Source: Zoogloea sp.
GTDB lineage: Bacteria; Pseudomonadota; Gammaproteobacteria; Burkholderiales; Rhodocyclaceae
Direction of reading: 5' to 3'
Length of the DNA: 64,000 nucleotides
Assembly (NCBI RefSeq): GCF_041914405.1
Contig: NZ_JAYSDK010000020.1
Coordinates: 11,077-75,076 of the forward strand
In this document: piece after piece, positions 1 to 64,000 of the stretch
How positions within the stretch are numbered: position 1 is the first letter of the stretch
How the letters are laid out: each line of letters begins with the position of its first letter
The notes under the pieces: generated by a model
Seen by the model: only the letters and a program-made list of their open reading frames with translations
What the model was told of the DNA's origin: nothing
Databases searched by the model: none
Program-made: the position numbers and the translations under genes

Positions 1-1329
1 ATCACCTTCCTGCACCCGATCAAGCCGGAGTTTGAAGGGCAGAGCAAATGGGACATGCAGGACACCCACGGTAAGTTCCTGATCCGTGAGTTGATCGGGG
101 CGGCCGGCCGGAGCGGTGACTTCGTCGAATACACCTGGGAGCGGACCAAGGGCCAGCCGCCGGAGCCGCGCCTCGCCTATGCCGCATCCTTCGAGCCATG
201 GAAGCTGACGGTCGGCACCGGCGTGTACATCGACGACATCGATAAGGCCTACGCGGCCATTGCCCGTGTGCTGGGTGGCATCTCGGCATTCCTGCTGCTG
301 GTCCTGAGCGCCCTTGGTTGGCAGCTTGGGGCGAGCATCCTGCGACAGCTGGGGGGCGAGCCCGCCGAGGTCGCCGCCGTGATGCAGCGGGTGGCGTCCG
401 GCGACCTGGGGGCGGAGGTCCGTGCTGCCCCGGCCGGCAGCCTGTTGCACGCCACCGGCACGATGGTCCAGGCATTACGCAGCCTTGTTGCGGAAATCAA
501 TCGAGAGGCCAACAGCCTGGTGGATAACGCGGCGCGCATTGCGGCGGCGTCCGACCAGATCGCCGGCGCCGCAGACCAGCAGTCCGACGCTACATCGGCG
601 ATGGCGGCGGCCATCGAGGAGCTGACCGTCAGTTCCAGCCACATTTCCGACAGCGCGACCGACGGTTCCCGCTACTCCACGGAGGCGGTCGAACTGGCGG
701 GGGCCGGTTCGACGCGGGTGGATCTGGCGGCCAGCGCCATCCGCAAGATCTCCGATACCGTCAACGATGCGTCCGGGCGGATCCGGGCCCTCGAGGAACG
801 GGCACGCCAGGTGTCGTCGATTGCCAGTGTGATCAAGGATATCGCCGGCCAGACCAACCTGCTGGCCCTCAACGCCGCCATCGAGGCGGCGCGGGCTGGC
901 GAGCAGGGGCGTGGCTTTGCGGTGGTGGCGGACGAGGTGCGCAAGCTGGCCGAACGGACCTCTTCGGCGACCACCGAGATCGAGCAGATGATCATTGGCA
1001 TCCAGGGCGACACAGGGGGCGCCGTCGAGGCGATGAATGCGGCGCTGCCTGAGGTGCAGGAGGGCGTCGAACTGGCCTCGTCCGCCGTCGAGTTGTTGAA
1101 GTCCATCGAGGAGGGGGCCCGCGCCACGCTGCAGCGGGTCGGTGACGTGGCTGACGCAACGCGGGAGCAGAGCGCAGCCAGTACCGCCATCGCCCAGCGG
1201 GTCGAACAGATTGCCAGCATGGTCGAGGACACCACCGGCACCATCCGCGATACGGCTGCCGTTGCGCACCACCTGGAGGGGATCGCCACCAACCTCAAGC
1301 AACAGATCGGCCGCTTCCGGGTGTCCTGA
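1..1329 (+). CDS. Methyl-accepting chemotaxis protein (Cache sensor, TM, HAMP, MCP signalling domain); 5'-truncated by window edge
   Basis: Frame +1 is open from base 1; signature [37 protein letters not shown]; Cache-like YTWE...PRLAY...[14 protein letters not shown] followed by a TM helix. Confidence 0.93.
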
Positions 1330-1494
1330 TGCAGGGCTGATGGGGCCGGGCTGTCCGCCGCCGCGACGGATTGTCACGTGAGGCGTTATGGCGCATGGAA
1401 ATGTGATGGCGTTTTTTTATGATCCTGCGCTTTCGCATTCTCTGTTCGCGCCGGCGAGGACATCGGGGGTACCCATGGCCTCCGGCCATGGCCC

Positions 1495-3774
1495 ATGCTG
1501 CATATCGTCTGTATTCCCCGTCTTCATCCGCCAGCCGGGCTGGCGCTGATTGGCCTGAGTCTTGTTTCATCGGTCGTTGCTGCCGAACCTGGCGATGCCG
1601 CAGGCGGGCTGACCTCAGCCAGTCCCACGCAGGTGACCCGCTTGGAGGAAGTGCTCGTTACGGCTACCAGGCTGCCGGCAGATTCGTACGCGGCTGCGAA
1701 GGCCAGCGTCGGGGGCAAGTCAAACGAGGCCTTGCGGGATATCCCGCAATCCGTGAGCGTCCTCACCCGCCAGCGCATCGAGGACCAGAACCTCATTGAA
1801 GCCACTCGGGCACTCACCTGGGTGACCGGCCTGGTGGACGGCCGCTCAAATGAAAGCGATACGCCGCTGATCAGTGCCCGTGGTTTTCGCGTCGATAACG
1901 TGACGATAGACGGAAGTCTGGCGGGAGCGACGTTCTGGCAGGTGCCGTCGGATCTGTCGATGTATGAACAGGTTGAAGTGCTGCGGGGCCCCACGGGACT
2001 GTTCAACGGCAGCGGCCCCACTGGTTCGGCAGGTGGGGCGATCAATTACCAGCGCAAGCGTCCGCAGGCTACACCGCTGACCCGGCTGGAGTTCGCGGTG
2101 GGGCAGTGGGATCACTACCGTGTCACTCTCGATGCGGGGCGTCCTTTGGGGGAGGACGATCGCCTGCGCGGGCGCCTGGTGGTGAGCAGCCTCGATCAGA
2201 ACGATTTCATTGCTTATACCGGTCGCCAGAACCAGACGATCTATGGTGTCCTGGATTACCAGCTCACCCCGGCCACGCTTCTCACCGTCGGCACCGATTA
2301 TGACCGGCGTCGCTCTGTTCCCACCTATAAATACGCAACCTTCCGAGGCGACGGTTCCGACCCGCGCTGGCCACGTGAGACGGCCTGGATGGTGCCCTGG
2401 GCTCGCTGGGATGGAGACACTACCGGCGCTTTCGCCGAGGTGACGCACCGCCTCAACGATGACTGGCGCATCAAGGCAGCCTACAACTACCGGCAGGAAA
2501 AACTGTTCTGGGACTGGGCCTGGGTAACCGGGGTCGTTGATCCCATTCCGGGCAGCACGCAAAAGCCGCTCTACGTGACCAGCCAGCGCCGGGATACAGA
2601 CGATCAGGTGCATACCTTTGACCTCCATCTGCTTGGCCGCTTCAGGGCCTGGGGGCGTACCCACGACCTTGTGGTCGGCGCCAACGCCGCGCAGCGGGAG
2701 CAGGTCACCCATCAACCCACGTCCGGCAAGTATTCCTACAACTGGGGTGGGCCCGACACCTTCTACATTGATCCGACCCGCATCAACATTGGTGAAGCGC
2801 CTTGGCGCCCCTCCGCCATGTCCGGCGATCCGACCACTTACCGCTACCAGGACGATGGTGTGTATGGAAATCTCAGGCTGCGCGTTCTCGACCAGCTTAC
2901 CCTCACTGCCGGCGGGCGCATCAGCACCTATGCGTACAAGGGCTATACGAACAGCACAGCCACCAACAAGGGGGCCTACAAGCGCTCGGGTGTCCTCACC
3001 CCCTACGCCGCGCTGACCTGGGACTTCAGTAATAGCACCAGCGTCTATGTCAGCCACGCGGAAGTTTTCAGCGTCACGAACGCCTACAAGGTGACGGGTG
3101 AGATGGTTGACCCAGTGGTGGGCAACAACCGGGAGATCGGTCTCAAGTCCGAATTTTTTGACGGAAACCTGCTTGCATCCCTGGCCGCCTATCGACTGAC
3201 CAGCAAGAACCAGACCCGGATCGACCCGAGCGCGCCTTATCCCTGCCCGGCCTCGCCATTGCCCACTGCCTATTGCTACATCGCCGACAACGAGCAGCAG
3301 GTCGATGGCGCCGAGCTGGAGCTGGTTGGTCGCCTGACCAGCAACTGGCAGGTCATGCTCGGCCTCAGCCACATGAAGAAGCGCTACACCCGCTGGCTCG
3401 ACGGCAACGGGGGGGTGAGCAGCACCCAGGGTGACAGCTGGTGGAAGGACGACCCGGACAATACGGTGAAAGCCTGGTCCAGCTATCGTCTGCCTGGCCC
3501 GGCTGCATCCTGGCGAGTGGGGGGCGGTGTCCGCTGGCAGAGCGAAACCTACGCGGAGCGTGCGGCCTCCGGCACGATCCCCGCGGCCCGCGTCACGCAG
3601 CCTGCCTTTGCGGTATGGGATGGCCTATTGGCCTGGGAGATCAACAAGACCTGGAGCGCTCAGCTCAATCTCACCAACCTGTTTGACAAGGTTTATTACT
3701 CGCGGGTGACCACCTCCTACGGCAGCTACGGAGAGCCGCGCCGCTTGATGCTTACCTTGCGTGCGACGCTCTAG
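1495..3774 (+). CDS. TonB-dependent siderophore-type receptor (FhuE/FpvA-like, no N-terminal signalling domain)
   Basis: Signal peptide, TonB-box-like EEVLVTA, plug motif LRDIPQSVSVLTRQRIEDQ, YEQVEVLRGPTGL, C-terminal NLFDKVYY...GEPRRLMLTLRATL; exact start uncertain. Confidence 0.9.
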   Translation: MLHIVCIPRLHPPAGLALIGLSLVSSVVAAEPGDAAGGLTSASPTQVTRLEEVLVTATRLPADSYAAAKASVGGKSNEALRDIPQSVSVLTRQRIEDQNLIEATRALTWVTGLVDGRSNESDTPLISARGFRVDNVTIDGSLAGATFWQVPSDLSMYEQVEVLRGPTGLFNGSGPTGSAGGAINYQRKRPQATPLTRLEFAVGQWDHYRVTLDAGRPLGEDDRLRGRLVVSSLDQNDFIAYTGRQNQTIYGVLDYQLTPATLLTVGTDYDRRRSVPTYKYATFRGDGSDPRWPRETAWMVPWARWDGDTTGAFAEVTHRLNDDWRIKAAYNYRQEKLFWDWAWVTGVVDPIPGSTQKPLYVTSQRRDTDDQVHTFDLHLLGRFRAWGRTHDLVVGANAAQREQVTHQPTSGKYSYNWGGPDTFYIDPTRINIGEAPWRPSAMSGDPTTYRYQDDGVYGNLRLRVLDQLTLTAGGRISTYAYKGYTNSTATNKGAYKRSGVLTPYAALTWDFSNSTSVYVSHAEVFSVTNAYKVTGEMVDPVVGNNREIGLKSEFFDGNLLASLAAYRLTSKNQTRIDPSAPYPCPASPLPTAYCYIADNEQQVDGAELELVGRLTSNWQVMLGLSHMKKRYTRWLDGNGGVSSTQGDSWWKDDPDNTVKAWSSYRLPGPAASWRVGGGVRWQSETYAERAASGTIPAARVTQPAFAVWDGLLAWEINKTWSAQLNLTNLFDKVYYSRVTTSYGSYGEPRRLMLTLRATL

Positions 3775-3811
3775 GTTCAAGTCCTTCCATCTTCATTCCA
3801 GTGCATCGCCC

Positions 3812-4693
3812 ATGAAAAAGAACCTCGTTCGACGACCGTCGCATTTCAAACCATCGGTGATGGTGGCCATGCTGGCGCTTATTACGAGCCTCTGCGGCGC
3901 CCTCCCGGCCTCAGCCCAGCGGACGGCCGACCCACTGCAGGACGCCTCCCCCAAAGAGATCCTTGATCAGATCCGCAAGGATGCACGCGTCAATCCACTG
4001 CGCACGGCCCGCTTGCTGGCCGACCTGCGGCCGGAGCGCATGAGCGCCGACGATCGGGCCACCTGGGTGCACCTGTCCCGGGAGGCCGCGCTGCGCAACG
4101 GCGACCTTGCGACCCTTTTGGCCCTGAAGGGCCAGCCCGATCCGTTTTCACTGCTGCCCCTGTCCCGTCTCCTGCTGGCCAACGCTCACCTCAATGAGGC
4201 CAATCTCCCGGCCGCCCGCGCCGAACTCGACAAGCTGGGGCCGCTGGCTGGGCTCAATACCCGCGACCAGCGGCGCTATTGGGCCCTCCGGGCGCGGCTT
4301 GGGCAACTGGAAGGTCGGCCCGACGCGGAGCGCGCGGCGATCGAGCGGATCGTCGAGGAGCTCGCCCACTGGCCCTCTGCCGATTGCCAGTCTTGCCACA
4401 ATGACCCCAAGGCTCCTCTGGCCCTTCCTTTTCTGGAAATCCGCAATACGTGGTATGGCCAGCGTTTTGTCGAGTTGCTGAAAGCCCAGGGCGATGCCGG
4501 ACGCGTCCGCCTGCTGGCAGAGCAACGCCTGCTCAGCCAGCCGGACGACATCAAGGCTCGGATTGTCCTCGGCTACGTCTGCTTGGCTGAGGGGCGGCCG
4601 GATGAGGCTGAGCGCTACTGGGCGGAGATCCCCTGGTTGGCCCTATCGGATCGTCAGGGCACTCCTGTTCGGATGATGTTTTCATGGCCTTGA
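3812..4693 (+). CDS. Secreted helical-repeat (TPR-like) protein with a single CXXCH haem-binding motif
   Basis: Starts 38 nt after the receptor stop; hydrophobic signal ending ASA-Q; CQSCH encoded at 4385-4399; Ala/Leu-rich helical repeats (ARIVLGYVCLAEGRPDEAERYW). Confidence 0.7.
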   Translation: MKKNLVRRPSHFKPSVMVAMLALITSLCGALPASAQRTADPLQDASPKEILDQIRKDARVNPLRTARLLADLRPERMSADDRATWVHLSREAALRNGDLATLLALKGQPDPFSLLPLSRLLLANAHLNEANLPAARAELDKLGPLAGLNTRDQRRYWALRARLGQLEGRPDAERAAIERIVEELAHWPSADCQSCHNDPKAPLALPFLEIRNTWYGQRFVELLKAQGDAGRVRLLAEQRLLSQPDDIKARIVLGYVCLAEGRPDEAERYWAEIPWLALSDRQGTPVRMMFSWP

Positions 4694-4859
4694 ATCTGGG
4701 ATTGTTCTTCGGATCATCTTTCTGTGGGCCAAAGCTGGATGGTTCTGTGGCGTGATCTGACGTAGGAAGTCAGCTCCGAAGGCGGCGCAATGCTGTGGTG
4801 CCGTGGCCCGTCCGTATAATGGCGCTCCCATCCCATATCGTTCCTTCCCGGAGCCCGCC

Positions 4860-6080
4860 ATGAAACTCGGTACCCCTCTTTCTCCTTCTGCCCTGCGCGT
4901 GATGCTGCTGGGCTCTGGCGAACTCGGCAAGGAGGTGCTGATCGCCTTGCAGCGCCTGGGTGTCGAGACGATTGCGGTGGACCGTTATCCGAACGCCCCT
5001 GGTCACCAGGTGGCGCACCGCGCCCACGTGATCCCGATGACCGACGGCGCCGCGCTGCGCGCGCTGGTCGAAAAGGAAAAACCCCATCTGATCGTGCCCG
5101 AGATCGAGGCGATCGCCACCGACACGCTCGTCGAGATTGAGGCCGAGGGCCTGGCCGAGGTGATCCCGACAGCTCGCGCCGCGCGCCTGACGATGAACCG
5201 GGAAGGCATCCGCCGCCTTGCTGCCGAGGAACTCGGGCTGGCCACGTCGCCCTACCGCTTCGCTGATTCCCTGGCCGAGCTGCAGGCCGCCATCGACGGC
5301 ACTGACGGCCAGCCGGCGATCGGCTACCCGTGCATAGTCAAGCCAGTGATGTCGTCCTCCGGCAAGGGACAGTCGCTGCTGAAGGGGCCGGATGACGTGC
5401 AGAAGGCCTGGGACTACGCGGCCGCCGGTGGGCGGGTCAACCAGGGGCGGGTCATCGTCGAGGGCTTCATCGATTTCGATTACGAGATCACGCAGCTCAC
5501 CGTGCGCGCCTGTGATGCAACCGGCACGGTGCAAACCTACTTCTGTGATCCCATCGGCCACGTGCAGGTGTCGGGCGACTACGTCGAGTCCTGGCAGCCG
5601 CAGGCGATGAGCCCGGTGGCCCTCGAGCGCTCGCGGGAGATCGCCGGTGCCGTCACCGCCAATCTGGGCGGGCGTGGTCTGTTCGGCGTCGAACTGTTCG
5701 TGAAGGGCGACATGGTGTGGTTCTCCGAGGTCAGCCCGCGTCCCCACGATACCGGCCTGGTCACCCTGTGCTCCCAGCGCTTCTCCGAATTCGAGCTGCA
5801 TGCGCGGGCGATCCTCGGACTGCCGGTGGACGTGAGCCTGCGCGAGCCGGGCGCCTCCGCGGTGATCTACGGCGGCATGGAGGCCGAGGGTGTCGTCTTC
5901 GAAGGCGTGGCCGATGCGCTGGCCGTGCCACGCACCGACCTGCGCCTGTTCGGCAAGCCGGAGGCCTTTGCGCGGCGCCGGATGGGGGTTGCGGTGGCCA
6001 ATGGTGCCGACGTGGAAGAGGCGCGGGGGCGGGCCAAGCTGGCCGCCGGCAAGGTCAGGCCGGTACGAAGCGCAGGCTGA
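4860..6080 (+). CDS. purT: Formate-dependent phosphoribosylglycinamide formyltransferase (ATP-grasp)
   Basis: [52 protein letters not shown]...RRMGVA motifs. Confidence 0.96.
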
Positions 6081-6648
6081 TCAACCGTCCGGCAGCAGCA
6101 CGGCCGGCGGGCATGTCGTGGCCGCTCGCGCTATCCGCATCCTTGATGAGGGTTTCGATCTGGCCGATCGCGATGCCGTGCTCGGCAAAGAAGACCTGCA
6201 GGGCCTTCAGGCGCAGGCCGAACAGCACCGGGTTGTAGTGGGTTGCCGGTGTGTTGCCGAAGCCGGTCATGATCAGGCGGATCTCCGGGCGGGCCTGGAC
6301 CATCAAGGCGATCTCCCCGAGCAGCGAGGCGTAGCTGGGGCTCAGCTGCGCTTGCCGGTTCTCGAAAGCCTGGGTGGTGTCGACGGTCAGGTTGATCGCG
6401 CGGTCGTCATCCTGCCATGCGGTCTTCAGACCGGCGGCACGAGCCAGGCGGGAGATCTCGCCGGCGAGGCCGCGCCAGCCTGAGGGCCGTACCGCCAGGG
6501 CGCTGCTTGCGACGGCGCTGCCCGGGTCAGGGGCGCCTGCCAGACCGCTTTGGGTCAGTAGGAGTCCGCTGGCAGCGAGCAGGCCACAAGCAAGGGGATA
6601 GAGGGCGGTGCGAAGGCGGAGCAGGGGGCCGGGGACGATTGCGCGCAT
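6055..6648 (-). CDS. Exported protein with a degenerate OmpA-like (peptidoglycan-binding type) C-terminal domain
   Basis: Hydrophobic N-terminus; [13 protein letters not shown]...[11 protein letters not shown]...[17 protein letters not shown] follows the OmpA_C pattern but lacks the canonical N..LS..RA; overlaps the purT 3' end by 26 nt. Confidence 0.55.
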
Positions 6649-6738
6649 GAGGTGTTTCCTGAAAAACCGGGGTGTACGGGGTGCAAATGGAACTGGGGGA
6701 CGCCGGCGGCCGGAAAAGCCGCGTCTCCTCGAGTAAAC

Positions 6739-6756
6739 TATATTGGTGTAAATATA
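6739..6756. promoter_or_regulatory. AT-rich inverted repeat TATATT-N6-AATATA, candidate MarR operator
   Basis: Perfect 6-bp inverted repeat 10 nt upstream of the MarR start, in the divergent promoter region. Confidence 0.4.
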
Positions 6757-6766
6757 ATTTCCACAA

Positions 6767-7279
6767 ATGAATTCAGCCGACTCTCCACTCGAGGTGCCTG
6801 CCACCCGTCCAGCAGAGGAATCTTTGGCCTTTGCGGTCCTCAAACAGTTCCGCCTCATCTACGGTTCGGTAAAGCAGCATTTCCGCGAGATAGAGCAAAG
6901 CTGCGGTGTATCGGGCTCCCAGCTGTGGCTACTGCATGAGATCGCCCGCACGCCGGGCGTTGGCGTATCTGAACTGGCCGGCCGCCTGTCTATCCATCAG
7001 TCCACCTGCAGCCAGTTGGTGGACAAGCTGGAAACCCGTGGCCTGGTGAACAAGCGCCGCAAGCCGGAGGACCAGCGCCGGGTCGGCCTGCAACTCAGCG
7101 ATGGTGCGAGGGACGTGCTGCAGGCGGCACCGGGGCCGGCCGAGGGTATATTGCCGGAGGCCCTGCAAGGTTTGTCCGAAGAGGAATTGCTGCACTTGCA
7201 GGCCGGGCTGGCCAGCGTCATCGGCCAGTTGAAGACGCGTGACGAGCGGAGCGTCGACAAGCCGCTGGCCGACCTGTAA
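6767..7279 (+). CDS. MarR-family transcriptional regulator
   Basis: Winged HTH: GVSGSQLWLLHEI...VSELAGRLSIHQSTCSQLVDKLETRGLVNKRR...DQRRVGLQLS. Confidence 0.92.
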   Translation: MNSADSPLEVPATRPAEESLAFAVLKQFRLIYGSVKQHFREIEQSCGVSGSQLWLLHEIARTPGVGVSELAGRLSIHQSTCSQLVDKLETRGLVNKRRKPEDQRRVGLQLSDGARDVLQAAPGPAEGILPEALQGLSEEELLHLQAGLASVIGQLKTRDERSVDKPLADL

Positions 7280-7316
7280 GACGTTGAGGGGCGCAGGCCC
7301 CGAAAGGAGAGCAAGC

Positions 7317-8096
7317 GTGGCAAGGCACAAGACGATCCGGATCGGGCTGTCGGCCCGCCTGTTCCATCCCAAGCAGGGGGCGACGGGCCTCGAGTCGAAG
7401 ACCCTGCAGGTGCTCGAGCAATCCATCGCCCAGTGGATCATGTCGCGGGACGTGCTGGTGTTGATGGTGCCGTCGATCCTGAAGGACGGGCCGATCCACC
7501 GCAGCAACATCCGCTTGCGCGATTACGCCGAATACCTCGATGGCCTTGTGTTGCAGGGCGGCGCCGATGTGAGTCCGGAAGCCTACGGTGAGCAGCCGCT
7601 GAAGGAGGAGTGGACCGGTGACCGGGTCCGTGATGCCTATGAGATGGAGCTGCTGCATGAGTTCGTCGAGCTCGGCAAGCCCGTGCTCGGCATCTGCCGC
7701 GGCATGCAGTTGATCAACGTGGCCTTTGGCGGCTCCCTCTACCAGGACATTCCGACCCAGTTCGGTGGCTCGGGGCGTCACCAGGCCGAGGCCTACGACC
7801 TGCATCATCACTCGGTGCGTTTCGAGGAGAAGGGCCAGTTCGAGCGCTGGTTCGGGAGCGCCGAAGGCGGGCGTGTGGTGTCCATCCACCACCAGTGCGT
7901 GAAGACGCTGGGGCGTGATCTGGTCGTCGAAGCGGTGTCTTCCGACGACGGCATGGTCGAGGCGATCCGTCATACCGGCCGCAGCTTCGTGGTTGGCGTG
8001 CAGTGGCATCCGGAGTTCCATACGCCCGGCCGCACGGATCTACTAGATTGCGTGCCACTGCTCGATGCCTTCCACGCGGCGGCTCGGGGACGCTGA
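7317..8096 (+). CDS. Class I glutamine amidotransferase, peptidase C26 / PuuD-like
   Basis: GTG start after AAGGAG; LDGLVLQGGADV, nucleophile elbow GICRG, VQWHPE (Cys-His-Glu triad). Confidence 0.9.
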   Translation: MARHKTIRIGLSARLFHPKQGATGLESKTLQVLEQSIAQWIMSRDVLVLMVPSILKDGPIHRSNIRLRDYAEYLDGLVLQGGADVSPEAYGEQPLKEEWTGDRVRDAYEMELLHEFVELGKPVLGICRGMQLINVAFGGSLYQDIPTQFGGSGRHQAEAYDLHHHSVRFEEKGQFERWFGSAEGGRVVSIHHQCVKTLGRDLVVEAVSSDDGMVEAIRHTGRSFVVGVQWHPEFHTPGRTDLLDCVPLLDAFHAAARGR

Positions 8097-8200
8097 AGGC
8101 CTTCTTCCTCCGCCCGGAACCAATCCGATCGGGTGGGTTCCACCTGACAGCCCAGTAACGGGACCGACTTCCGGTCCGCTTCAACAGCAGGAATCATTCA

Positions 8201-8566
8201 ATGGCCGGTTTCGAGAACTATCTGCAGGACACCCAGGACATCGAGCGCGAGATCGAGCGCAGGGGCGTGGCCCTCGGAATCGACTGGAGCAATGCGGAGC
8301 AGGTGCGGGCGTTGGCGCGGGAGGCGATCGAACACGTCCCGTCGGACATGCAGCGGGCGATGACCCGGCCCATCGACTACCAGCAGCTTGCCAAGGTCGA
8401 GCTGTTCGGCCTGGCGGCCCTGATGCTGCGTACGATGCAGGAGAGCGCCAGCATCGGCTTCGAGAGCCACGGCGGGGTGATCTGGAAAACCTTCGCACGT
8501 GCCCTGTGGGCTGAGGCTCAAGCCCACGGCACCTTGCAGGGTGGGAAACCGCCAGGTGGCGCTTGA
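8201..8566 (+). CDS. Conserved-looking hypothetical helical protein (121 aa)
   Basis: CAGGA RBS; coding-like codon usage; no motif recognised. Confidence 0.72.
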   Translation: MAGFENYLQDTQDIEREIERRGVALGIDWSNAEQVRALAREAIEHVPSDMQRAMTRPIDYQQLAKVELFGLAALMLRTMQESASIGFESHGGVIWKTFARALWAEAQAHGTLQGGKPPGGA

Positions 8567-8575
8567 TATCACCCG

Positions 8576-9916
8576 TTAGGGTGTTCGTGGCGGCTGCTGT
8601 TGCGCGGGGTCCTGCTGCGGGCTGGGCAGGAAGCCGAGCGCGAGTTGTTGGTAGAGCTCAGGGCTGATGCGTGAGGCGATCGCTTTGGCGATCAAGGTGA
8701 CGGCCATCAGGCTGATGACCATTCCATGCCCATCGATCATCTCCATGACGATGATCGCGGCGGTAATGGGTGCCTGGGTAACGGCAGCCAGAAAGCCGGC
8801 CATGCACAGCGCGATGAAGGCCGGGATGCCGTCGCCGATACCGAGCAGGGATGTCAGGGGGGAGCCGATGGCCGCCCCGATCGCCAGGGAGGGGGCAAAA
8901 ATGCCTCCCGGAATCCCAGAATAGTAGCTGGCCAGCGTGGCCACGAAGCGGGACGGTGCGGCATACCAAGGGAGTTCCAGCTGGCCGGCGACGACTTGGG
9001 CGGTAATCGTATAGCCGCTGCCATACGACACCCCGTCGCTGATGAAGCCGGTCAACGCCACGAGTACACCGCAGCTGCCCGCAAACAGGATCGGGTGCGT
9101 TTCGCGCCAGCGCCACAGCGCGTGTTTCCGAAAGTTCATCGGCAGCAGCATCAGCCGGCTGAACAGGCCGCCGAACACACCGCAGGCCATGCCGGCGGCT
9201 ATTACGGGAAGCAGCAAGGACTGGTCGCTACGACCGTCCCTTACATGCCCGAAATAGTTGTAGTTGCCGAGCAAGGCGATGGCGACCAGACCCGACAGGA
9301 TGATGGTGCTGACCAGCACGCCGCTGGTCCTGGTTTCCAGGCGTCGTCCGAGCTCTTCAACGGCGAAGACAATCCCCGCGAGCGGCGTGTTGAAGGCGGC
9401 GGCGACGCCTGCCGCTCCGCCAGCCAGGATCAGATCCGAGGCGCGCAAGGCGCGGGTATTGGGAAGCAGCTTGTGCGCCGCGTGGAGAATCGAGGCGGCT
9501 ACCTGCACCGAAGGGCCTTCACGACCGGAGGAAAAGCCGCCTATCAGCGCGAATGCGCCCAGGCTCACCTTGCCGAAGGCGATGCGCAGCGAGACCAGCT
9601 GCTGGATGGCCTTTCCCTGCGCGGCAAGGCGGGTTGCCGCAATCACTTGGGGGATGCCACTGCCCTGGGCTCCGGGGAAGCTGCGCCGGGTGAGCCATAC
9701 GGTGCTCATGCCAACCAACGGGCTCAGCAGAAAGGCCAGCCAGGGCTTGCCTGAAGTGAGCTCGCCGAAGAGGGCGAGCGCCAGTTCAGCCAGCTTGGCG
9801 AAGCCCGCTACGACCACCCCGGCCGCCAACGCGGCCAGCCAGAGGGTGATGCGGGTCCGCCAGCGGAGGGTGCTGAGCAGGCCGCTGCGCCGGGCGGTGA
9901 TCGTCGGACGCTTCAC
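8576..9916 (-). CDS. ClC-family chloride/proton antiporter
   Basis: GSGIPQ, GREGP (gating Glu), FAVEEL (proton Glu), GIFAPSL and C-terminal LYQ motifs; many TM helices; not the fluoride-type signature. Confidence 0.92.
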   Translation of the reverse strand: MKRPTITARRSGLLSTLRWRTRITLWLAALAAGVVVAGFAKLAELALALFGELTSGKPWLAFLLSPLVGMSTVWLTRRSFPGAQGSGIPQVIAATRLAAQGKAIQQLVSLRIAFGKVSLGAFALIGGFSSGREGPSVQVAASILHAAHKLLPNTRALRASDLILAGGAAGVAAAFNTPLAGIVFAVEELGRRLETRTSGVLVSTIILSGLVAIALLGNYNYFGHVRDGRSDQSLLLPVIAAGMACGVFGGLFSRLMLLPMNFRKHALWRWRETHPILFAGSCGVLVALTGFISDGVSYGSGYTITAQVVAGQLELPWYAAPSRFVATLASYYSGIPGGIFAPSLAIGAAIGSPLTSLLGIGDGIPAFIALCMAGFLAAVTQAPITAAIIVMEMIDGHGMVISLMAVTLIAKAIASRISPELYQQLALGFLPSPQQDPAQQQPPRTP

Positions 9917-9948
9917 GGCCTGTTTCCCACGAGGAGCCGGCTAACTGC

Positions 9949-18208: not shown

Positions 18209-20230
18209 ATGATTTCCGCAAGACTGACCCCCATCGCCGTTGTCGTTTCCATGCTGGCGACGCTTCCCGCCCATGCGGCCGACTCCGGCGACAGCGTGGC
18301 GCTGACCCTCGGTGAGGTGGTCGTCAGCGGCAGCGCCGATGGCCCGCTGCAGGCCCGACGTGTGCTGAGCTCGGTGGATATCCTGCCGGAGGCGCGCATC
18401 GCGAACCAGGTGGTGGCCAACAACTGGCAGCTGTTCGGCCAGTTGCCCGGCGTGATGCTGACCCAGTTCGGCCAGGGCACTACGTCCGGCAAATTTTCCA
18501 TGCGCGGCTTCAACGGGGAAGGGGAGATCAACGCGGTCAAGCTCCTGATCGACGGGGTGCCGTCCAACAGCAACGACGGCAACATGCCCTACATCGATCT
18601 GGCGCCGCGGCTGGACATCGAATCCATCGAGGTGGTGCGCGGCACCAACGATCCGCGCTACGGCCTGCACAACATCGCCGGTAACGCCAACATCATCACC
18701 AAGAGCGGCGGCAACTATGTGCAGGGGCGGGCCACCCTCGGCAGCTTCCAGACTCGCGAACTGCAGGCGGCGGCGGGCATCGAGCAGGGCGCGCTGGCGC
18801 AGAACTACGCGCTGGCGGTGAACTCGACCGACGGCTACCGAGCCCATTCCGGTGCCGAGAACGGCGCCTTCAGCGGCAAATGGTTCATTACGCCGGAAGG
18901 CGGCAACAGCCGCTTTGGCTTGATCCTGCGCCACTCCACCGCCCGCGCCGATGAGGCGGGCTACCTGACCGATGCCCAGCGCCGCGCCGACCCGGACCAG
19001 TCGCCGGCCCACAACCGGACCGACGAAGACCGCCGGATGGCCACCCAGGTGGCGCTGCAGGCGGAAACCGCGCTGGGCAGCCAGCTGTTCTGGACCGGCC
19101 AGGTCTACCTGAACAATCTGGATGATCGCCGCTTCGTGACCTTCTCGGCCAATGTCTCCCAGCAGGAGCGCGTCGTCGCGGAAACCCACAGCGGTGCGTC
19201 CACGACGCTGACCTGGCGGGCCGGCAAGACGGTCCTCGGCGATCTGTCGGTGATGGGCGGCCTCGACGTGGAGCGCCAGGACAACCGCAGCACCCGCTAC
19301 AACACCGTCAGCCAGGTGCGCCAGAGCCAGACCCGCGACCAGGCTTTCGAGTTCGACACTGCCGGCGCCTTCGTGCAGGCGGTGCTCAAGCCGCTGCCCG
19401 GCCTGAGCCTGACGCCGGCCTTCCGTGCCGACCGCGTTGACGGCACCTACACCAACCGCCTCAACGGCAAGACCTACGACATCAACGACTACGGCACGAT
19501 CAACCAGCCGAAGATGAGCGCGGTGTATGCGCTGTCCGATGCGTACTCGGTGTACGGAAACTGGGGCCGCAGCTTCCAGGTCGGCGTGGGTACCGCTTCT
19601 TATAAGGTGAACCAGACGGCCGACCTGTCGCCGTCGATCAATGAAGGCTGGGAGGCCGGCCTCAAGTTCCGCCCGCTGGCCTGGCTGGAGGGCCGCCTCG
19701 CGGCCTGGCGCCAGACCGCTTCCAACGAAGCGCGGCGCAAGCTCAACGACCCGGCCAACGACGCCGAGAACATCGGCCAGACCCGCCGCCAGGGTGTAGA
19801 CCTGCAGCTCAACGCCCAGCCCACGCGCCAGCTCGGCCTGTGGGTCGGCGCCGCGCTGCAGCGCTCGAAGATCCTGCAGGCCGACGCGGTGTCCGCCGGC
19901 ACCGTCGGCAAGGAGATCGACCATGTGCCTCACCTGCTCTACAACCTGGGCGCCGATTACCAGGCCAGCGAGGCCTGGCGCCTGTCGGCATGGATAAATG
20001 GGCAGAGCAGCTATTACCTGGAGCGCACCAACAGCACCGGCAAGTTTGGCGGCTACGCGCTGGCCAACGTGGCGGCGGCCTATCGCCTCAGCCCGCGCAT
20101 CAATCTGGAGGTACAGGTGCGCAACCTGTTCGACCGCTACAGCGAATACGCTTGGTGGGATGGCACCCAGTCCCTTCACGCTCCGGGCGCGCCGCGCAGC
20201 GTTTACGGGACGGTCGCGGTCAAGTTCTGA
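18209..20230 (+). CDS. TonB-dependent receptor, substrate unknown
   Basis: Signal peptide ending AHA-A; LGEVVVSG; IESIEVVRGTNDPRYGLHNIAGNANIIT; C-terminal NLFDRYSEY...GAPRSVYGTVAVKF. Confidence 0.92.
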   Translation: MISARLTPIAVVVSMLATLPAHAADSGDSVALTLGEVVVSGSADGPLQARRVLSSVDILPEARIANQVVANNWQLFGQLPGVMLTQFGQGTTSGKFSMRGFNGEGEINAVKLLIDGVPSNSNDGNMPYIDLAPRLDIESIEVVRGTNDPRYGLHNIAGNANIITKSGGNYVQGRATLGSFQTRELQAAAGIEQGALAQNYALAVNSTDGYRAHSGAENGAFSGKWFITPEGGNSRFGLILRHSTARADEAGYLTDAQRRADPDQSPAHNRTDEDRRMATQVALQAETALGSQLFWTGQVYLNNLDDRRFVTFSANVSQQERVVAETHSGASTTLTWRAGKTVLGDLSVMGGLDVERQDNRSTRYNTVSQVRQSQTRDQAFEFDTAGAFVQAVLKPLPGLSLTPAFRADRVDGTYTNRLNGKTYDINDYGTINQPKMSAVYALSDAYSVYGNWGRSFQVGVGTASYKVNQTADLSPSINEGWEAGLKFRPLAWLEGRLAAWRQTASNEARRKLNDPANDAENIGQTRRQGVDLQLNAQPTRQLGLWVGAALQRSKILQADAVSAGTVGKEIDHVPHLLYNLGADYQASEAWRLSAWINGQSSYYLERTNSTGKFGGYALANVAAAYRLSPRINLEVQVRNLFDRYSEYAWWDGTQSLHAPGAPRSVYGTVAVKF

Positions 20231-20236
20231 GCCTCG

Positions 20237-21403
20237 ATGAAACGCGAACTGCGCCGCCTGTGGGTCAAGCTGCACCTGTATGTCGGCTTGCTGGCCGGCG
20301 GCCTGTTCGTGCTGCTGGGGCTCACCGGCAGCGTGTTGGTGTTCTACCTGGACGTGGATGACCTGCTCAATCCGCAGATCCGCGTCAGCGCAGCGGCGCC
20401 CGCGCCGTCGCCGGAGGCGGTATTCCAGGCGCTGCGCGCCCGCTACCCGCAGCGCGACGGCCCGTGGCGCATTGAGATGCCGCTGTCGGCGGACGCGCCT
20501 GTACTGGCCCGCTATTACAACCCGCCGGAAACCGCCGGGCGCGGCTTTGCGCCGCTGATGCTGAGCCTTGATCCGCGCTCACTGGAAGTCACCAGCGCGC
20601 GCTTCTGGGGCGACTACGCGACGACCTGGCTGTTCGACCTGCATTACACGCTGCTGGCGGGCGAGGGCGGCAAGACGGCGGTCGGTATCCTCGGCCTGCT
20701 GCTGGCGTTTTCATTGCTCAGTGGGCTCTACCTGTGGTGGCCCAGTCGTGCCCGTCTGAGCGCGGCGCTGAAGCCGGTGCTGCGTAGCGGCGCGGTTCGC
20801 CGCACCTACGATCTACACGTGTTTGGTGGCGTCTATGGCTTGCCGGTGCTGCTGGTGCTGGCGCTGACCGGCAGCGCGCTGGCTCTGCCGGACTTCACCC
20901 GCGATCTGGTCGCCAGCGCGTCGACACTGCGGGAGGCATACCGGCCACCAGCAGGCCTGCTGGACGATGGCGCTAAGCCGATCGCCCTCGATGCGGCGGT
21001 GAGCGTCGCCCGCAAGTCTTTTCCTGGTGCGGAGCTGCGCTGGGTCGAGACCTCCGGCAGCGCTGGGCGGCCGATCTCGGTGCGCTTCCATCAGCCTGGC
21101 GAACCCGGCCGGCGTTTCCCGCGCTCCCAGGTGTGGGTAGACCCGAGCGATGGGCAGGTGCTGGCGGTGCGTGATCCGCTGCGGGAATCCGCCGGCGACG
21201 GCTTTCTGGCCTGGATGCATCCGCTCCACAACGGTGAGGCCTTCGGGCTGCCCGGCCGTATCCTCGCCTGCGTGGCGGGGCTGCTGCCGGCACTGTTGTT
21301 CGTCACCGGTTGGATGCGCTGGCGGCACAAAGTCCGCGCCCGTGCGCAGCGGGAGACCCGGCCGGTGTCGCATACCACCACCCACAGGGTTGGCACTCCA
21401 TAG
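20237..21403 (+). CDS. PepSY-associated TM-helix protein (putative inner-membrane reductase, PiuB/FoxB-like)
   Basis: KLHLYVGL...TGSVLVF; DLHYTLL; SGLYLWWP; DLHVFGG; HPLHNGEAFG. Confidence 0.9.
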   Translation: MKRELRRLWVKLHLYVGLLAGGLFVLLGLTGSVLVFYLDVDDLLNPQIRVSAAAPAPSPEAVFQALRARYPQRDGPWRIEMPLSADAPVLARYYNPPETAGRGFAPLMLSLDPRSLEVTSARFWGDYATTWLFDLHYTLLAGEGGKTAVGILGLLLAFSLLSGLYLWWPSRARLSAALKPVLRSGAVRRTYDLHVFGGVYGLPVLLVLALTGSALALPDFTRDLVASASTLREAYRPPAGLLDDGAKPIALDAAVSVARKSFPGAELRWVETSGSAGRPISVRFHQPGEPGRRFPRSQVWVDPSDGQVLAVRDPLRESAGDGFLAWMHPLHNGEAFGLPGRILACVAGLLPALLFVTGWMRWRHKVRARAQRETRPVSHTTTHRVGTP

Positions 21404-21460
21404 GGCGGCATCTGAGGCGTTTCTGGCCTGCCGCAGTGAATTTGCTGGAACGGCTTTTTC

Positions 21461-21486
21461 CTTACGGGGTCTTTACGCAGTCTTAC
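21461..21486. promoter_or_regulatory. Three YTTAC direct repeats at 10-11 bp pitch (CpxR/OmpR-type box) upstream of mdtA
   Basis: CTTAC 21461, TTTAC 21472, CTTAC 21482; reverse complement resembles GTAAA-N5-GTAAA. Confidence 0.4.
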
Positions 21487-21573
21487 GAAGGCATCGTGTA
21501 GCATTGCGACCGCCTCTCGATGGCTTCGAAATGCCGGCCTGTAGCGGGCCGGCGCCTTCCGGAAAAACGCTCC

Positions 21574-22842
21574 ATGCCCAGCCCTGCCTCTGCTCCGTCC
21601 GATTCAGCTTCCCGTCCCCGTCGTCGTATTCTTCCCTGGCTCATCGTGCTGGCCCTCGCGGCCGGCGGGGGCTGGTATTACACCCACCGCAGCCCAGCGG
21701 ACGGGGAAGGAGGCGGCGGCAAGGCAGCTGACGGGCGGCGTGGCGGTCGTGACGGGCGCGGCGAGCGGCCGATCCCGGTAAGCCTCGCGACAATTGCCAC
21801 CGGCGACATCCGGGTGATGGTGCCGGCCCTCGGCAGCGTGGTGCCGCGCAACCAGGTGACCGTGCGCTCGCGGGTCGACGGTCCGCTGCTGGCAGTCAAA
21901 TTCACCGAAGGCCAGCCGGTCAAGGCGGGCGATGTGCTCGCGCTGATCGATCCCGATCCCTTCCGAGCCACGCTGGAGCAGGCCCGCGGCCAGTTGGCAC
22001 GGGACGCGGCGCTGCTGAAGAACGCCCAGATCGACCTCGACCGTTACAAGGGCCTGCTACGCCAGGATTCCATTGCCGAGCAGCAGGTGGCGACCCAGGA
22101 GGCGCTGGTGCGCCAGTACCAGGGCACCGTGCAGGCCGACCAGGCGGCGGTGAAGAGCGCCGAGCTGCAGCTGTCCTACACCACCATCAAGGCCCCGATC
22201 AGCGGCCGGGCCGGCCTGCGGGCCGTGGACCCGGGCAATATCGTGAAGGCCTCCGACACCACCGGGCTGGTGACCATTGCCCAGGTGAGCCCGATCACCG
22301 CCGTGTTCCCGGTGCCGGAAGACCGCCTGCCGGCGGTCATGAAGCGCGTGCGCGAAGGCAAGGGCCTGATCGCCGAGGCCTGGGACCGGGAGATGAAAAA
22401 CCACCTCGCCGATGGCAAGCTGTTGGCGGTGGATAGCCAGATCGACAGCACCACCGGCACCGTCAAGTTGAAGGCGGATTTCGCCAACAAGGACGGCAGC
22501 CTGTTCCCCAACCAGTTCGTCAACGTACGCCTGATCCTCGACACCCTGGCCGGTGTCGTCACGGTGCCGACCGCTGCGGTCCAGCAGGGTGCCAAGGGCA
22601 GTTATGTCTATAAGGTCGGTGAGGGCAACAAGGTCGCGTCGGTGCCGGTCAAGCTGGGGCCGGTGGATGGCGACAAAGCCGTCGTCGAGGACGGCCTCGC
22701 CGCCGGTGACCGGGTCGTTGTGGACGGCCTCGACAAGCTGAAGGACGGCGCCCAGATCGAGGCCATCGACCCGAAGGCCGTGGATGCGCCCGGGCGGGAG
22801 AGGAAGCGCGGCGGCAACGGCGGCGGTCGTCCGGGGCATTAA
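21574..22842 (+). CDS. mdtA: RND efflux membrane-fusion protein, MdtA family
   Basis: N-terminal TM; ALGSVVPRNQVTVRSRVDG, IKAPISGRAGLR, DSQIDSTTGTVKLKA, LFPNQFVNVRL. Confidence 0.9.
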   Translation: MPSPASAPSDSASRPRRRILPWLIVLALAAGGGWYYTHRSPADGEGGGGKAADGRRGGRDGRGERPIPVSLATIATGDIRVMVPALGSVVPRNQVTVRSRVDGPLLAVKFTEGQPVKAGDVLALIDPDPFRATLEQARGQLARDAALLKNAQIDLDRYKGLLRQDSIAEQQVATQEALVRQYQGTVQADQAAVKSAELQLSYTTIKAPISGRAGLRAVDPGNIVKASDTTGLVTIAQVSPITAVFPVPEDRLPAVMKRVREGKGLIAEAWDREMKNHLADGKLLAVDSQIDSTTGTVKLKADFANKDGSLFPNQFVNVRLILDTLAGVVTVPTAAVQQGAKGSYVYKVGEGNKVASVPVKLGPVDGDKAVVEDGLAAGDRVVVDGLDKLKDGAQIEAIDPKAVDAPGRERKRGGNGGGRPGH

Positions 22843-22845
22843 CGC

Positions 22846-25800
22846 ATGAACCCGTCCCGTCCGTTCATCCTGCGGCCGGTGGCGACCTCCCTGCTGATGG
22901 TCGCCATCCTGCTGGTGGGCCTCGTCGCCTATCGCCTGCTGCCCATCTCGGCGTTGCCCGAGGTGGATTACCCGACCATCCAGGTCAAAACCTTGTATCC
23001 CGGCGCCAGCCCGGATGTGATGACTTCGGCCATCACCGCGCCGCTGGAGCGCCAGTTCGGCCAGATGCCGGGGCTGGACGAGATGTCGTCCACCAGCTCC
23101 GGCGGGGCCTCGGTGATCACCCTGCGCTTCAGCCTGTCCCTGAGCCTGGACGTGGCCGAGCAGCAGGTACAGGCGGCCATCAACGCCGCATCCAACCTGC
23201 TGCCCACCGACCTGCCGGCACCGCCCACCTACAGCAAAGTTAACCCCGCCGACGCGCCGATCCTGAGCTTGGCGGTGAGCTCGAAGAGCCTGCCGATCAC
23301 GCGCATCCACGATCTGGTTGAGAGCCGACTGGCGATGAAGATCTCCCAGGTGCCGGGGGTCGGCCTCGTCAGCATCGCCGGCGGGCGCCGTCCGGCGGTG
23401 CGGGTGCAGGTCAATCCGACCGCCGCGGCTGCCTACGGGCTGGGGCTGGAGGACATCCGCACGGCCATCGCCAACGCCAACGTGACCCAGGCCAAGGGCA
23501 GCTTCGACGGGCCCCAGCGGGCCTCCACCATCGACGCCAACGACCAGCTGCGTTCCGCCGACGAGTACCGCGGCCTGATCGTCGCCTATAAAAACGGCAA
23601 CCCGGTGCGCCTGTCCGATGTGGCCAACCTGGCCGACGACGCCGAGAACCTGCGCCTCGCCGCCTGGGCCGATGATCAGGCGGCGGTGATCATCAACGTG
23701 CAGCGCCAGCCGGGCGCCAACGTGATCGAGGTGGCCGACCGGGTTACCGCGCTGCTGCCGCAGATGACCGCCAGCCTGCCGGCCTCGCTCGATGTGCGTG
23801 TGCTGTCCGACCGCACCACCACCATCCGCGCTTCGGTGCACGACGTGCAGATTGAGCTGATGATGGCCGTGGCCCTGGTGGTGATGGTGATCTTTATGTT
23901 CCTGCGCAGCGTGCCGGCGACCATCATCCCCAGCGTGGCGGTGCCGCTGTCACTGGTCGGCACCTTCGGCGTGATGTACCTGGCTGGCTTCAGCCTCAAC
24001 AATCTCACCCTGATGGCGCTGACCATCTCCACCGGCTTCGTGGTGGACGACGCCATCGTGATGATCGAGAACATCGCCCGCTACGTGGAGGAGGGCGAAT
24101 CGCCGATGCAGGCCGCGCTGAAGGGGGCCAAGCAGATCGGTTTCACCATCATCTCGCTGACCTTCTCGCTGATCGCCGTGCTGATTCCGTTGCTGTTCAT
24201 GGCGGACGTGGTCGGCCGGCTGTTCCGCGAGTTCGCGATCACGCTGGCGATCGCCATCCTGATCTCCGCCTTTGTGTCCCTGACCCTCACGCCGATGATG
24301 TGCGCGCGGCTCCTCAAGCACGTGCCGGAGGCCGAGCAGGGGCGCTTCTACAAGGTGATGGGTGACTTCTTCGACCGCGTCATCGCCCGTTACGGCGTGA
24401 TGCTGCAGTGGGTGCTCGACCGCCAGGGCCTGACCCTGGTGGTCGCCGTCGGCACCCTGGCGCTGACCGCGCTGCTTTACGTGGTGGTGCCCAAGGGCTT
24501 CTTCCCGGTCCAGGACACCGGCGCGATCCAGGGCATTACCGAGGCGAGCCAGTCGATCTCCTTTTCCGCCATGTCGCAGCGCCAGCAGGCGCTGGCCGAG
24601 GTGGTGCTGAAGGATCCGGCGGTGGCCAGCCTGTCGTCCTTCATCGGCGTGGATGGCGCCAACGCGACCCTCAACAGCGGGCGCATGATGATCAACCTCA
24701 AGCCGCTCGCCGAGCGGGACGCCAGCGCCAGCGAGGTGATCCGCCGCTTGACGCCGGAGGTGCGCAAGGTGGCCGGCATTACGCTGTACATGCAGCCGGT
24801 GCAGGATCTGTCCATCGAGGACAAGGTCAGCCGCACCCAGTACCAGTTCTCCTTGCAGTCGCCGGATTCGGCGGCGCTGGCCGAATGGGTACCGCGCCTC
24901 GTCGAGCGCCTGAAAGGTCTGCCGCAGCTGGCCGACGTGGCCAGCGACCTGCAGGACAAGGGCCTGCAGGCGTGGGTGGAGATCGACCGGGCCAGCGCCA
25001 GCCGCCTTGGTGTCAGCACCGCGGCCATCGACAACGCCTTGTACAACGCCTACGGCCAGCGCCTGATATCCACCATCTTCACGCAGGCCACCCAGTACCG
25101 CGTGGTGCTGGAGGTGAAACCGGAGTTCCGCAGCAGCCCGGCCTCCATCGCCAACCTCTACGTGCCGGGCAGCGGCGGCGCCCAGGTGCCGCTGTCGGCG
25201 GTGGCGCGGGTCGTCGAACGGCCGGCGATGCTGGCGGTGAACCACATCGGCCAGTTCCCGGCGGTGACCCTGTCCTTCAACCTGGCACCGGGCGCCTCCC
25301 TCGGCGAGGCGGTGGAGGCGATCCGTTCGGCCGAGGCCGACCTGGGCCTGCCAGCCAGCATCGAGACCAGCTTCCAGGGCGCGGCGCTGGCCTTCCAGGC
25401 CTCGCTGACCAACACCCTGCTGCTGATCCTGGCTGCGGTAGTGACCATGTACATCGTGCTCGGCGTGCTCTACGAGAGCTACATCCACCCGGTCACCATC
25501 CTGTCCACACTGCCGTCTGCGGGCGTCGGCGCGCTGTTGGCCTTGCTGATGGCGCGCAGCGAGCTGGGCATCGTCGGCATCATCGGCATCGTGCTCTTGA
25601 TCGGCATCGTCAAGAAGAACGCGATCATGATGATCGACTTCGCCCTCGACGCCGAGCGGCGCGAAGGCCTCGCTCCGCGGGAGGCCATCTACCAGGCCTG
25701 CCTCCTGCGTTTCCGGCCGATCCTGATGACCACGCTGGCGGCGCTGCTCGGTGCGCTGCCGCTGATGCTGGGCGCCGGCGTTGGATCCGAACTGCGCCAT

Positions 25801-25917
25801 CCGCTCGGCGTGACGATGGTCGGTGGCCTGCTCGTCAGCCAGGTGCTGACGCTGTTCACCACGCCGGTGATCTACCTGGCCTTCGATCGCCTCGCACGGC
25901 GGGGGAGGGCGGCATGA
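22846..25917 (+). CDS. mdtB: RND efflux permease, MdtB family
   Basis: [65 protein letters not shown]. Confidence 0.94.
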
Positions 25918-26099
25918 TGCCCGTGGTGGACGGGGATTCATTTGCCCCGGGTGGGCAGATCGACGTCCGCGGGCGAATGAATTCGCCCCAACAGGGGTGG
26001 GCGTGGTGGTTTGTTGTTGGGGCGAATTCATTCGCCCTCCAGTGGCTCCGCAGCGAGCCGGAGTCCGGCGACATGCTCTGGCAGGGCGGCGCGCGATGA
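25914..26099 (+). repeat. REP-like palindrome cluster between mdtB and mdtC, forming a 61-codon bridging ORF
   Basis: GGGCGAATGAATTCGCCCCAACA (25971-25993) and its inverse TGTTGGGGCGAATTCATTCGCCC (26015-26037); degenerate copy near 25928; AGGGCGGC repeated at 25906 and 26083; ATGA overlaps at both ends. Confidence 0.8.
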
Positions 26100-29000
26100 A
26101 CCTGTCCCGCCTGTTCATCTTCCGCCCGGTTGCCACCACGCTGCTCACGTTGGCGGTGGCGCTGGCCGGGGCGATCGCCTTCCGCCTGCTGCCGGTGTCG
26201 CCGCTGCCGCAGGTGGATTACCCGACCATCTCGGTGTCGGCCAACCTGCCCGGTGCCAGCCCGGAAACCATGGCGGCCACCGTCGCCGGGCCGCTGGAGC
26301 GCATCCTCGGGCAGATCGCCGGCGTTACCGAGCTGACCTCCTACAGCACCCTCGGCTCGACGCGGGTGACGCTGCAGTTCGAGCTGTCCCGCGACATCGA
26401 CGGCGCCGCCCGCGACGTGCAGGCCGCCATCAACGCGTCCCGCGGCCAGCTGCCGACCAGCCTGCCGAACAACCCGACTTATCGCAAAGTGAACCCGGCC
26501 GAGACGCCGATCATCATCCTGGCCCTCACGTCGGACACGCTGACCAAGGGCCAGCTCTACGATGCCGCGTCGACGGTGCTGGCCCAGCGCCTGTCCCAGG
26601 TGGAGGGGGTCGGCCAGGTTTCCATCGGCGGCAGTTCGCTGCCGGCGGTGCGCGTCGAGCTGGACCCGGATCGCCTCGCGGCCAACGGCCTCAACATGGA
26701 CGATGTGCGCAGCGCCATCGTCGGCACCAACGCCAACCGCCCGAAGGGCGTGGTGGAGGACGGCGAGCGGGCCTGGCAGGTCGGCGCCAACGATCAGGCG
26801 CGCACCGCCGACGAGTACAAGCCGCTCATCGTGTCGTGGAAGAACGGTGCGGCGGTGCGCCTGTCCGACGTGGCCAAGGTGCGCAACGGCATCGAGAACG
26901 ACCGCAACTACGGCTACGCCAACGGGCGCCCGGCGGTGCTGCTGATGGTCAATCGCCAGCCTGGCGCCAACATCATCGAGACCGTGGACCGGGTCACCGC
27001 GCTGCTGCCACACCTGCGCGCCAGCATCTCGCCGGCCATCGACGTGGACGTGGTGATGGACCGCACGCCGACCATCCGTGGCTCCCTGCACGAGGTGGAG
27101 CGTTCCCTGATGATTTCGGTGGCGCTGGTGGTGATGGTGGTCTTCCTGTTCCTGCGCAATTTGCGGGCGACGGTGATCCCCAGCGTGGTGGTGCCGGTGT
27201 CGCTGATCGGCACCTTCGCGGTGATGTACCTGGCCGGCTTCAGCCTGGACAACCTGTCGCTGATGGCGCTGACCATCGCCACCGGTTTCGTGGTGGACGA
27301 CGCCATCGTCGTGCTGGAGAACATCTCGCGCCACATCGACGAAGGCCTGCCGCCGCGCCAGGCCGCCCTGCGCGGCGCGCGGGAGATCGGCTTCACGGTG
27401 GTGTCGATGAGCCTGTCGCTGATCGCCGTGTTCATCCCGATCCTGGCCATGGGCGGCATCGTCGGGCGCCTGTTCCGGGAGTTCGCGATTACGCTGTCGG
27501 CGGCGATCCTGGTGTCGATGGTGGTGTCCCTCACCGCCACGCCGATGATGTGCGCGCGCCTGTTGCAGAAGCGCCCGCCGGAAGCTGCGCGCGGGCGCTT
27601 TGACCGCCTCGCCGGCGGCGCGCTGGATCGCCTGGTGGACGGCTATCGTCGCAGCCTGGGCTGGGCCCTGGCGCACCCGTGGCTGGTGCTGGGCATCCTG
27701 CTCGGCACTATCGCTGCCAACGTGCACCTCTACAACACGATTCCGAAGGGCTTCTTCCCGCAGCAGGACACCGGGCGCATCCGCGGCTTCGTCGAGGCCG
27801 ACCAGGCGATTTCCTTCCAGGCCATGAAGGGCAAGATGGACGTATTCCTGGCCATCGTCGGGGCCGACCCGGCGGTCGCCAACGTGGTCGGCTTTACTGG
27901 CGGCTCCCAGCTGAACTATGGCTCCATGTTCATTACGCTCAAGCCGATCGGGGTGCGCAAGGAATCCGCCGACGCTATTGTCGGCCGACTGCGCAAGAAG
28001 CTGGCCCATGTGCCGGGCGCCAACCTCTATCTCAATCCGGTGCAGGACATCCGCATCGGCGGGCGCTCCAGCAACTCCAGCCAGCAGTTCACCCTGCAAT
28101 CGGACAACCTGGACGAGCTGCGCCTGTGGGAGCCGCGCATCCGCAATGCGTTGAGCCGCCTCGACGAGATCACCGACGTGAGTTCCGACCAGCAGGACCG
28201 CGGCCCGCAGACCACGCTGGTGATCGACCGCGACGCGGTGGCCCGCTACGGCCTGACCATGCGCGCGGTGACGACGGCGCTCAACAACGCCTACGGGCAG
28301 CGCCAGGTATCCACCATCTACAACCCGCTCAACCAGTACAGGGTGGTGATGGAAGCAGCGTCCGACTACCTGCAGGGGCCGGAATCCCTGGCGCGGCTGA
28401 CCCTGGTGTCGTCCTCCGGCGCCCAGGTGCCGCTGTCGGCGGTGGCCCGCGTGGTGTCCACGCTGGCGCCGCTGTCGGTGAGCCACCAGGGCGGTGCGGC
28501 GGCGTCCACGATCAGCTTCGCGCTGCCCGAAGGGCGCTCCATCGGCGAGGCCACCGAGGCCATCCGCGCGGCGGTGGCGCGCATCGGCGTGCCGGTGAGC
28601 ATCCGCACCAGCTTCGAGGGCAGCACCGGCGCCTTCCAGAAATCCATGAGCACCCAGCCGCTGCTGATTCTGGCCGCGGTGGTGACCATCTACATCGTGC
28701 TCGGCATGCTCTACGAGAGCCTGATCCACCCGATCACCATCCTGTCCACGCTGCCGTCGGCGGGTGTCGGGGCGCTGCTGGCGCTGATGGGCATGGACAC
28801 CGAGTTCAGCCTGATCGCGATGATCGGGGTGATCCTGCTGATCGGCATCGTCAAGAAAAACGCGATCATGATGATCGACGTGGCGATCGCGCTGCAGCGC
28901 CAGGGCGCCAGCGCCCGCGATGCGATCCACCACGCCTGCCTGCTGCGTTTCCGGCCGATCCTGATGACCACGCTGGCGGCCCTGTTCGGCGCCATCCCGC

Positions 29001-29182
29001 TGGCCATCGGTACTGGCGACGGCGCCGAGCTGCGCCAGCCGCTGGGCATCGCCATCGTCGGCGGCCTGATCCTCAGCCAGATCCTTACCCTCTACACCAC
29101 GCCGGTCGTCTTCGTGATGCTCGACCGGCTGCGCCGCCAGCCCAAGCCCGCGGCGGCATTGCAGGCGGAGAGCGCCCTTTGA
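26096..29182 (+). CDS. mdtC: RND efflux permease, MdtC family
   Basis: [63 protein letters not shown]. Confidence 0.93.
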
Positions 29183-29184
29183 AG

Positions 29185-30756
29185 ATGAAGAAGATGAACG
29201 CGATGGCCCAACTGGCGGTCGACCCTGTCGGGAAGCGTCCCGCTGGGGGGGCGCCACTGGGCAAAAACTCGGGGGGCAATGGGGGTGGGGGGGCTAAAAC
29301 ATCCGCCCTAGCGGTTTTTATCACGCGCCGGGGGCGAAGGAATTCGCCCCTACGGGTCGTGTTGCCCTGCCTTTTCCTGGCCGCATGTACCGTCGGCCCC
29401 GACTACGTGCGGCCGACGGTGGAAACCCCCGCGGCCTTCAAGGAGGCGGCCGGCGACTGGCGCCCGGCGAGCCCGCAGGACCCGGTTTCCGGCGATACCT
29501 GGTGGACGGTGTTCGGCGATCCGGTGCTCAACGGCCTGCAGGCCAAGGTGGACATCTCCAACCAGAACCTGCGCGCCGTCGAGGCCCAGTACCGCCAAGC
29601 TAGGGCGCTGGCCGATTCGGCCCGTTCGTCGTGGTTCCCGACCATCAACGGCACTTTCGGCGCGACGCGCTCGGCCAGCGCGGCGTCCACTGCCAGCGCC
29701 GGCAACGCGCCGCCGGTCAACAGCTTCAGCCTTGGCGCCACCGCCAGCTGGGAGGCCGACGTGTGGGGGCGCATCGCCCGTAACGTGGAGGCGGCCGACG
29801 AGCGGGTGCAGGCCAGCGAGGCGGATCTCGCTGCCGCCCGCCTGTCTGCCCATGCGACGCTGGCCCAGACCTACTTCCAGCTGCGCGCGGCGGACCGCCA
29901 GAAGGCGCTGCTCGACGCGGCGGTGGCGGCCTACGAGCGCTCCCTTGAACTGACCCGCAACCGTTACGCCGCCGGCGTCGCCACCAAGGCGGACGTGGCC
30001 CAGGCGGAAAGCCAGCTGCGCAGCACCCGCGCGTCGGCGCTGGATGCCGGCCTGTCGCGCAGCCAGTATGAGCACGCCATCGCGGTGCTGATCGGCCAGG
30101 CGCCGTCCAGCTTTGCGCTGCCGCCGGTGGCGGGCCCGCTTGCCGCCGCGCCGGTCACGCTGACGCTGCCGTCCACGCTGCTTGAGCGGCGCCCCGACAT
30201 CGCCGCCGCCGAGCGTCGTGTGGCCGCCGCCAACGCGGCTGTCGGCGCAGCCCAGGCGGCGCGCTTCCCGGTGCTCGGCCTGTCCGCATCCACCGGTTTT
30301 CGCCGCTCGCAGATCGAGGATCTGCTGACCGTGCCGAGCCGCTACTGGTCCCTCGGCCCGACGCTGGTGGCGACGTTGTTCGACGCGGGCGCCAAGAAGG
30401 CCGCGGTGGGCCAGGCTGTCGGCGTCTGGGAGCAGGCCGTGGCGACCTACCGACAGACCGTGCTGGCGGCGTTCCAGGAAGTGGAGGACAACCTCGCCGC
30501 GGTGCGCGTGCTGGAGGAGGCCGGCGTCGAGCAGGCCGCCGCCGTGTCCGCCGCTGCCGAGGCCGAGGCCATCGCCCTCAACCAGTACCGGGCCGGCACC
30601 GTCAGCTATCTCAACGTCGTCACCGCCCAAGCCACACACCTCAGCGCCCAGCGCAGCGCCAGCGATCTGGCGGCGCGCCGGCTGGTGGCGGCGGTGCTGC
30701 TGGCAAAGAACGCCGGTGGTGGGGTGGGCGGGAAGCTGCCGGAGGCGCGCAACTGA
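29185..30756 (+). CDS. Outer-membrane factor lipoprotein (NodT/OprM family) with an unusually long N-terminus
   Basis: Lipobox LFLAAC-TVGPDYVRP at residue 68; WEADVWGRI, LLERRPDIAAAERRV, AFQEVEDNL; in-frame TTG at 29179 overlaps the mdtC stop. Confidence 0.9.
   Translation: MKKMNAMAQLAVDPVGKRPAGGAPLGKNSGGNGGGGAKTSALAVFITRRGRRNSPLRVVLPCLFLAACTVGPDYVRPTVETPAAFKEAAGDWRPASPQDPVSGDTWWTVFGDPVLNGLQAKVDISNQNLRAVEAQYRQARALADSARSSWFPTINGTFGATRSASAASTASAGNAPPVNSFSLGATASWEADVWGRIARNVEAADERVQASEADLAAARLSAHATLAQTYFQLRAADRQKALLDAAVAAYERSLELTRNRYAAGVATKADVAQAESQLRSTRASALDAGLSRSQYEHAIAVLIGQAPSSFALPPVAGPLAAAPVTLTLPSTLLERRPDIAAAERRVAAANAAVGAAQAARFPVLGLSASTGFRRSQIEDLLTVPSRYWSLGPTLVATLFDAGAKKAAVGQAVGVWEQAVATYRQTVLAAFQEVEDNLAAVRVLEEAGVEQAAAVSAAAEAEAIALNQYRAGTVSYLNVVTAQATHLSAQRSASDLAARRLVAAVLLAKNAGGGVGGKLPEARN
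29331..29353. repeat. REP-like palindrome inside the outer-membrane factor signal region
   Basis: GGGGCGAAGGAATTCGCCCCTAC, near-identical to the 25971 and 43135 copies. Confidence 0.75.
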
Positions 30757-30798
30757 GTTAAGCGCGAACTTTCGTCATCGACGGACGTCCATCATGTA

Positions 30799-30813
30799 TG
30801 CTGCGGTGCAGCA
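30799..30813. promoter_or_regulatory. PhaR-like box TGCTGC-GGT-GCAGCA upstream of the patatin gene
   Basis: Perfect inverted repeat containing CTGC-N3-GCAG. Confidence 0.45.
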
Positions 30814-30850
30814 ATACGGGCCGCAGCACCTGAATGGAGGTATTCCGTCC

Positions 30851-31900
30851 ATGTTGAAGAAGCTTTGGAAGAGCCGGGACGTCGCCGCGTCTCCATCATT
30901 GAGCCTTGCACTGCAGGGCGGCGGGGCGCATGGCGCCTACACCTGGGGCGTGCTCGACCGCCTGCTGGAAGACGACTGGCAGATCGACGGCATCAGTGGG
31001 ACCAGCGCCGGCGCCATGAACGCCGTCGCGCTGGCTCAGGGCTGGACCCGAGGCGGCGCAGAGGGCGCGCGGGAGAGCCTGGCGGCGTTCTGGGAGGCGG
31101 TGTCCGATACCACGCCGTTCGAGCTGGACCTGCTGCACAGCCTCAATCCCGCCGGCGATGGCTCGCTGCCGGGGCCGGTGGGCATGATGATGGGCCTGAC
31201 CAAGGTCTTTTCGCCTTACCAGCTCAATCCCTTCGAACTCAACCCGCTGCGCGATGTGGTGCGTGCCCAGTTCGATTTCGAGCGTATCCGCCGGGACTGT
31301 CCGCTCAAGCTGTTCATCGCCGCGACCCGTGTGCGTACCGGCAAGGTCCGTCTGTTCCATACCCACGAGCTGAGTGAGGATGCGCTGCTCGCCTCGGCCT
31401 GTCTGCCGACCCTGCATCACACGGTGCAGATCGACGGGGAGGACTACTGGGACGGCGGCTTCACCGCCAATCCGGCGATCTATCCGCTGATGTACGAATG
31501 CGCCACGCCGGACATCCTGCTGGTGCTGCTCAATCCGCTGGTGCGTCCGGAGGCGCCGCGCAGCGCAGAAGAAATCGCGGCACGCAGCATGGAACTGGGT
31601 TTCTCGACGACCTTCCTGCGCGAGATGCGGATGATCGCCCACGCCCGCAGCTACATCGAGGAAGGCAGCAACTGGCTGCCTCAGGGGCGGCTGGAGCGCA
31701 AGCTGACCCGTCTGCGCTTCCACATGGTGGAGGCCGAGGAACTGGTGGATGCCGGTACTGCGAGCAAACTCAACGCCACGCGGGCCTTCCTGACCGAACT
31801 GCGCGACCTCGGGCGGGCCCGGGCTGCGCGCTGGATCCGTTCCCATCGCCAGGACGTCGGCGTGCGTCCGTCGATCAAGTTGGCCGAAGTCTTTGCCTGA
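30851..31900 (+). CDS. Patatin-like phospholipase/esterase
   Basis: TGGAGG RBS; LQGGGAHGAY (oxyanion), GTSAG (Ser nucleophile), WDGGF (Asp). Confidence 0.92.
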   Translation: MLKKLWKSRDVAASPSLSLALQGGGAHGAYTWGVLDRLLEDDWQIDGISGTSAGAMNAVALAQGWTRGGAEGARESLAAFWEAVSDTTPFELDLLHSLNPAGDGSLPGPVGMMMGLTKVFSPYQLNPFELNPLRDVVRAQFDFERIRRDCPLKLFIAATRVRTGKVRLFHTHELSEDALLASACLPTLHHTVQIDGEDYWDGGFTANPAIYPLMYECATPDILLVLLNPLVRPEAPRSAEEIAARSMELGFSTTFLREMRMIAHARSYIEEGSNWLPQGRLERKLTRLRFHMVEAEELVDAGTASKLNATRAFLTELRDLGRARAARWIRSHRQDVGVRPSIKLAEVFA

Positions 31901-31948
31901 GCTGCAGGCTGGGAGTATGAAAAAAGACCGTTTGCGTTTATTGCAGTC

Positions 31949-31975
31949 TCAAGACAACCCGTTTTGAGCCGTTAT
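31949..31975 (+). promoter_or_regulatory. Sigma28 (FliA)-type promoter of the MCP gene
   Basis: TCAAG-N14-GCCGTTAT versus TCAAG-N14-GCCGATAA. Confidence 0.6.
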
Positions 31976-32059
31976 CGGCAAGCTCTCCCTGACTGCAGGG
32001 TATGCCGCGCAGTTGCGGGCAGAGAGACCCGACAAACGCCAACAAAAGAATAAAGAGAC

Positions 32060-34081
32060 ATGCTCAAGCACAAGCCCCTGGTCCGGCAGGTCGTCCTGCT
32101 GTGCACCCTTGGTATCGCCCTGATGGTGGTCGTTCTGGTCGCCACCGTTGCTGTTTTGTCGCGCCAGAGTGCGTTGAAGAAGGCAGAGGAGTCCCTGGCC
32201 CAGCAGGCAGACATGACCGTCGCGATGCTGGCCTATGCCCAGGACGCCCTGAAGGCGCGGGCTGCCGATGCCGTCGTGCAGTTTGCCGCCAGCGTGCCCG
32301 GAACGCCGCACCTGACCGGCCGCGATATCCAGATGGGAAGCGAGGCCCTGCCTGAGCTGGCTATTGGCGGCACCGTCGTCAGCGCCAATGTGGCGATACT
32401 GCAGGACTATTCCAAGCGTTACGAGGATCGGGAGCCGTCCTTCCTGGTGCGCAAGGGCGACAGCTTCTACCGCGCGGTGACCCTGCTGAAAGGCAAGGAC
32501 GGTAACTACCGGCACGGAGAAAAGGTCGGCGCCGCGGGTGACTATCCGTCCGTCCTGCTGACCGGCAAGCCCTACCTGGGCGCCATCGAGCGTAACGGCA
32601 AGATGTTCGTGCTGGCGGCGAATCCGCTCAAGGATGCTGCCGGCAACGTGATCGGCGCGGTGACGATGCGCGTCGATGCGGAGAGCAACGTCAAACTGAT
32701 CAAGGAAAAGCTGGCGCAGATCCGTGTCGGCAAGACCGGCTATCCGTACATCGTGTCGGTACCCACCGGTGACGCCAAGGATGTGCGCTTCATCTATCAC
32801 CCCAAGTTCGAGGGCAAGTCCCTGGCCGACCTGGACCCGCGCACCCAGGGCATCATCAAGAGCCTGGTGGAGAAGCGCAACGGTACGCTGGTCTACAAGT
32901 GGGGTGATCCGGAGGCCGACAAGATGGTGGTCATCCGCGAACTGCCTGACCTGCACTGGATGGTGGCCAGTGGCTCCTGGGTGGACGAGTTTGTCGAGGA
33001 CGCCAATGGGCTGCGCAACGATATCGCGCTGCTGGCCGTGGCCTGTGGGGCATTGCTGATCCTGGCGCTGGGCTATTTCCTGCGCCTGCGCCTCAAGCCG
33101 CTGACACACCTGGCCGAACTGGTGTCGCGCTTTGGTAGTGGCGACCTGACCGTGCGCGCAGACGTGGATGCCCATAGCCGCAGCGAGATCGACCTGATCG
33201 GCAGCAGCATCAACACGGCTGCGGAGTCCATGCGCACGCTGAGCGGCAGCATCCGCCAGACCAGCGATCACCTGCAGCGCACCGCGCAGAACATGTCCGC
33301 GGCGTCCGAGGCGCTTGGGGACGCGACCCGTCGGCAGAGCGATTCCGCCAGCGCGATGGCCAGCACCACCGAGCAGCTGACGGTCAGCGTCGAACAGGTG
33401 GCCAGCAATGCATCCCATGCGCTGGAACTGACGCAGGAAACCTCACGGGCGGTGCAGGAAGGCGTCGGCTCGGTGCAGAGCAGTGTCGATCAGCTCAATG
33501 AAACCGCGCGCACCGTGCAGGCTGCGGCAACGCAGGTCGAGCAACTCGGCCAGCAGTCTGCGGAGATTCATCGGGTGCTCAACGCGATCCGCGACATTTC
33601 CGAGCAGACCAATTTGCTGGCCCTCAACGCCGCCATCGAGGCCGCTCGCGCTGGCGAGCAGGGGCGTGGCTTCGCGGTGGTGGCTGACGAGGTACGCAAG
33701 CTGGCCGAGCAGTCCGGCCAGTCCGCGTCGCTGATCGATTCCATCCTCAACAGCATTCAAGATGGCGTGGCCTCGGTGGCCAATTCCGCCCGCAAGGCGG
33801 TGGAGCAGGTGGATCGCAACGTAGTGGCCTCGCGCCAGGTTGGCGAGGCGCTGCAGTCCATCCATGAGCGCGCCGAGCGCACTTCCCAGGCTGTGGCCGA
33901 CATTGCCCGTGCGACGCGGGAGCAGACCCAGGCCAGCCAGACCATCGCTGGCGGCATCGACTCGGTGGCCCGTTCGGTCGCTGAAACCAGCCAGTCGGCG
34001 GCCTCCAATCGCAGCGAGGCCGCCGAGCTGCTGCGGGTCGCCCGTGATCTGGAAAGCGAGGTCGGGCGACTGCGCGTGTGA
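32060..34081 (+). CDS. Methyl-accepting chemotaxis protein with a tandem Cache periplasmic region
   Basis: Two TM helices; [11 protein letters not shown]...FIYHPK Cache motif; [38 protein letters not shown]. Confidence 0.94.
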
Positions 34082-34088
34082 CCCGAGC

Positions 34089-34859
34089 TCAGCCCATCAC
34101 CAGCGGGCTGACCAGCATCCACAGGGCGCTGAGCAGCAGCAGGCCAGAGAAGGCACGATGCATGGTCTTTTCCGGCAGGCGGTGGGCGAAGGCCACCCCG
34201 GCCGATACGGTGAACAGCCCGCTGGCAGCCATCGGCAGACCCATCGTCCAATTGACCCGGTGGGCGCCTGCATAGACGAGCAGTGCAATCAGCGAGCTGG
34301 GGGTGACCAGAGCCAGCGCGAAGGCCTGGGCAACGGTCTGGCGCAGGCCGAACAGACCGGTCAGCAGCGGCGTGGCGACCAGTCCGCCGCCGATGCCGAG
34401 CAGGCCCATGCTGCTGCCGCCGAGCAGTCCGACCAGAGGTACATGGCGTTCGTCTACCCGCGGTGCTGGGGCGGCGCCGCGGGAGCGGCCGGGGACGATG
34501 CGTTTGAGCGCCATGGCCAGCAGGAACAGCGAGAACAGTATCTTCAGTGTGGCCGGGTCCAGCGCGTTGGCGAAATGCGCGGTGCCCCAGGTGGTGAGCA
34601 TGGCGATCACACCGATCGCCAGCGCGCGCCGGAAGGGCACCGGGTGGCGCTGGCTGTAGCGCCACCAGCCGACCATCAGGTTGGGCACCATCATCACCAG
34701 CGCCGTGCCCTGGGCCAGCGGCTGCTCCATGCCGTAGCCGATGACGAACAGCGGGATCGCGATGATGCCGCCGCCGATGCCGAACATGCCGCCGAAGAAA
34801 CCGAGGGCGGCGCCGAGGATCAGGGCTGGAAGAAATGCGAGGAGTTCAGGGATGGGCAT
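34089..34859 (-). CDS. TauE/SafE-family membrane transporter
   Basis: Repeated GFFGGMFGIGGGIIAIP / GLLGIGGGLVATP halves; about 8 TM helices. Confidence 0.88.
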   Translation of the reverse strand: MPIPELLAFLPALILGAALGFFGGMFGIGGGIIAIPLFVIGYGMEQPLAQGTALVMMVPNLMVGWWRYSQRHPVPFRRALAIGVIAMLTTWGTAHFANALDPATLKILFSLFLLAMALKRIVPGRSRGAAPAPRVDERHVPLVGLLGGSSMGLLGIGGGLVATPLLTGLFGLRQTVAQAFALALVTPSSLIALLVYAGAHRVNWTMGLPMAASGLFTVSAGVAFAHRLPEKTMHRAFSGLLLLSALWMLVSPLVMG

Positions 34860-34955
34860 GGTGGTTCGGAACGGAAAATCCGGAACCCATCTTAAGGCGT
34901 GCTACCGGAGATACAATGCCTTAGAGTTAATTTGATCCGTACCTAAAACGCACGA

Positions 34956-35876
34956 ATGCAGGATTCATCCGATCTGGCCTTCTTTGCCGTCGTCGCCCGC
35001 CAGGACAGCCTGGCTGCTGCTGCGGCCGAACTGGGCGTCACCCCGCCGGCGGTGAGCCGCCGTCTGGCGGCGCTGGAGGCGCGCCTCGGCGTGCGTCTGC
35101 TCAATCGCACGACGCGGCGCCAGAGCCTTACGCCGGAAGGGGAGCGCTACCTCGACGAAGGCGCGCGGATCCTGCGCGACATCGAAACCCTTGAGCGTGG
35201 CCTGTCGGCCAGCCGCGAGCAAGCCCGTGGCCTGTTGCGCGTGAATGCGACGCTGGGCTTCGGGCGTTGCCACCTGGCGCCGGCCATTGCCGATTTCGCG
35301 CTGCGCTACCCGGAGGTGGAGGTGATCCTGCAACTCACCGACCGGCCGCTGGATCTGACTGCGACCGCCACCGACGTCGGGGTACGCTTCGGCGCACCGC
35401 CGGATACCCGCGTACTGGCCCGGCGGATTGCCGCCAACCGGCGCCTGCTGTGTGCATCGCCGGCTTATCTGGCGGCGAGTGGCGAGCCGGCCGATCCGCA
35501 GGAGCTGGCCCGTCACCGCTGCATCGTGATCCGCGAGAACACCCGCGCCTATAACAGCTGGGAACTGGCCAACGGAGAAAAGCAGATCACCGTGAAGGTG
35601 CGTGGTGGGCTGAGCAGCAACCATGGCGAAGTGGCGGTGAGTTGGGCGCTGGCCGGCCACGGCATCGTGCTGCGTTCGGAATGGGACGTGGCGCCGCATC
35701 TGCGCAGCGGCGAACTGCGGCGCGTGCTGGCGCCTTGGGTCGGGGCGGTGGCGGACATCCACGCCGTCTACCCCCAGCGTCACCTGCTCAGCGCAAAGGT
35801 GAAGGTTTTCGTGGATTTCCTGGCCGAGCGTTTTGCCGCCTACCGGCCGGAGGCGGACGAAACGTCTTCCTGGTAG
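34956..35876 (+). CDS. LysR-family regulator (CrgA/DmlR-like)
   Basis: SLAAAAAELGVTPPAVSRRLAALEARLGVRLLNRTTR; C-terminal LLSAKVKVFVDFL; divergent from TauE. Confidence 0.94.
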   Translation: MQDSSDLAFFAVVARQDSLAAAAAELGVTPPAVSRRLAALEARLGVRLLNRTTRRQSLTPEGERYLDEGARILRDIETLERGLSASREQARGLLRVNATLGFGRCHLAPAIADFALRYPEVEVILQLTDRPLDLTATATDVGVRFGAPPDTRVLARRIAANRRLLCASPAYLAASGEPADPQELARHRCIVIRENTRAYNSWELANGEKQITVKVRGGLSSNHGEVAVSWALAGHGIVLRSEWDVAPHLRSGELRRVLAPWVGAVADIHAVYPQRHLLSAKVKVFVDFLAERFAAYRPEADETSSW

Positions 35877-35883
35877 GCGTGGT

Positions 35884-36996
35884 TCAGGCGACTAGCAGGG
35901 TCGGCGGGATGTCCTGCAGCGTGCGGCAGCCGCACAAGGCCATGGCGATTTCCAGTTCGTCGCGCAGCAGGCGGATCACGTGGGCGACACCGAGGGCGCC
36001 GGCATTGGCCAGGCCGAAGATGTAGGGCCGGCCGATCAGTACTGCGCTGGCGCCGAGGGCCATCGCTTTCAGTATGTCAGTGCCGCGGCGGATGCCGCCG
36101 TCCACCAGCACCGGCAGGCTGTCGCCCACCGCATGCACGATCGACGGCAGTGCGGTGGCGGTGGGCAGGCTGGTGTCGAGGGTGCGTCCGCCGTGGTTGG
36201 AGACGATCAGGCCGCCGACCTGCAGGCGCGCCGCTTCTCGGGCGTCCTCCGGATCGAGGATGCCCTTCAGGATGACTGGCAGGCGGGTGTTGGCCTGCAG
36301 CCAGGCGACGTCGTCCCAGCCCGGCGCGTCGAGCAGCAGATCGTCGAAGAGGCCACTGGCTCCAGGGGCAAGGGGACGGGCGAGGCGGGGTGGTAGGCTG
36401 TCCAGATTCACCGCCCGGACGCCCGGCGGCAGGCGGAAGCCGGCGCGGCGCTCCCTGTCCCGGGCGCCGTGGCAGGGCGCGTCCACGGTCAGTACCAGGG
36501 CTTCGTAGCCGGCGGCTTCGGCGCGGCGCACCAGTTCCAGGTTGAAGCCCTTGTCGTGTTGCAGGTAGAGCTGGAACCACAGCGGTCCGCGGTCCGGGTC
36601 GTCGCGGACGGCGTCGGCGATGCTCTCCAGCGGCAGGCTGGCCTGGGTGCTGAGCACCAGCCCGGCCCGCTGGGCGGCGGCGGCGCAGGCCGTGGCGAGT
36701 TCGCCGTCCGGATGGGCCATGCGCTGGAAGGCCACCGGCGCGAGGAGGATCGGGTGGGCCATTTCGCGGCCGAGGAGCGGCACCCGGGTATGGCCGCCGG
36801 CCAGTGGGCGCAGTACGCGGGGGCGCAGGTGCAGGGCGTTCCAGGCTTCGCGGTTGTCGGCGAGGCTCAGCTCGTCGGCGGCGCCGCCGGCAAAGTAGGC
36901 CCACGCGTTGGCGTCGAGCACGCTGCGGGCGTGGGCTTCGTGGTCGCCGAGGCTGACTACGCCGGGCGGCAGGGTGTCGATGCGCGGTGCGTTCAC
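35884..36996 (-). CDS. FMN-dependent alpha-hydroxy-acid oxidase/dehydrogenase
   Basis: GTGA overlap with PiuC; [46 protein letters not shown]. Confidence 0.92.
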
Positions 36997-37673
36997 GTGT
37001 CGGTCCACATGCGCAGGAGGTTGTGATAAGTGCCGGTGATGGCGACCGCTTCGTCGCATTCTCCGTGCTTTTGGCGCAGGCGCATCAGCGCCATGTCCAG
37101 GTCGAACAGCAGGCGGCGCTGTTCGTCGCTGCGCACCATGCTCTCGATCCAGAAGAAGCAGGCGATGCGGCGCCCGCGGGTGACCGGCGTGACCTGGTGG
37201 ATGCTGGTGCCGGGATAGAGCACGGCGTGGCCGGCCGGCAGCTTGACGCTGCGGCTGCCGTAAGTGTCCTGCACCTGAAGTTCGCCGCCGTCGTATTCGT
37301 CCGGATCGGACAGAAACACCGTGCACGAGACGTCGGTGCGTACCCGCTGGCCGTCGGCAGTGAAGCGGACGGCGTTGTCCACGTGGGCGCCGTAGAAGGG
37401 CGTGTCGCCGCCGTAGCGGTTGATGCGGGGAGTGAAGATCTTCTTCGGCAGTGCGGCGGTCAGGAACAGCGGATGGCGCTCGACGCGGCTCTGGACCAGC
37501 CCGCGGATCGCCTCGGCGGCGGCGCAGTCGTGGGGCAGTTGCTGGTTGTTCTTGACCTGGGCGGCCTGGGGGCCGGCGCTTTCGCGGCCGTCGGTCCAGG
37601 GCGCGTCGGCCAGCAGCTGGCGGGCCTGGCGGACTTCGTCGCGGCTGAGGACGTCCGGTATCTGCAGGAGCAT
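36993..37673 (-). CDS. piuC: PKHD-type Fe(II)/2-oxoglutarate dioxygenase (PiuC/YbiX)
   Basis: [60 protein letters not shown]. Confidence 0.92.
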
Positions 37674-37727
37674 GGCGGGTTCCCGTAAGGAAAGCGGGCG
37701 GACGCGATGTCCGCCCGTGGGGGCGAC

Positions 37728-40010
37728 CTAGAACTTGAAGGTCGAGGTCAGCATGTACAGCCGGCCAGCCCCGGGCACGTAGAACGACGTGTAGAGGGAG
37801 TCGGCGTACAGCTTGTTGGTGATGTTGGTGACGTTGGCCTTGAGGATGAACTTCTCGGGGATCACCGCGTATTCCGCCATCAGGTCAGCCGTCGCATAGC
37901 CTTCCGAGTACCAGCCCGGGTTGCGGTTGGGCGTCATCTTGCTGCGGAAGTTGACGCCGCCACCGGCACGGAGTTTCTCGGTGAACTGGTAGGTGGACCA
38001 CAAGGAGCCCGAATGCTTCGGCACCAGCGACGGGCGAGAACCCTGGGCTTCGCCGTCCGGGGCGCCCTTGTCGATCTCGGCGTCCCAGATCCACATGTAG
38101 GAGCCCCACAGTTCCCAGCGCGGCGTGATGCGGCCGGTGAAGTCGAATTCGGCGCCGGTGGAGTGGCGCTTGCCGGACAGCACGGACAGGTTGATCAGCG
38201 GGTCGGTGTTGCGCTCGTTGAGCTTGACCGAGCGGAACAGGGCGTAGCGGGTGCTGAAGCGGCGGTCGGCGGAGTCGATCTTGGCGCCGAGCTCCAGGTT
38301 CATGCTCTTCTCAGGCGGCGTGTTCTCGTTCAGCGTGCTGTACGAGTAGGTGTCGCCGGACGTGTTGAACGAGTTGGCGTAGGACAGGTGGAAGGACTGC
38401 AGGGGGCTCGGCTGGTAAAGCGCACCGACCCGCTGGCTCCACTTGTAGATCGATTGCTGGAAGTTGGTGATCGCCTTGGTGGTCAGATTGAACTGGTCGT
38501 AGGTGCCGGACATGGCGTCGTAGCGGACGCCGCCGAGCAGCTTCCAGTGATCGGCAACCTGGATCAGGTCCTGGGCGTAGAGGCCGCCGGACAGGCTCTC
38601 GAATTCGCTGCTCTTGGCGATGCTGCGGATGCTCTCGTCCACGGTGGCACCATCGAAGGGCGTGCCGATGGTGGTATTGGCCTTGGCTGGCACCACGCCG
38701 CCCTGGGCTGCGTTGAGCGCGCCGTAGACCCGCTTGCGCTCCCACGCGAAATCGACGCCGGTGAGTGCTTCATGCTTGAAGCCGAAGGCGTTGAACTTGG
38801 AGGACAGGTCGCTCTGGGCGAAGAAGTTCTCCATGCTCTGCATCTTGAGGTTGGTGCCGCGGGTCACCACGGTGCCGTCGCTCAGGGTGGCCAGACTGGC
38901 GGCCAGGCTACCGGGCTGGAGCGCGGCGGCGGCGAAGCGCAGGGAGCTGGCCCGCTGGTCGCGCTGGAAGTCACCCTTGCGGAACTTGGTGACCAGCTCG
39001 GTATCGGCGGAAAAGCGGTGGGTGTGGATCAGCGTGGCGTAGTTGGCGGTGCCTTTGTTGTAGTCGCTGGCCATCCCGTAGTAGGTCTTGGGATCGAGCG
39101 GCAGCATGCCGGTGGATGATACCGGCGAGGTGGCCGTCGGGCGGACCCACGGCAGGCCGTAGTTGATGCCGTTCTTGTTGTCGAGGTGGTAGTAGCCGAC
39201 TTCGAATTCGTCGGTGGTGCCGATGCCCCAGCGGTAGTCGGCAGCGAAGCCCTGCTTGTCGATGCTGGCGCCGGCGCCGTTGTTGTCGGCGATGGTGCGC
39301 ATCGCGTTGAAGCGGAAGGCCTCGTTGTCGCCGGTGCGCACGTTGAGGTCGGCGACGGCGCGACGGTAGTTGTGGCTGCCGAGGGTCACGTCGACCTGGT
39401 TCTCGCCGTACAGCTGGGCCTGCTTGTTGACCTGGTTGACCGCGCCGCCGGTGGAGCCGCGGCCGAACAGCATGGAGGCGGAGCCGCGCAGCACTTCGAG
39501 GCGGTCCAGGTTGAAGGTGTCGCGGTCGTAGAACGCCGGGTCGCGCATGCCGTCGATGAACAGGTCGCCGGTGGTGTTGATCGGGAAGCCGCGCATGCGG
39601 ATATCTTCCTCGCCGCCCTCGGCCGCCAGGAAGGTGATGCCGGCGGTGGCCTTGAGGGCTTCCTTCACGGTGTCGATCTTGCGGTCGTCGATGAGCTTCT
39701 CGGTGACCACGGTGATCGACTGGGGAATATCGCGCAACTGTTGCTGGCCCTTGCCGATGCGGGTGGTGGTGGTACGCAGGCTGTCCTTGCCCTGTTCGGC
39801 TTCGGCAGCGGCCTTCACGACTACCGGCTTGAGGGTCTTCACGTCATCCTCGGCGGCGGGCGTCTGGGCCCAGCCGTTCATCGAGGCGGCGAACATCATC
39901 GCGCCGAGGGGCAGGATGGCGCGTTCGGCGGTGTTGCTGGTGGCTTGCTCCGGGGCAGTGGTGCAGTGCGGGGGGTGAAAGCTCTGGTGACGGGTTTTAG
40001 TGCGTGCCAA
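37728..40010 (-). CDS. TonB-dependent receptor, Fiu/PiuA-like
   Basis: LRDIPQSITVV, RDPAFYDRDTFNLDRLEVLRGSASMLFGRGSTGG; terminal Phe; adjacent to piuC. Confidence 0.92.
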   Translation of the reverse strand: MARTKTRHQSFHPPHCTTAPEQATSNTAERAILPLGAMMFAASMNGWAQTPAAEDDVKTLKPVVVKAAAEAEQGKDSLRTTTTRIGKGQQQLRDIPQSITVVTEKLIDDRKIDTVKEALKATAGITFLAAEGGEEDIRMRGFPINTTGDLFIDGMRDPAFYDRDTFNLDRLEVLRGSASMLFGRGSTGGAVNQVNKQAQLYGENQVDVTLGSHNYRRAVADLNVRTGDNEAFRFNAMRTIADNNGAGASIDKQGFAADYRWGIGTTDEFEVGYYHLDNKNGINYGLPWVRPTATSPVSSTGMLPLDPKTYYGMASDYNKGTANYATLIHTHRFSADTELVTKFRKGDFQRDQRASSLRFAAAALQPGSLAASLATLSDGTVVTRGTNLKMQSMENFFAQSDLSSKFNAFGFKHEALTGVDFAWERKRVYGALNAAQGGVVPAKANTTIGTPFDGATVDESIRSIAKSSEFESLSGGLYAQDLIQVADHWKLLGGVRYDAMSGTYDQFNLTTKAITNFQQSIYKWSQRVGALYQPSPLQSFHLSYANSFNTSGDTYSYSTLNENTPPEKSMNLELGAKIDSADRRFSTRYALFRSVKLNERNTDPLINLSVLSGKRHSTGAEFDFTGRITPRWELWGSYMWIWDAEIDKGAPDGEAQGSRPSLVPKHSGSLWSTYQFTEKLRAGGGVNFRSKMTPNRNPGWYSEGYATADLMAEYAVIPEKFILKANVTNITNKLYADSLYTSFYVPGAGRLYMLTSTFKF

Positions 40011-40125
40011 TTTGGCCTCCTGGGATGAATGTCGCCCGGTGGGGCGGTGGAATTCAGGACCTGAGGCTGGCTGGCTTGGCTAGCGCATGGCTGGCTTGCC
40101 CGAAGGATCTGTGTGCAACTTTAAC

Positions 40126-40144
40126 GCAAATGAGAGTTGTTCGC
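40126..40144. promoter_or_regulatory. Fur-box-like site upstream of the Fiu/PiuA receptor
   Basis: GCAAATGAGAGTTGTTCGC, 11/19 to GATAATGATAATCATTATC, with the AATGAGA core; context fits. Confidence 0.6.
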
Positions 40145-40197
40145 AATTGTGTGCAAGCTCGTCGACAGCTTACTGACGGATTGCCGTAGGGCCGGAC

Positions 40198-40524
40198 TTA
40201 GCCCGGCAGGCCGGACAGCGGCGTCATGCCGTGGCGGGCACGGGCTTTGGCACATTGCCCGTCACCGGCCTGGACTTCCCGACACGGCTCCGGGCGCTGC
40301 TCGTAGACGGTACAGCCCACCTTTTGTCCGACCTGCCCGGACAGGGCAATGCAGTGAGGGCGGGCGTCATTGGTGCCAGCCATGCAGCTGAACCACGGAT
40401 TGACCTGCTCGGTCAGCGCCGCTGGGAGGCCGCGGGCCTCGGCTTCCGACCAGTAAAAGGACACGCGGAAGCTGGCGCAGCAGGCGCCGCAGTCGAGGCA
40501 GGGGTTGGCGTCGGCGGTGCTCAT
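40198..40524 (-). CDS. YkgJ-family cysteine-cluster (Zn/Fe-chelating) protein
   Basis: NPCLDCGACC...SCMAG...HCIAL...GCTVYEQRPEPCRE...QCAKAR. Confidence 0.88.
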   Translation of the reverse strand: MSTADANPCLDCGACCASFRVSFYWSEAEARGLPAALTEQVNPWFSCMAGTNDARPHCIALSGQVGQKVGCTVYEQRPEPCREVQAGDGQCAKARARHGMTPLSGLPG

Positions 40525-40606
40525 CGGACGTCGTCGAGAAGTGGGAACAGGCTGTTGTGGGCCGCGATTCTGGCATGCCCGGTAGGCCTTGTGGAGCGCC
40601 TCCGGA

Positions 40607-41302
40607 TCACTCGGTGCGCTGCCTGGTCGACTCTTGCTGGACGGCCAGTAGGTAGCGCGCCAGCATACCTGCGCCGTCGAAATGGCTGTCGAGGGCGGCG
40701 ACGCTGCGGATGCGGTCGAGGCGGAAGCTGCGGAACTCACCGCGCAGCTCGCACCAGGCGCCAAGCGTCCAGGCTTCGCCCCAGAACACCAGGCCGAGCG
40801 GCTGGATGACCCGTTCGCTGCCTGCGCCGTCGGCTCGCGTGTAGGCGACACTGACCTTGCGCTGGGCGGAGATGGCTTCGCGCAACTCGGCCATCGGGGC
40901 GCGCATCGCGTCGGGGACGTGAAAGCCGGGTACGAGCAGCGCATCGCGGGACGGATCATCGCGCAGTTTTTTCGGCAAGACCGCCTCGATGCGCAGCAGC
41001 GCACGCTCCGCCGCGCGGCCGAGTTCGGGGTCGGCCCAGCTGCGCACCATGCGGCTGCCGAGGGCCAGCGCGGCGAGTTCGTCGGCGTCGAACATCAGCG
41101 GAGGCAGGCGGTAGCCAGGGCGCATCAGGTAGCCGACGCCGGCTTCGCCGCTGATCGGTACGCCGGAGCGGGATAGATCGGCGACGTCCCGATAGACCGT
41201 GCGCTCGGACACCTGCAGAGCCTCGGCCAGCTCACGGGCGGTGACCGCCCGGCCGCGGTCGAGGAGGAGGACGATCTGGAACAGGCGGTCGGCGCGACGC
41301 AT
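40607..41302 (-). CDS. YafY-family HTH-WYL transcriptional regulator
   Basis: MRRADRLFQIV...EVSERTVYRDVADL; WYL-domain VIQPLGLVFWGEAWTLGAWCELRGEFRSFRLDRI. Confidence 0.93.
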   Translation of the reverse strand: MRRADRLFQIVLLLDRGRAVTARELAEALQVSERTVYRDVADLSRSGVPISGEAGVGYLMRPGYRLPPLMFDADELAALALGSRMVRSWADPELGRAAERALLRIEAVLPKKLRDDPSRDALLVPGFHVPDAMRAPMAELREAISAQRKVSVAYTRADGAGSERVIQPLGLVFWGEAWTLGAWCELRGEFRSFRLDRIRSVAALDSHFDGAGMLARYLLAVQQESTRQRTE

Positions 41303-41376
41303 GCAGAGACTCCGGAAAAAGGACGGCCCCAGACTGTGCCCCGCGCAACCCGGCAGGTGCGTCGGTCGGTCACTGA

Positions 41377-41454
41377 GGCTACTGACATAAGGCTGTCAGG
41401 ATACCGCGCCGTGTGGTTGATTACGCCAGGGCTACTGACGGAAGGTTGTCAGGA
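41377..41454. promoter_or_regulatory. Two copies of a 25-bp palindromic operator (CTGACR-N6-TGTCAG), 53 bp apart
   Basis: GGCTACTGACATAAGGCTGTCAGGA (41377) and GGCTACTGACGGAAGGTTGTCAGGA (41430), 22/25 identical, between divergent WYL and VOC genes. Confidence 0.7.
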
Positions 41455-41504
41455 GCAGGTGGCCAGAATGGCGGCTCCAATCAATCCGCATGAAGGAGCA
41501 CAGC

Positions 41505-41891
41505 ATGGCCAAGACTTTGATCAACTGGTTCGAAATCCCCGTCGCCGACCTGGAGCGGGCGGTCCGTTTCTACGAGGCGACTTTCGCGGTCAGCCTGCGC
41601 CGTGAAGAGATGCATGGCATGCAGATGGCAGTTTTTCCCTACGTCGAGCCGGCGACCGGCGGGGCCTTGCTGGCCGCGCCGCAGGCCCGGCCTGGCGAAC
41701 AAGGCATCCTGATCTATCTGGACGGGGGCGACGACCTCGCGGTGCCGCTGGCCCGGGCGGTGGAGGCGGGCGGGGAGGTCTTGCTGCCGAAGACCGAGAT
41801 CAGTCCGGAGATCGGCTATATCGCGATGTTCGCCGACAGCGAGGGCAACCGCATCGGGCTGCACTCGCCGGGTGCCGCCGCTCAGGGGTGA
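41505..41891 (+). CDS. VOC (glyoxalase/bleomycin-resistance) family protein
   Basis: GAAGGAG RBS; INWFEIPVADLERAVRFYE; GYIAMFADSEGNRIGLHS. Confidence 0.9.
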   Translation: MAKTLINWFEIPVADLERAVRFYEATFAVSLRREEMHGMQMAVFPYVEPATGGALLAAPQARPGEQGILIYLDGGDDLAVPLARAVEAGGEVLLPKTEISPEIGYIAMFADSEGNRIGLHSPGAAAQG

Positions 41892-43243
41892 TCGTGCTCG
41901 CCGTGCTCGTCGTCGTCCATGTCCAGCGCCCACAGCTGGTGGGCGTCGAGGAGCAGGCGGTAGCGGGCTTCGCTCGCGTCCAGGCGGGCCAGGCTGGCGG
42001 CCAGGCGCGTCTCGTGGGCCAGGCGGCGGGCGTTGAGGGTGTCGGAAAGACTGCCTTCGCCGAGCTGCCAGGCCCGTTCACTGAGGTCGGCACTGCGCAT
42101 TAGCGCGTCGGCGGCGGCCTGCTGGCCGAGCCAGCCCGCGCGGGCTGCGGTCGCGCGGCGGTACAGGGCGGCGGCCTCAGCCTCGATGCGGCGCTGGATG
42201 CCGGCCTCCCGGTGGGCGCTGGCCTGGGCGGTGGCGACGGCGGCGTCTGCATCGGCACGGCGGCCTTCGCCGGGCAGTGGCAGGCTGAGGGTCAGGCCGA
42301 CCAGGCGCTCCTCGCCGTCCCGTTCGCGGGCGACACGTACGCCGACGCTCGGGTCGGGGCGCCGTTCAGCTTCGGCACGGGTCGCGCCGATGCGCGCCCG
42401 CAGGCTCTCCGAGCGGGCGACGCCCAGCTCATGGTTGTGTTCGAGGATCGCCGCGACCCACTTGGCGGGATCCTGCTCGATCGCCTCCGGCGCCACTTCG
42501 GGCACGCTGTCGGGCAGGTTCAGCGCGGGATACAGGCGGCGCAGGCTCTCGGCGGCCACCTGGGCGCGTCCTTCGGCTTGGGCCAGCTGGGCCTCGGCCT
42601 GGGCCAGCGCGGCGTCGGCCTGTAGTCTTTCCAGGCGCGGGGCATCCCCAAGTTCGACTCGGCGCTTCACCACGCCGGCCTGGCGGGCCAGCACGTCGCG
42701 CTGCTTGCGCCATTGCTCGGCGCTGGACTGCTCGCGCAGCCAGTCGAACCAGCCGGACAACAGCGCCCGGCTGGCCTCGTGCAGCGCGTCGCCGCGGCTG
42801 ACCTTGGCGCTGGCGACGCCCGCGGCACCGAGCTGGCGGTCCAGCTCGCCCTTGCCGGGCAGGCGCAGCGCACGTTCGAGCGCCACGTCCACTTCGTTGA
42901 AGCGTTCGGCCGGTGTCGTGCGCACGCGGCGTTGCTGCTCAGTGACCCGCAGTGTCCATTCGTGGGGGCCGGCGGCGAGGCGCCGGCTGCGTGCCTCTTC
43001 GGCTTCCAGCATGGCGCCGGCGGCGCTGACCATCGGGCTGCTGCGCAGCACGCTGGTCACCTGGGCTTGGGGCGGAAGGTCCGGCGCGTCAGCGGCCGGG
43101 CCGGCGAGGGCCGCAAGAGGGAAGAGCACCACCAGTAGGGGCGAATTCATTCGCCCACGGATGTTGAACAGGCGTTGGGCGAATGAAGTCGTCCCCATGG
43201 GTGCAGTGGCCGCCTCGGGAGAACAATGCGTGTGCTGCTTCAT
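41882..43243 (-). CDS. czcC: TolC-family outer-membrane factor of a Czc-type system
   Basis: ATGA overlap with DUF3240; helical OMF repeats, RRPDPSVGVR, VGLTLSLPL; His-rich tail DDDEHGEHDHP. Confidence 0.82.
   Translation of the reverse strand: MKQHTHCSPEAATAPMGTTSFAQRLFNIRGRMNSPLLVVLFPLAALAGPAADAPDLPPQAQVTSVLRSSPMVSAAGAMLEAEEARSRRLAAGPHEWTLRVTEQQRRVRTTPAERFNEVDVALERALRLPGKGELDRQLGAAGVASAKVSRGDALHEASRALLSGWFDWLREQSSAEQWRKQRDVLARQAGVVKRRVELGDAPRLERLQADAALAQAEAQLAQAEGRAQVAAESLRRLYPALNLPDSVPEVAPEAIEQDPAKWVAAILEHNHELGVARSESLRARIGATRAEAERRPDPSVGVRVARERDGEERLVGLTLSLPLPGEGRRADADAAVATAQASAHREAGIQRRIEAEAAALYRRATAARAGWLGQQAAADALMRSADLSERAWQLGEGSLSDTLNARRLAHETRLAASLARLDASEARYRLLLDAHQLWALDMDDDEHGEHDHP
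43135..43198. repeat. Inverted REP-like pair inside the 5' end of czcC
   Basis: GTAGGGGCGAATTCATTCGCCC (43135-43156) and degenerate GGGCGAATGAAGTCGTCCCCAT (43177-43198). Confidence 0.78.
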
Positions 43244-43560
43244 GCGAGCCTCCCGCTGGCCATGACCGGAACCATCCAGAAAAACACCCGGTTGGTGCCG
43301 AAGCGTTCGCGCAGGATGTCGAGCAGGGCCTGTGCGTCGCCGAGCGGGGCGACCAGCTCGACCCGGCAGCAGGCGGCGCGGCCACGCACGTGCTCGGCAG
43401 TGCCGATGAAGGTGACCCGCTGGCCCTGGCCTTCGACGCGCTGGGACGTGAAGCCCGGCGCCAGCGTCGGGTGTTCGAGCAGGGTTTCAAGCAGCGCGTC
43501 TTCCACCTCGATGGGCAACACCAGGGTCAGCACGACATGGGATGGGGTATCGACGATCAT
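43240..43560 (-). CDS. DUF3240-like (PII-fold) accessory protein
   Basis: ATGA overlaps on both sides; LTLVLPIEVEDALLETLL...GFTSQRVEGQG...EHVRGR...FFWMVPV. Confidence 0.75.
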   Translation of the reverse strand: MIVDTPSHVVLTLVLPIEVEDALLETLLEHPTLAPGFTSQRVEGQGQRVTFIGTAEHVRGRAACCRVELVAPLGDAQALLDILRERFGTNRVFFWMVPVMASGRLA

Positions 43561-46500
43561 TGACTTGCAACCTCGGGGGCGACGGGGGCGATGCCGAAAC
43601 GGCGGTACAGGACGGGGAGCAGCAGCAGCGTCAGGGCGGTGGCGCTGACCAGCCCGCCGATCACCACGACGGCCAGCGGACGCTGGACCTCGGAACCCGG
43701 GCCGGTGGCGAACAGCAGTGGCACCAGGCCGAGGGCGGCAATGTTGGCGGTCATCAGCACCGGGCGCAGACGGCGCTTGGCGCCTTCCACGACGACTTCG
43801 GCGATGGGCATGCCGCGGGCGTGGAGCTGGTTGAAATAGCTGACCATCACCACCCCATTGAGCACTGCGATGCCGAGCAGGGCGATGAAGCCCACCGAGG
43901 CGGGTACCGACATGTATTCGCCGGATACTGCCAGCGCGAGCACCCCGCCGACCATCGCGAAAGGCACCATCGACAGCACCAGCAGCGCCTGGCGCACGGA
44001 GCCGAAAGTGGAGAACAGCAGCACGAAGATCAGCCCGAGGGCGATCGGCACCACCACGATCAGGCGGGCGGCGGCACGCTGCTGGTTCTCGAACTGCCCG
44101 CCCCAGGCGAGGCGGTAGCCGTTGGGTAGCGGCACCTTGGCGGCCACTGCGGCGCGGGCTTCCTCTACGAAGCCAACCAGGTCGCGGCCACGCACGTTGG
44201 ATTGGATCACCGAGTAACGCTGGGCATTCTCCCGATCCACCTTGACCGGACCGTCCACCCGCTCGACCTTGGCAATGCTGGATAGCGGCAGGCTGTGGCC
44301 GTCCGGTGTGGTGACGCGCAGTGCGGCGAAGGCCTCCGGATCGTTCTGCAGGTTGGCCGGGCCGCGGATCAGCAGCGGCACGCGGCGGGTGGATTCGATC
44401 ACGGTACCCGCGATGCGCCCTTCGAGCAGGCTGCGCAGGGTGTTCTGCACGTCCTCCACGTTGAGGCCGAAGCGACCGGCGGCCAGGCGGTCCACCTGGA
44501 TCTTCAGGTATTGCACGCCCTCGTTGCGGATGGTGACGGTGTCCTCGGCGCCGGGCACAGCCTTCACGACGCCTTCGATCTGCGCGGCGAGGTGGTTGAG
44601 GGTGTTCAGGTCCGGGCCGTAAAGCTTGATGGCCAGGTCGCCGCGCACGCCGGTCAGCATCTCCGACACGCGCATGTCGATGGGCTGGGTGAAGGTCAGC
44701 GCGATGCCGGGGAAGTTCTCCATCACGGCCCGCAGCTGGTCGGTCAGCCAGTCCTTGTCCGGCTTGCGCCATTCATCGCGGGGCTTGAGGACGAGGAAGG
44801 TGTCGGTCTGGTTGAGGCCCATCGGGTCGAGGCCCAGTTCGTCAGCGCCCGAGCGCGCCACCACGGCCTTCACTTCCGGTACTGCCTTGAGCACGGCCCG
44901 CTGAACGCGCAGGTCGGTGTCGATGGTCTGGGCCAGGCTGATCGAGGGCAGCTTTTCGAGCTGCATGATGATGTCGCCTTCGTCCATTGTCGGCATGAAG
45001 GTCTTGCCGAGGGTGACGAAGGCACCGGCAGCCACCAGCAGCGAAACGCCGGCCACCGCGGCGACCAGCTTGGCGCGGGCCAGCGCGAATTGCAGCAGCG
45101 GCGCGTAGGCCGCCTGCAGCTTGCGGATCAGCCAGGGCTCATGGGCCTCGCCGCGCTTCAGCAGGTAGGATGCCAGCACCGGTACGACGGTCAGCGACAG
45201 CAGCAGCGAGGCCGACAGCGCAAACACGATGGTCGTCGCCACAGGGCCGAACAGCTTGCCTTCGAGGCCCTCCAGCGTCAGCAGCGGCAGAAACACGATG
45301 ACGATGATGAGGATGCCCGAGGCGACCGGCGCGGCGACTTCCCGGGTGGCGCGGAAGACCAGGTGGAGCAGCGGCTGGCGGCTGGCGGCGCCGCCTTCGC
45401 CGAAATGGGTCTCGATGTTCTCGACCACCACCACCGCGGCGTCCACCAGCATGCCGATGGCGATGGCCAGACCGCCGAGGCTCATCAGGTTGGCCGACAG
45501 GCCCACCTGGCGCATGGCGATAAAGGTGGCCAGCGCTGCCAGCGGCAGCATCAGCGCCACCACCAGCGCGGCACGCAGGTTGCCGAGGAAGGCCAGCAGC
45601 AGCACCAGCACCAGCACGATGGCTTCCATCAGCGCCTTCGACACCGTATGCACGGCACGGCCGACCAGCTCGCTGCGGTCGTAGAAGGGCACGACTTTCA
45701 CGTCCGGTGGCAGTTGTGGCGCGAGTTCGGCTAGGCGCGCCTTGACACCGTCCACCACCTTGCCGGCATTGGCGCCGCGCAGGCCGAGGACCAGGCCTTC
45801 GACCGCCTCGCCCTCGCCGCTGCGGGTGACTGCGCCGTAGCGGGTCAGCGCGCCGATGCGTACCGCGGCTACGTCGCCGACGCGGACCACGTTGCCGCCG
45901 TCGCTCTTCAGCACGATGGCGCGCACGTCGTCCAGGTTGCGGATGGCGCCTTCGGCACGCACCAGCAGGGTTTCCTCGCCTTCGCTGAGACGGCCGGCGC
46001 CGTCGTTGCGGTTGTTGGCTTCCAGCGCAGCCTGCAACTGGGCCAGCGTCAGGCCGCGGGCGGCAAGGGCCGCCGGGTCGGGGGCGATCTCGAAGCTGCG
46101 GGCCTCGCCGCCGAGGCTGTTCACGTCAGCCACGCCGGGCACCGTGCGCAGGGCCGGGCGGATCGTCCAGTCGAGCAGGGTGCGCTTCTCTTCGAGGGAG
46201 ATCGGCCCTTCGATGGTGAACATGAACATCTCGCCGAGAGGCGTGGTGATCGGTGCGAGGCCACCGCTTGCGCCCGGCGGCAGGTTGCCCATTACGCCGG
46301 CCAGGCGTTCGCCGACCTGCTGGCGGGCCCAGTAGATGTCGGTGCCGTCCTCGAAATCGAGGGTCACGTCGGCCAACGCGTACTTGGAAGTGGAGCGCAG
46401 GATGCGCTGGTGCGGAATGCCCAGCATTTCCTGCTCGATGGGCACGGTGATCCGGGTCTCGACCTCTTCCGGCGTCATGCCCGGGGCCTTGATGATCAGC

Positions 46501-46643
46501 TTGACCTGGGTCGTCGATACATCGGGGAAGGCGTCGATGGGCAGGCCGTTCCAGGCCTGCACGCCGGCGCCGATCAGCAGCAAAGTGGCGACCAGCACCA
46601 GCAGGCGCTGGGTCAGGGAGAACTCGATGAGGCGGGACAGCAT
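43557..46643 (-). CDS. czcA: CusA/CzcA-family heavy-metal RND permease
   Basis: LPIDAFPDVSTTQV, TPEEVETRITVPIE, MSLGGLAIAIGMLVDAAVVVVENI, GIAVLNGVVM, RLRPVLMTA. Confidence 0.93.
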   Translation of the reverse strand: MLSRLIEFSLTQRLLVLVATLLLIGAGVQAWNGLPIDAFPDVSTTQVKLIIKAPGMTPEEVETRITVPIEQEMLGIPHQRILRSTSKYALADVTLDFEDGTDIYWARQQVGERLAGVMGNLPPGASGGLAPITTPLGEMFMFTIEGPISLEEKRTLLDWTIRPALRTVPGVADVNSLGGEARSFEIAPDPAALAARGLTLAQLQAALEANNRNDGAGRLSEGEETLLVRAEGAIRNLDDVRAIVLKSDGGNVVRVGDVAAVRIGALTRYGAVTRSGEGEAVEGLVLGLRGANAGKVVDGVKARLAELAPQLPPDVKVVPFYDRSELVGRAVHTVSKALMEAIVLVLVLLLAFLGNLRAALVVALMLPLAALATFIAMRQVGLSANLMSLGGLAIAIGMLVDAAVVVVENIETHFGEGGAASRQPLLHLVFRATREVAAPVASGILIIVIVFLPLLTLEGLEGKLFGPVATTIVFALSASLLLSLTVVPVLASYLLKRGEAHEPWLIRKLQAAYAPLLQFALARAKLVAAVAGVSLLVAAGAFVTLGKTFMPTMDEGDIIMQLEKLPSISLAQTIDTDLRVQRAVLKAVPEVKAVVARSGADELGLDPMGLNQTDTFLVLKPRDEWRKPDKDWLTDQLRAVMENFPGIALTFTQPIDMRVSEMLTGVRGDLAIKLYGPDLNTLNHLAAQIEGVVKAVPGAEDTVTIRNEGVQYLKIQVDRLAAGRFGLNVEDVQNTLRSLLEGRIAGTVIESTRRVPLLIRGPANLQNDPEAFAALRVTTPDGHSLPLSSIAKVERVDGPVKVDRENAQRYSVIQSNVRGRDLVGFVEEARAAVAAKVPLPNGYRLAWGGQFENQQRAAARLIVVVPIALGLIFVLLFSTFGSVRQALLVLSMVPFAMVGGVLALAVSGEYMSVPASVGFIALLGIAVLNGVVMVSYFNQLHARGMPIAEVVVEGAKRRLRPVLMTANIAALGLVPLLFATGPGSEVQRPLAVVVIGGLVSATALTLLLLPVLYRRFGIAPVAPEVASQ

Positions 46644-46647
46644 GTTC

Positions 46648-47796
46648 TTATTCTTTCCCGATGCCGAGCCAGTTGGCTTTCAGCGCGGCAACGCCGGTGG
46701 TGACCACCGCCGCGTCTGCCGGCAGGCCGCTGATCAGCGCGGCATCGCCGACCCGGCCGCTGATGGTGATCGGCACGGCGCGGTAGCCGGTGGCCTTGCC
46801 GTCGCTGGCGGCGATGAAGACCCACTGCTTGTCCTGGTGGCGCAGCACTGCCGCTGCCGGCACCTGCACACCGGCAGCGCCGGCATCGGCTGGCAGGTCG
46901 AGATCCACGGCGGTGGCCTGGCCGGGGCGCAGGTTCTGCGCACCGCGGGTGATCAGGCCGCGCAGCAGCACGCTCTGGCTGACCGCATCGACGGCGCGGC
47001 CGACCGCCACCAGTTCGCCGCTGGCGCCGGCGGCGGGGATGCGCAGCGGTGTGCCGACGCGGGCCCGGGCTGCCACTGCGAGGGGGGCCTGGATCTCTAC
47101 CGACAGGGGATCGAGGCGGGCAATGCGGTACAGCGGTGCGGATTGCTCGACACGCTGGCCGACGCTGACTTGTTGTTCCAGCACGCTGCCGGCAATCGGT
47201 GCGACGAGGCTGAGGGTCTGCCCGCCGCTGTGTTGGGCGAGGCTCAGTTCCTGGCGGCGCTCGGCAGCCTGGGCAGCGGCCTGGGTGGCGTTGGCGCGGC
47301 TGGCCTGCAGGCGGGATTCGGCGATCAGGCCTTCGCGGAACAGCTGTTCGTCCCGGTTGAGACTCTGGCGGGCGAGGCTGGCCTGGGCGTCGGCCTGAAT
47401 GCGGTCGCGCTGGAGTTCAAGGGCCTGGGGGCTGGCGATGCGGGCCAGCACCTGGCCCTTCTTAACCGTCAGGCCGGGGGCGGTCTCCAGGCTCTCGACG
47501 ACGCCGGCCAGCGGCGCGGCAATGACCCGGACCTGGTTGTTGGGAATGCTGACGCTGGCCGGAAGGCCGGCCGCTGCGGGGTTCCCGTTGCTGCCGGCCT
47601 TGCGTGTGCCGATGCCGAGGGCCTGGCTCTGGGCCGGGGTTAGCGCGACGAAGTTGGTATCGGCGGCCCGGGCGCCGTCGTATGGAAGGCTGGACAGCAG
47701 GGCAGCCAGCAGGCTGGCCTTGATCGACAGGGACAGGGGGTGGGCAGCGGAAGGCGAGGGCGACATGGAGACTCCGGCACGAGGCATGGTCTTCAT
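46648..47796 (-). CDS. czcB: CzcB-like membrane-fusion protein
   Basis: VIAAPLAGVVE...VKKGQVLARI lipoyl-like halves; LVAPIAGSVLE; LRPGQ; start codon uncertain. Confidence 0.85.
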   Translation of the reverse strand: MKTMPRAGVSMSPSPSAAHPLSLSIKASLLAALLSSLPYDGARAADTNFVALTPAQSQALGIGTRKAGSNGNPAAAGLPASVSIPNNQVRVIAAPLAGVVESLETAPGLTVKKGQVLARIASPQALELQRDRIQADAQASLARQSLNRDEQLFREGLIAESRLQASRANATQAAAQAAERRQELSLAQHSGGQTLSLVAPIAGSVLEQQVSVGQRVEQSAPLYRIARLDPLSVEIQAPLAVAARARVGTPLRIPAAGASGELVAVGRAVDAVSQSVLLRGLITRGAQNLRPGQATAVDLDLPADAGAAGVQVPAAAVLRHQDKQWVFIAASDGKATGYRAVPITISGRVGDAALISGLPADAAVVTTGVAALKANWLGIGKE

Positions 47797-47810
47797 TATC
47801 GCCCAGGCTG

Positions 47811-47827
47811 CTTAAGCGCGGCTTAAG
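47811..47827. promoter_or_regulatory. CTTAAG-N5-CTTAAG direct repeat (OmpR-family response-regulator box) upstream of czcB
   Basis: 11-bp pitch, 15 nt upstream of the czcB ORF start. Confidence 0.45.
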
Positions 47828-47861
47828 CCTGCCCAAGGCGGGCAGGCTTTGGCGTGGTGCC

Positions 47862-48782
47862 TCACAGCAACAGGAAGTCCTGCGCCTGCAGCGGCTCCGG
47901 CAATGTTTTCAGGCCACGGTACTCGCCCAGGTCGATTTCGATGATACGGGTGATCGCATCAAGGGGCAGGTCGTTCTGGGCCGTGCCGAAAGGCTCCTCC
48001 AGTTCGTCGCCGAGGGCATCCAGTCCGAAGAAGGTATAGGCCACCAGGGCGGTCATCAGCGGGGTTGCCCAGCCCAGTGAATGGACCATGCCGATCGGTA
48101 GCAGCACGCAGTAAAGGTGCGCGGTGCGGTGCAGCAGCAGGGTGTAGGCGAAGGGCAGCGCGGTGTAGCGGATGCGCTCGCAGGCGCCCTGGATGGCGGT
48201 GAGCTGGTTAACGTGTTCGGCCAGGGCGGTGTAGGTGATCGAGTCCAGACGACCGTGCCGGTGGGCGTCGAGCAACTGCCCGGTGAGGAGGCGCAGGATG
48301 CTGTCTGGCACATTGCGGCTGGCGCTGACCGTGGCGAGCTCGTCGACACTCAGTTCCGCGTTGGCGGCTGCGGCCACCGGACGGTCGCGCAGGCGGGCGG
48401 TGAGGGCTTTGGTGAAGGCGGTGCAAAGGCGCAGCACGTCCTGGCGCTGGGCCCGACCGGCGTCATCGCCGTCGAGCAGCTGGCTGTCGCGGGCCAGGCT
48501 GCGCATCACCACCAGCAGGTTGCCGTAGTGCTTGCGGGCCTCCCACCAACGGTCATAGCAGGCGTTGTTGCGGAAGCCGAGAAATAGCGACAGGGACAGG
48601 CCGAGGAAGGTGAAGGGGCCGGTGGCGAAATCCGGGAAGCGCGGCCCGGTGAGGGCCGCGATCAGCGTGACGATGGCGGCGATCACGGTGACGAAGATCA
48701 CCTGGGGCAGGATCAGCGGGATGATGGAACCCTTCCAGATGAAGAAGAGTTCCCGCAGGCGCGGGCGGGGGCGAACGATCAT
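47862..48782 (-). CDS. Bestrophin-family channel (YneE-like)
   Basis: LSLFLGFRNNACYDRWWEARK; GACERIRYTALPFAY; GDELEEPFGTAQNDLPLD. Confidence 0.92.
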   Translation of the reverse strand: MIVRPRPRLRELFFIWKGSIIPLILPQVIFVTVIAAIVTLIAALTGPRFPDFATGPFTFLGLSLSLFLGFRNNACYDRWWEARKHYGNLLVVMRSLARDSQLLDGDDAGRAQRQDVLRLCTAFTKALTARLRDRPVAAAANAELSVDELATVSASRNVPDSILRLLTGQLLDAHRHGRLDSITYTALAEHVNQLTAIQGACERIRYTALPFAYTLLLHRTAHLYCVLLPIGMVHSLGWATPLMTALVAYTFFGLDALGDELEEPFGTAQNDLPLDAITRIIEIDLGEYRGLKTLPEPLQAQDFLLL

Positions 48783-49063
48783 GGCAGGGCGGACAAGTCG
48801 CGAAGTGGACTCATATCGGTGGAGGGCGGCCTAACTTGATGGAGGTGCGAATGCTGCATTGCACAAGCCGTGTTTGCAAGCCCTGCCTTTCCATCCGCCG
48901 GCTGCCGGACGCGACGTCGTTTGCCGACGACGACTGCCTGTGAGTGTGAAATCCGTCACGCTTATCTGCCTGGCATCCGTGAAATAAGAACTTGCGATAG
49001 GCATGATGTGTTGACGTTGTCCTAATGCGAATGTTCTTGATCTACATAGGAGGTCTGCCCGTC

Positions 49064-49639
49064 ATGATGCGTCGAATTACCCCCAAGATTCTTGTTTCTA
49101 TTGCTATCGGCATGGCTGCCGGAACGGCGGGTGCCGCCTGTAGCCAGGTGGCCGGCTCGGTTCGGCTCGTGCCCGACGCCACCTGTCAGATCGCGTCGAA
49201 GATTCCGGGGCCGACGTACATCGGTAGCTGCTTCAATGTCCATTTGTCCCTCATCGGGCTGCCGACGGGCACCGGCTATGCGGGGGTGACTTCCGAGGCG
49301 CTGGTTGGCGCGAACGGGGTCGGCACCGCCTCGCCGGCTGTCATTCCGTCCGATGCCAGTCCGATGGTTCCGCGCCAGATCGTCCAAACCGCCCGCAGCG
49401 CGATTACGCTCGGCAGGGGGAGCAGCCAGACCACGCTGTACAGCAACGACGTCGTGGTGATCCAGCCTACTTTCGATGCGGCGGGGCAGATGGGGCAGCC
49501 GGCTGCGGTGAGCGAACAGATCATCATCACTGGCAGCGACAACAGAGGTGCCTACGCCAAGGTGACCGGCAGCCTGACGGTGATCGGCAACAGCATTGGC
49601 CAGACCGTGCCGGTACTGGGCAAGATCTGTCTGCCCTGA
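49064..49639 (+). CDS. Secreted beta-rich hypothetical protein with four cysteines
   Basis: TAGGAGG RBS; signal peptide ending AGA-A; beta-strand-rich; ends GKICLP. Confidence 0.72.
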   Translation: MMRRITPKILVSIAIGMAAGTAGAACSQVAGSVRLVPDATCQIASKIPGPTYIGSCFNVHLSLIGLPTGTGYAGVTSEALVGANGVGTASPAVIPSDASPMVPRQIVQTARSAITLGRGSSQTTLYSNDVVVIQPTFDAAGQMGQPAAVSEQIIITGSDNRGAYAKVTGSLTVIGNSIGQTVPVLGKICLP

Positions 49640-49663
49640 TTGCGCGATTTTGAAGATGACCGG

Positions 49664-49690
49664 CGCCCCGCTTGCGGGGCGTTGTCTTTT
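49664..49690. terminator. Intrinsic terminator between convergent genes
   Basis: CGCCCCG-CTTG-CGGGGCG followed by TTGTCTTTT. Confidence 0.7.
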
Positions 49691-49712
49691 GGGGCCAGCC
49701 TGAGTGCGGGCT

Positions 49713-52052
49713 TCAACGGTTCTCGAGCCGGCTGTAGTCGAGGATCGCCGCTTCCCGTGGGGCGACCTGGTGCCAGTGGGCATGGATGGCATCGCTGACC
49801 GACCAGAAGCGCGAGTCGGTGCGGCGGATTGCGAAGCGCTGGGTGAGGCGCTGCACATCCTCGTCGCTGGCGAGGGTCTGGACCGCGCGCACGAAGCGCG
49901 GCAGTTCGTCGGCGTCGAGCTGGAAGATTACGTTGGGGTAGGCGCCGACGACCCCATCGAGGACGCTCAGGGTGTCCTCGTCGGGAAGGCGGCGGGCATC
50001 CTCGCGGAACAGTTCGGCGACGTTGCTGTGGGCGCTGTTGCGCAGCACCGACACCACGTGGAGGCTGCCATCCGGGTTCGTCAGCACCAGCAGGGCGTGC
50101 TCGGGCATCCGGGACGCGGGCCTGCCGGCCACTGTGGCGAGGGCGCGCAGTTGGGTGACCTGCTCGGGGTTGAAGCCGTTTACCACCAGGTCGAGCTGCT
50201 TTTCCCGTACCGGCCGCAGGTACTGGGCGACGTTACGGTATAGCTCGCTGAGGGTGTCCGTGCTGCGGTAGCGCATGCCGGTCTCGCCCGGGTAATAGGT
50301 GGCCGCATCGGCGAAGTCCCGCACATGCTCGGGCTTGCCCCGGTACCAGTGGTTGAGCACCTTCTGGCGGTCCTTCAGGGGCAATAGGGTCAGAAAGTTC
50401 TCTTCCCCCTCCATGCGCAGGAAGTCCATGTAGAGACGGGTTGCCAGCTGGTGGCCGGTGTTGCCATAGACGTCGAAGCCGGCGACCAGCAGGTAGTGCA
50501 TCCGCTCCAGCAGTGGGTAACCGAGCAGCATTGCGGTTTGCGGCCGCTCGCCGGCCAGGCCGCGGATCACCGAGGCGCTGTCGAAGTGGCGGAACACCGT
50601 CAGGCCGGCGGTGGGGTTGTGGCCGTCGCCGTTCCACAGCTCGGCCAGCCGCGGCTGCAGCCGCGGGCTGCGTGCCATGAAGTCGGCCTTGGTGCGCAGA
50701 TAGGCCTTCTCGGCTTGGGCGTAGCGGCGCCAGGCCAGGATGCCGGTGCTGCTGTCGTCCTCGGCGGGCAGGCGCAGATTCGGCTGGGTGGCATCGAGGA
50801 GGCCCTGGATCTGGTGATTGGCTTCGCTCTCCGGCGAATAGAACAGCACCCAGAAGTGGTCGGTGATGACGTTGAGGGCGACCTGGCCGCGGCATACCGG
50901 ACCTTTCATGAAGCCGGTCAGCGTGAACTGGGCGTCGTCGAGCATGAAGCGGTAGCGGGCATCCACCGGCAAGGCGCGGAAAGCGGCGAAGGGGTTCGTC
51001 GCGGTCTTGGGCGAATAGTCGGGCAGCTGGTCCACGGCGATCGGTGCATCGAAGAACCACTTGCGCAGGCGCCCCATGCGCGCCGGGTCGAGGGCCAACG
51101 GCATATGGGTTTTGGCGACCAGGGTTTCCTCTAGCGGGCGCAGGCGGTAATACACCCGCTCGACGCCAGGCGCGTCATAGGGGCGGCGGGTCGCGATCAC
51201 GTCGATGGGCTGGCCGGGCGCGCTGCGGCTGCGGACCAGTTCGAATCGGTAGTCAGGCTGCTCCTCGAAATATAGCTGGCCCACGTACCAGTGCTCATAG
51301 ATGTAGCGGGCTGCCAGTTGGTCCCGCAGGGTGTTGCCGTTGAGCAGGCGCTCCCATGCCGCGACACGGGCCTGTACCGCCGGGAGCGGCGCCGGGCGTG
51401 GTGTGTAGGGCGCGCCGGCCTCGATCCAGTGGGTGAGGATATCGTGGTCCTTCTGGCTGAGGGCCGGCAGACCGTAGGGCATGCCCCATTCCGGATGTTC
51501 TGCGACGAAGCTGTCCATGCTCTCCACCTTGGCGCAGCTCTGGCTGCGATCGAGGGCGAAGTCGAAGCGCTCGTCTGGCAGAGGGCCCGTGCTCGGGCCA
51601 GGGTTCTGCTGCTTGAGGGCCAGGATGCGGTACAGCACGCTGGCCTCGCGGTTGGCGGTGGGGGTGGCGGCGCGTTCGTTGAGGATCGGGTGGAAGCCCT
51701 TGTTACGCCATTCCACGGTATTTCGGGCGTCGAAGCCAAGGCGGGCCGGGCTGGCCGCCAGCAGGCGGGCGTTGGCATACACCGGGTCCGGGTTGGCGCC
51801 GCGGGTGATGCCGTCATAGCGGGTCAGTTTGAGCTGGCAGGGGGCGTCGTAGCAGGCGTGGCAGCTCACGCAGCGGCGGTCCAGGATGGGCCGGACCTGC
51901 TGCCAGTAGTCAGGGGCCGGCGCGATGGGTACTGCGGGGGCATCGTAGCGGGCCGGGTCCGGACGGCCCAGCTCGTGATCGAGCTGGACCTTGGCGACCA
52001 CGGTGGAACAGCCGGCGAGGACCAGCAGGGCAAGGCCGAGAAGGGCGCGCAT
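49713..52052 (-). CDS. cti: Fatty acid cis/trans isomerase (periplasmic c-type haem protein)
   Basis: Lipobox LAGC; RRCVSCHACYDAPCQLKL; YIYEHWY, KGPVCRGQVALNVI, LVAGFDVYGN, DFLRMEGE, GAYPN. Confidence 0.93.
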   Translation of the reverse strand: MRALLGLALLVLAGCSTVVAKVQLDHELGRPDPARYDAPAVPIAPAPDYWQQVRPILDRRCVSCHACYDAPCQLKLTRYDGITRGANPDPVYANARLLAASPARLGFDARNTVEWRNKGFHPILNERAATPTANREASVLYRILALKQQNPGPSTGPLPDERFDFALDRSQSCAKVESMDSFVAEHPEWGMPYGLPALSQKDHDILTHWIEAGAPYTPRPAPLPAVQARVAAWERLLNGNTLRDQLAARYIYEHWYVGQLYFEEQPDYRFELVRSRSAPGQPIDVIATRRPYDAPGVERVYYRLRPLEETLVAKTHMPLALDPARMGRLRKWFFDAPIAVDQLPDYSPKTATNPFAAFRALPVDARYRFMLDDAQFTLTGFMKGPVCRGQVALNVITDHFWVLFYSPESEANHQIQGLLDATQPNLRLPAEDDSSTGILAWRRYAQAEKAYLRTKADFMARSPRLQPRLAELWNGDGHNPTAGLTVFRHFDSASVIRGLAGERPQTAMLLGYPLLERMHYLLVAGFDVYGNTGHQLATRLYMDFLRMEGEENFLTLLPLKDRQKVLNHWYRGKPEHVRDFADAATYYPGETGMRYRSTDTLSELYRNVAQYLRPVREKQLDLVVNGFNPEQVTQLRALATVAGRPASRMPEHALLVLTNPDGSLHVVSVLRNSAHSNVAELFREDARRLPDEDTLSVLDGVVGAYPNVIFQLDADELPRFVRAVQTLASDEDVQRLTQRFAIRRTDSRFWSVSDAIHAHWHQVAPREAAILDYSRLENR

Positions 52053-52071
52053 GGGTTACCGGGGATCTAAT

Positions 52072-52602
52072 CTAGTATGAGAGCTGGATGCGGGCGGGCC
52101 GCTGCAGGCTCATGTAGCACGCGTCGGAGCCATAGCTGGCCAGGTGTTCGGCCAGCTCAGGTGTCATGGTGACCGGGGCGAAGGCGTGGCGGGCCCACCA
52201 GCCGGCCGAGCCCTGGATGGCGATCAGGCTGGCGCGCCCGAGGCGGCTGGCTGCCAGGGCTGTCATGAAGGCCGCAACGAGGGCACCGGCAGCTCCGCTG
52301 CCACGGGCCTCCGGGGTCACCGCCAGGTCGTGCAGATGTAGGGTGTCGGCATCGACCGGCGGTTGGCAGCTCTGCTCGTCCAGGTGCGGGGGATCGTCGA
52401 AGCGCCAGGGCAGGGACAACAGGTAGGCGACGGGCGCATCGTCGCCCAGGCAGGCGACGAAACAACTGTCCGGCGCGGCCACCAGCTTGGCATCCATCGC
52501 ACGTGGTGATTCGGGGATGATGGCCGTGTAGCAGCGGGCCTGGATCTGCAGGATGGCGTCCAGATCGCCCCTGTGGGCAGGACGGATGAATAGTCGGGTC
52601 AA
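52072..52602 (-). CDS. GNAT-family acetyltransferase
   Basis: IRPAHRGDL; LHLHDLAVTPEARGSGAAGALV (acetyl-CoA motif A); start uncertain, TTG chosen. Confidence 0.85.
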   Translation of the reverse strand: MTRLFIRPAHRGDLDAILQIQARCYTAIIPESPRAMDAKLVAAPDSCFVACLGDDAPVAYLLSLPWRFDDPPHLDEQSCQPPVDADTLHLHDLAVTPEARGSGAAGALVAAFMTALAASRLGRASLIAIQGSAGWWARHAFAPVTMTPELAEHLASYGSDACYMSLQRPARIQLSY

Positions 52603-52684
52603 GAGCTGGGCTGGACGGTCGGAGGGCCCCCGATTATCTCCGATCCCCCGCGCCCGTGTTGCAGCCTGTGTCACCGGTGGTAAC

Positions 52685-52700
52685 TGGCACATGCCTTGCT
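52685..52700 (+). promoter_or_regulatory. Sigma54 promoter of the histidine kinase
   Basis: TGGCACATGCCTTGCT, full match to TGGCAC-N5-TTGCW. Confidence 0.85.
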
Positions 52701-52735
52701 GTTTCCTACTCCAAAGGGAATATAAGGAGACGCAA

Positions 52736-54031
52736 ATGGATTTGCGCTGGAGACTTTTTGGCTATGTGCTCGGCTTTGCGCTGGCCCTGTCCGTGGCGGC
52801 CGTGGCGTGGGTCGGGCTGGCCCTGCAGCAGGACGTGGGCGAGGAAATGGAAGCCTCGACCCGCCTGGCGGACGTAATCCTTGCCGTCGGAAGTGCGCCT
52901 GAACAACGCGCGGCCCAACTGCGGGAGCTGCTGGCGGGTGGTCAGTTGCGACACGTTGCGGTGTCCATGGAGCGCTCCAATTTGGAGCAAGGGGGGCGGG
53001 CTGTGCCAACGGGCTTACTGGCGACCCTTGCCGATTATTTGCTGGACGGGCGGGTGATCCATGAACGCCGCATCCCGCTTGGGGATGAAGTGCTGGTGAT
53101 CCGGGCCGACCCCCGTGCCGAAATCCATGAAGTGCTGCGCGACGGTATGCGCAACATGGCGACGCTGGTGGTGTTCTGCCTCGGCATGGCCGTGGTGGCG
53201 TGGGTAGCGGCTCACCGCGCTCTGAAGCCGGTCCGCTTGCTCGAACACGGGTTGGCCCGCCTGGGGCGCGGCGAGGAGCAGGTGCGCCTGCCGCCATTCC
53301 AGTTGAAGGAGTTCGCCAGCATCGCCCAGGCCATCGAAACCCTGTCTGGCGAGCTGGCCGAGTCGCGGGCGGCGCGCCAGCTGCTTGCCCGGCAGCTACT
53401 GGAGCTGCAGGAGAGCGAGCGCAGGGAGCTCGCCCGGGAACTCCATGACGAGCTTGGTCAGGCGCTGACGGCGGTCAACGTGTCTGCCGCCTACATTGAG
53501 CGCCAGGCTGGCCGGGCTGAGCCGGCGCAGTTGGCGGCCATTGCCGGCGACATCCGTAGTCAGACCAACGGGATGTTGGCCCAGGTGCGCAACCTGCTGT
53601 CCCAGCTGCGGCCTCATGGCCTGGAAGGCCTGCAGATGGTCGACGCACTCAATGACCTCGTGCGCGGCTGGCGTGGGCGCGTGCCGGAGATCGGCATCGA
53701 GGCGGAGTTTCCGCCATCGCTCCCGCCTTTGCCGCCCCATGCCGGACTGGCGCTTTACCGCACGCTGCAGGAGGCTCTGACCAACGTGCTGCGCCACAGT
53801 GTGGCGAGCCGGGTGCGCCTGTCCCTGCGGACTCGTGGCGAGGCGCTGGAACTGACCGTGGCCGACAATGGCGTCGGCAAGGCTGAAGAGGTGGTGCCGC
53901 GTTCCCGCGGCGGCTTGCTTGGCATGCGCGAGCGTGCCGAGATGGCCGGTGGGAAGTGCTGGCTCACCGACGCGCCCGGCGGCGGTCTGCAGGTTCGCCT
54001 CAGTCTGCCGCTGCCGTTGGCGCAGGCTTGA
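52736..54031 (+). CDS. HisKA_3 (NarX/UhpB; MoxY/MxcQ-like) sensor histidine kinase
   Basis: Two TM helices, HAMP; ERRELARELHDELGQALT; YRTLQEALTNVLRHS; DNGVG; GLLGMRERA. Confidence 0.9.
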   Translation: MDLRWRLFGYVLGFALALSVAAVAWVGLALQQDVGEEMEASTRLADVILAVGSAPEQRAAQLRELLAGGQLRHVAVSMERSNLEQGGRAVPTGLLATLADYLLDGRVIHERRIPLGDEVLVIRADPRAEIHEVLRDGMRNMATLVVFCLGMAVVAWVAAHRALKPVRLLEHGLARLGRGEEQVRLPPFQLKEFASIAQAIETLSGELAESRAARQLLARQLLELQESERRELARELHDELGQALTAVNVSAAYIERQAGRAEPAQLAAIAGDIRSQTNGMLAQVRNLLSQLRPHGLEGLQMVDALNDLVRGWRGRVPEIGIEAEFPPSLPPLPPHAGLALYRTLQEALTNVLRHSVASRVRLSLRTRGEALELTVADNGVGKAEEVVPRSRGGLLGMRERAEMAGGKCWLTDAPGGGLQVRLSLPLPLAQA

Positions 54032-54155
54032 GGCCCATGTTTCCCGAAATCATTCCGGGATCCCGCCTGCGTTGCGCCAAAGGGCGGACGCGGGCGACGT
54101 TTTCAGGCTGCCGAACGGGCGGCGTGGAGACTTTTTTTAGCCAAGGAGAAACAAG

Positions 54156-54536
54156 ATGAACGCCTTACGCAAGACGGCGCTGCTGGCGGGCCTGGCCCTG
54201 GTCGCCACGGCTGCCAACGCCGCGGTGGATGAGGACATGAAGGCGCTGGCCGGCAAGAGCGGCTGCCTGACCTGTCACGCCATCGAGTCCGGCACGCCCG
54301 GCCCCAACGGCATGGCCCCGATCGGCCCGGCCTGGCAGGACGTGGCCAAGGCCTACAAGGGCAAGCCGGGTGCTGACACCTTCCTGACCCGAGTGGTGCT
54401 GGAGGGCTCCAACCCCTACGGCAGCCACTGGAAGGACAAGGTCAGCGGTCTGGCCATGCCGCCCAACAAGGTTGCCATCAAGGAAGCCGACGCCAAGAAA
54501 CTGGTGAAGTGGATCCTGACCCTGGCGCCGAAGTAA
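54156..54536 (+). CDS. Class I cytochrome c (c551/c552-like)
   Basis: Signal peptide ending ANA-A; GCLTCH; IGPAWQDVA; distal Met in AMPPN. Confidence 0.9.
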   Translation: MNALRKTALLAGLALVATAANAAVDEDMKALAGKSGCLTCHAIESGTPGPNGMAPIGPAWQDVAKAYKGKPGADTFLTRVVLEGSNPYGSHWKDKVSGLAMPPNKVAIKEADAKKLVKWILTLAPK

Positions 54537-54580
54537 GCCGGCAATACGCACGGCTGCGGCCGTGAAGGATGCAGTACCCA

Positions 54581-54619
54581 GAACCCCGGACGTCCCCCCC
54601 GTCCGGGGTTCGCCTTTTT
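54581..54619 (+). terminator. Intrinsic terminator
   Basis: GAACCCCGGACG-TCCCCCC-CGTCCGGGGTTC followed by GCCTTTTT. Confidence 0.8.
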
Positions 54620-54623
54620 GGGG

Positions 54624-55034
54624 TTAGAGCAGGCTGTCGATTTGCTCGAAGTGTCCGTCCACAAGCCGGCCGTCGGCTGCGAAGACCAACTGCAGGATCA
54701 CGTCGCTTTTGCCGCCGTACCAGCTGCGGGACAGGGGAATCTTGCCGAATAGGCAAGGGCCGCCCTGAGGCGGAAGCTGTGACACATTCGGGCTGCGCTC
54801 GACGAGGGTCTGGCACTCGGATGCCGTCTTCTCCGAGAAGGTGGTGCCGTGGGCGGCCAGCTTCTTGCGGGCGTCGTCGAGGGAAAGGCCCGGCTGGAAT
54901 TCGGCCGAGAGCTGGTCCGGTAGGGGGCTGGGTGAAGACGTGCAGGCGCCCAGGCTGGCAGCCAGGAAAAGGGCTGCAGCCAGGCATGGCAGGGTTTTGT
55001 TGGAAACGGACACGGCCTTGGACAGGAATCGCAA
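54624..55034 (-). CDS. Small hypothetical lipoprotein
   Basis: Lipobox SLGAC; two further Cys; start uncertain. Confidence 0.68.
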   Translation of the reverse strand: MRFLSKAVSVSNKTLPCLAAALFLAASLGACTSSPSPLPDQLSAEFQPGLSLDDARKKLAAHGTTFSEKTASECQTLVERSPNVSQLPPQGGPCLFGKIPLSRSWYGGKSDVILQLVFAADGRLVDGHFEQIDSLL

Positions 55035-55066
55035 ACTCTAAGTATCCCACGCCGGGGCGTGTCGGA

Positions 55067-56983
55067 TCACGAGGCGGACAATTGTCGCAGCTTGCGATAG
55101 AGGGTCGTGCGGGTGATGCCGAGCTCCCGCGCTGCCGCCGAGATATTGCCGTTGTGGCGCGCCACGGTGCTTTCCACCAATCGTCCTTCGGCGGCGCGCA
55201 GGCTCTGGGCGGCAGGGCGTGGGGCCGGCGTGTCCGGATCCTCCACCAAGTCGTGGGGCAGGTGTTCCGGACTCAGGGTGTCCTCGTCCGGCCCCAGCAT
55301 GGCCACCGCAAGGCGCAGGGCGTTTTTCAACTGGCGGATGTTGCCCGGCCACGGGTGGTGGCGGATCAGGTCGAGGGCTGCCGCCGACAGGCGCACCGGC
55401 CGCCGCGGCGATTCGTCCTGCAGGATGCGCCTGGCCAGCGCTTCGATGTCGCTGCGCTCCCGCAGGGGCGGCAGCGACAGGCTCATCGCTGACAGTCGGA
55501 AATACAGGTCGGGACGGAAGTCGCCGCTTTCGCACAGGGCTTTCAGCGATCGGTGGCTGGCGCAGACCAGGGACAGGTCGATCTCTTCCTCCGGGCCGCC
55601 GCCGAGCGGCGTGACGCGGCGCGTTTCGAGGACGCGCAGCAGGACTGCCTGCAGCTTGAGCGGCATGTCGCCGATTTCGTCGAGGAACAGGGTGCCCTGG
55701 TGGGCCTCGCGCAGCTTGCCGCGCGCGCCCTCGCCACGGGCGCCGGTGTAGGCGCCGGCCGTGTAGCCGAACAGCTCGGCCTCGATCAGGTTGGCCGGGA
55801 TGGCCGCGCAGTTGATCGCCACGAAGGGACCGTTGCGGCGCTGCCCGCTGGCGTGGAAAGCCTGAGCGAAGACTTCCTTGCCGGAGCCGGTTTCGCCCTG
55901 AATCAGCAGCGGGATGTCCAGCCCGAGGATACGCCGGGCGCGCCGGATGGCGTGGCTGACCGTCTTGTCGCCGAGATCGAGCTCGTCGAGGGTAGGGCCG
56001 AGGGGCGTCGCCGGTGTGGCGCTTGCCAGCGGTTCCTGGGTGCTGATCGGGCGCATGCGCTGCATGTTGGTCAACAGGATGCGGGCGGCAAACTCTTGCC
56101 CCTGGCGGCTGCGCAGGCGGATGGGATGGGCGCTGGTCTGCAGGGCGTGGTCGAGCACGGCATTCCAGCGGGTGTCGAACAGGTCCCAGAAAGGGGGTTT
56201 CTCGTTGCGCCGGGTGTCGGCCAGGCCGAGCAGGCGCTCGGCGCGGCGGTTGCACGCCAGCAGCGCGCCCGCTTCATCGAATACCGCCAGTCCTTCGAGG
56301 GGCGAGGCCAATGCTTCCAGCTGGTAATGGAAGCGGACCAGCACGGCGGCGTCATTGACGGTCTCGATCAGGCGGTTCTCGATGATCTCCGCAGTGGTCT
56401 GCAGCAGGGCCTGGGCGTGGGTCTGGGTGATCTGCAGGTTGCTCGATACATCCAGGATGCCGAGCACGCCGCCGGTGGGGGCGTGGATCGGCGTCGCGAC
56501 GCAGGCGAGGAACTTGTTGCGCTCGAGGTAATGCTGGTCTCCCATCACCGCTACTGGGCGTTGTTCGGCCAGGGCGGTGCCGATCGCGTTGGTGCCCATC
56601 ACCGACTCGGCCCAGGAATGTCCCGGCTTCAGGGACACGCGGGCGGCCCGCTCCAGGAAGTCGGAGTCGCCCACCGAACGCAGGATGACTCCCGAGTCGT
56701 CGGCAAGCAGGATCGTCGATGAGGAGTGGGCGATCTGCTGGTGCAGGTGCTCCATGATCGGCTGGGCATAGGCGACCAGCCGGGCATTGGCCTCCAGGCG
56801 ATCGGCCAGGTTGCCTTGCTGGCTGGTGGCCGGCAGGCGCTCGGTCGGGCGCAGGCCGTCGGCCGCGCAGCGTTCCCAGGAGCGCCGGATGGCCTCGAGC
56901 GGGAGAGAGGAGGGAGGGTCCTGATTATTCACAAGTGCTGAATAGCACGAAACATACCTACCCAGAAAGTGGCTGTCGTGCAC
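55067..56983 (-). CDS. AcoR-like sigma54-dependent activator (GAF-AAA+-Fis HTH), copy 1
   Basis: IRRSWERC, GTNAIGTAL GAF; GETGSGKE; ELFGYTAGAYTGA; LFLDEIGDMP; NISAAARELGITRTTLYRKL; start may be downstream GTG. Confidence 0.93.
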   Translation of the reverse strand: MHDSHFLGRYVSCYSALVNNQDPPSSLPLEAIRRSWERCAADGLRPTERLPATSQQGNLADRLEANARLVAYAQPIMEHLHQQIAHSSSTILLADDSGVILRSVGDSDFLERAARVSLKPGHSWAESVMGTNAIGTALAEQRPVAVMGDQHYLERNKFLACVATPIHAPTGGVLGILDVSSNLQITQTHAQALLQTTAEIIENRLIETVNDAAVLVRFHYQLEALASPLEGLAVFDEAGALLACNRRAERLLGLADTRRNEKPPFWDLFDTRWNAVLDHALQTSAHPIRLRSRQGQEFAARILLTNMQRMRPISTQEPLASATPATPLGPTLDELDLGDKTVSHAIRRARRILGLDIPLLIQGETGSGKEVFAQAFHASGQRRNGPFVAINCAAIPANLIEAELFGYTAGAYTGARGEGARGKLREAHQGTLFLDEIGDMPLKLQAVLLRVLETRRVTPLGGGPEEEIDLSLVCASHRSLKALCESGDFRPDLYFRLSAMSLSLPPLRERSDIEALARRILQDESPRRPVRLSAAALDLIRHHPWPGNIRQLKNALRLAVAMLGPDEDTLSPEHLPHDLVEDPDTPAPRPAAQSLRAAEGRLVESTVARHNGNISAAARELGITRTTLYRKLRQLSAS

Positions 56984-57077
56984 GTCAGTCGAGCCGGGTT
57001 TTTGCAGAAGAATCAGGGTTTAAGCCATATAGCCCTGTTTTAAAACGGGTTTTTTGATGTGTCTGGCAGGCGTGAAG

Positions 57078-57134
57078 TGGAGCAGGTGTTCCAGGTGACG
57101 TAACGGGATGGAGCAGGTGTTCCGCCGCGGAACA
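57078..57134. promoter_or_regulatory. Direct repeat TGGAGCAGGTGTTCC x2 (31-bp pitch) plus TGTTCC-N5-GGAACA palindrome; candidate enhancer
   Basis: Copies at 57078 and 57109; palindrome 57118-57134; between the activator and the cytochrome gene. Confidence 0.55.
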
Positions 57135-57349
57135 TGCGCAACTGTCGTTTTTAGCACGATGCTGTTGTCAAGTGATTGTCTGGAAAGGATTTTTGTCCTG
57201 AACGCGGCTGGGCGGGAGTCCGCACGCTTTTTGCTGCCTATGGTGGGTGAAGCGGTTCAGGGGCGCTGAAGTGCCGTGCCGCATTCCATGACCAGCCTGA
57301 CCGCTGACTTGATAAACAGTCTGTCGAAAAAGACTAGAAGGAGGAGCTC

Positions 57350-57664
57350 ATGAAATTCGTCAACTTGCTGTGCGTCGTCGCACTCGGCGCTGCTGCTGCG
57401 ACCCCGGCCCTGGCATCCGAGGAGATCATCAAGAAGGCGCGCTGCGTGGCGTGTCACGCGGTGGACCAGAAGCGCGTCGGCCCGGCCTATAAGGATGTAG
57501 CGGCCAAGTACAAGGGGCACCCGGAAGCGGAAGCGATGTTGATCGCCAAGGTCCGTAATGGTGGTACCGGTACCTGGGGTCAGATTCCGATGCCTCCTCA
57601 TGGCGCAGACAAGATCAGCGATGCCGATCTGAAGGCCGCCGTGGAGTGGATTCTGAAGCTCTGA
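57350..57664 (+). CDS. Class I cytochrome c (c551-like)
   Basis: AAGGAGGAG RBS; signal peptide; RCVACH; VGPAYKDVA; GTWGQIPMPP. Confidence 0.93.
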   Translation: MKFVNLLCVVALGAAAATPALASEEIIKKARCVACHAVDQKRVGPAYKDVAAKYKGHPEAEAMLIAKVRNGGTGTWGQIPMPPHGADKISDADLKAAVEWILKL

Positions 57665-57701
57665 TTGCAGCAAGACGGGGGATGCCCCGTTACAGGTGAT
57701 C

Positions 57702-57739
57702 GAAACACCTGCTCCGGATTGGAGCAGGTGTTTCTTTTT
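57702..57739. terminator. 14-bp perfect hairpin plus T-tract; its arms repeat the upstream enhancer-like motif
   Basis: GAAACACCTGCTCC-GGATT-GGAGCAGGTGTTTC-TTTTT. Confidence 0.7.
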
Positions 57740-57792
57740 GATGCGCTACAAAAACCTGTCTTGCTCCCGCCGTAGGGCGGTGCGGGCAGGAA

Positions 57793-58737
57793 TTAGCGGA
57801 TGACGACGCCCCACGGAAGCTCCCCGACGGGGATTTCCTTGATGGCTTCGAGGCGCTCGGTATCGATCACCGACACGCTGTTGGAGCGGCCGTTGGCCAC
57901 ATAGAGTTTGCGGCCGTCAGGGGTGATGGCCATGTTCCAGGGGCGTTTGCCGACGGGGACGGTGGCTTCGACCTGATTGTCACTGGTGCGGATCACGCTG
58001 ACCGTGCCGTCCTTGCCGTTGGAGACGTAGGCACGGCTGCCATCCGGCGCCATGGCGACGCCGTTGGAGAAGTTGCCGGCCTTGATCTCGGCGATCACCT
58101 TGCGTTTGCCCATGTCGATCGCGTAGACCGTGCTGACCATCTCGCAGGCTACGTAGGCGCGCTTGCCGTCGGGCGTGAAGCCGATGCCGCGCGGGCGCTT
58201 GCCGACCTCGATCGAGGCGACCTGCTTGCGGGCCTTCACGTCGATCAGGTCCACCTGCTGGGCCTCTTCGGCGCTGACCAGCAGCCAGCGACCGTCAGGG
58301 CTGAACACCGCGTGTTCGGGGTTCTTGCCCTTGACCTTTATCTCGGCCAGCTTGAGCCGCTTGGCGGCGTCCAGGATTACGACACTGTTGGACTCTTCCA
58401 CTGCGGCGGCGATCAGTTTGCTGTCGGCCGACACGTTGACGCCTTCCGGTGATTCACCGAGGGGAATGGCCGCAATCTGTTTGCCTTCGGCGATACCCAC
58501 CACCACCAGGCTGTTGCTGGGTGCTTCGCTGACGAACAGGCTTTGTCCGTCGGTGGCAATGCCGCGTGGGCGCTGGCCCCCAGGCAGGTTGGCAACGACC
58601 TCGTCGGTGGCGGTGTCGATCACCGATACCGATGCGGACTTTTCGTTGGGAACGTAGGCGAAAGGAGCGGCGAGGGCGGCTCCCGGCAGCAGGATGCAGC
58701 TCGCCAGGAGCTGCCGCAAGGTGAAAGGCTGGGCCAT
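57793..58737 (-). CDS. YVTN-repeat beta-propeller protein (PQQ-dehydrogenase-associated)
   Basis: Repeats AYVPNEKSASVSVID, AYVSNGKDGTVSVI, LYVANGRSNSVSVID; VGKRPW/VGELPW. Confidence 0.88.
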   Translation of the reverse strand: MAQPFTLRQLLASCILLPGAALAAPFAYVPNEKSASVSVIDTATDEVVANLPGGQRPRGIATDGQSLFVSEAPSNSLVVVGIAEGKQIAAIPLGESPEGVNVSADSKLIAAAVEESNSVVILDAAKRLKLAEIKVKGKNPEHAVFSPDGRWLLVSAEEAQQVDLIDVKARKQVASIEVGKRPRGIGFTPDGKRAYVACEMVSTVYAIDMGKRKVIAEIKAGNFSNGVAMAPDGSRAYVSNGKDGTVSVIRTSDNQVEATVPVGKRPWNMAITPDGRKLYVANGRSNSVSVIDTERLEAIKEIPVGELPWGVVIR

Positions 58738-58741
58738 GGTC

Positions 58742-59587
58742 TCAGAGGGTTGGCTTGACGTAAGTGACGCCGTTGCGGGCGAAGATGGCTGCGACCGTGC
58801 CGTTTTTTTCGAGTTCCTTGAGTGCCTGGTCGATGGCGCCTGCCAGCCCGCTTTCCTCGGCCTTGACGGCCATCCCCAGCGGCCAGTTGCTGATCTTCAG
58901 CTCGGGCATCTGGACCACCTCGACAACGAAGCGGTTGTCCTTGCCAAGGGCGACTTCGATCTCCGAGCGCGGGCCCATCACGGCAGCCAGTTCACCCGCC
59001 TTGAGCTTGTCCACCGCGGCCGCCACGGTGCCGAAATGAACCACGTTTTCCCGCAGGCGGCCGTTCAGTACGCCGAGCAGGAAGGCATCCGCCAGGCTGC
59101 GGCCTTCGACGCCAATCTTCTCGCGGGTGAATACCTCCAGCGCCGTGGCAGCGGAGCCGCGGATCGAGCCGATGCGCTGCACCCGCGCAACTGCCACGGT
59201 TTCCAGGTGATAGGGGCCGAAGATCTTGACCTTGTCGTTCTTGCCCTGCAGATAGGAGTCCACCGGGACGTGCATCATGACGTCGGACGGTTGCGTGCCC
59301 AGGTAGTGCCCCTTCCAGACCATGTTACGCAGGTCGTCGTCCATGTCCTCGTCGGCGTTGTAGCCGATGACCTGGGGGTTCAGGCCGAGTTGCTTGGCAA
59401 GAGCTTCGGCGAGTTCCACGTCGATACCTTTGCCCTGGTTGGAGTAGGGGGCGAAATTGTTATAAACGGCAACCCGCAGGCTGCCGCGTTTCCTGATTTC
59501 TTCGAGTGCGTCGGCGCGGGCGGGCAGGCTGGCGGCCAGGGCTGCCGCGCCGGCAGCCAGCAGGAAACGGCGACGATCAGTCTTCAC
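58742..59587 (-). CDS. Periplasmic binding protein of the quinoprotein dehydrogenase-associated (MoxJ/XoxJ/PedG-like) type
   Basis: Tat-type RRRFL leader; GSLRVAVYNNFAPYS; GIDVELAEALAKQLG; overlaps the pedF stop. Confidence 0.8.
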   Translation of the reverse strand: MKTDRRRFLLAAGAAALAASLPARADALEEIRKRGSLRVAVYNNFAPYSNQGKGIDVELAEALAKQLGLNPQVIGYNADEDMDDDLRNMVWKGHYLGTQPSDVMMHVPVDSYLQGKNDKVKIFGPYHLETVAVARVQRIGSIRGSAATALEVFTREKIGVEGRSLADAFLLGVLNGRLRENVVHFGTVAAAVDKLKAGELAAVMGPRSEIEVALGKDNRFVVEVVQMPELKISNWPLGMAVKAEESGLAGAIDQALKELEKNGTVAAIFARNGVTYVKPTL

Positions 59588-60014
59588 GGACGGTCTCCAG
59601 CCAGGAGCGGATGGTCCACATGGCTTCCTGGCTCAGGATGCCTTCGAACGGGGGCATGTACACGCGGCCGTCGCGGGTGGCGCCGTGGCGGATGCGGTTC
59701 AGGAAGATCTCGTCGCCTTCCTGGCCGGCGGGCAGGTAGCGCAGGTCGGGGGCGATGCCGCCGGAGATCGCGCCGAGGCCGTGGCAGCGGGCGCAGTTCT
59801 GGTTGAAGGCCGAGGAGCCGATGCGGATTGCTTCCTTGTTGCCCAGGTAGGGGTTCTTCGGCAGCCAGTCCTTGCCGACGGAGGGCAGCGTCGAGGTGTC
59901 AACGGCCTGGGGGGTCACGTCACCGTGGGCGATGACGGCAGTTGCAGCCAGAGTCAGCGCAGCGGCGGAGAGGGCACGGAGGAGGGCGGAATTACGGACA
60001 GTCACCTGGGTCAC
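59577..60014 (-). CDS. pedF: Cytochrome c-550, PQQ alcohol dehydrogenase acceptor (PedF/ExaB)
   Basis: HGDVTPQAVDT; NPY; NQNCARCHGLGAISGGIAPDLR; YMPPFEGILSQEAMWTIRSWL. Confidence 0.92.
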   Translation of the reverse strand: MTQVTVRNSALLRALSAAALTLAATAVIAHGDVTPQAVDTSTLPSVGKDWLPKNPYLGNKEAIRIGSSAFNQNCARCHGLGAISGGIAPDLRYLPAGQEGDEIFLNRIRHGATRDGRVYMPPFEGILSQEAMWTIRSWLETVRED

Positions 60015-60084
60015 CTTTGGTCATGTGTTTGGAGTTCGTCGAGCGAAGCGCTGGTGGGCGAGTCGCCGTGTGTGCAGACCTTTC

Positions 60085-60100
60085 AGCAAGGGGCGTGCCA
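60085..60100 (-). promoter_or_regulatory. Sigma54 promoter of the pedF operon
   Basis: Minus strand reads TGGCACGCCCCTTGCT, full consensus. Confidence 0.88.
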
Positions 60101-60317
60101 ATTTTAGAAAGGCAGCGTCGTGAAATGGGACACCTTTGCCGCAACAGGTTTTTTCCAGTTTTCTTTATAGCTCTATAAACTGGCCTGGGTTTTGCTGATT
60201 GAGCGGGAGGGTGGAGCAGTCACATTGCTGAAATGTGGTCCAGCTGCTACATTTTGGCGCAGACTAAAATGCCGGCTCGAGCCGGCAGACAATCCGTCAA
60301 AACGGAGGAGGAGAGAG

Positions 60318-62354
60318 ATGATGCAGGTTCCTTTCAGCGCTGAGGCTCGGGCTATGAGTCTCCTGGAGGCGCGGTCGTTGTACTTCGGCCGAGGCGAGCT
60401 TCCGGAGGCCTTGCTTGACCAAAGCGTGTTGCGTTCCTGGGAGCGTTGCCGGCAGGCGGGTCTCGACCCCACCCGTCTCGAGTGTGGCGAGCCCAACGTG
60501 CGGGCAGTATCGGAGGCACGGGAGCGCAACCGGACGCTGATCTCCCACGCCGAGCCAGTTCTCGAGCATCTCTTCGAGCAGATCCGCAACTCTCACAGCA
60601 TGGTCATCCTTGCCGACGCCCGCGGCATGGTGTTGCAGACCTATGGCGATCCCGATTTCCTGAGCCACGCCGAGCAGGTGTCCCTGCACCCGGGGGCCAG
60701 CTGGCACGAATTCGACCGTGGCACCAACGCTATTGGTACGGCTCTCGCCGAGCGGGGGGCGGTCAATGTCTTCGGTTCCGAGCATTTTTACGAGGGCAAC
60801 GCCTTCCTGACCTGCAGCGCGTCCCCGATCCAGGATGCGCAGGGTCGCCTGATGGGGGTGCTGGACATCTCCAGTGACTATCGCGCGTTCCAGCGTCACT
60901 CCCTCGGCTTGGTGAAAATGTCGTCCCGCATCATCGAAAAGCGCCTCTTCGAATCCGAATTCGCCCATCAGGGCCTGCTTAGCTTCCATGCCCGCCCGGA
61001 CCACGTGGGCAGCATGTGCGAAGCGCTGCTGGCCATCTCGCCGGATGGCGACATCGTCGGCGCCGATCAGTCTGCCCTCGAACTGCTCGGTCTTCGTCGG
61101 GAGGATCTGCCCCGGCGTCACTACAGCATGCTGTTCGACGTGCCGCTGGGCACTTTGATCGATCGCGCACGGCGCGATCCGTCGTCCCTGATCGCGATTG
61201 CTGGCCGCAACGGTGAGCGCTTTTATGCGCGCCTGCGCGGCAATTTCGCGTCGATGCCGGTGTCGAGCCCGGTCGGCATGGAAACTCGCAGCGAGCGGCC
61301 CGCCCGCCCGGCCCGCGTGGAGGCGGCGGAGCCGGCCTCCCAGGTCCGCCTGACGCTGCACACCCTTGCCACCGGCGACGAGCGCCTGCAGGCCGCTATC
61401 GACAAGGGTGTGCGGGTGCTCGGCCGCGACATTCCGATCCTCATTCAGGGCGAATCCGGTGCCGGCAAGGAAATGTTCGCCAAGGCCTTCCACAACAGCG
61501 GGCCGCGGGCTCAAGGGCCGTTCGTTGCACTCAACTGCGCGGCGATTCCGGAGACCCTGATCGAGTCCGAACTGTTCGGCTATTCGGGTGGCGCCTTCAC
61601 TGGCGCCCGCAAGGAAGGTGCGGTTGGCAAGATCCAGCAGGCCCACGGCGGGACGCTGTTCCTCGACGAAATCGGTGACATGCCCCTGTCCCTGCAGGCC
61701 CGCCTGCTGCGGGTGTTGCAGGAGCGCTGCGTGACGCCGCTGGGGACCAACAAGAGTATTCCGGTGGACATCACCCTTGTCTGCGCTACCCACCGACGCC
61801 TGAAGGAAGAAGTGGCGCGCGGTGGTTTCCGCGAAGACTTGTACTACCGCCTCAACGGCTTGTGCATCAATCTGCCGTCCCTGCGCGAGCGCAGCGACAT
61901 CGATCGCCTGATCGACAAGCTGATGCGTGAGGAGGCCGGTCCCGACCGCCACGTGGAGGTCTCCCACAAGGTCATGCAGGCCTTCCTGAGCTATCGCTGG
62001 CCCGGCAACATCCGCCAGCTCAACAACGTCATCAAGGTGGCAATCGCGCTGCTCGATGATGATGAGCAGGTCATCGAAACCTGGCACCTTCCCGATGACA
62101 TCTTCGAGGAAATCGGCGAGACGGTGCCGGCGATGGCTTCCATCATGCAGGGACGCGGCATGCCTGCCGGTCTGGCTGACGGACCTGTCGCTGCGGCACC
62201 GGCGGCGGGGACGGCTAACTTCGGGCGCCTGGAGGAAATCGAGCGCGACATGATCCAGCGCACGCTCGAGGCCGAGAACGGCAATATCTCGGCGGCCGCA
62301 CGCCGGCTCGGTATCAGCCGCAACACCCTGTATCGCAAGCTCGGGCGTTTCTGA
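60318..62354 (+). CDS. AcoR-like sigma54-dependent activator (GAF-PAS-AAA+-Fis HTH), copy 2
   Basis: GGAGGAGGAG RBS; VLRSWERC; GTNAIGTAL; GESGAGKE; GAFTGA; LFLDEIGDMP; GISRNTLYRKL; divergent from pedF. Confidence 0.94.
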   Translation: MMQVPFSAEARAMSLLEARSLYFGRGELPEALLDQSVLRSWERCRQAGLDPTRLECGEPNVRAVSEARERNRTLISHAEPVLEHLFEQIRNSHSMVILADARGMVLQTYGDPDFLSHAEQVSLHPGASWHEFDRGTNAIGTALAERGAVNVFGSEHFYEGNAFLTCSASPIQDAQGRLMGVLDISSDYRAFQRHSLGLVKMSSRIIEKRLFESEFAHQGLLSFHARPDHVGSMCEALLAISPDGDIVGADQSALELLGLRREDLPRRHYSMLFDVPLGTLIDRARRDPSSLIAIAGRNGERFYARLRGNFASMPVSSPVGMETRSERPARPARVEAAEPASQVRLTLHTLATGDERLQAAIDKGVRVLGRDIPILIQGESGAGKEMFAKAFHNSGPRAQGPFVALNCAAIPETLIESELFGYSGGAFTGARKEGAVGKIQQAHGGTLFLDEIGDMPLSLQARLLRVLQERCVTPLGTNKSIPVDITLVCATHRRLKEEVARGGFREDLYYRLNGLCINLPSLRERSDIDRLIDKLMREEAGPDRHVEVSHKVMQAFLSYRWPGNIRQLNNVIKVAIALLDDDEQVIETWHLPDDIFEEIGETVPAMASIMQGRGMPAGLADGPVAAAPAAGTANFGRLEEIERDMIQRTLEAENGNISAAARRLGISRNTLYRKLGRF

Positions 62355-62462
62355 CACTGTTTTCCGGACGCGGAGTCAATCGGCTCCGCGTTCGATCTTC
62401 TGTTGCCGGTGGGCTTCGGGCTTGCGTCTGCTCGCTTCGGCATCCGCTCTGAACTCATTTCT

Positions 62463-62488
62463 AAAACCCTCCTTGCGAGGGTTTTTTT
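62463..62488 (+). terminator. Intrinsic terminator downstream of the activator
   Basis: AAAACCCTC-CTTGC-GAGGGTTTTTTT. Confidence 0.75.
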
Positions 62489-62507
62489 GTTTCTGGATGC
62501 GGCGCCC

Positions 62508-62577
62508 AAAAAGAAAAAGCCCGAGCTTCTGAAAGCCCGGGCTAAATCCACACCAAAGGAGGAGGGGTGGAGGAGAC
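62508..62577 (-). ncRNA. ~70-nt small RNA with anti-Shine-Dalgarno CUCCUCC seeds (resembles betaproteobacterial 'toxic' sRNA family)
   Basis: Minus strand GTCTCCTCCACCCCTCCTCCTTTGGTGTGGATTT, then AGCCCGGGCTT-TCAG-AAGCTCGGGCT-TTTTCTTTTT terminator; TAGAAT -10 at 62589-62584. Confidence 0.72.
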
Positions 62578-62783
62578 GAATCAATTCTAGTTGTAGTCAG
62601 TGCGCAGCATTTTTGAATATTTTTATTGAGTAATAAAACAAATTGTTGCGCTGCGGTCCGGTTGCATTGACGGAGTGCTTCGCATCCCGCGGGCCGCTGA
62701 TCCTTGCTGCGGCGGGTTCTCCGGCGGATTGTCGTGATCTGGATGTGTCTGGCGGCTTGACGAAATTTGAAACGTATGTATTA

Positions 62784-62801
62784 TTCAAACGTACGTTTTA
62801 A
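62784..62801. promoter_or_regulatory. PsrA-type operator
   Basis: TTCAAACGTACGTTTTAA versus CAAAC-N4-GTTTG, directly upstream of the TetR gene; second partial site TTTGAAACGTATG at 62766. Confidence 0.7.
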
Positions 62802-62827
62802 TTTTATCTCAAACCAACAGGTGTGCC

Positions 62828-63496
62828 ATGACCGACAGTCTCGCCAAGGGCCACGGAGATACGCGCAGCCGCATCCTTGATGTGGCGGAGGTTCTGTTCA
62901 TGGAGCAGGGCTTCGATGGTACCTCGATGCGCAGCATCACCAGCCACGCCGGCGTGAATCTGGCCGCAGTCAATTATCACTTCGGCTCCAAGGAGCAACT
63001 CATCCAGGAGGTGTTCCACCGCCGCCTAACCGAACTGAACCACATCCGCCTGACCCGCCTGCGGGAACTGCAGGCCGAAGCCGGCGATTTGCCTATCAAG
63101 CCCAGCCGCATCGTCGATGCCTTCTTCGGTACGGCGCTGCGCATGGCGTCCGATGTGGAGGGGGGCGGCCATACCTTCATGCGCCTGCTCGGTCGGACCT
63201 ACACCGAGCCACAATCCTTCGTGCGCAAATTTCTCGCCGAGGAATACGCAGAATGCGTCGAGCATTTTCTGGCCGCGCTGTACCAGGCGCTGCCGGAGGT
63301 GGATCGCAACGAGATCCTGTGGCGGTTCCATTTCATGATGGGGGCGATGTCCTACGCCATCGCCGGTACGGACGCGCTGCAACTGGTGACCGGCAAATTC
63401 GATGACGAGGATCCGTCGCGCCTCGAGTCGCGTCTGATGAGCTTCCTGCTCGGTGGCTTGCGTGCGCCGCTGGCGGACTTCGGGGTTGCACAGTAG
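62828..63496 (+). CDS. psrA: PsrA-like TetR regulator of fatty-acid degradation
   Basis: TRSRILDVAEVLFMEQGFDGTSMRSITSHAGVNLAAVNYHFGSKEQLIQEVF; WRFHFMMGAMS; upstream of fadE. Confidence 0.85.
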   Translation: MTDSLAKGHGDTRSRILDVAEVLFMEQGFDGTSMRSITSHAGVNLAAVNYHFGSKEQLIQEVFHRRLTELNHIRLTRLRELQAEAGDLPIKPSRIVDAFFGTALRMASDVEGGGHTFMRLLGRTYTEPQSFVRKFLAEEYAECVEHFLAALYQALPEVDRNEILWRFHFMMGAMSYAIAGTDALQLVTGKFDDEDPSRLESRLMSFLLGGLRAPLADFGVAQ

Positions 63497-63564
63497 GAAA
63501 AAAAGACATTGGTATATAAGAGACAGCGCGCTGCCAGGACGGCGCCGAGTAAAGGAGACTTGTG

Positions 63565-64000
63565 ATGTCCTATGTGTTCCTGTTGTCCCTGCCCGTTGTA
63601 CTGCTTGCGCTTGCCTACTGGCGGGCGCCGTTTGTCGCCTGGTATGGGGTGGGTTTGCCGTGGCTGGTGGTTTCGGTAATCACGGCCGGCTGGTCGCCGA
63701 TCCTGATGGCTGGCGTGATCGGTGGGGTGGCTGCTGTAGGTGCCGTGTTCCTGCTGCCAGGCCTGCGTCGCAGCCTCGTTACGGCGACGATCTTCAAGGC
63801 GTTCCGCAAGGCCCTGCCGTCCATGTCGCAAACCGAGAAGGATGCGCTGGAGGCTGGTACGGTGTGGTGGGAGGGCGAACTGTTCGCCGGTCGGCCGGAC
63901 TGGCGGAAGCTGCTGGCTTACCCGGTGCCGAAGCTCAGCACCGAGGAGCAGCGCTTCCTCGACGAGGACACTGCAGAACTGTGCCGCCTGACCCGCGACT
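63565..64000 (+). CDS. fadE: Membrane-anchored acyl-CoA dehydrogenase; 3'-truncated by window edge
   Basis: AAAGGAG RBS; N-terminal TM helices, then LPSMSQTEKDALEAGTVWWEGELFAGRPDWRKLL...LSTEEQRFLD (reading frame not listed in the ORF track). Confidence 0.92.
   Translation, partial: MSYVFLLSLPVVLLALAYWRAPFVAWYGVGLPWLVVSVITAGWSPILMAGVIGGVAAVGAVFLLPGLRRSLVTATIFKAFRKALPSMSQTEKDALEAGTVWWEGELFAGRPDWRKLLAYPVPKLSTEEQRFLDEDTAELCRLTRD

Follow-up and report, generated by a model that had tools for sequence, protein, structure and literature searches.

An in-frame REP doublet in the putative signal-peptide leader of a czcC-type gene in Zoogloea

An inverted REP pair near the start of czcC

The DNA analyzed here is a stretch of 64,000 nucleotides from Zoogloea sp., referred to below as the window. 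Its minus strand carries a czc operon in which a czcC-type gene of the TolC/OEP family follows czcB, a czcA-type RND transporter gene, and a gene for a DUF3240 protein (Table 1), and the gene order is identical in L001, L003, and L005. The stop codon of the RND gene overlaps the DUF3240 start as ATGA (43560-43557). The DUF3240 stop codon, TGA at 43242-43240, is overlapped by the czcC ATG in the same manner, as the first-pass annotation of this DNA had reported, and the last codons of DUF3240 hold the GGGAGG ribosome site for czcC. The best protein match to CzcC is that of Zoogloea sp. LCSB751 (94% identity), and orthologues are mostly 419-425 amino acids long. A metagenome scan for czcC relatives yielded two loci.

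Table 1. Features of the czc and Mdt operons in the window
Feature	Position	Strand	Details and basis
czcA-type RND transporter gene	43557..46643	-	1028 aa; ORF list and sequence; orthologous gene table with PF00873
DUF3240 gene	43240..43560	-	106 aa; translation; Pfam PF11582, E=7.9e-23
Shine-Dalgarno-like GGGAGG, 5 nt upstream of coupled ATG	43249..43254	-	alignment A1, junction listing
Coupled czcC start codon (ATG of ATGA)	43241..43243	-	position and context shared by REP-less and REP-bearing orthologues
czcC-type TolC/OEP-family ORF	41882-43243	-	453 aa; begins MKQHTHCSPEAATAPMGTTSFAQRLFNIRGRMNSPLLVVLFPLAALAGPAAD; Pfam PF02321, E=4.1e-19
REP doublet (REPIN-like, heads outward)	43130..43203	-	inverted repeat, motif enrichment, RNA fold
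Internal ATG (Met16), degenerate head of distal REP	43196..43198	-	sequence; GTG in LCSB751
Internal ATG (Met32), loop of proximal REP	43148..43150	-	sequence; GTG in LCSB751
Hydrophobic core and A-x-A end of signal peptide	43103..43138	-	codons 36-47, LLVVLFPLAALA; alignment A1, N-termini; assigned by inspection
Mature CzcC-type outer-membrane factor	41882..43102	-	Pfam OEP; codon comparison with LCSB751
Single REP in Mdt outer-membrane lipoprotein leader	29332..29350	+	read in frame as RGRRNSPL (29329-29352)
REP doublet, mdtB-mdtC spacer	25971..26037	cores + and -	cores 25971-25989 (+), 26019-26037 (-); ordinary intra-operon placement

Directly after this translationally coupled junction lies an inverted pair of REP elements. 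The arms of the pair are 28 nt each (distal, 43176-43203; proximal, 43130-43157), are 82% complementary, and flank an 18-nt spacer (43158-43175); the REP cores occupy 43177-43195 and 43138-43156. The palindrome in each arm is GGGCGAAT(G/T)(A/C)ATTCGCCC. Read on the plus strand, the proximal element is GTAG-GGGCGAATTCATTCGCCC (43135-43156), and its terminal GTAG head (43135-43138) lies outside the stem of the imperfect palindrome. The distal arm has two core mismatches, and the register of the doublet is 39 nt, as compared with the 42 nt that is commonest in the family. When up to three mismatches are allowed, the motif GGGCGAATKAATTCGCCC occurs at five sites (10 strand-matches) in the 64-kb window, whereas 0.08 are expected from shuffled sequences.

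The pair is read in frame and is followed by a hydrophobic stretch, as had also been recognized previously: the doublet encodes czcC codons 14-38 (..APMGTTSFAQRLFNIRGRMNSPLLV..). In alignment A1, about 87 extra nucleotides, or about 29 codons, are present directly after ATGAAGC in both the window and LCSB751, and the insertion point separates the basic residues at the N-terminus from the signal peptide's hydrophobic core. The length of the insert is a multiple of three, it is free of stop codons, and the host frame continues beyond it. The hydrophobic core aligns with the leader of REP-less orthologues. By inspection, RGR precedes this core, and the signal peptide ends in ALA followed by GP, with probable cleavage at ALA|GP. 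Leaders of REP-less orthologues are short and classical, for example MKRRLLAIVVAALPLWAHA (MKRRLLA...). The n-region of the REP-bearing gene is 35 amino acids, which is unusually long for a Sec leader, and the RGR encoded by the proximal REP occupies the place of the ancestral KRR, beside the hydrophobic core.

Choice of the czcC start codon

The first-pass annotation had proposed that the REP may donate the start codon of czcC. The ATG at 43150 does sit within the palindrome, in the loop and at the stem edge of the proximal REP, but comparison with other alleles makes a REP-donated start unlikely. The coupled ATG is common to the REP-less alleles L003, L117, L119, and L121, in which it overlaps or abuts the DUF3240 stop codon, and to the REP-bearing alleles L001, L116, L118, and L005. 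REP-less orthologues thus already use this codon behind a ribosome site, which reads GGGAGG in L003, L119, and L121 and GGGTGG in L117; REP-bearing alleles have GGGAGG or GGGAGA. The distance from the coupled ATG to the PDLP motif is 159, 159, 147, 153, and 162 nt in the window, LCSB751, L116, L118, and L005, respectively, compared to 75-108 nt in REP-less genes. All five REP-bearing alleles, which represent four lengths, are multiples of three and stop-free through this interval, and they keep both the ATGA overlap and the ribosome site.

The codons within the REPs, on the other hand, are poor candidates for initiation. Neither REP-internal ATG of the window is preceded by a ribosome site, and both are replaced by GTG in LCSB751. 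Alleles L118 and L005 have no ATG at the corresponding positions, and in L005 the stretch from the second REP to the hydrophobic core is devoid of ATG, GTG, and TTG. A similar arrangement is found in the Mdt outer-membrane factor gene of the window, whose ORF begins at ATG 29185 and whose lipobox cysteine is residue 68 (codon at 29386). The only start-like codons after its REP are GTG or TTG, which leave just nine residues before that cysteine. Because neither L005 nor this Mdt gene offers a usable later start, the REP must be translated in both if the proteins are exported.

Several considerations affect how these patterns should be read. The ribosome site lies within the codons for the conserved GRL C-terminus of DUF3240, and therefore its conservation is no independent proof of its use. 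Likewise, if the length of the element is intrinsically a multiple of three, then the initial in-frame state needs no selection, and only the later in-frame changes in length (two or three events) argue for translation. Gene callers favor long ORFs, but allele L116 was found by tblastn and is free of such bias. An N-terminus cut by an out-of-frame insert was seen in none of 33 close czcC orthologue clusters and in none of about 60 Mdt outer-membrane factor clusters. Taken together, the REP-less orthologues, the conservation of frame, and the missing or altered internal starts point to the ancestral coupled ATG at 43243 as the most likely start of czcC, and the REP doublet is probably translated as part of a long n-region.

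One alternative is that czcC is translated from the REP-internal ATG at 43150 (or that at 43198), possibly besides the coupled start, such that the stretch between 43243 and the REP is a short upstream frame or is untranslated. An in-frame ATG is indeed present in the REP loop of both the window and L116, where the resulting L116 leader, MNLPLRFLLLALLPVTVLA, is plausible, and the product in the window would have 422 amino acids, near the usual orthologue length. In the view of Di Nocera et al. (PMC3733652), moreover, REPs at the 5′ ends of ORFs are mostly misannotations and non-coding. We nevertheless regard this alternative as unlikely, given the allele differences and missing ribosome sites described above. 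In addition, ATG 43150 is held in a strong hairpin, the leader it would produce (MNSPLLVVLFPLAALA) contains no basic residue, and the frame from the coupled ATG is preserved through four lengths, which an untranslated spacer would not need. Dual initiation may still occur, with a REP-internal ATG giving a short leader in the window (MNSPLLVV..) or in L116 (MNLPLRFLLL..). Two further sequences, P0032 and P0033, whose proteins start with MNS, were considered as cases of a REP-donated start and rejected, since in their DNA the TGA is followed at once by ATGAACAGC and a REP is lacking.

Placement, recurrence, and mobility of the REP family

When one genome was taken for each species, the pattern GGGCGAAKGAATTCGCCCC matched more than 110 loci at least, and the matches listed include Zoogloea, Pseudomonas/Stutzerimonas, Chromatiaceae, Gallionella, Methylococcales, and others. 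At least seven loci with the REP core are present in Zoogloea sp. LCSB751. The oriented consensus from Zoogloea is TCCGCGGGCGAATGAATTCGCCCC[C/T]AC, headed by GTAG or GTGG. Opposed copies favor a register of 42 nt, seen in 34 of 76 pairs, and in 70% the register is divisible by three. Each orientation of the element contains a stop codon in only one of three frames, namely the TGA of GGC GAA TGA or the TAG of the head. With one stop-bearing frame per orientation and a register of 42 nt, two of the three frames can run through a doublet uninterrupted.

The five REP copies in the window had previously been described as lying just downstream of stop/start overlaps, from which a targeting or retention bias for coupled junctions was proposed. 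The five sites and the overlap at czcC are present as described, but the Mdt junctions differ. The mdtC stop codon (TGA, 29180-82) is separated by 2 nt from the ATG of the Mdt outer-membrane factor and does not overlap it. At mdtB, an ATGA is present at the stop codon, yet it overlaps a micro-ORF of 61 codons (25914-26098) rather than mdtC. The spacer between mdtB and mdtC that this micro-ORF crosses is 178 nt in the window, 13 nt in L125, and 382 nt in L124. The micro-ORF, which is not conserved, reads RGRMNSP and GANSFA, and the Mdt outer-membrane factor reads RGRRNSPL in its own frame, so the recurrence of an RGRxNSP peptide noted earlier holds at both sites. A candidate target-site duplication at mdtB/mdtC, in which AGGGCGGC precedes both ATGAs, was rejected, as relatives are without an overlapping mdtB-mdtC junction.

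Placement was surveyed across 80 high-GC loci among the matches listed, with junction classes that are approximate because they derive from a GC3-based gene finder (which missed czcC in L001). REP clusters at these loci are flanked by co-directional genes in 61 cases, by convergent genes in 22, and by divergent genes in three, and one lies inside a gene core, and their median distance from the upstream stop codon is 32 nt (interquartile range 16-51). The pattern holds in another 13 Zoogloea loci. Of 64 co-directional sites, only 2 have a start codon at the preceding gene's stop together with a frame that stays open across the REP, and these are the outer-membrane factor genes of the window itself. 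Other sites that seemed open throughout were set aside, as an ATG with a clear ribosome site follows the REP there. From these placement counts and from the non-overlapping mdtB-mdtC spacer, we conclude that location just downstream of a stop codon is a rule of the REP family, and that neither coupled junctions nor efflux operons are favored as such. The proposed targeting is therefore unsupported, and retention is supported in a weaker form: an insert is retained only where it is harmless, and where there is no spacer, the surviving copies are in-frame ones in a disposable, cleavable leader.

Insertions of this kind have recurred. A maximum-likelihood tree of the mature regions requires three independent REP gains in czcC-type genes: one in the clade formed by the window, LCSB751, L116, and P0004 (support 100/98); one in P0020, which is sister to the REP-less P0019 (support 98/95); and one in P0055, a 53%-identical homologue with a REP-coded leader. 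Allele L116 has one degenerate REP left, and L118 has none matching the core. Among Zoogloea orthologues of the Mdt outer-membrane factor, lengths range from an ancestral 464-465 amino acids (MKKPALIPALIAVLLSAC) up to 474-521, and the longer leaders contain in-frame REP-coded peptides. These peptides read VGANSFAQGGGFHLRGRMNSPL in P0123, VGANLFA..GRTSSPL in P0132 and P0136, VGATSVA..GRLKSPL in P0129, and, for P0131 and P0200, GDFSRP..ATEVAPT, which comes from a second reading frame of a variant REP. Thus, czcC-type genes acquired REP doublets on at least three independent occasions, and the Mdt outer-membrane factor gene acquired them as well.

A candidate for the cognate transposase of the family is encoded within the genus. 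In the Zoogloea MAG represented by L062, a 149-aa ORF (2285-2734) lies between inverted REPs at 2251-69 (+) and 2734-52 (-). It matches the Pfam family Y1_Tnp at 30.7 bits (cutoff 23), contains the HxH and Y motifs, and has homologues whose sources call them REP-associated tyrosine transposase or RayT. These features suggest that the REP family has a cognate RAYT within Zoogloea. A tblastn search with the Zoogloea RAYT found none in the 64-kb window, which agrees with the absence reported there.

Fate of the insert and relation to known elements

Codon comparison with LCSB751 differs sharply between the two parts of the gene. The first 36 codons show five synonymous and four non-synonymous changes, as opposed to 64 synonymous and 21 non-synonymous changes in the 406 mature codons, where 75 of 93 substitutions are at third positions. 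These counts show mature CzcC to be under purifying selection and clearly functional, and the insert to be weakly constrained. The fraction of G and C at third positions is about 0.67 in the insert (counted by hand) and 0.87 in the mature part.

We propose that a GTAG-type REP doublet was inserted a few nucleotides after the czcC start codon and added about 29 stop-free codons. Translation would still begin at the ancestral ATG at 43243, coupled to the DUF3240 stop codon and behind GGGAGG, and ribosomes would read through both REPs. The REP-coded residues (..GTTSFAQRLFNIRGRMNSP..) would then form a long n-region, wherein the RGR from the proximal REP supplies positive charge. The leader is presumably cleaved after ALA47, leaving mature CzcC unchanged, and the insert would be a passenger that is tolerated and kept because, where the genes of an operon overlap, nowhere but a cleavable leader would accept it. 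The anatomy of the locus, the ancestral start, the conservation of frame, the repeated insertion, and the usual placement of the family are shown by the sequences, and three parts of this proposal, namely use of the coupled ATG, cleavage of the leader, and neutrality of the insert, are ones that we infer. On this basis, the REP doublet in czcC is most likely a tolerated, translated passenger.

At the RNA level, a 171-nt region folds at -82.7 kcal/mol (z = -5.0), with both REP arms joined in a single long hairpin. Searches at the czcC REP pair found no match to an Rfam family and nothing resembling a promoter or terminator. Metatranscriptome contigs, which are of mixed strains, break at the REP borders 43135, 43138, 43156, and 43239. 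The fold of minimum energy also pairs the ribosome site with CUCUUCCCUCUU, which closely follows the REPs; this pairing was set aside, as the pyrimidine tract is not conserved in LCSB751.

The strength of this fold raises the possibility that the doublet is kept for an RNA hairpin that lowers or buffers CzcC relative to CzcBA and DUF3240 and thereby sets subunit ratios. Such a hairpin could act by slowing ribosomes, by uncoupling translation, or by shielding upstream mRNA from 3′ exonucleases. In E. coli, REPs stabilize upstream mRNA and attenuate translation, and doublets have entered the same place in czcC-type genes three times, and also the Mdt leader, which would agree with this reading. 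However, the arms are decaying, as seen in the mismatched distal core, the single degenerate REP of L116, and the lack of any match in L118; a change in LCSB751 converts an A-U pair of the stem to a G-U wobble; most orthologues have no insert at all; and a hairpin under translation would be melted by ribosomes. The decay of the arms fits a passenger better than a selected hairpin. Thus, a hairpin role in setting CzcC output is possible, but we consider it distinctly unlikely that the doublet is kept for this purpose. It is very doubtful that the doublet is pre-adapted to serve as a signal-peptide n-region and has been captured repeatedly at the 5′ ends of overlapping outer-membrane factor genes so that the hairpin and the lengthened leader together set the amount of outer-membrane factor per RND pump, which would make it a selected regulatory module instead of a passenger. 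This speculation draws on the multiple-of-three register, the two open frames, and the basic ..(M)NSPL peptide encoded by one of them. Finally, the insertion might have disabled czcC or its export and left the gene to decay. The unusual length of the leader and the poor codon adaptation of the insert would agree with such a loss, but this is hardly credible in view of the purifying selection on the mature region and of an ORF that is intact in all five REP-bearing alleles.

RAYT transposases mobilize GTAG-tagged REPs and their doublets (Nunvar et al. 2010, PMC2817692; Bertels and Rainey 2011, PMC3116915; Di Nocera et al. 2013, PMC3733652), and the doublet, termed a REPIN, has been described as the unit that moves (PMC3116915, PMC2817692). 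GTAG REPs are known to be placed after coding regions (PMC3733652). Intragenic GTAG REPs have also been described: some are doublets coding for 20-30 residues, and some lie at the N-termini of ORFs, where the authors mostly ascribed them to misannotation (PMC3733652). In-frame palindromic elements are classic in Rickettsia (PMC10969869).

The czcC element resembles GTAG REPs and REPINs in being a short imperfect palindrome with a GTAG/GTRG head, from a family with inverted doublets at a preferred spacing. The family also sits some tens of nucleotides beyond stop codons, where the neighboring genes are co-directional or convergent, and its candidate 149-aa Y1/HUH transposase is flanked by inverted REPs in a congener. 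What sets the czcC copy apart is its place within an ORF, where it is in frame and separates the start codon from the signal-peptide core. It shares with intragenic REPs and with the Rickettsia elements the property of being a palindromic insert that is in frame and leaves the host gene undisrupted. However, published N-terminal REPs were mostly judged non-coding, whereas the comparison of czcC alleles argues for translation. Similarly, the Rickettsia elements stay in mature proteins, whereas the czcC REP resides in a putatively cleavable leader, which would leave the mature CzcC unaffected.

Intra-operon REP/BIME elements of E. coli, such as that of malE-malF, lie between cistrons in untranslated spacers. 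The czcC doublet is like these elements in placing a REP hairpin within an operon, where it could make the genes on its two sides differ in expression. It differs in that the czc operon has no spacer at this junction, the REP is inside the ORF, and an effect on expression is only potential. Full-text literature searches that combined REPs with signal peptides found nothing specific to this combination. Given that intragenic REPs have already been described, the czcC doublet is a well-supported new example of them and reveals no new mechanism.

The czcC locus provides a clean comparative case for translation of a REP doublet that stands at the beginning of an ORF, an arrangement that is usually dismissed as misannotation. 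In genomes rich in REPs, the calling of start codons and the prediction of signal peptides can err in either direction. In Zoogloea, leader length at outer-membrane factor junctions is a hypervariable strain marker. The persistence of these REPs suggests that, in operons built of overlapping genes, the cleavable leader offers them a safe harbor.

Register of REP doublets and in-frame junctions

Among the matches listed from all loci, a 42-nt register is dominant for doublets of this REP family arranged head-outward, and 70% of the registers are multiples of three. Ribosomes could therefore pass through such doublets in frame with unusual ease. At L067:1414-1433, a REP-core match from another genome, the gene upstream of the REP is terminated by the TAG of the GTAG head.

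Features at the mdt junctions (window coordinates)
Feature	Position	Strand	Remark
mdtB-mdtC micro-ORF	25914-26098	+	frame open across REP doublet
Mdt outer-membrane lipoprotein leader	29185-29388	+	length 67 residues

The ATG of the micro-ORF overlaps the mdtB stop codon (ATGA), and a second ATGA, where mdtC starts, closes the frame. Because the mdtB-mdtC spacer in relatives is either 13 nt or 382 nt, this micro-ORF is not conserved.

Within the Mdt lipoprotein leader, an unusual G-rich, low-complexity stretch (29240-29300) lies between the start and the REP. The matching position in the closest relative, Zoogloea sp. LCSB751, carries a second, clean REP (L122:289-307). The upstream REP of the window's leader appears either to have decayed or to have given way to other sequence. 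More distant outer-membrane-factor homologues (clusters P0220, P0229, P0113 and P0119) also have long, unrelated N-terminal extensions ahead of the leader core, which may derive from other repeat families.

Variation and RNA folding at the czcC junction

In the region 43111-43239, metatranscriptome contigs from biofilm samples cease to match the window precisely where the REPs begin or end, and one of them skips 43112-43238. This divergence indicates that environmental Zoogloea populations are polymorphic at the czcC junction. The minimum-energy fold pairs GGGAGG, the ribosome site of czcC (43249-43254, minus strand), with CUCUUCCCUCUU (43114-43125, minus strand), a tract located just 3′ of the REP hairpin in czcC and not conserved in LCSB751.

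A RAYT locus and the spread of the REP core

A Zoogloea metagenome-assembled genome carries a RAYT gene with inverted REPs on both sides (L062:2251-3152), and the array following the gene has REP copies at 2795, 2910, 3022 and 3134, spaced by ~112-115 nt. Among the matches listed (L006-L115), an identical 19-nt REP core is present in both Betaproteobacteria (Zoogloea, Gallionella and Sulfurimicrobium) and Gammaproteobacteria (Pseudomonas indica, Stutzerimonas, Chromatiaceae and Methylococcales). The Zoogloea RAYT has named homologues, ~58-66% identical to it, in some of the taxa with this REP core, such as Pseudomonas indica, Methylobacter and Chromatiaceae. This co-occurrence of REP core and RAYT homologues in some taxa suggests that the REP-RAYT pair is old or horizontally shared.
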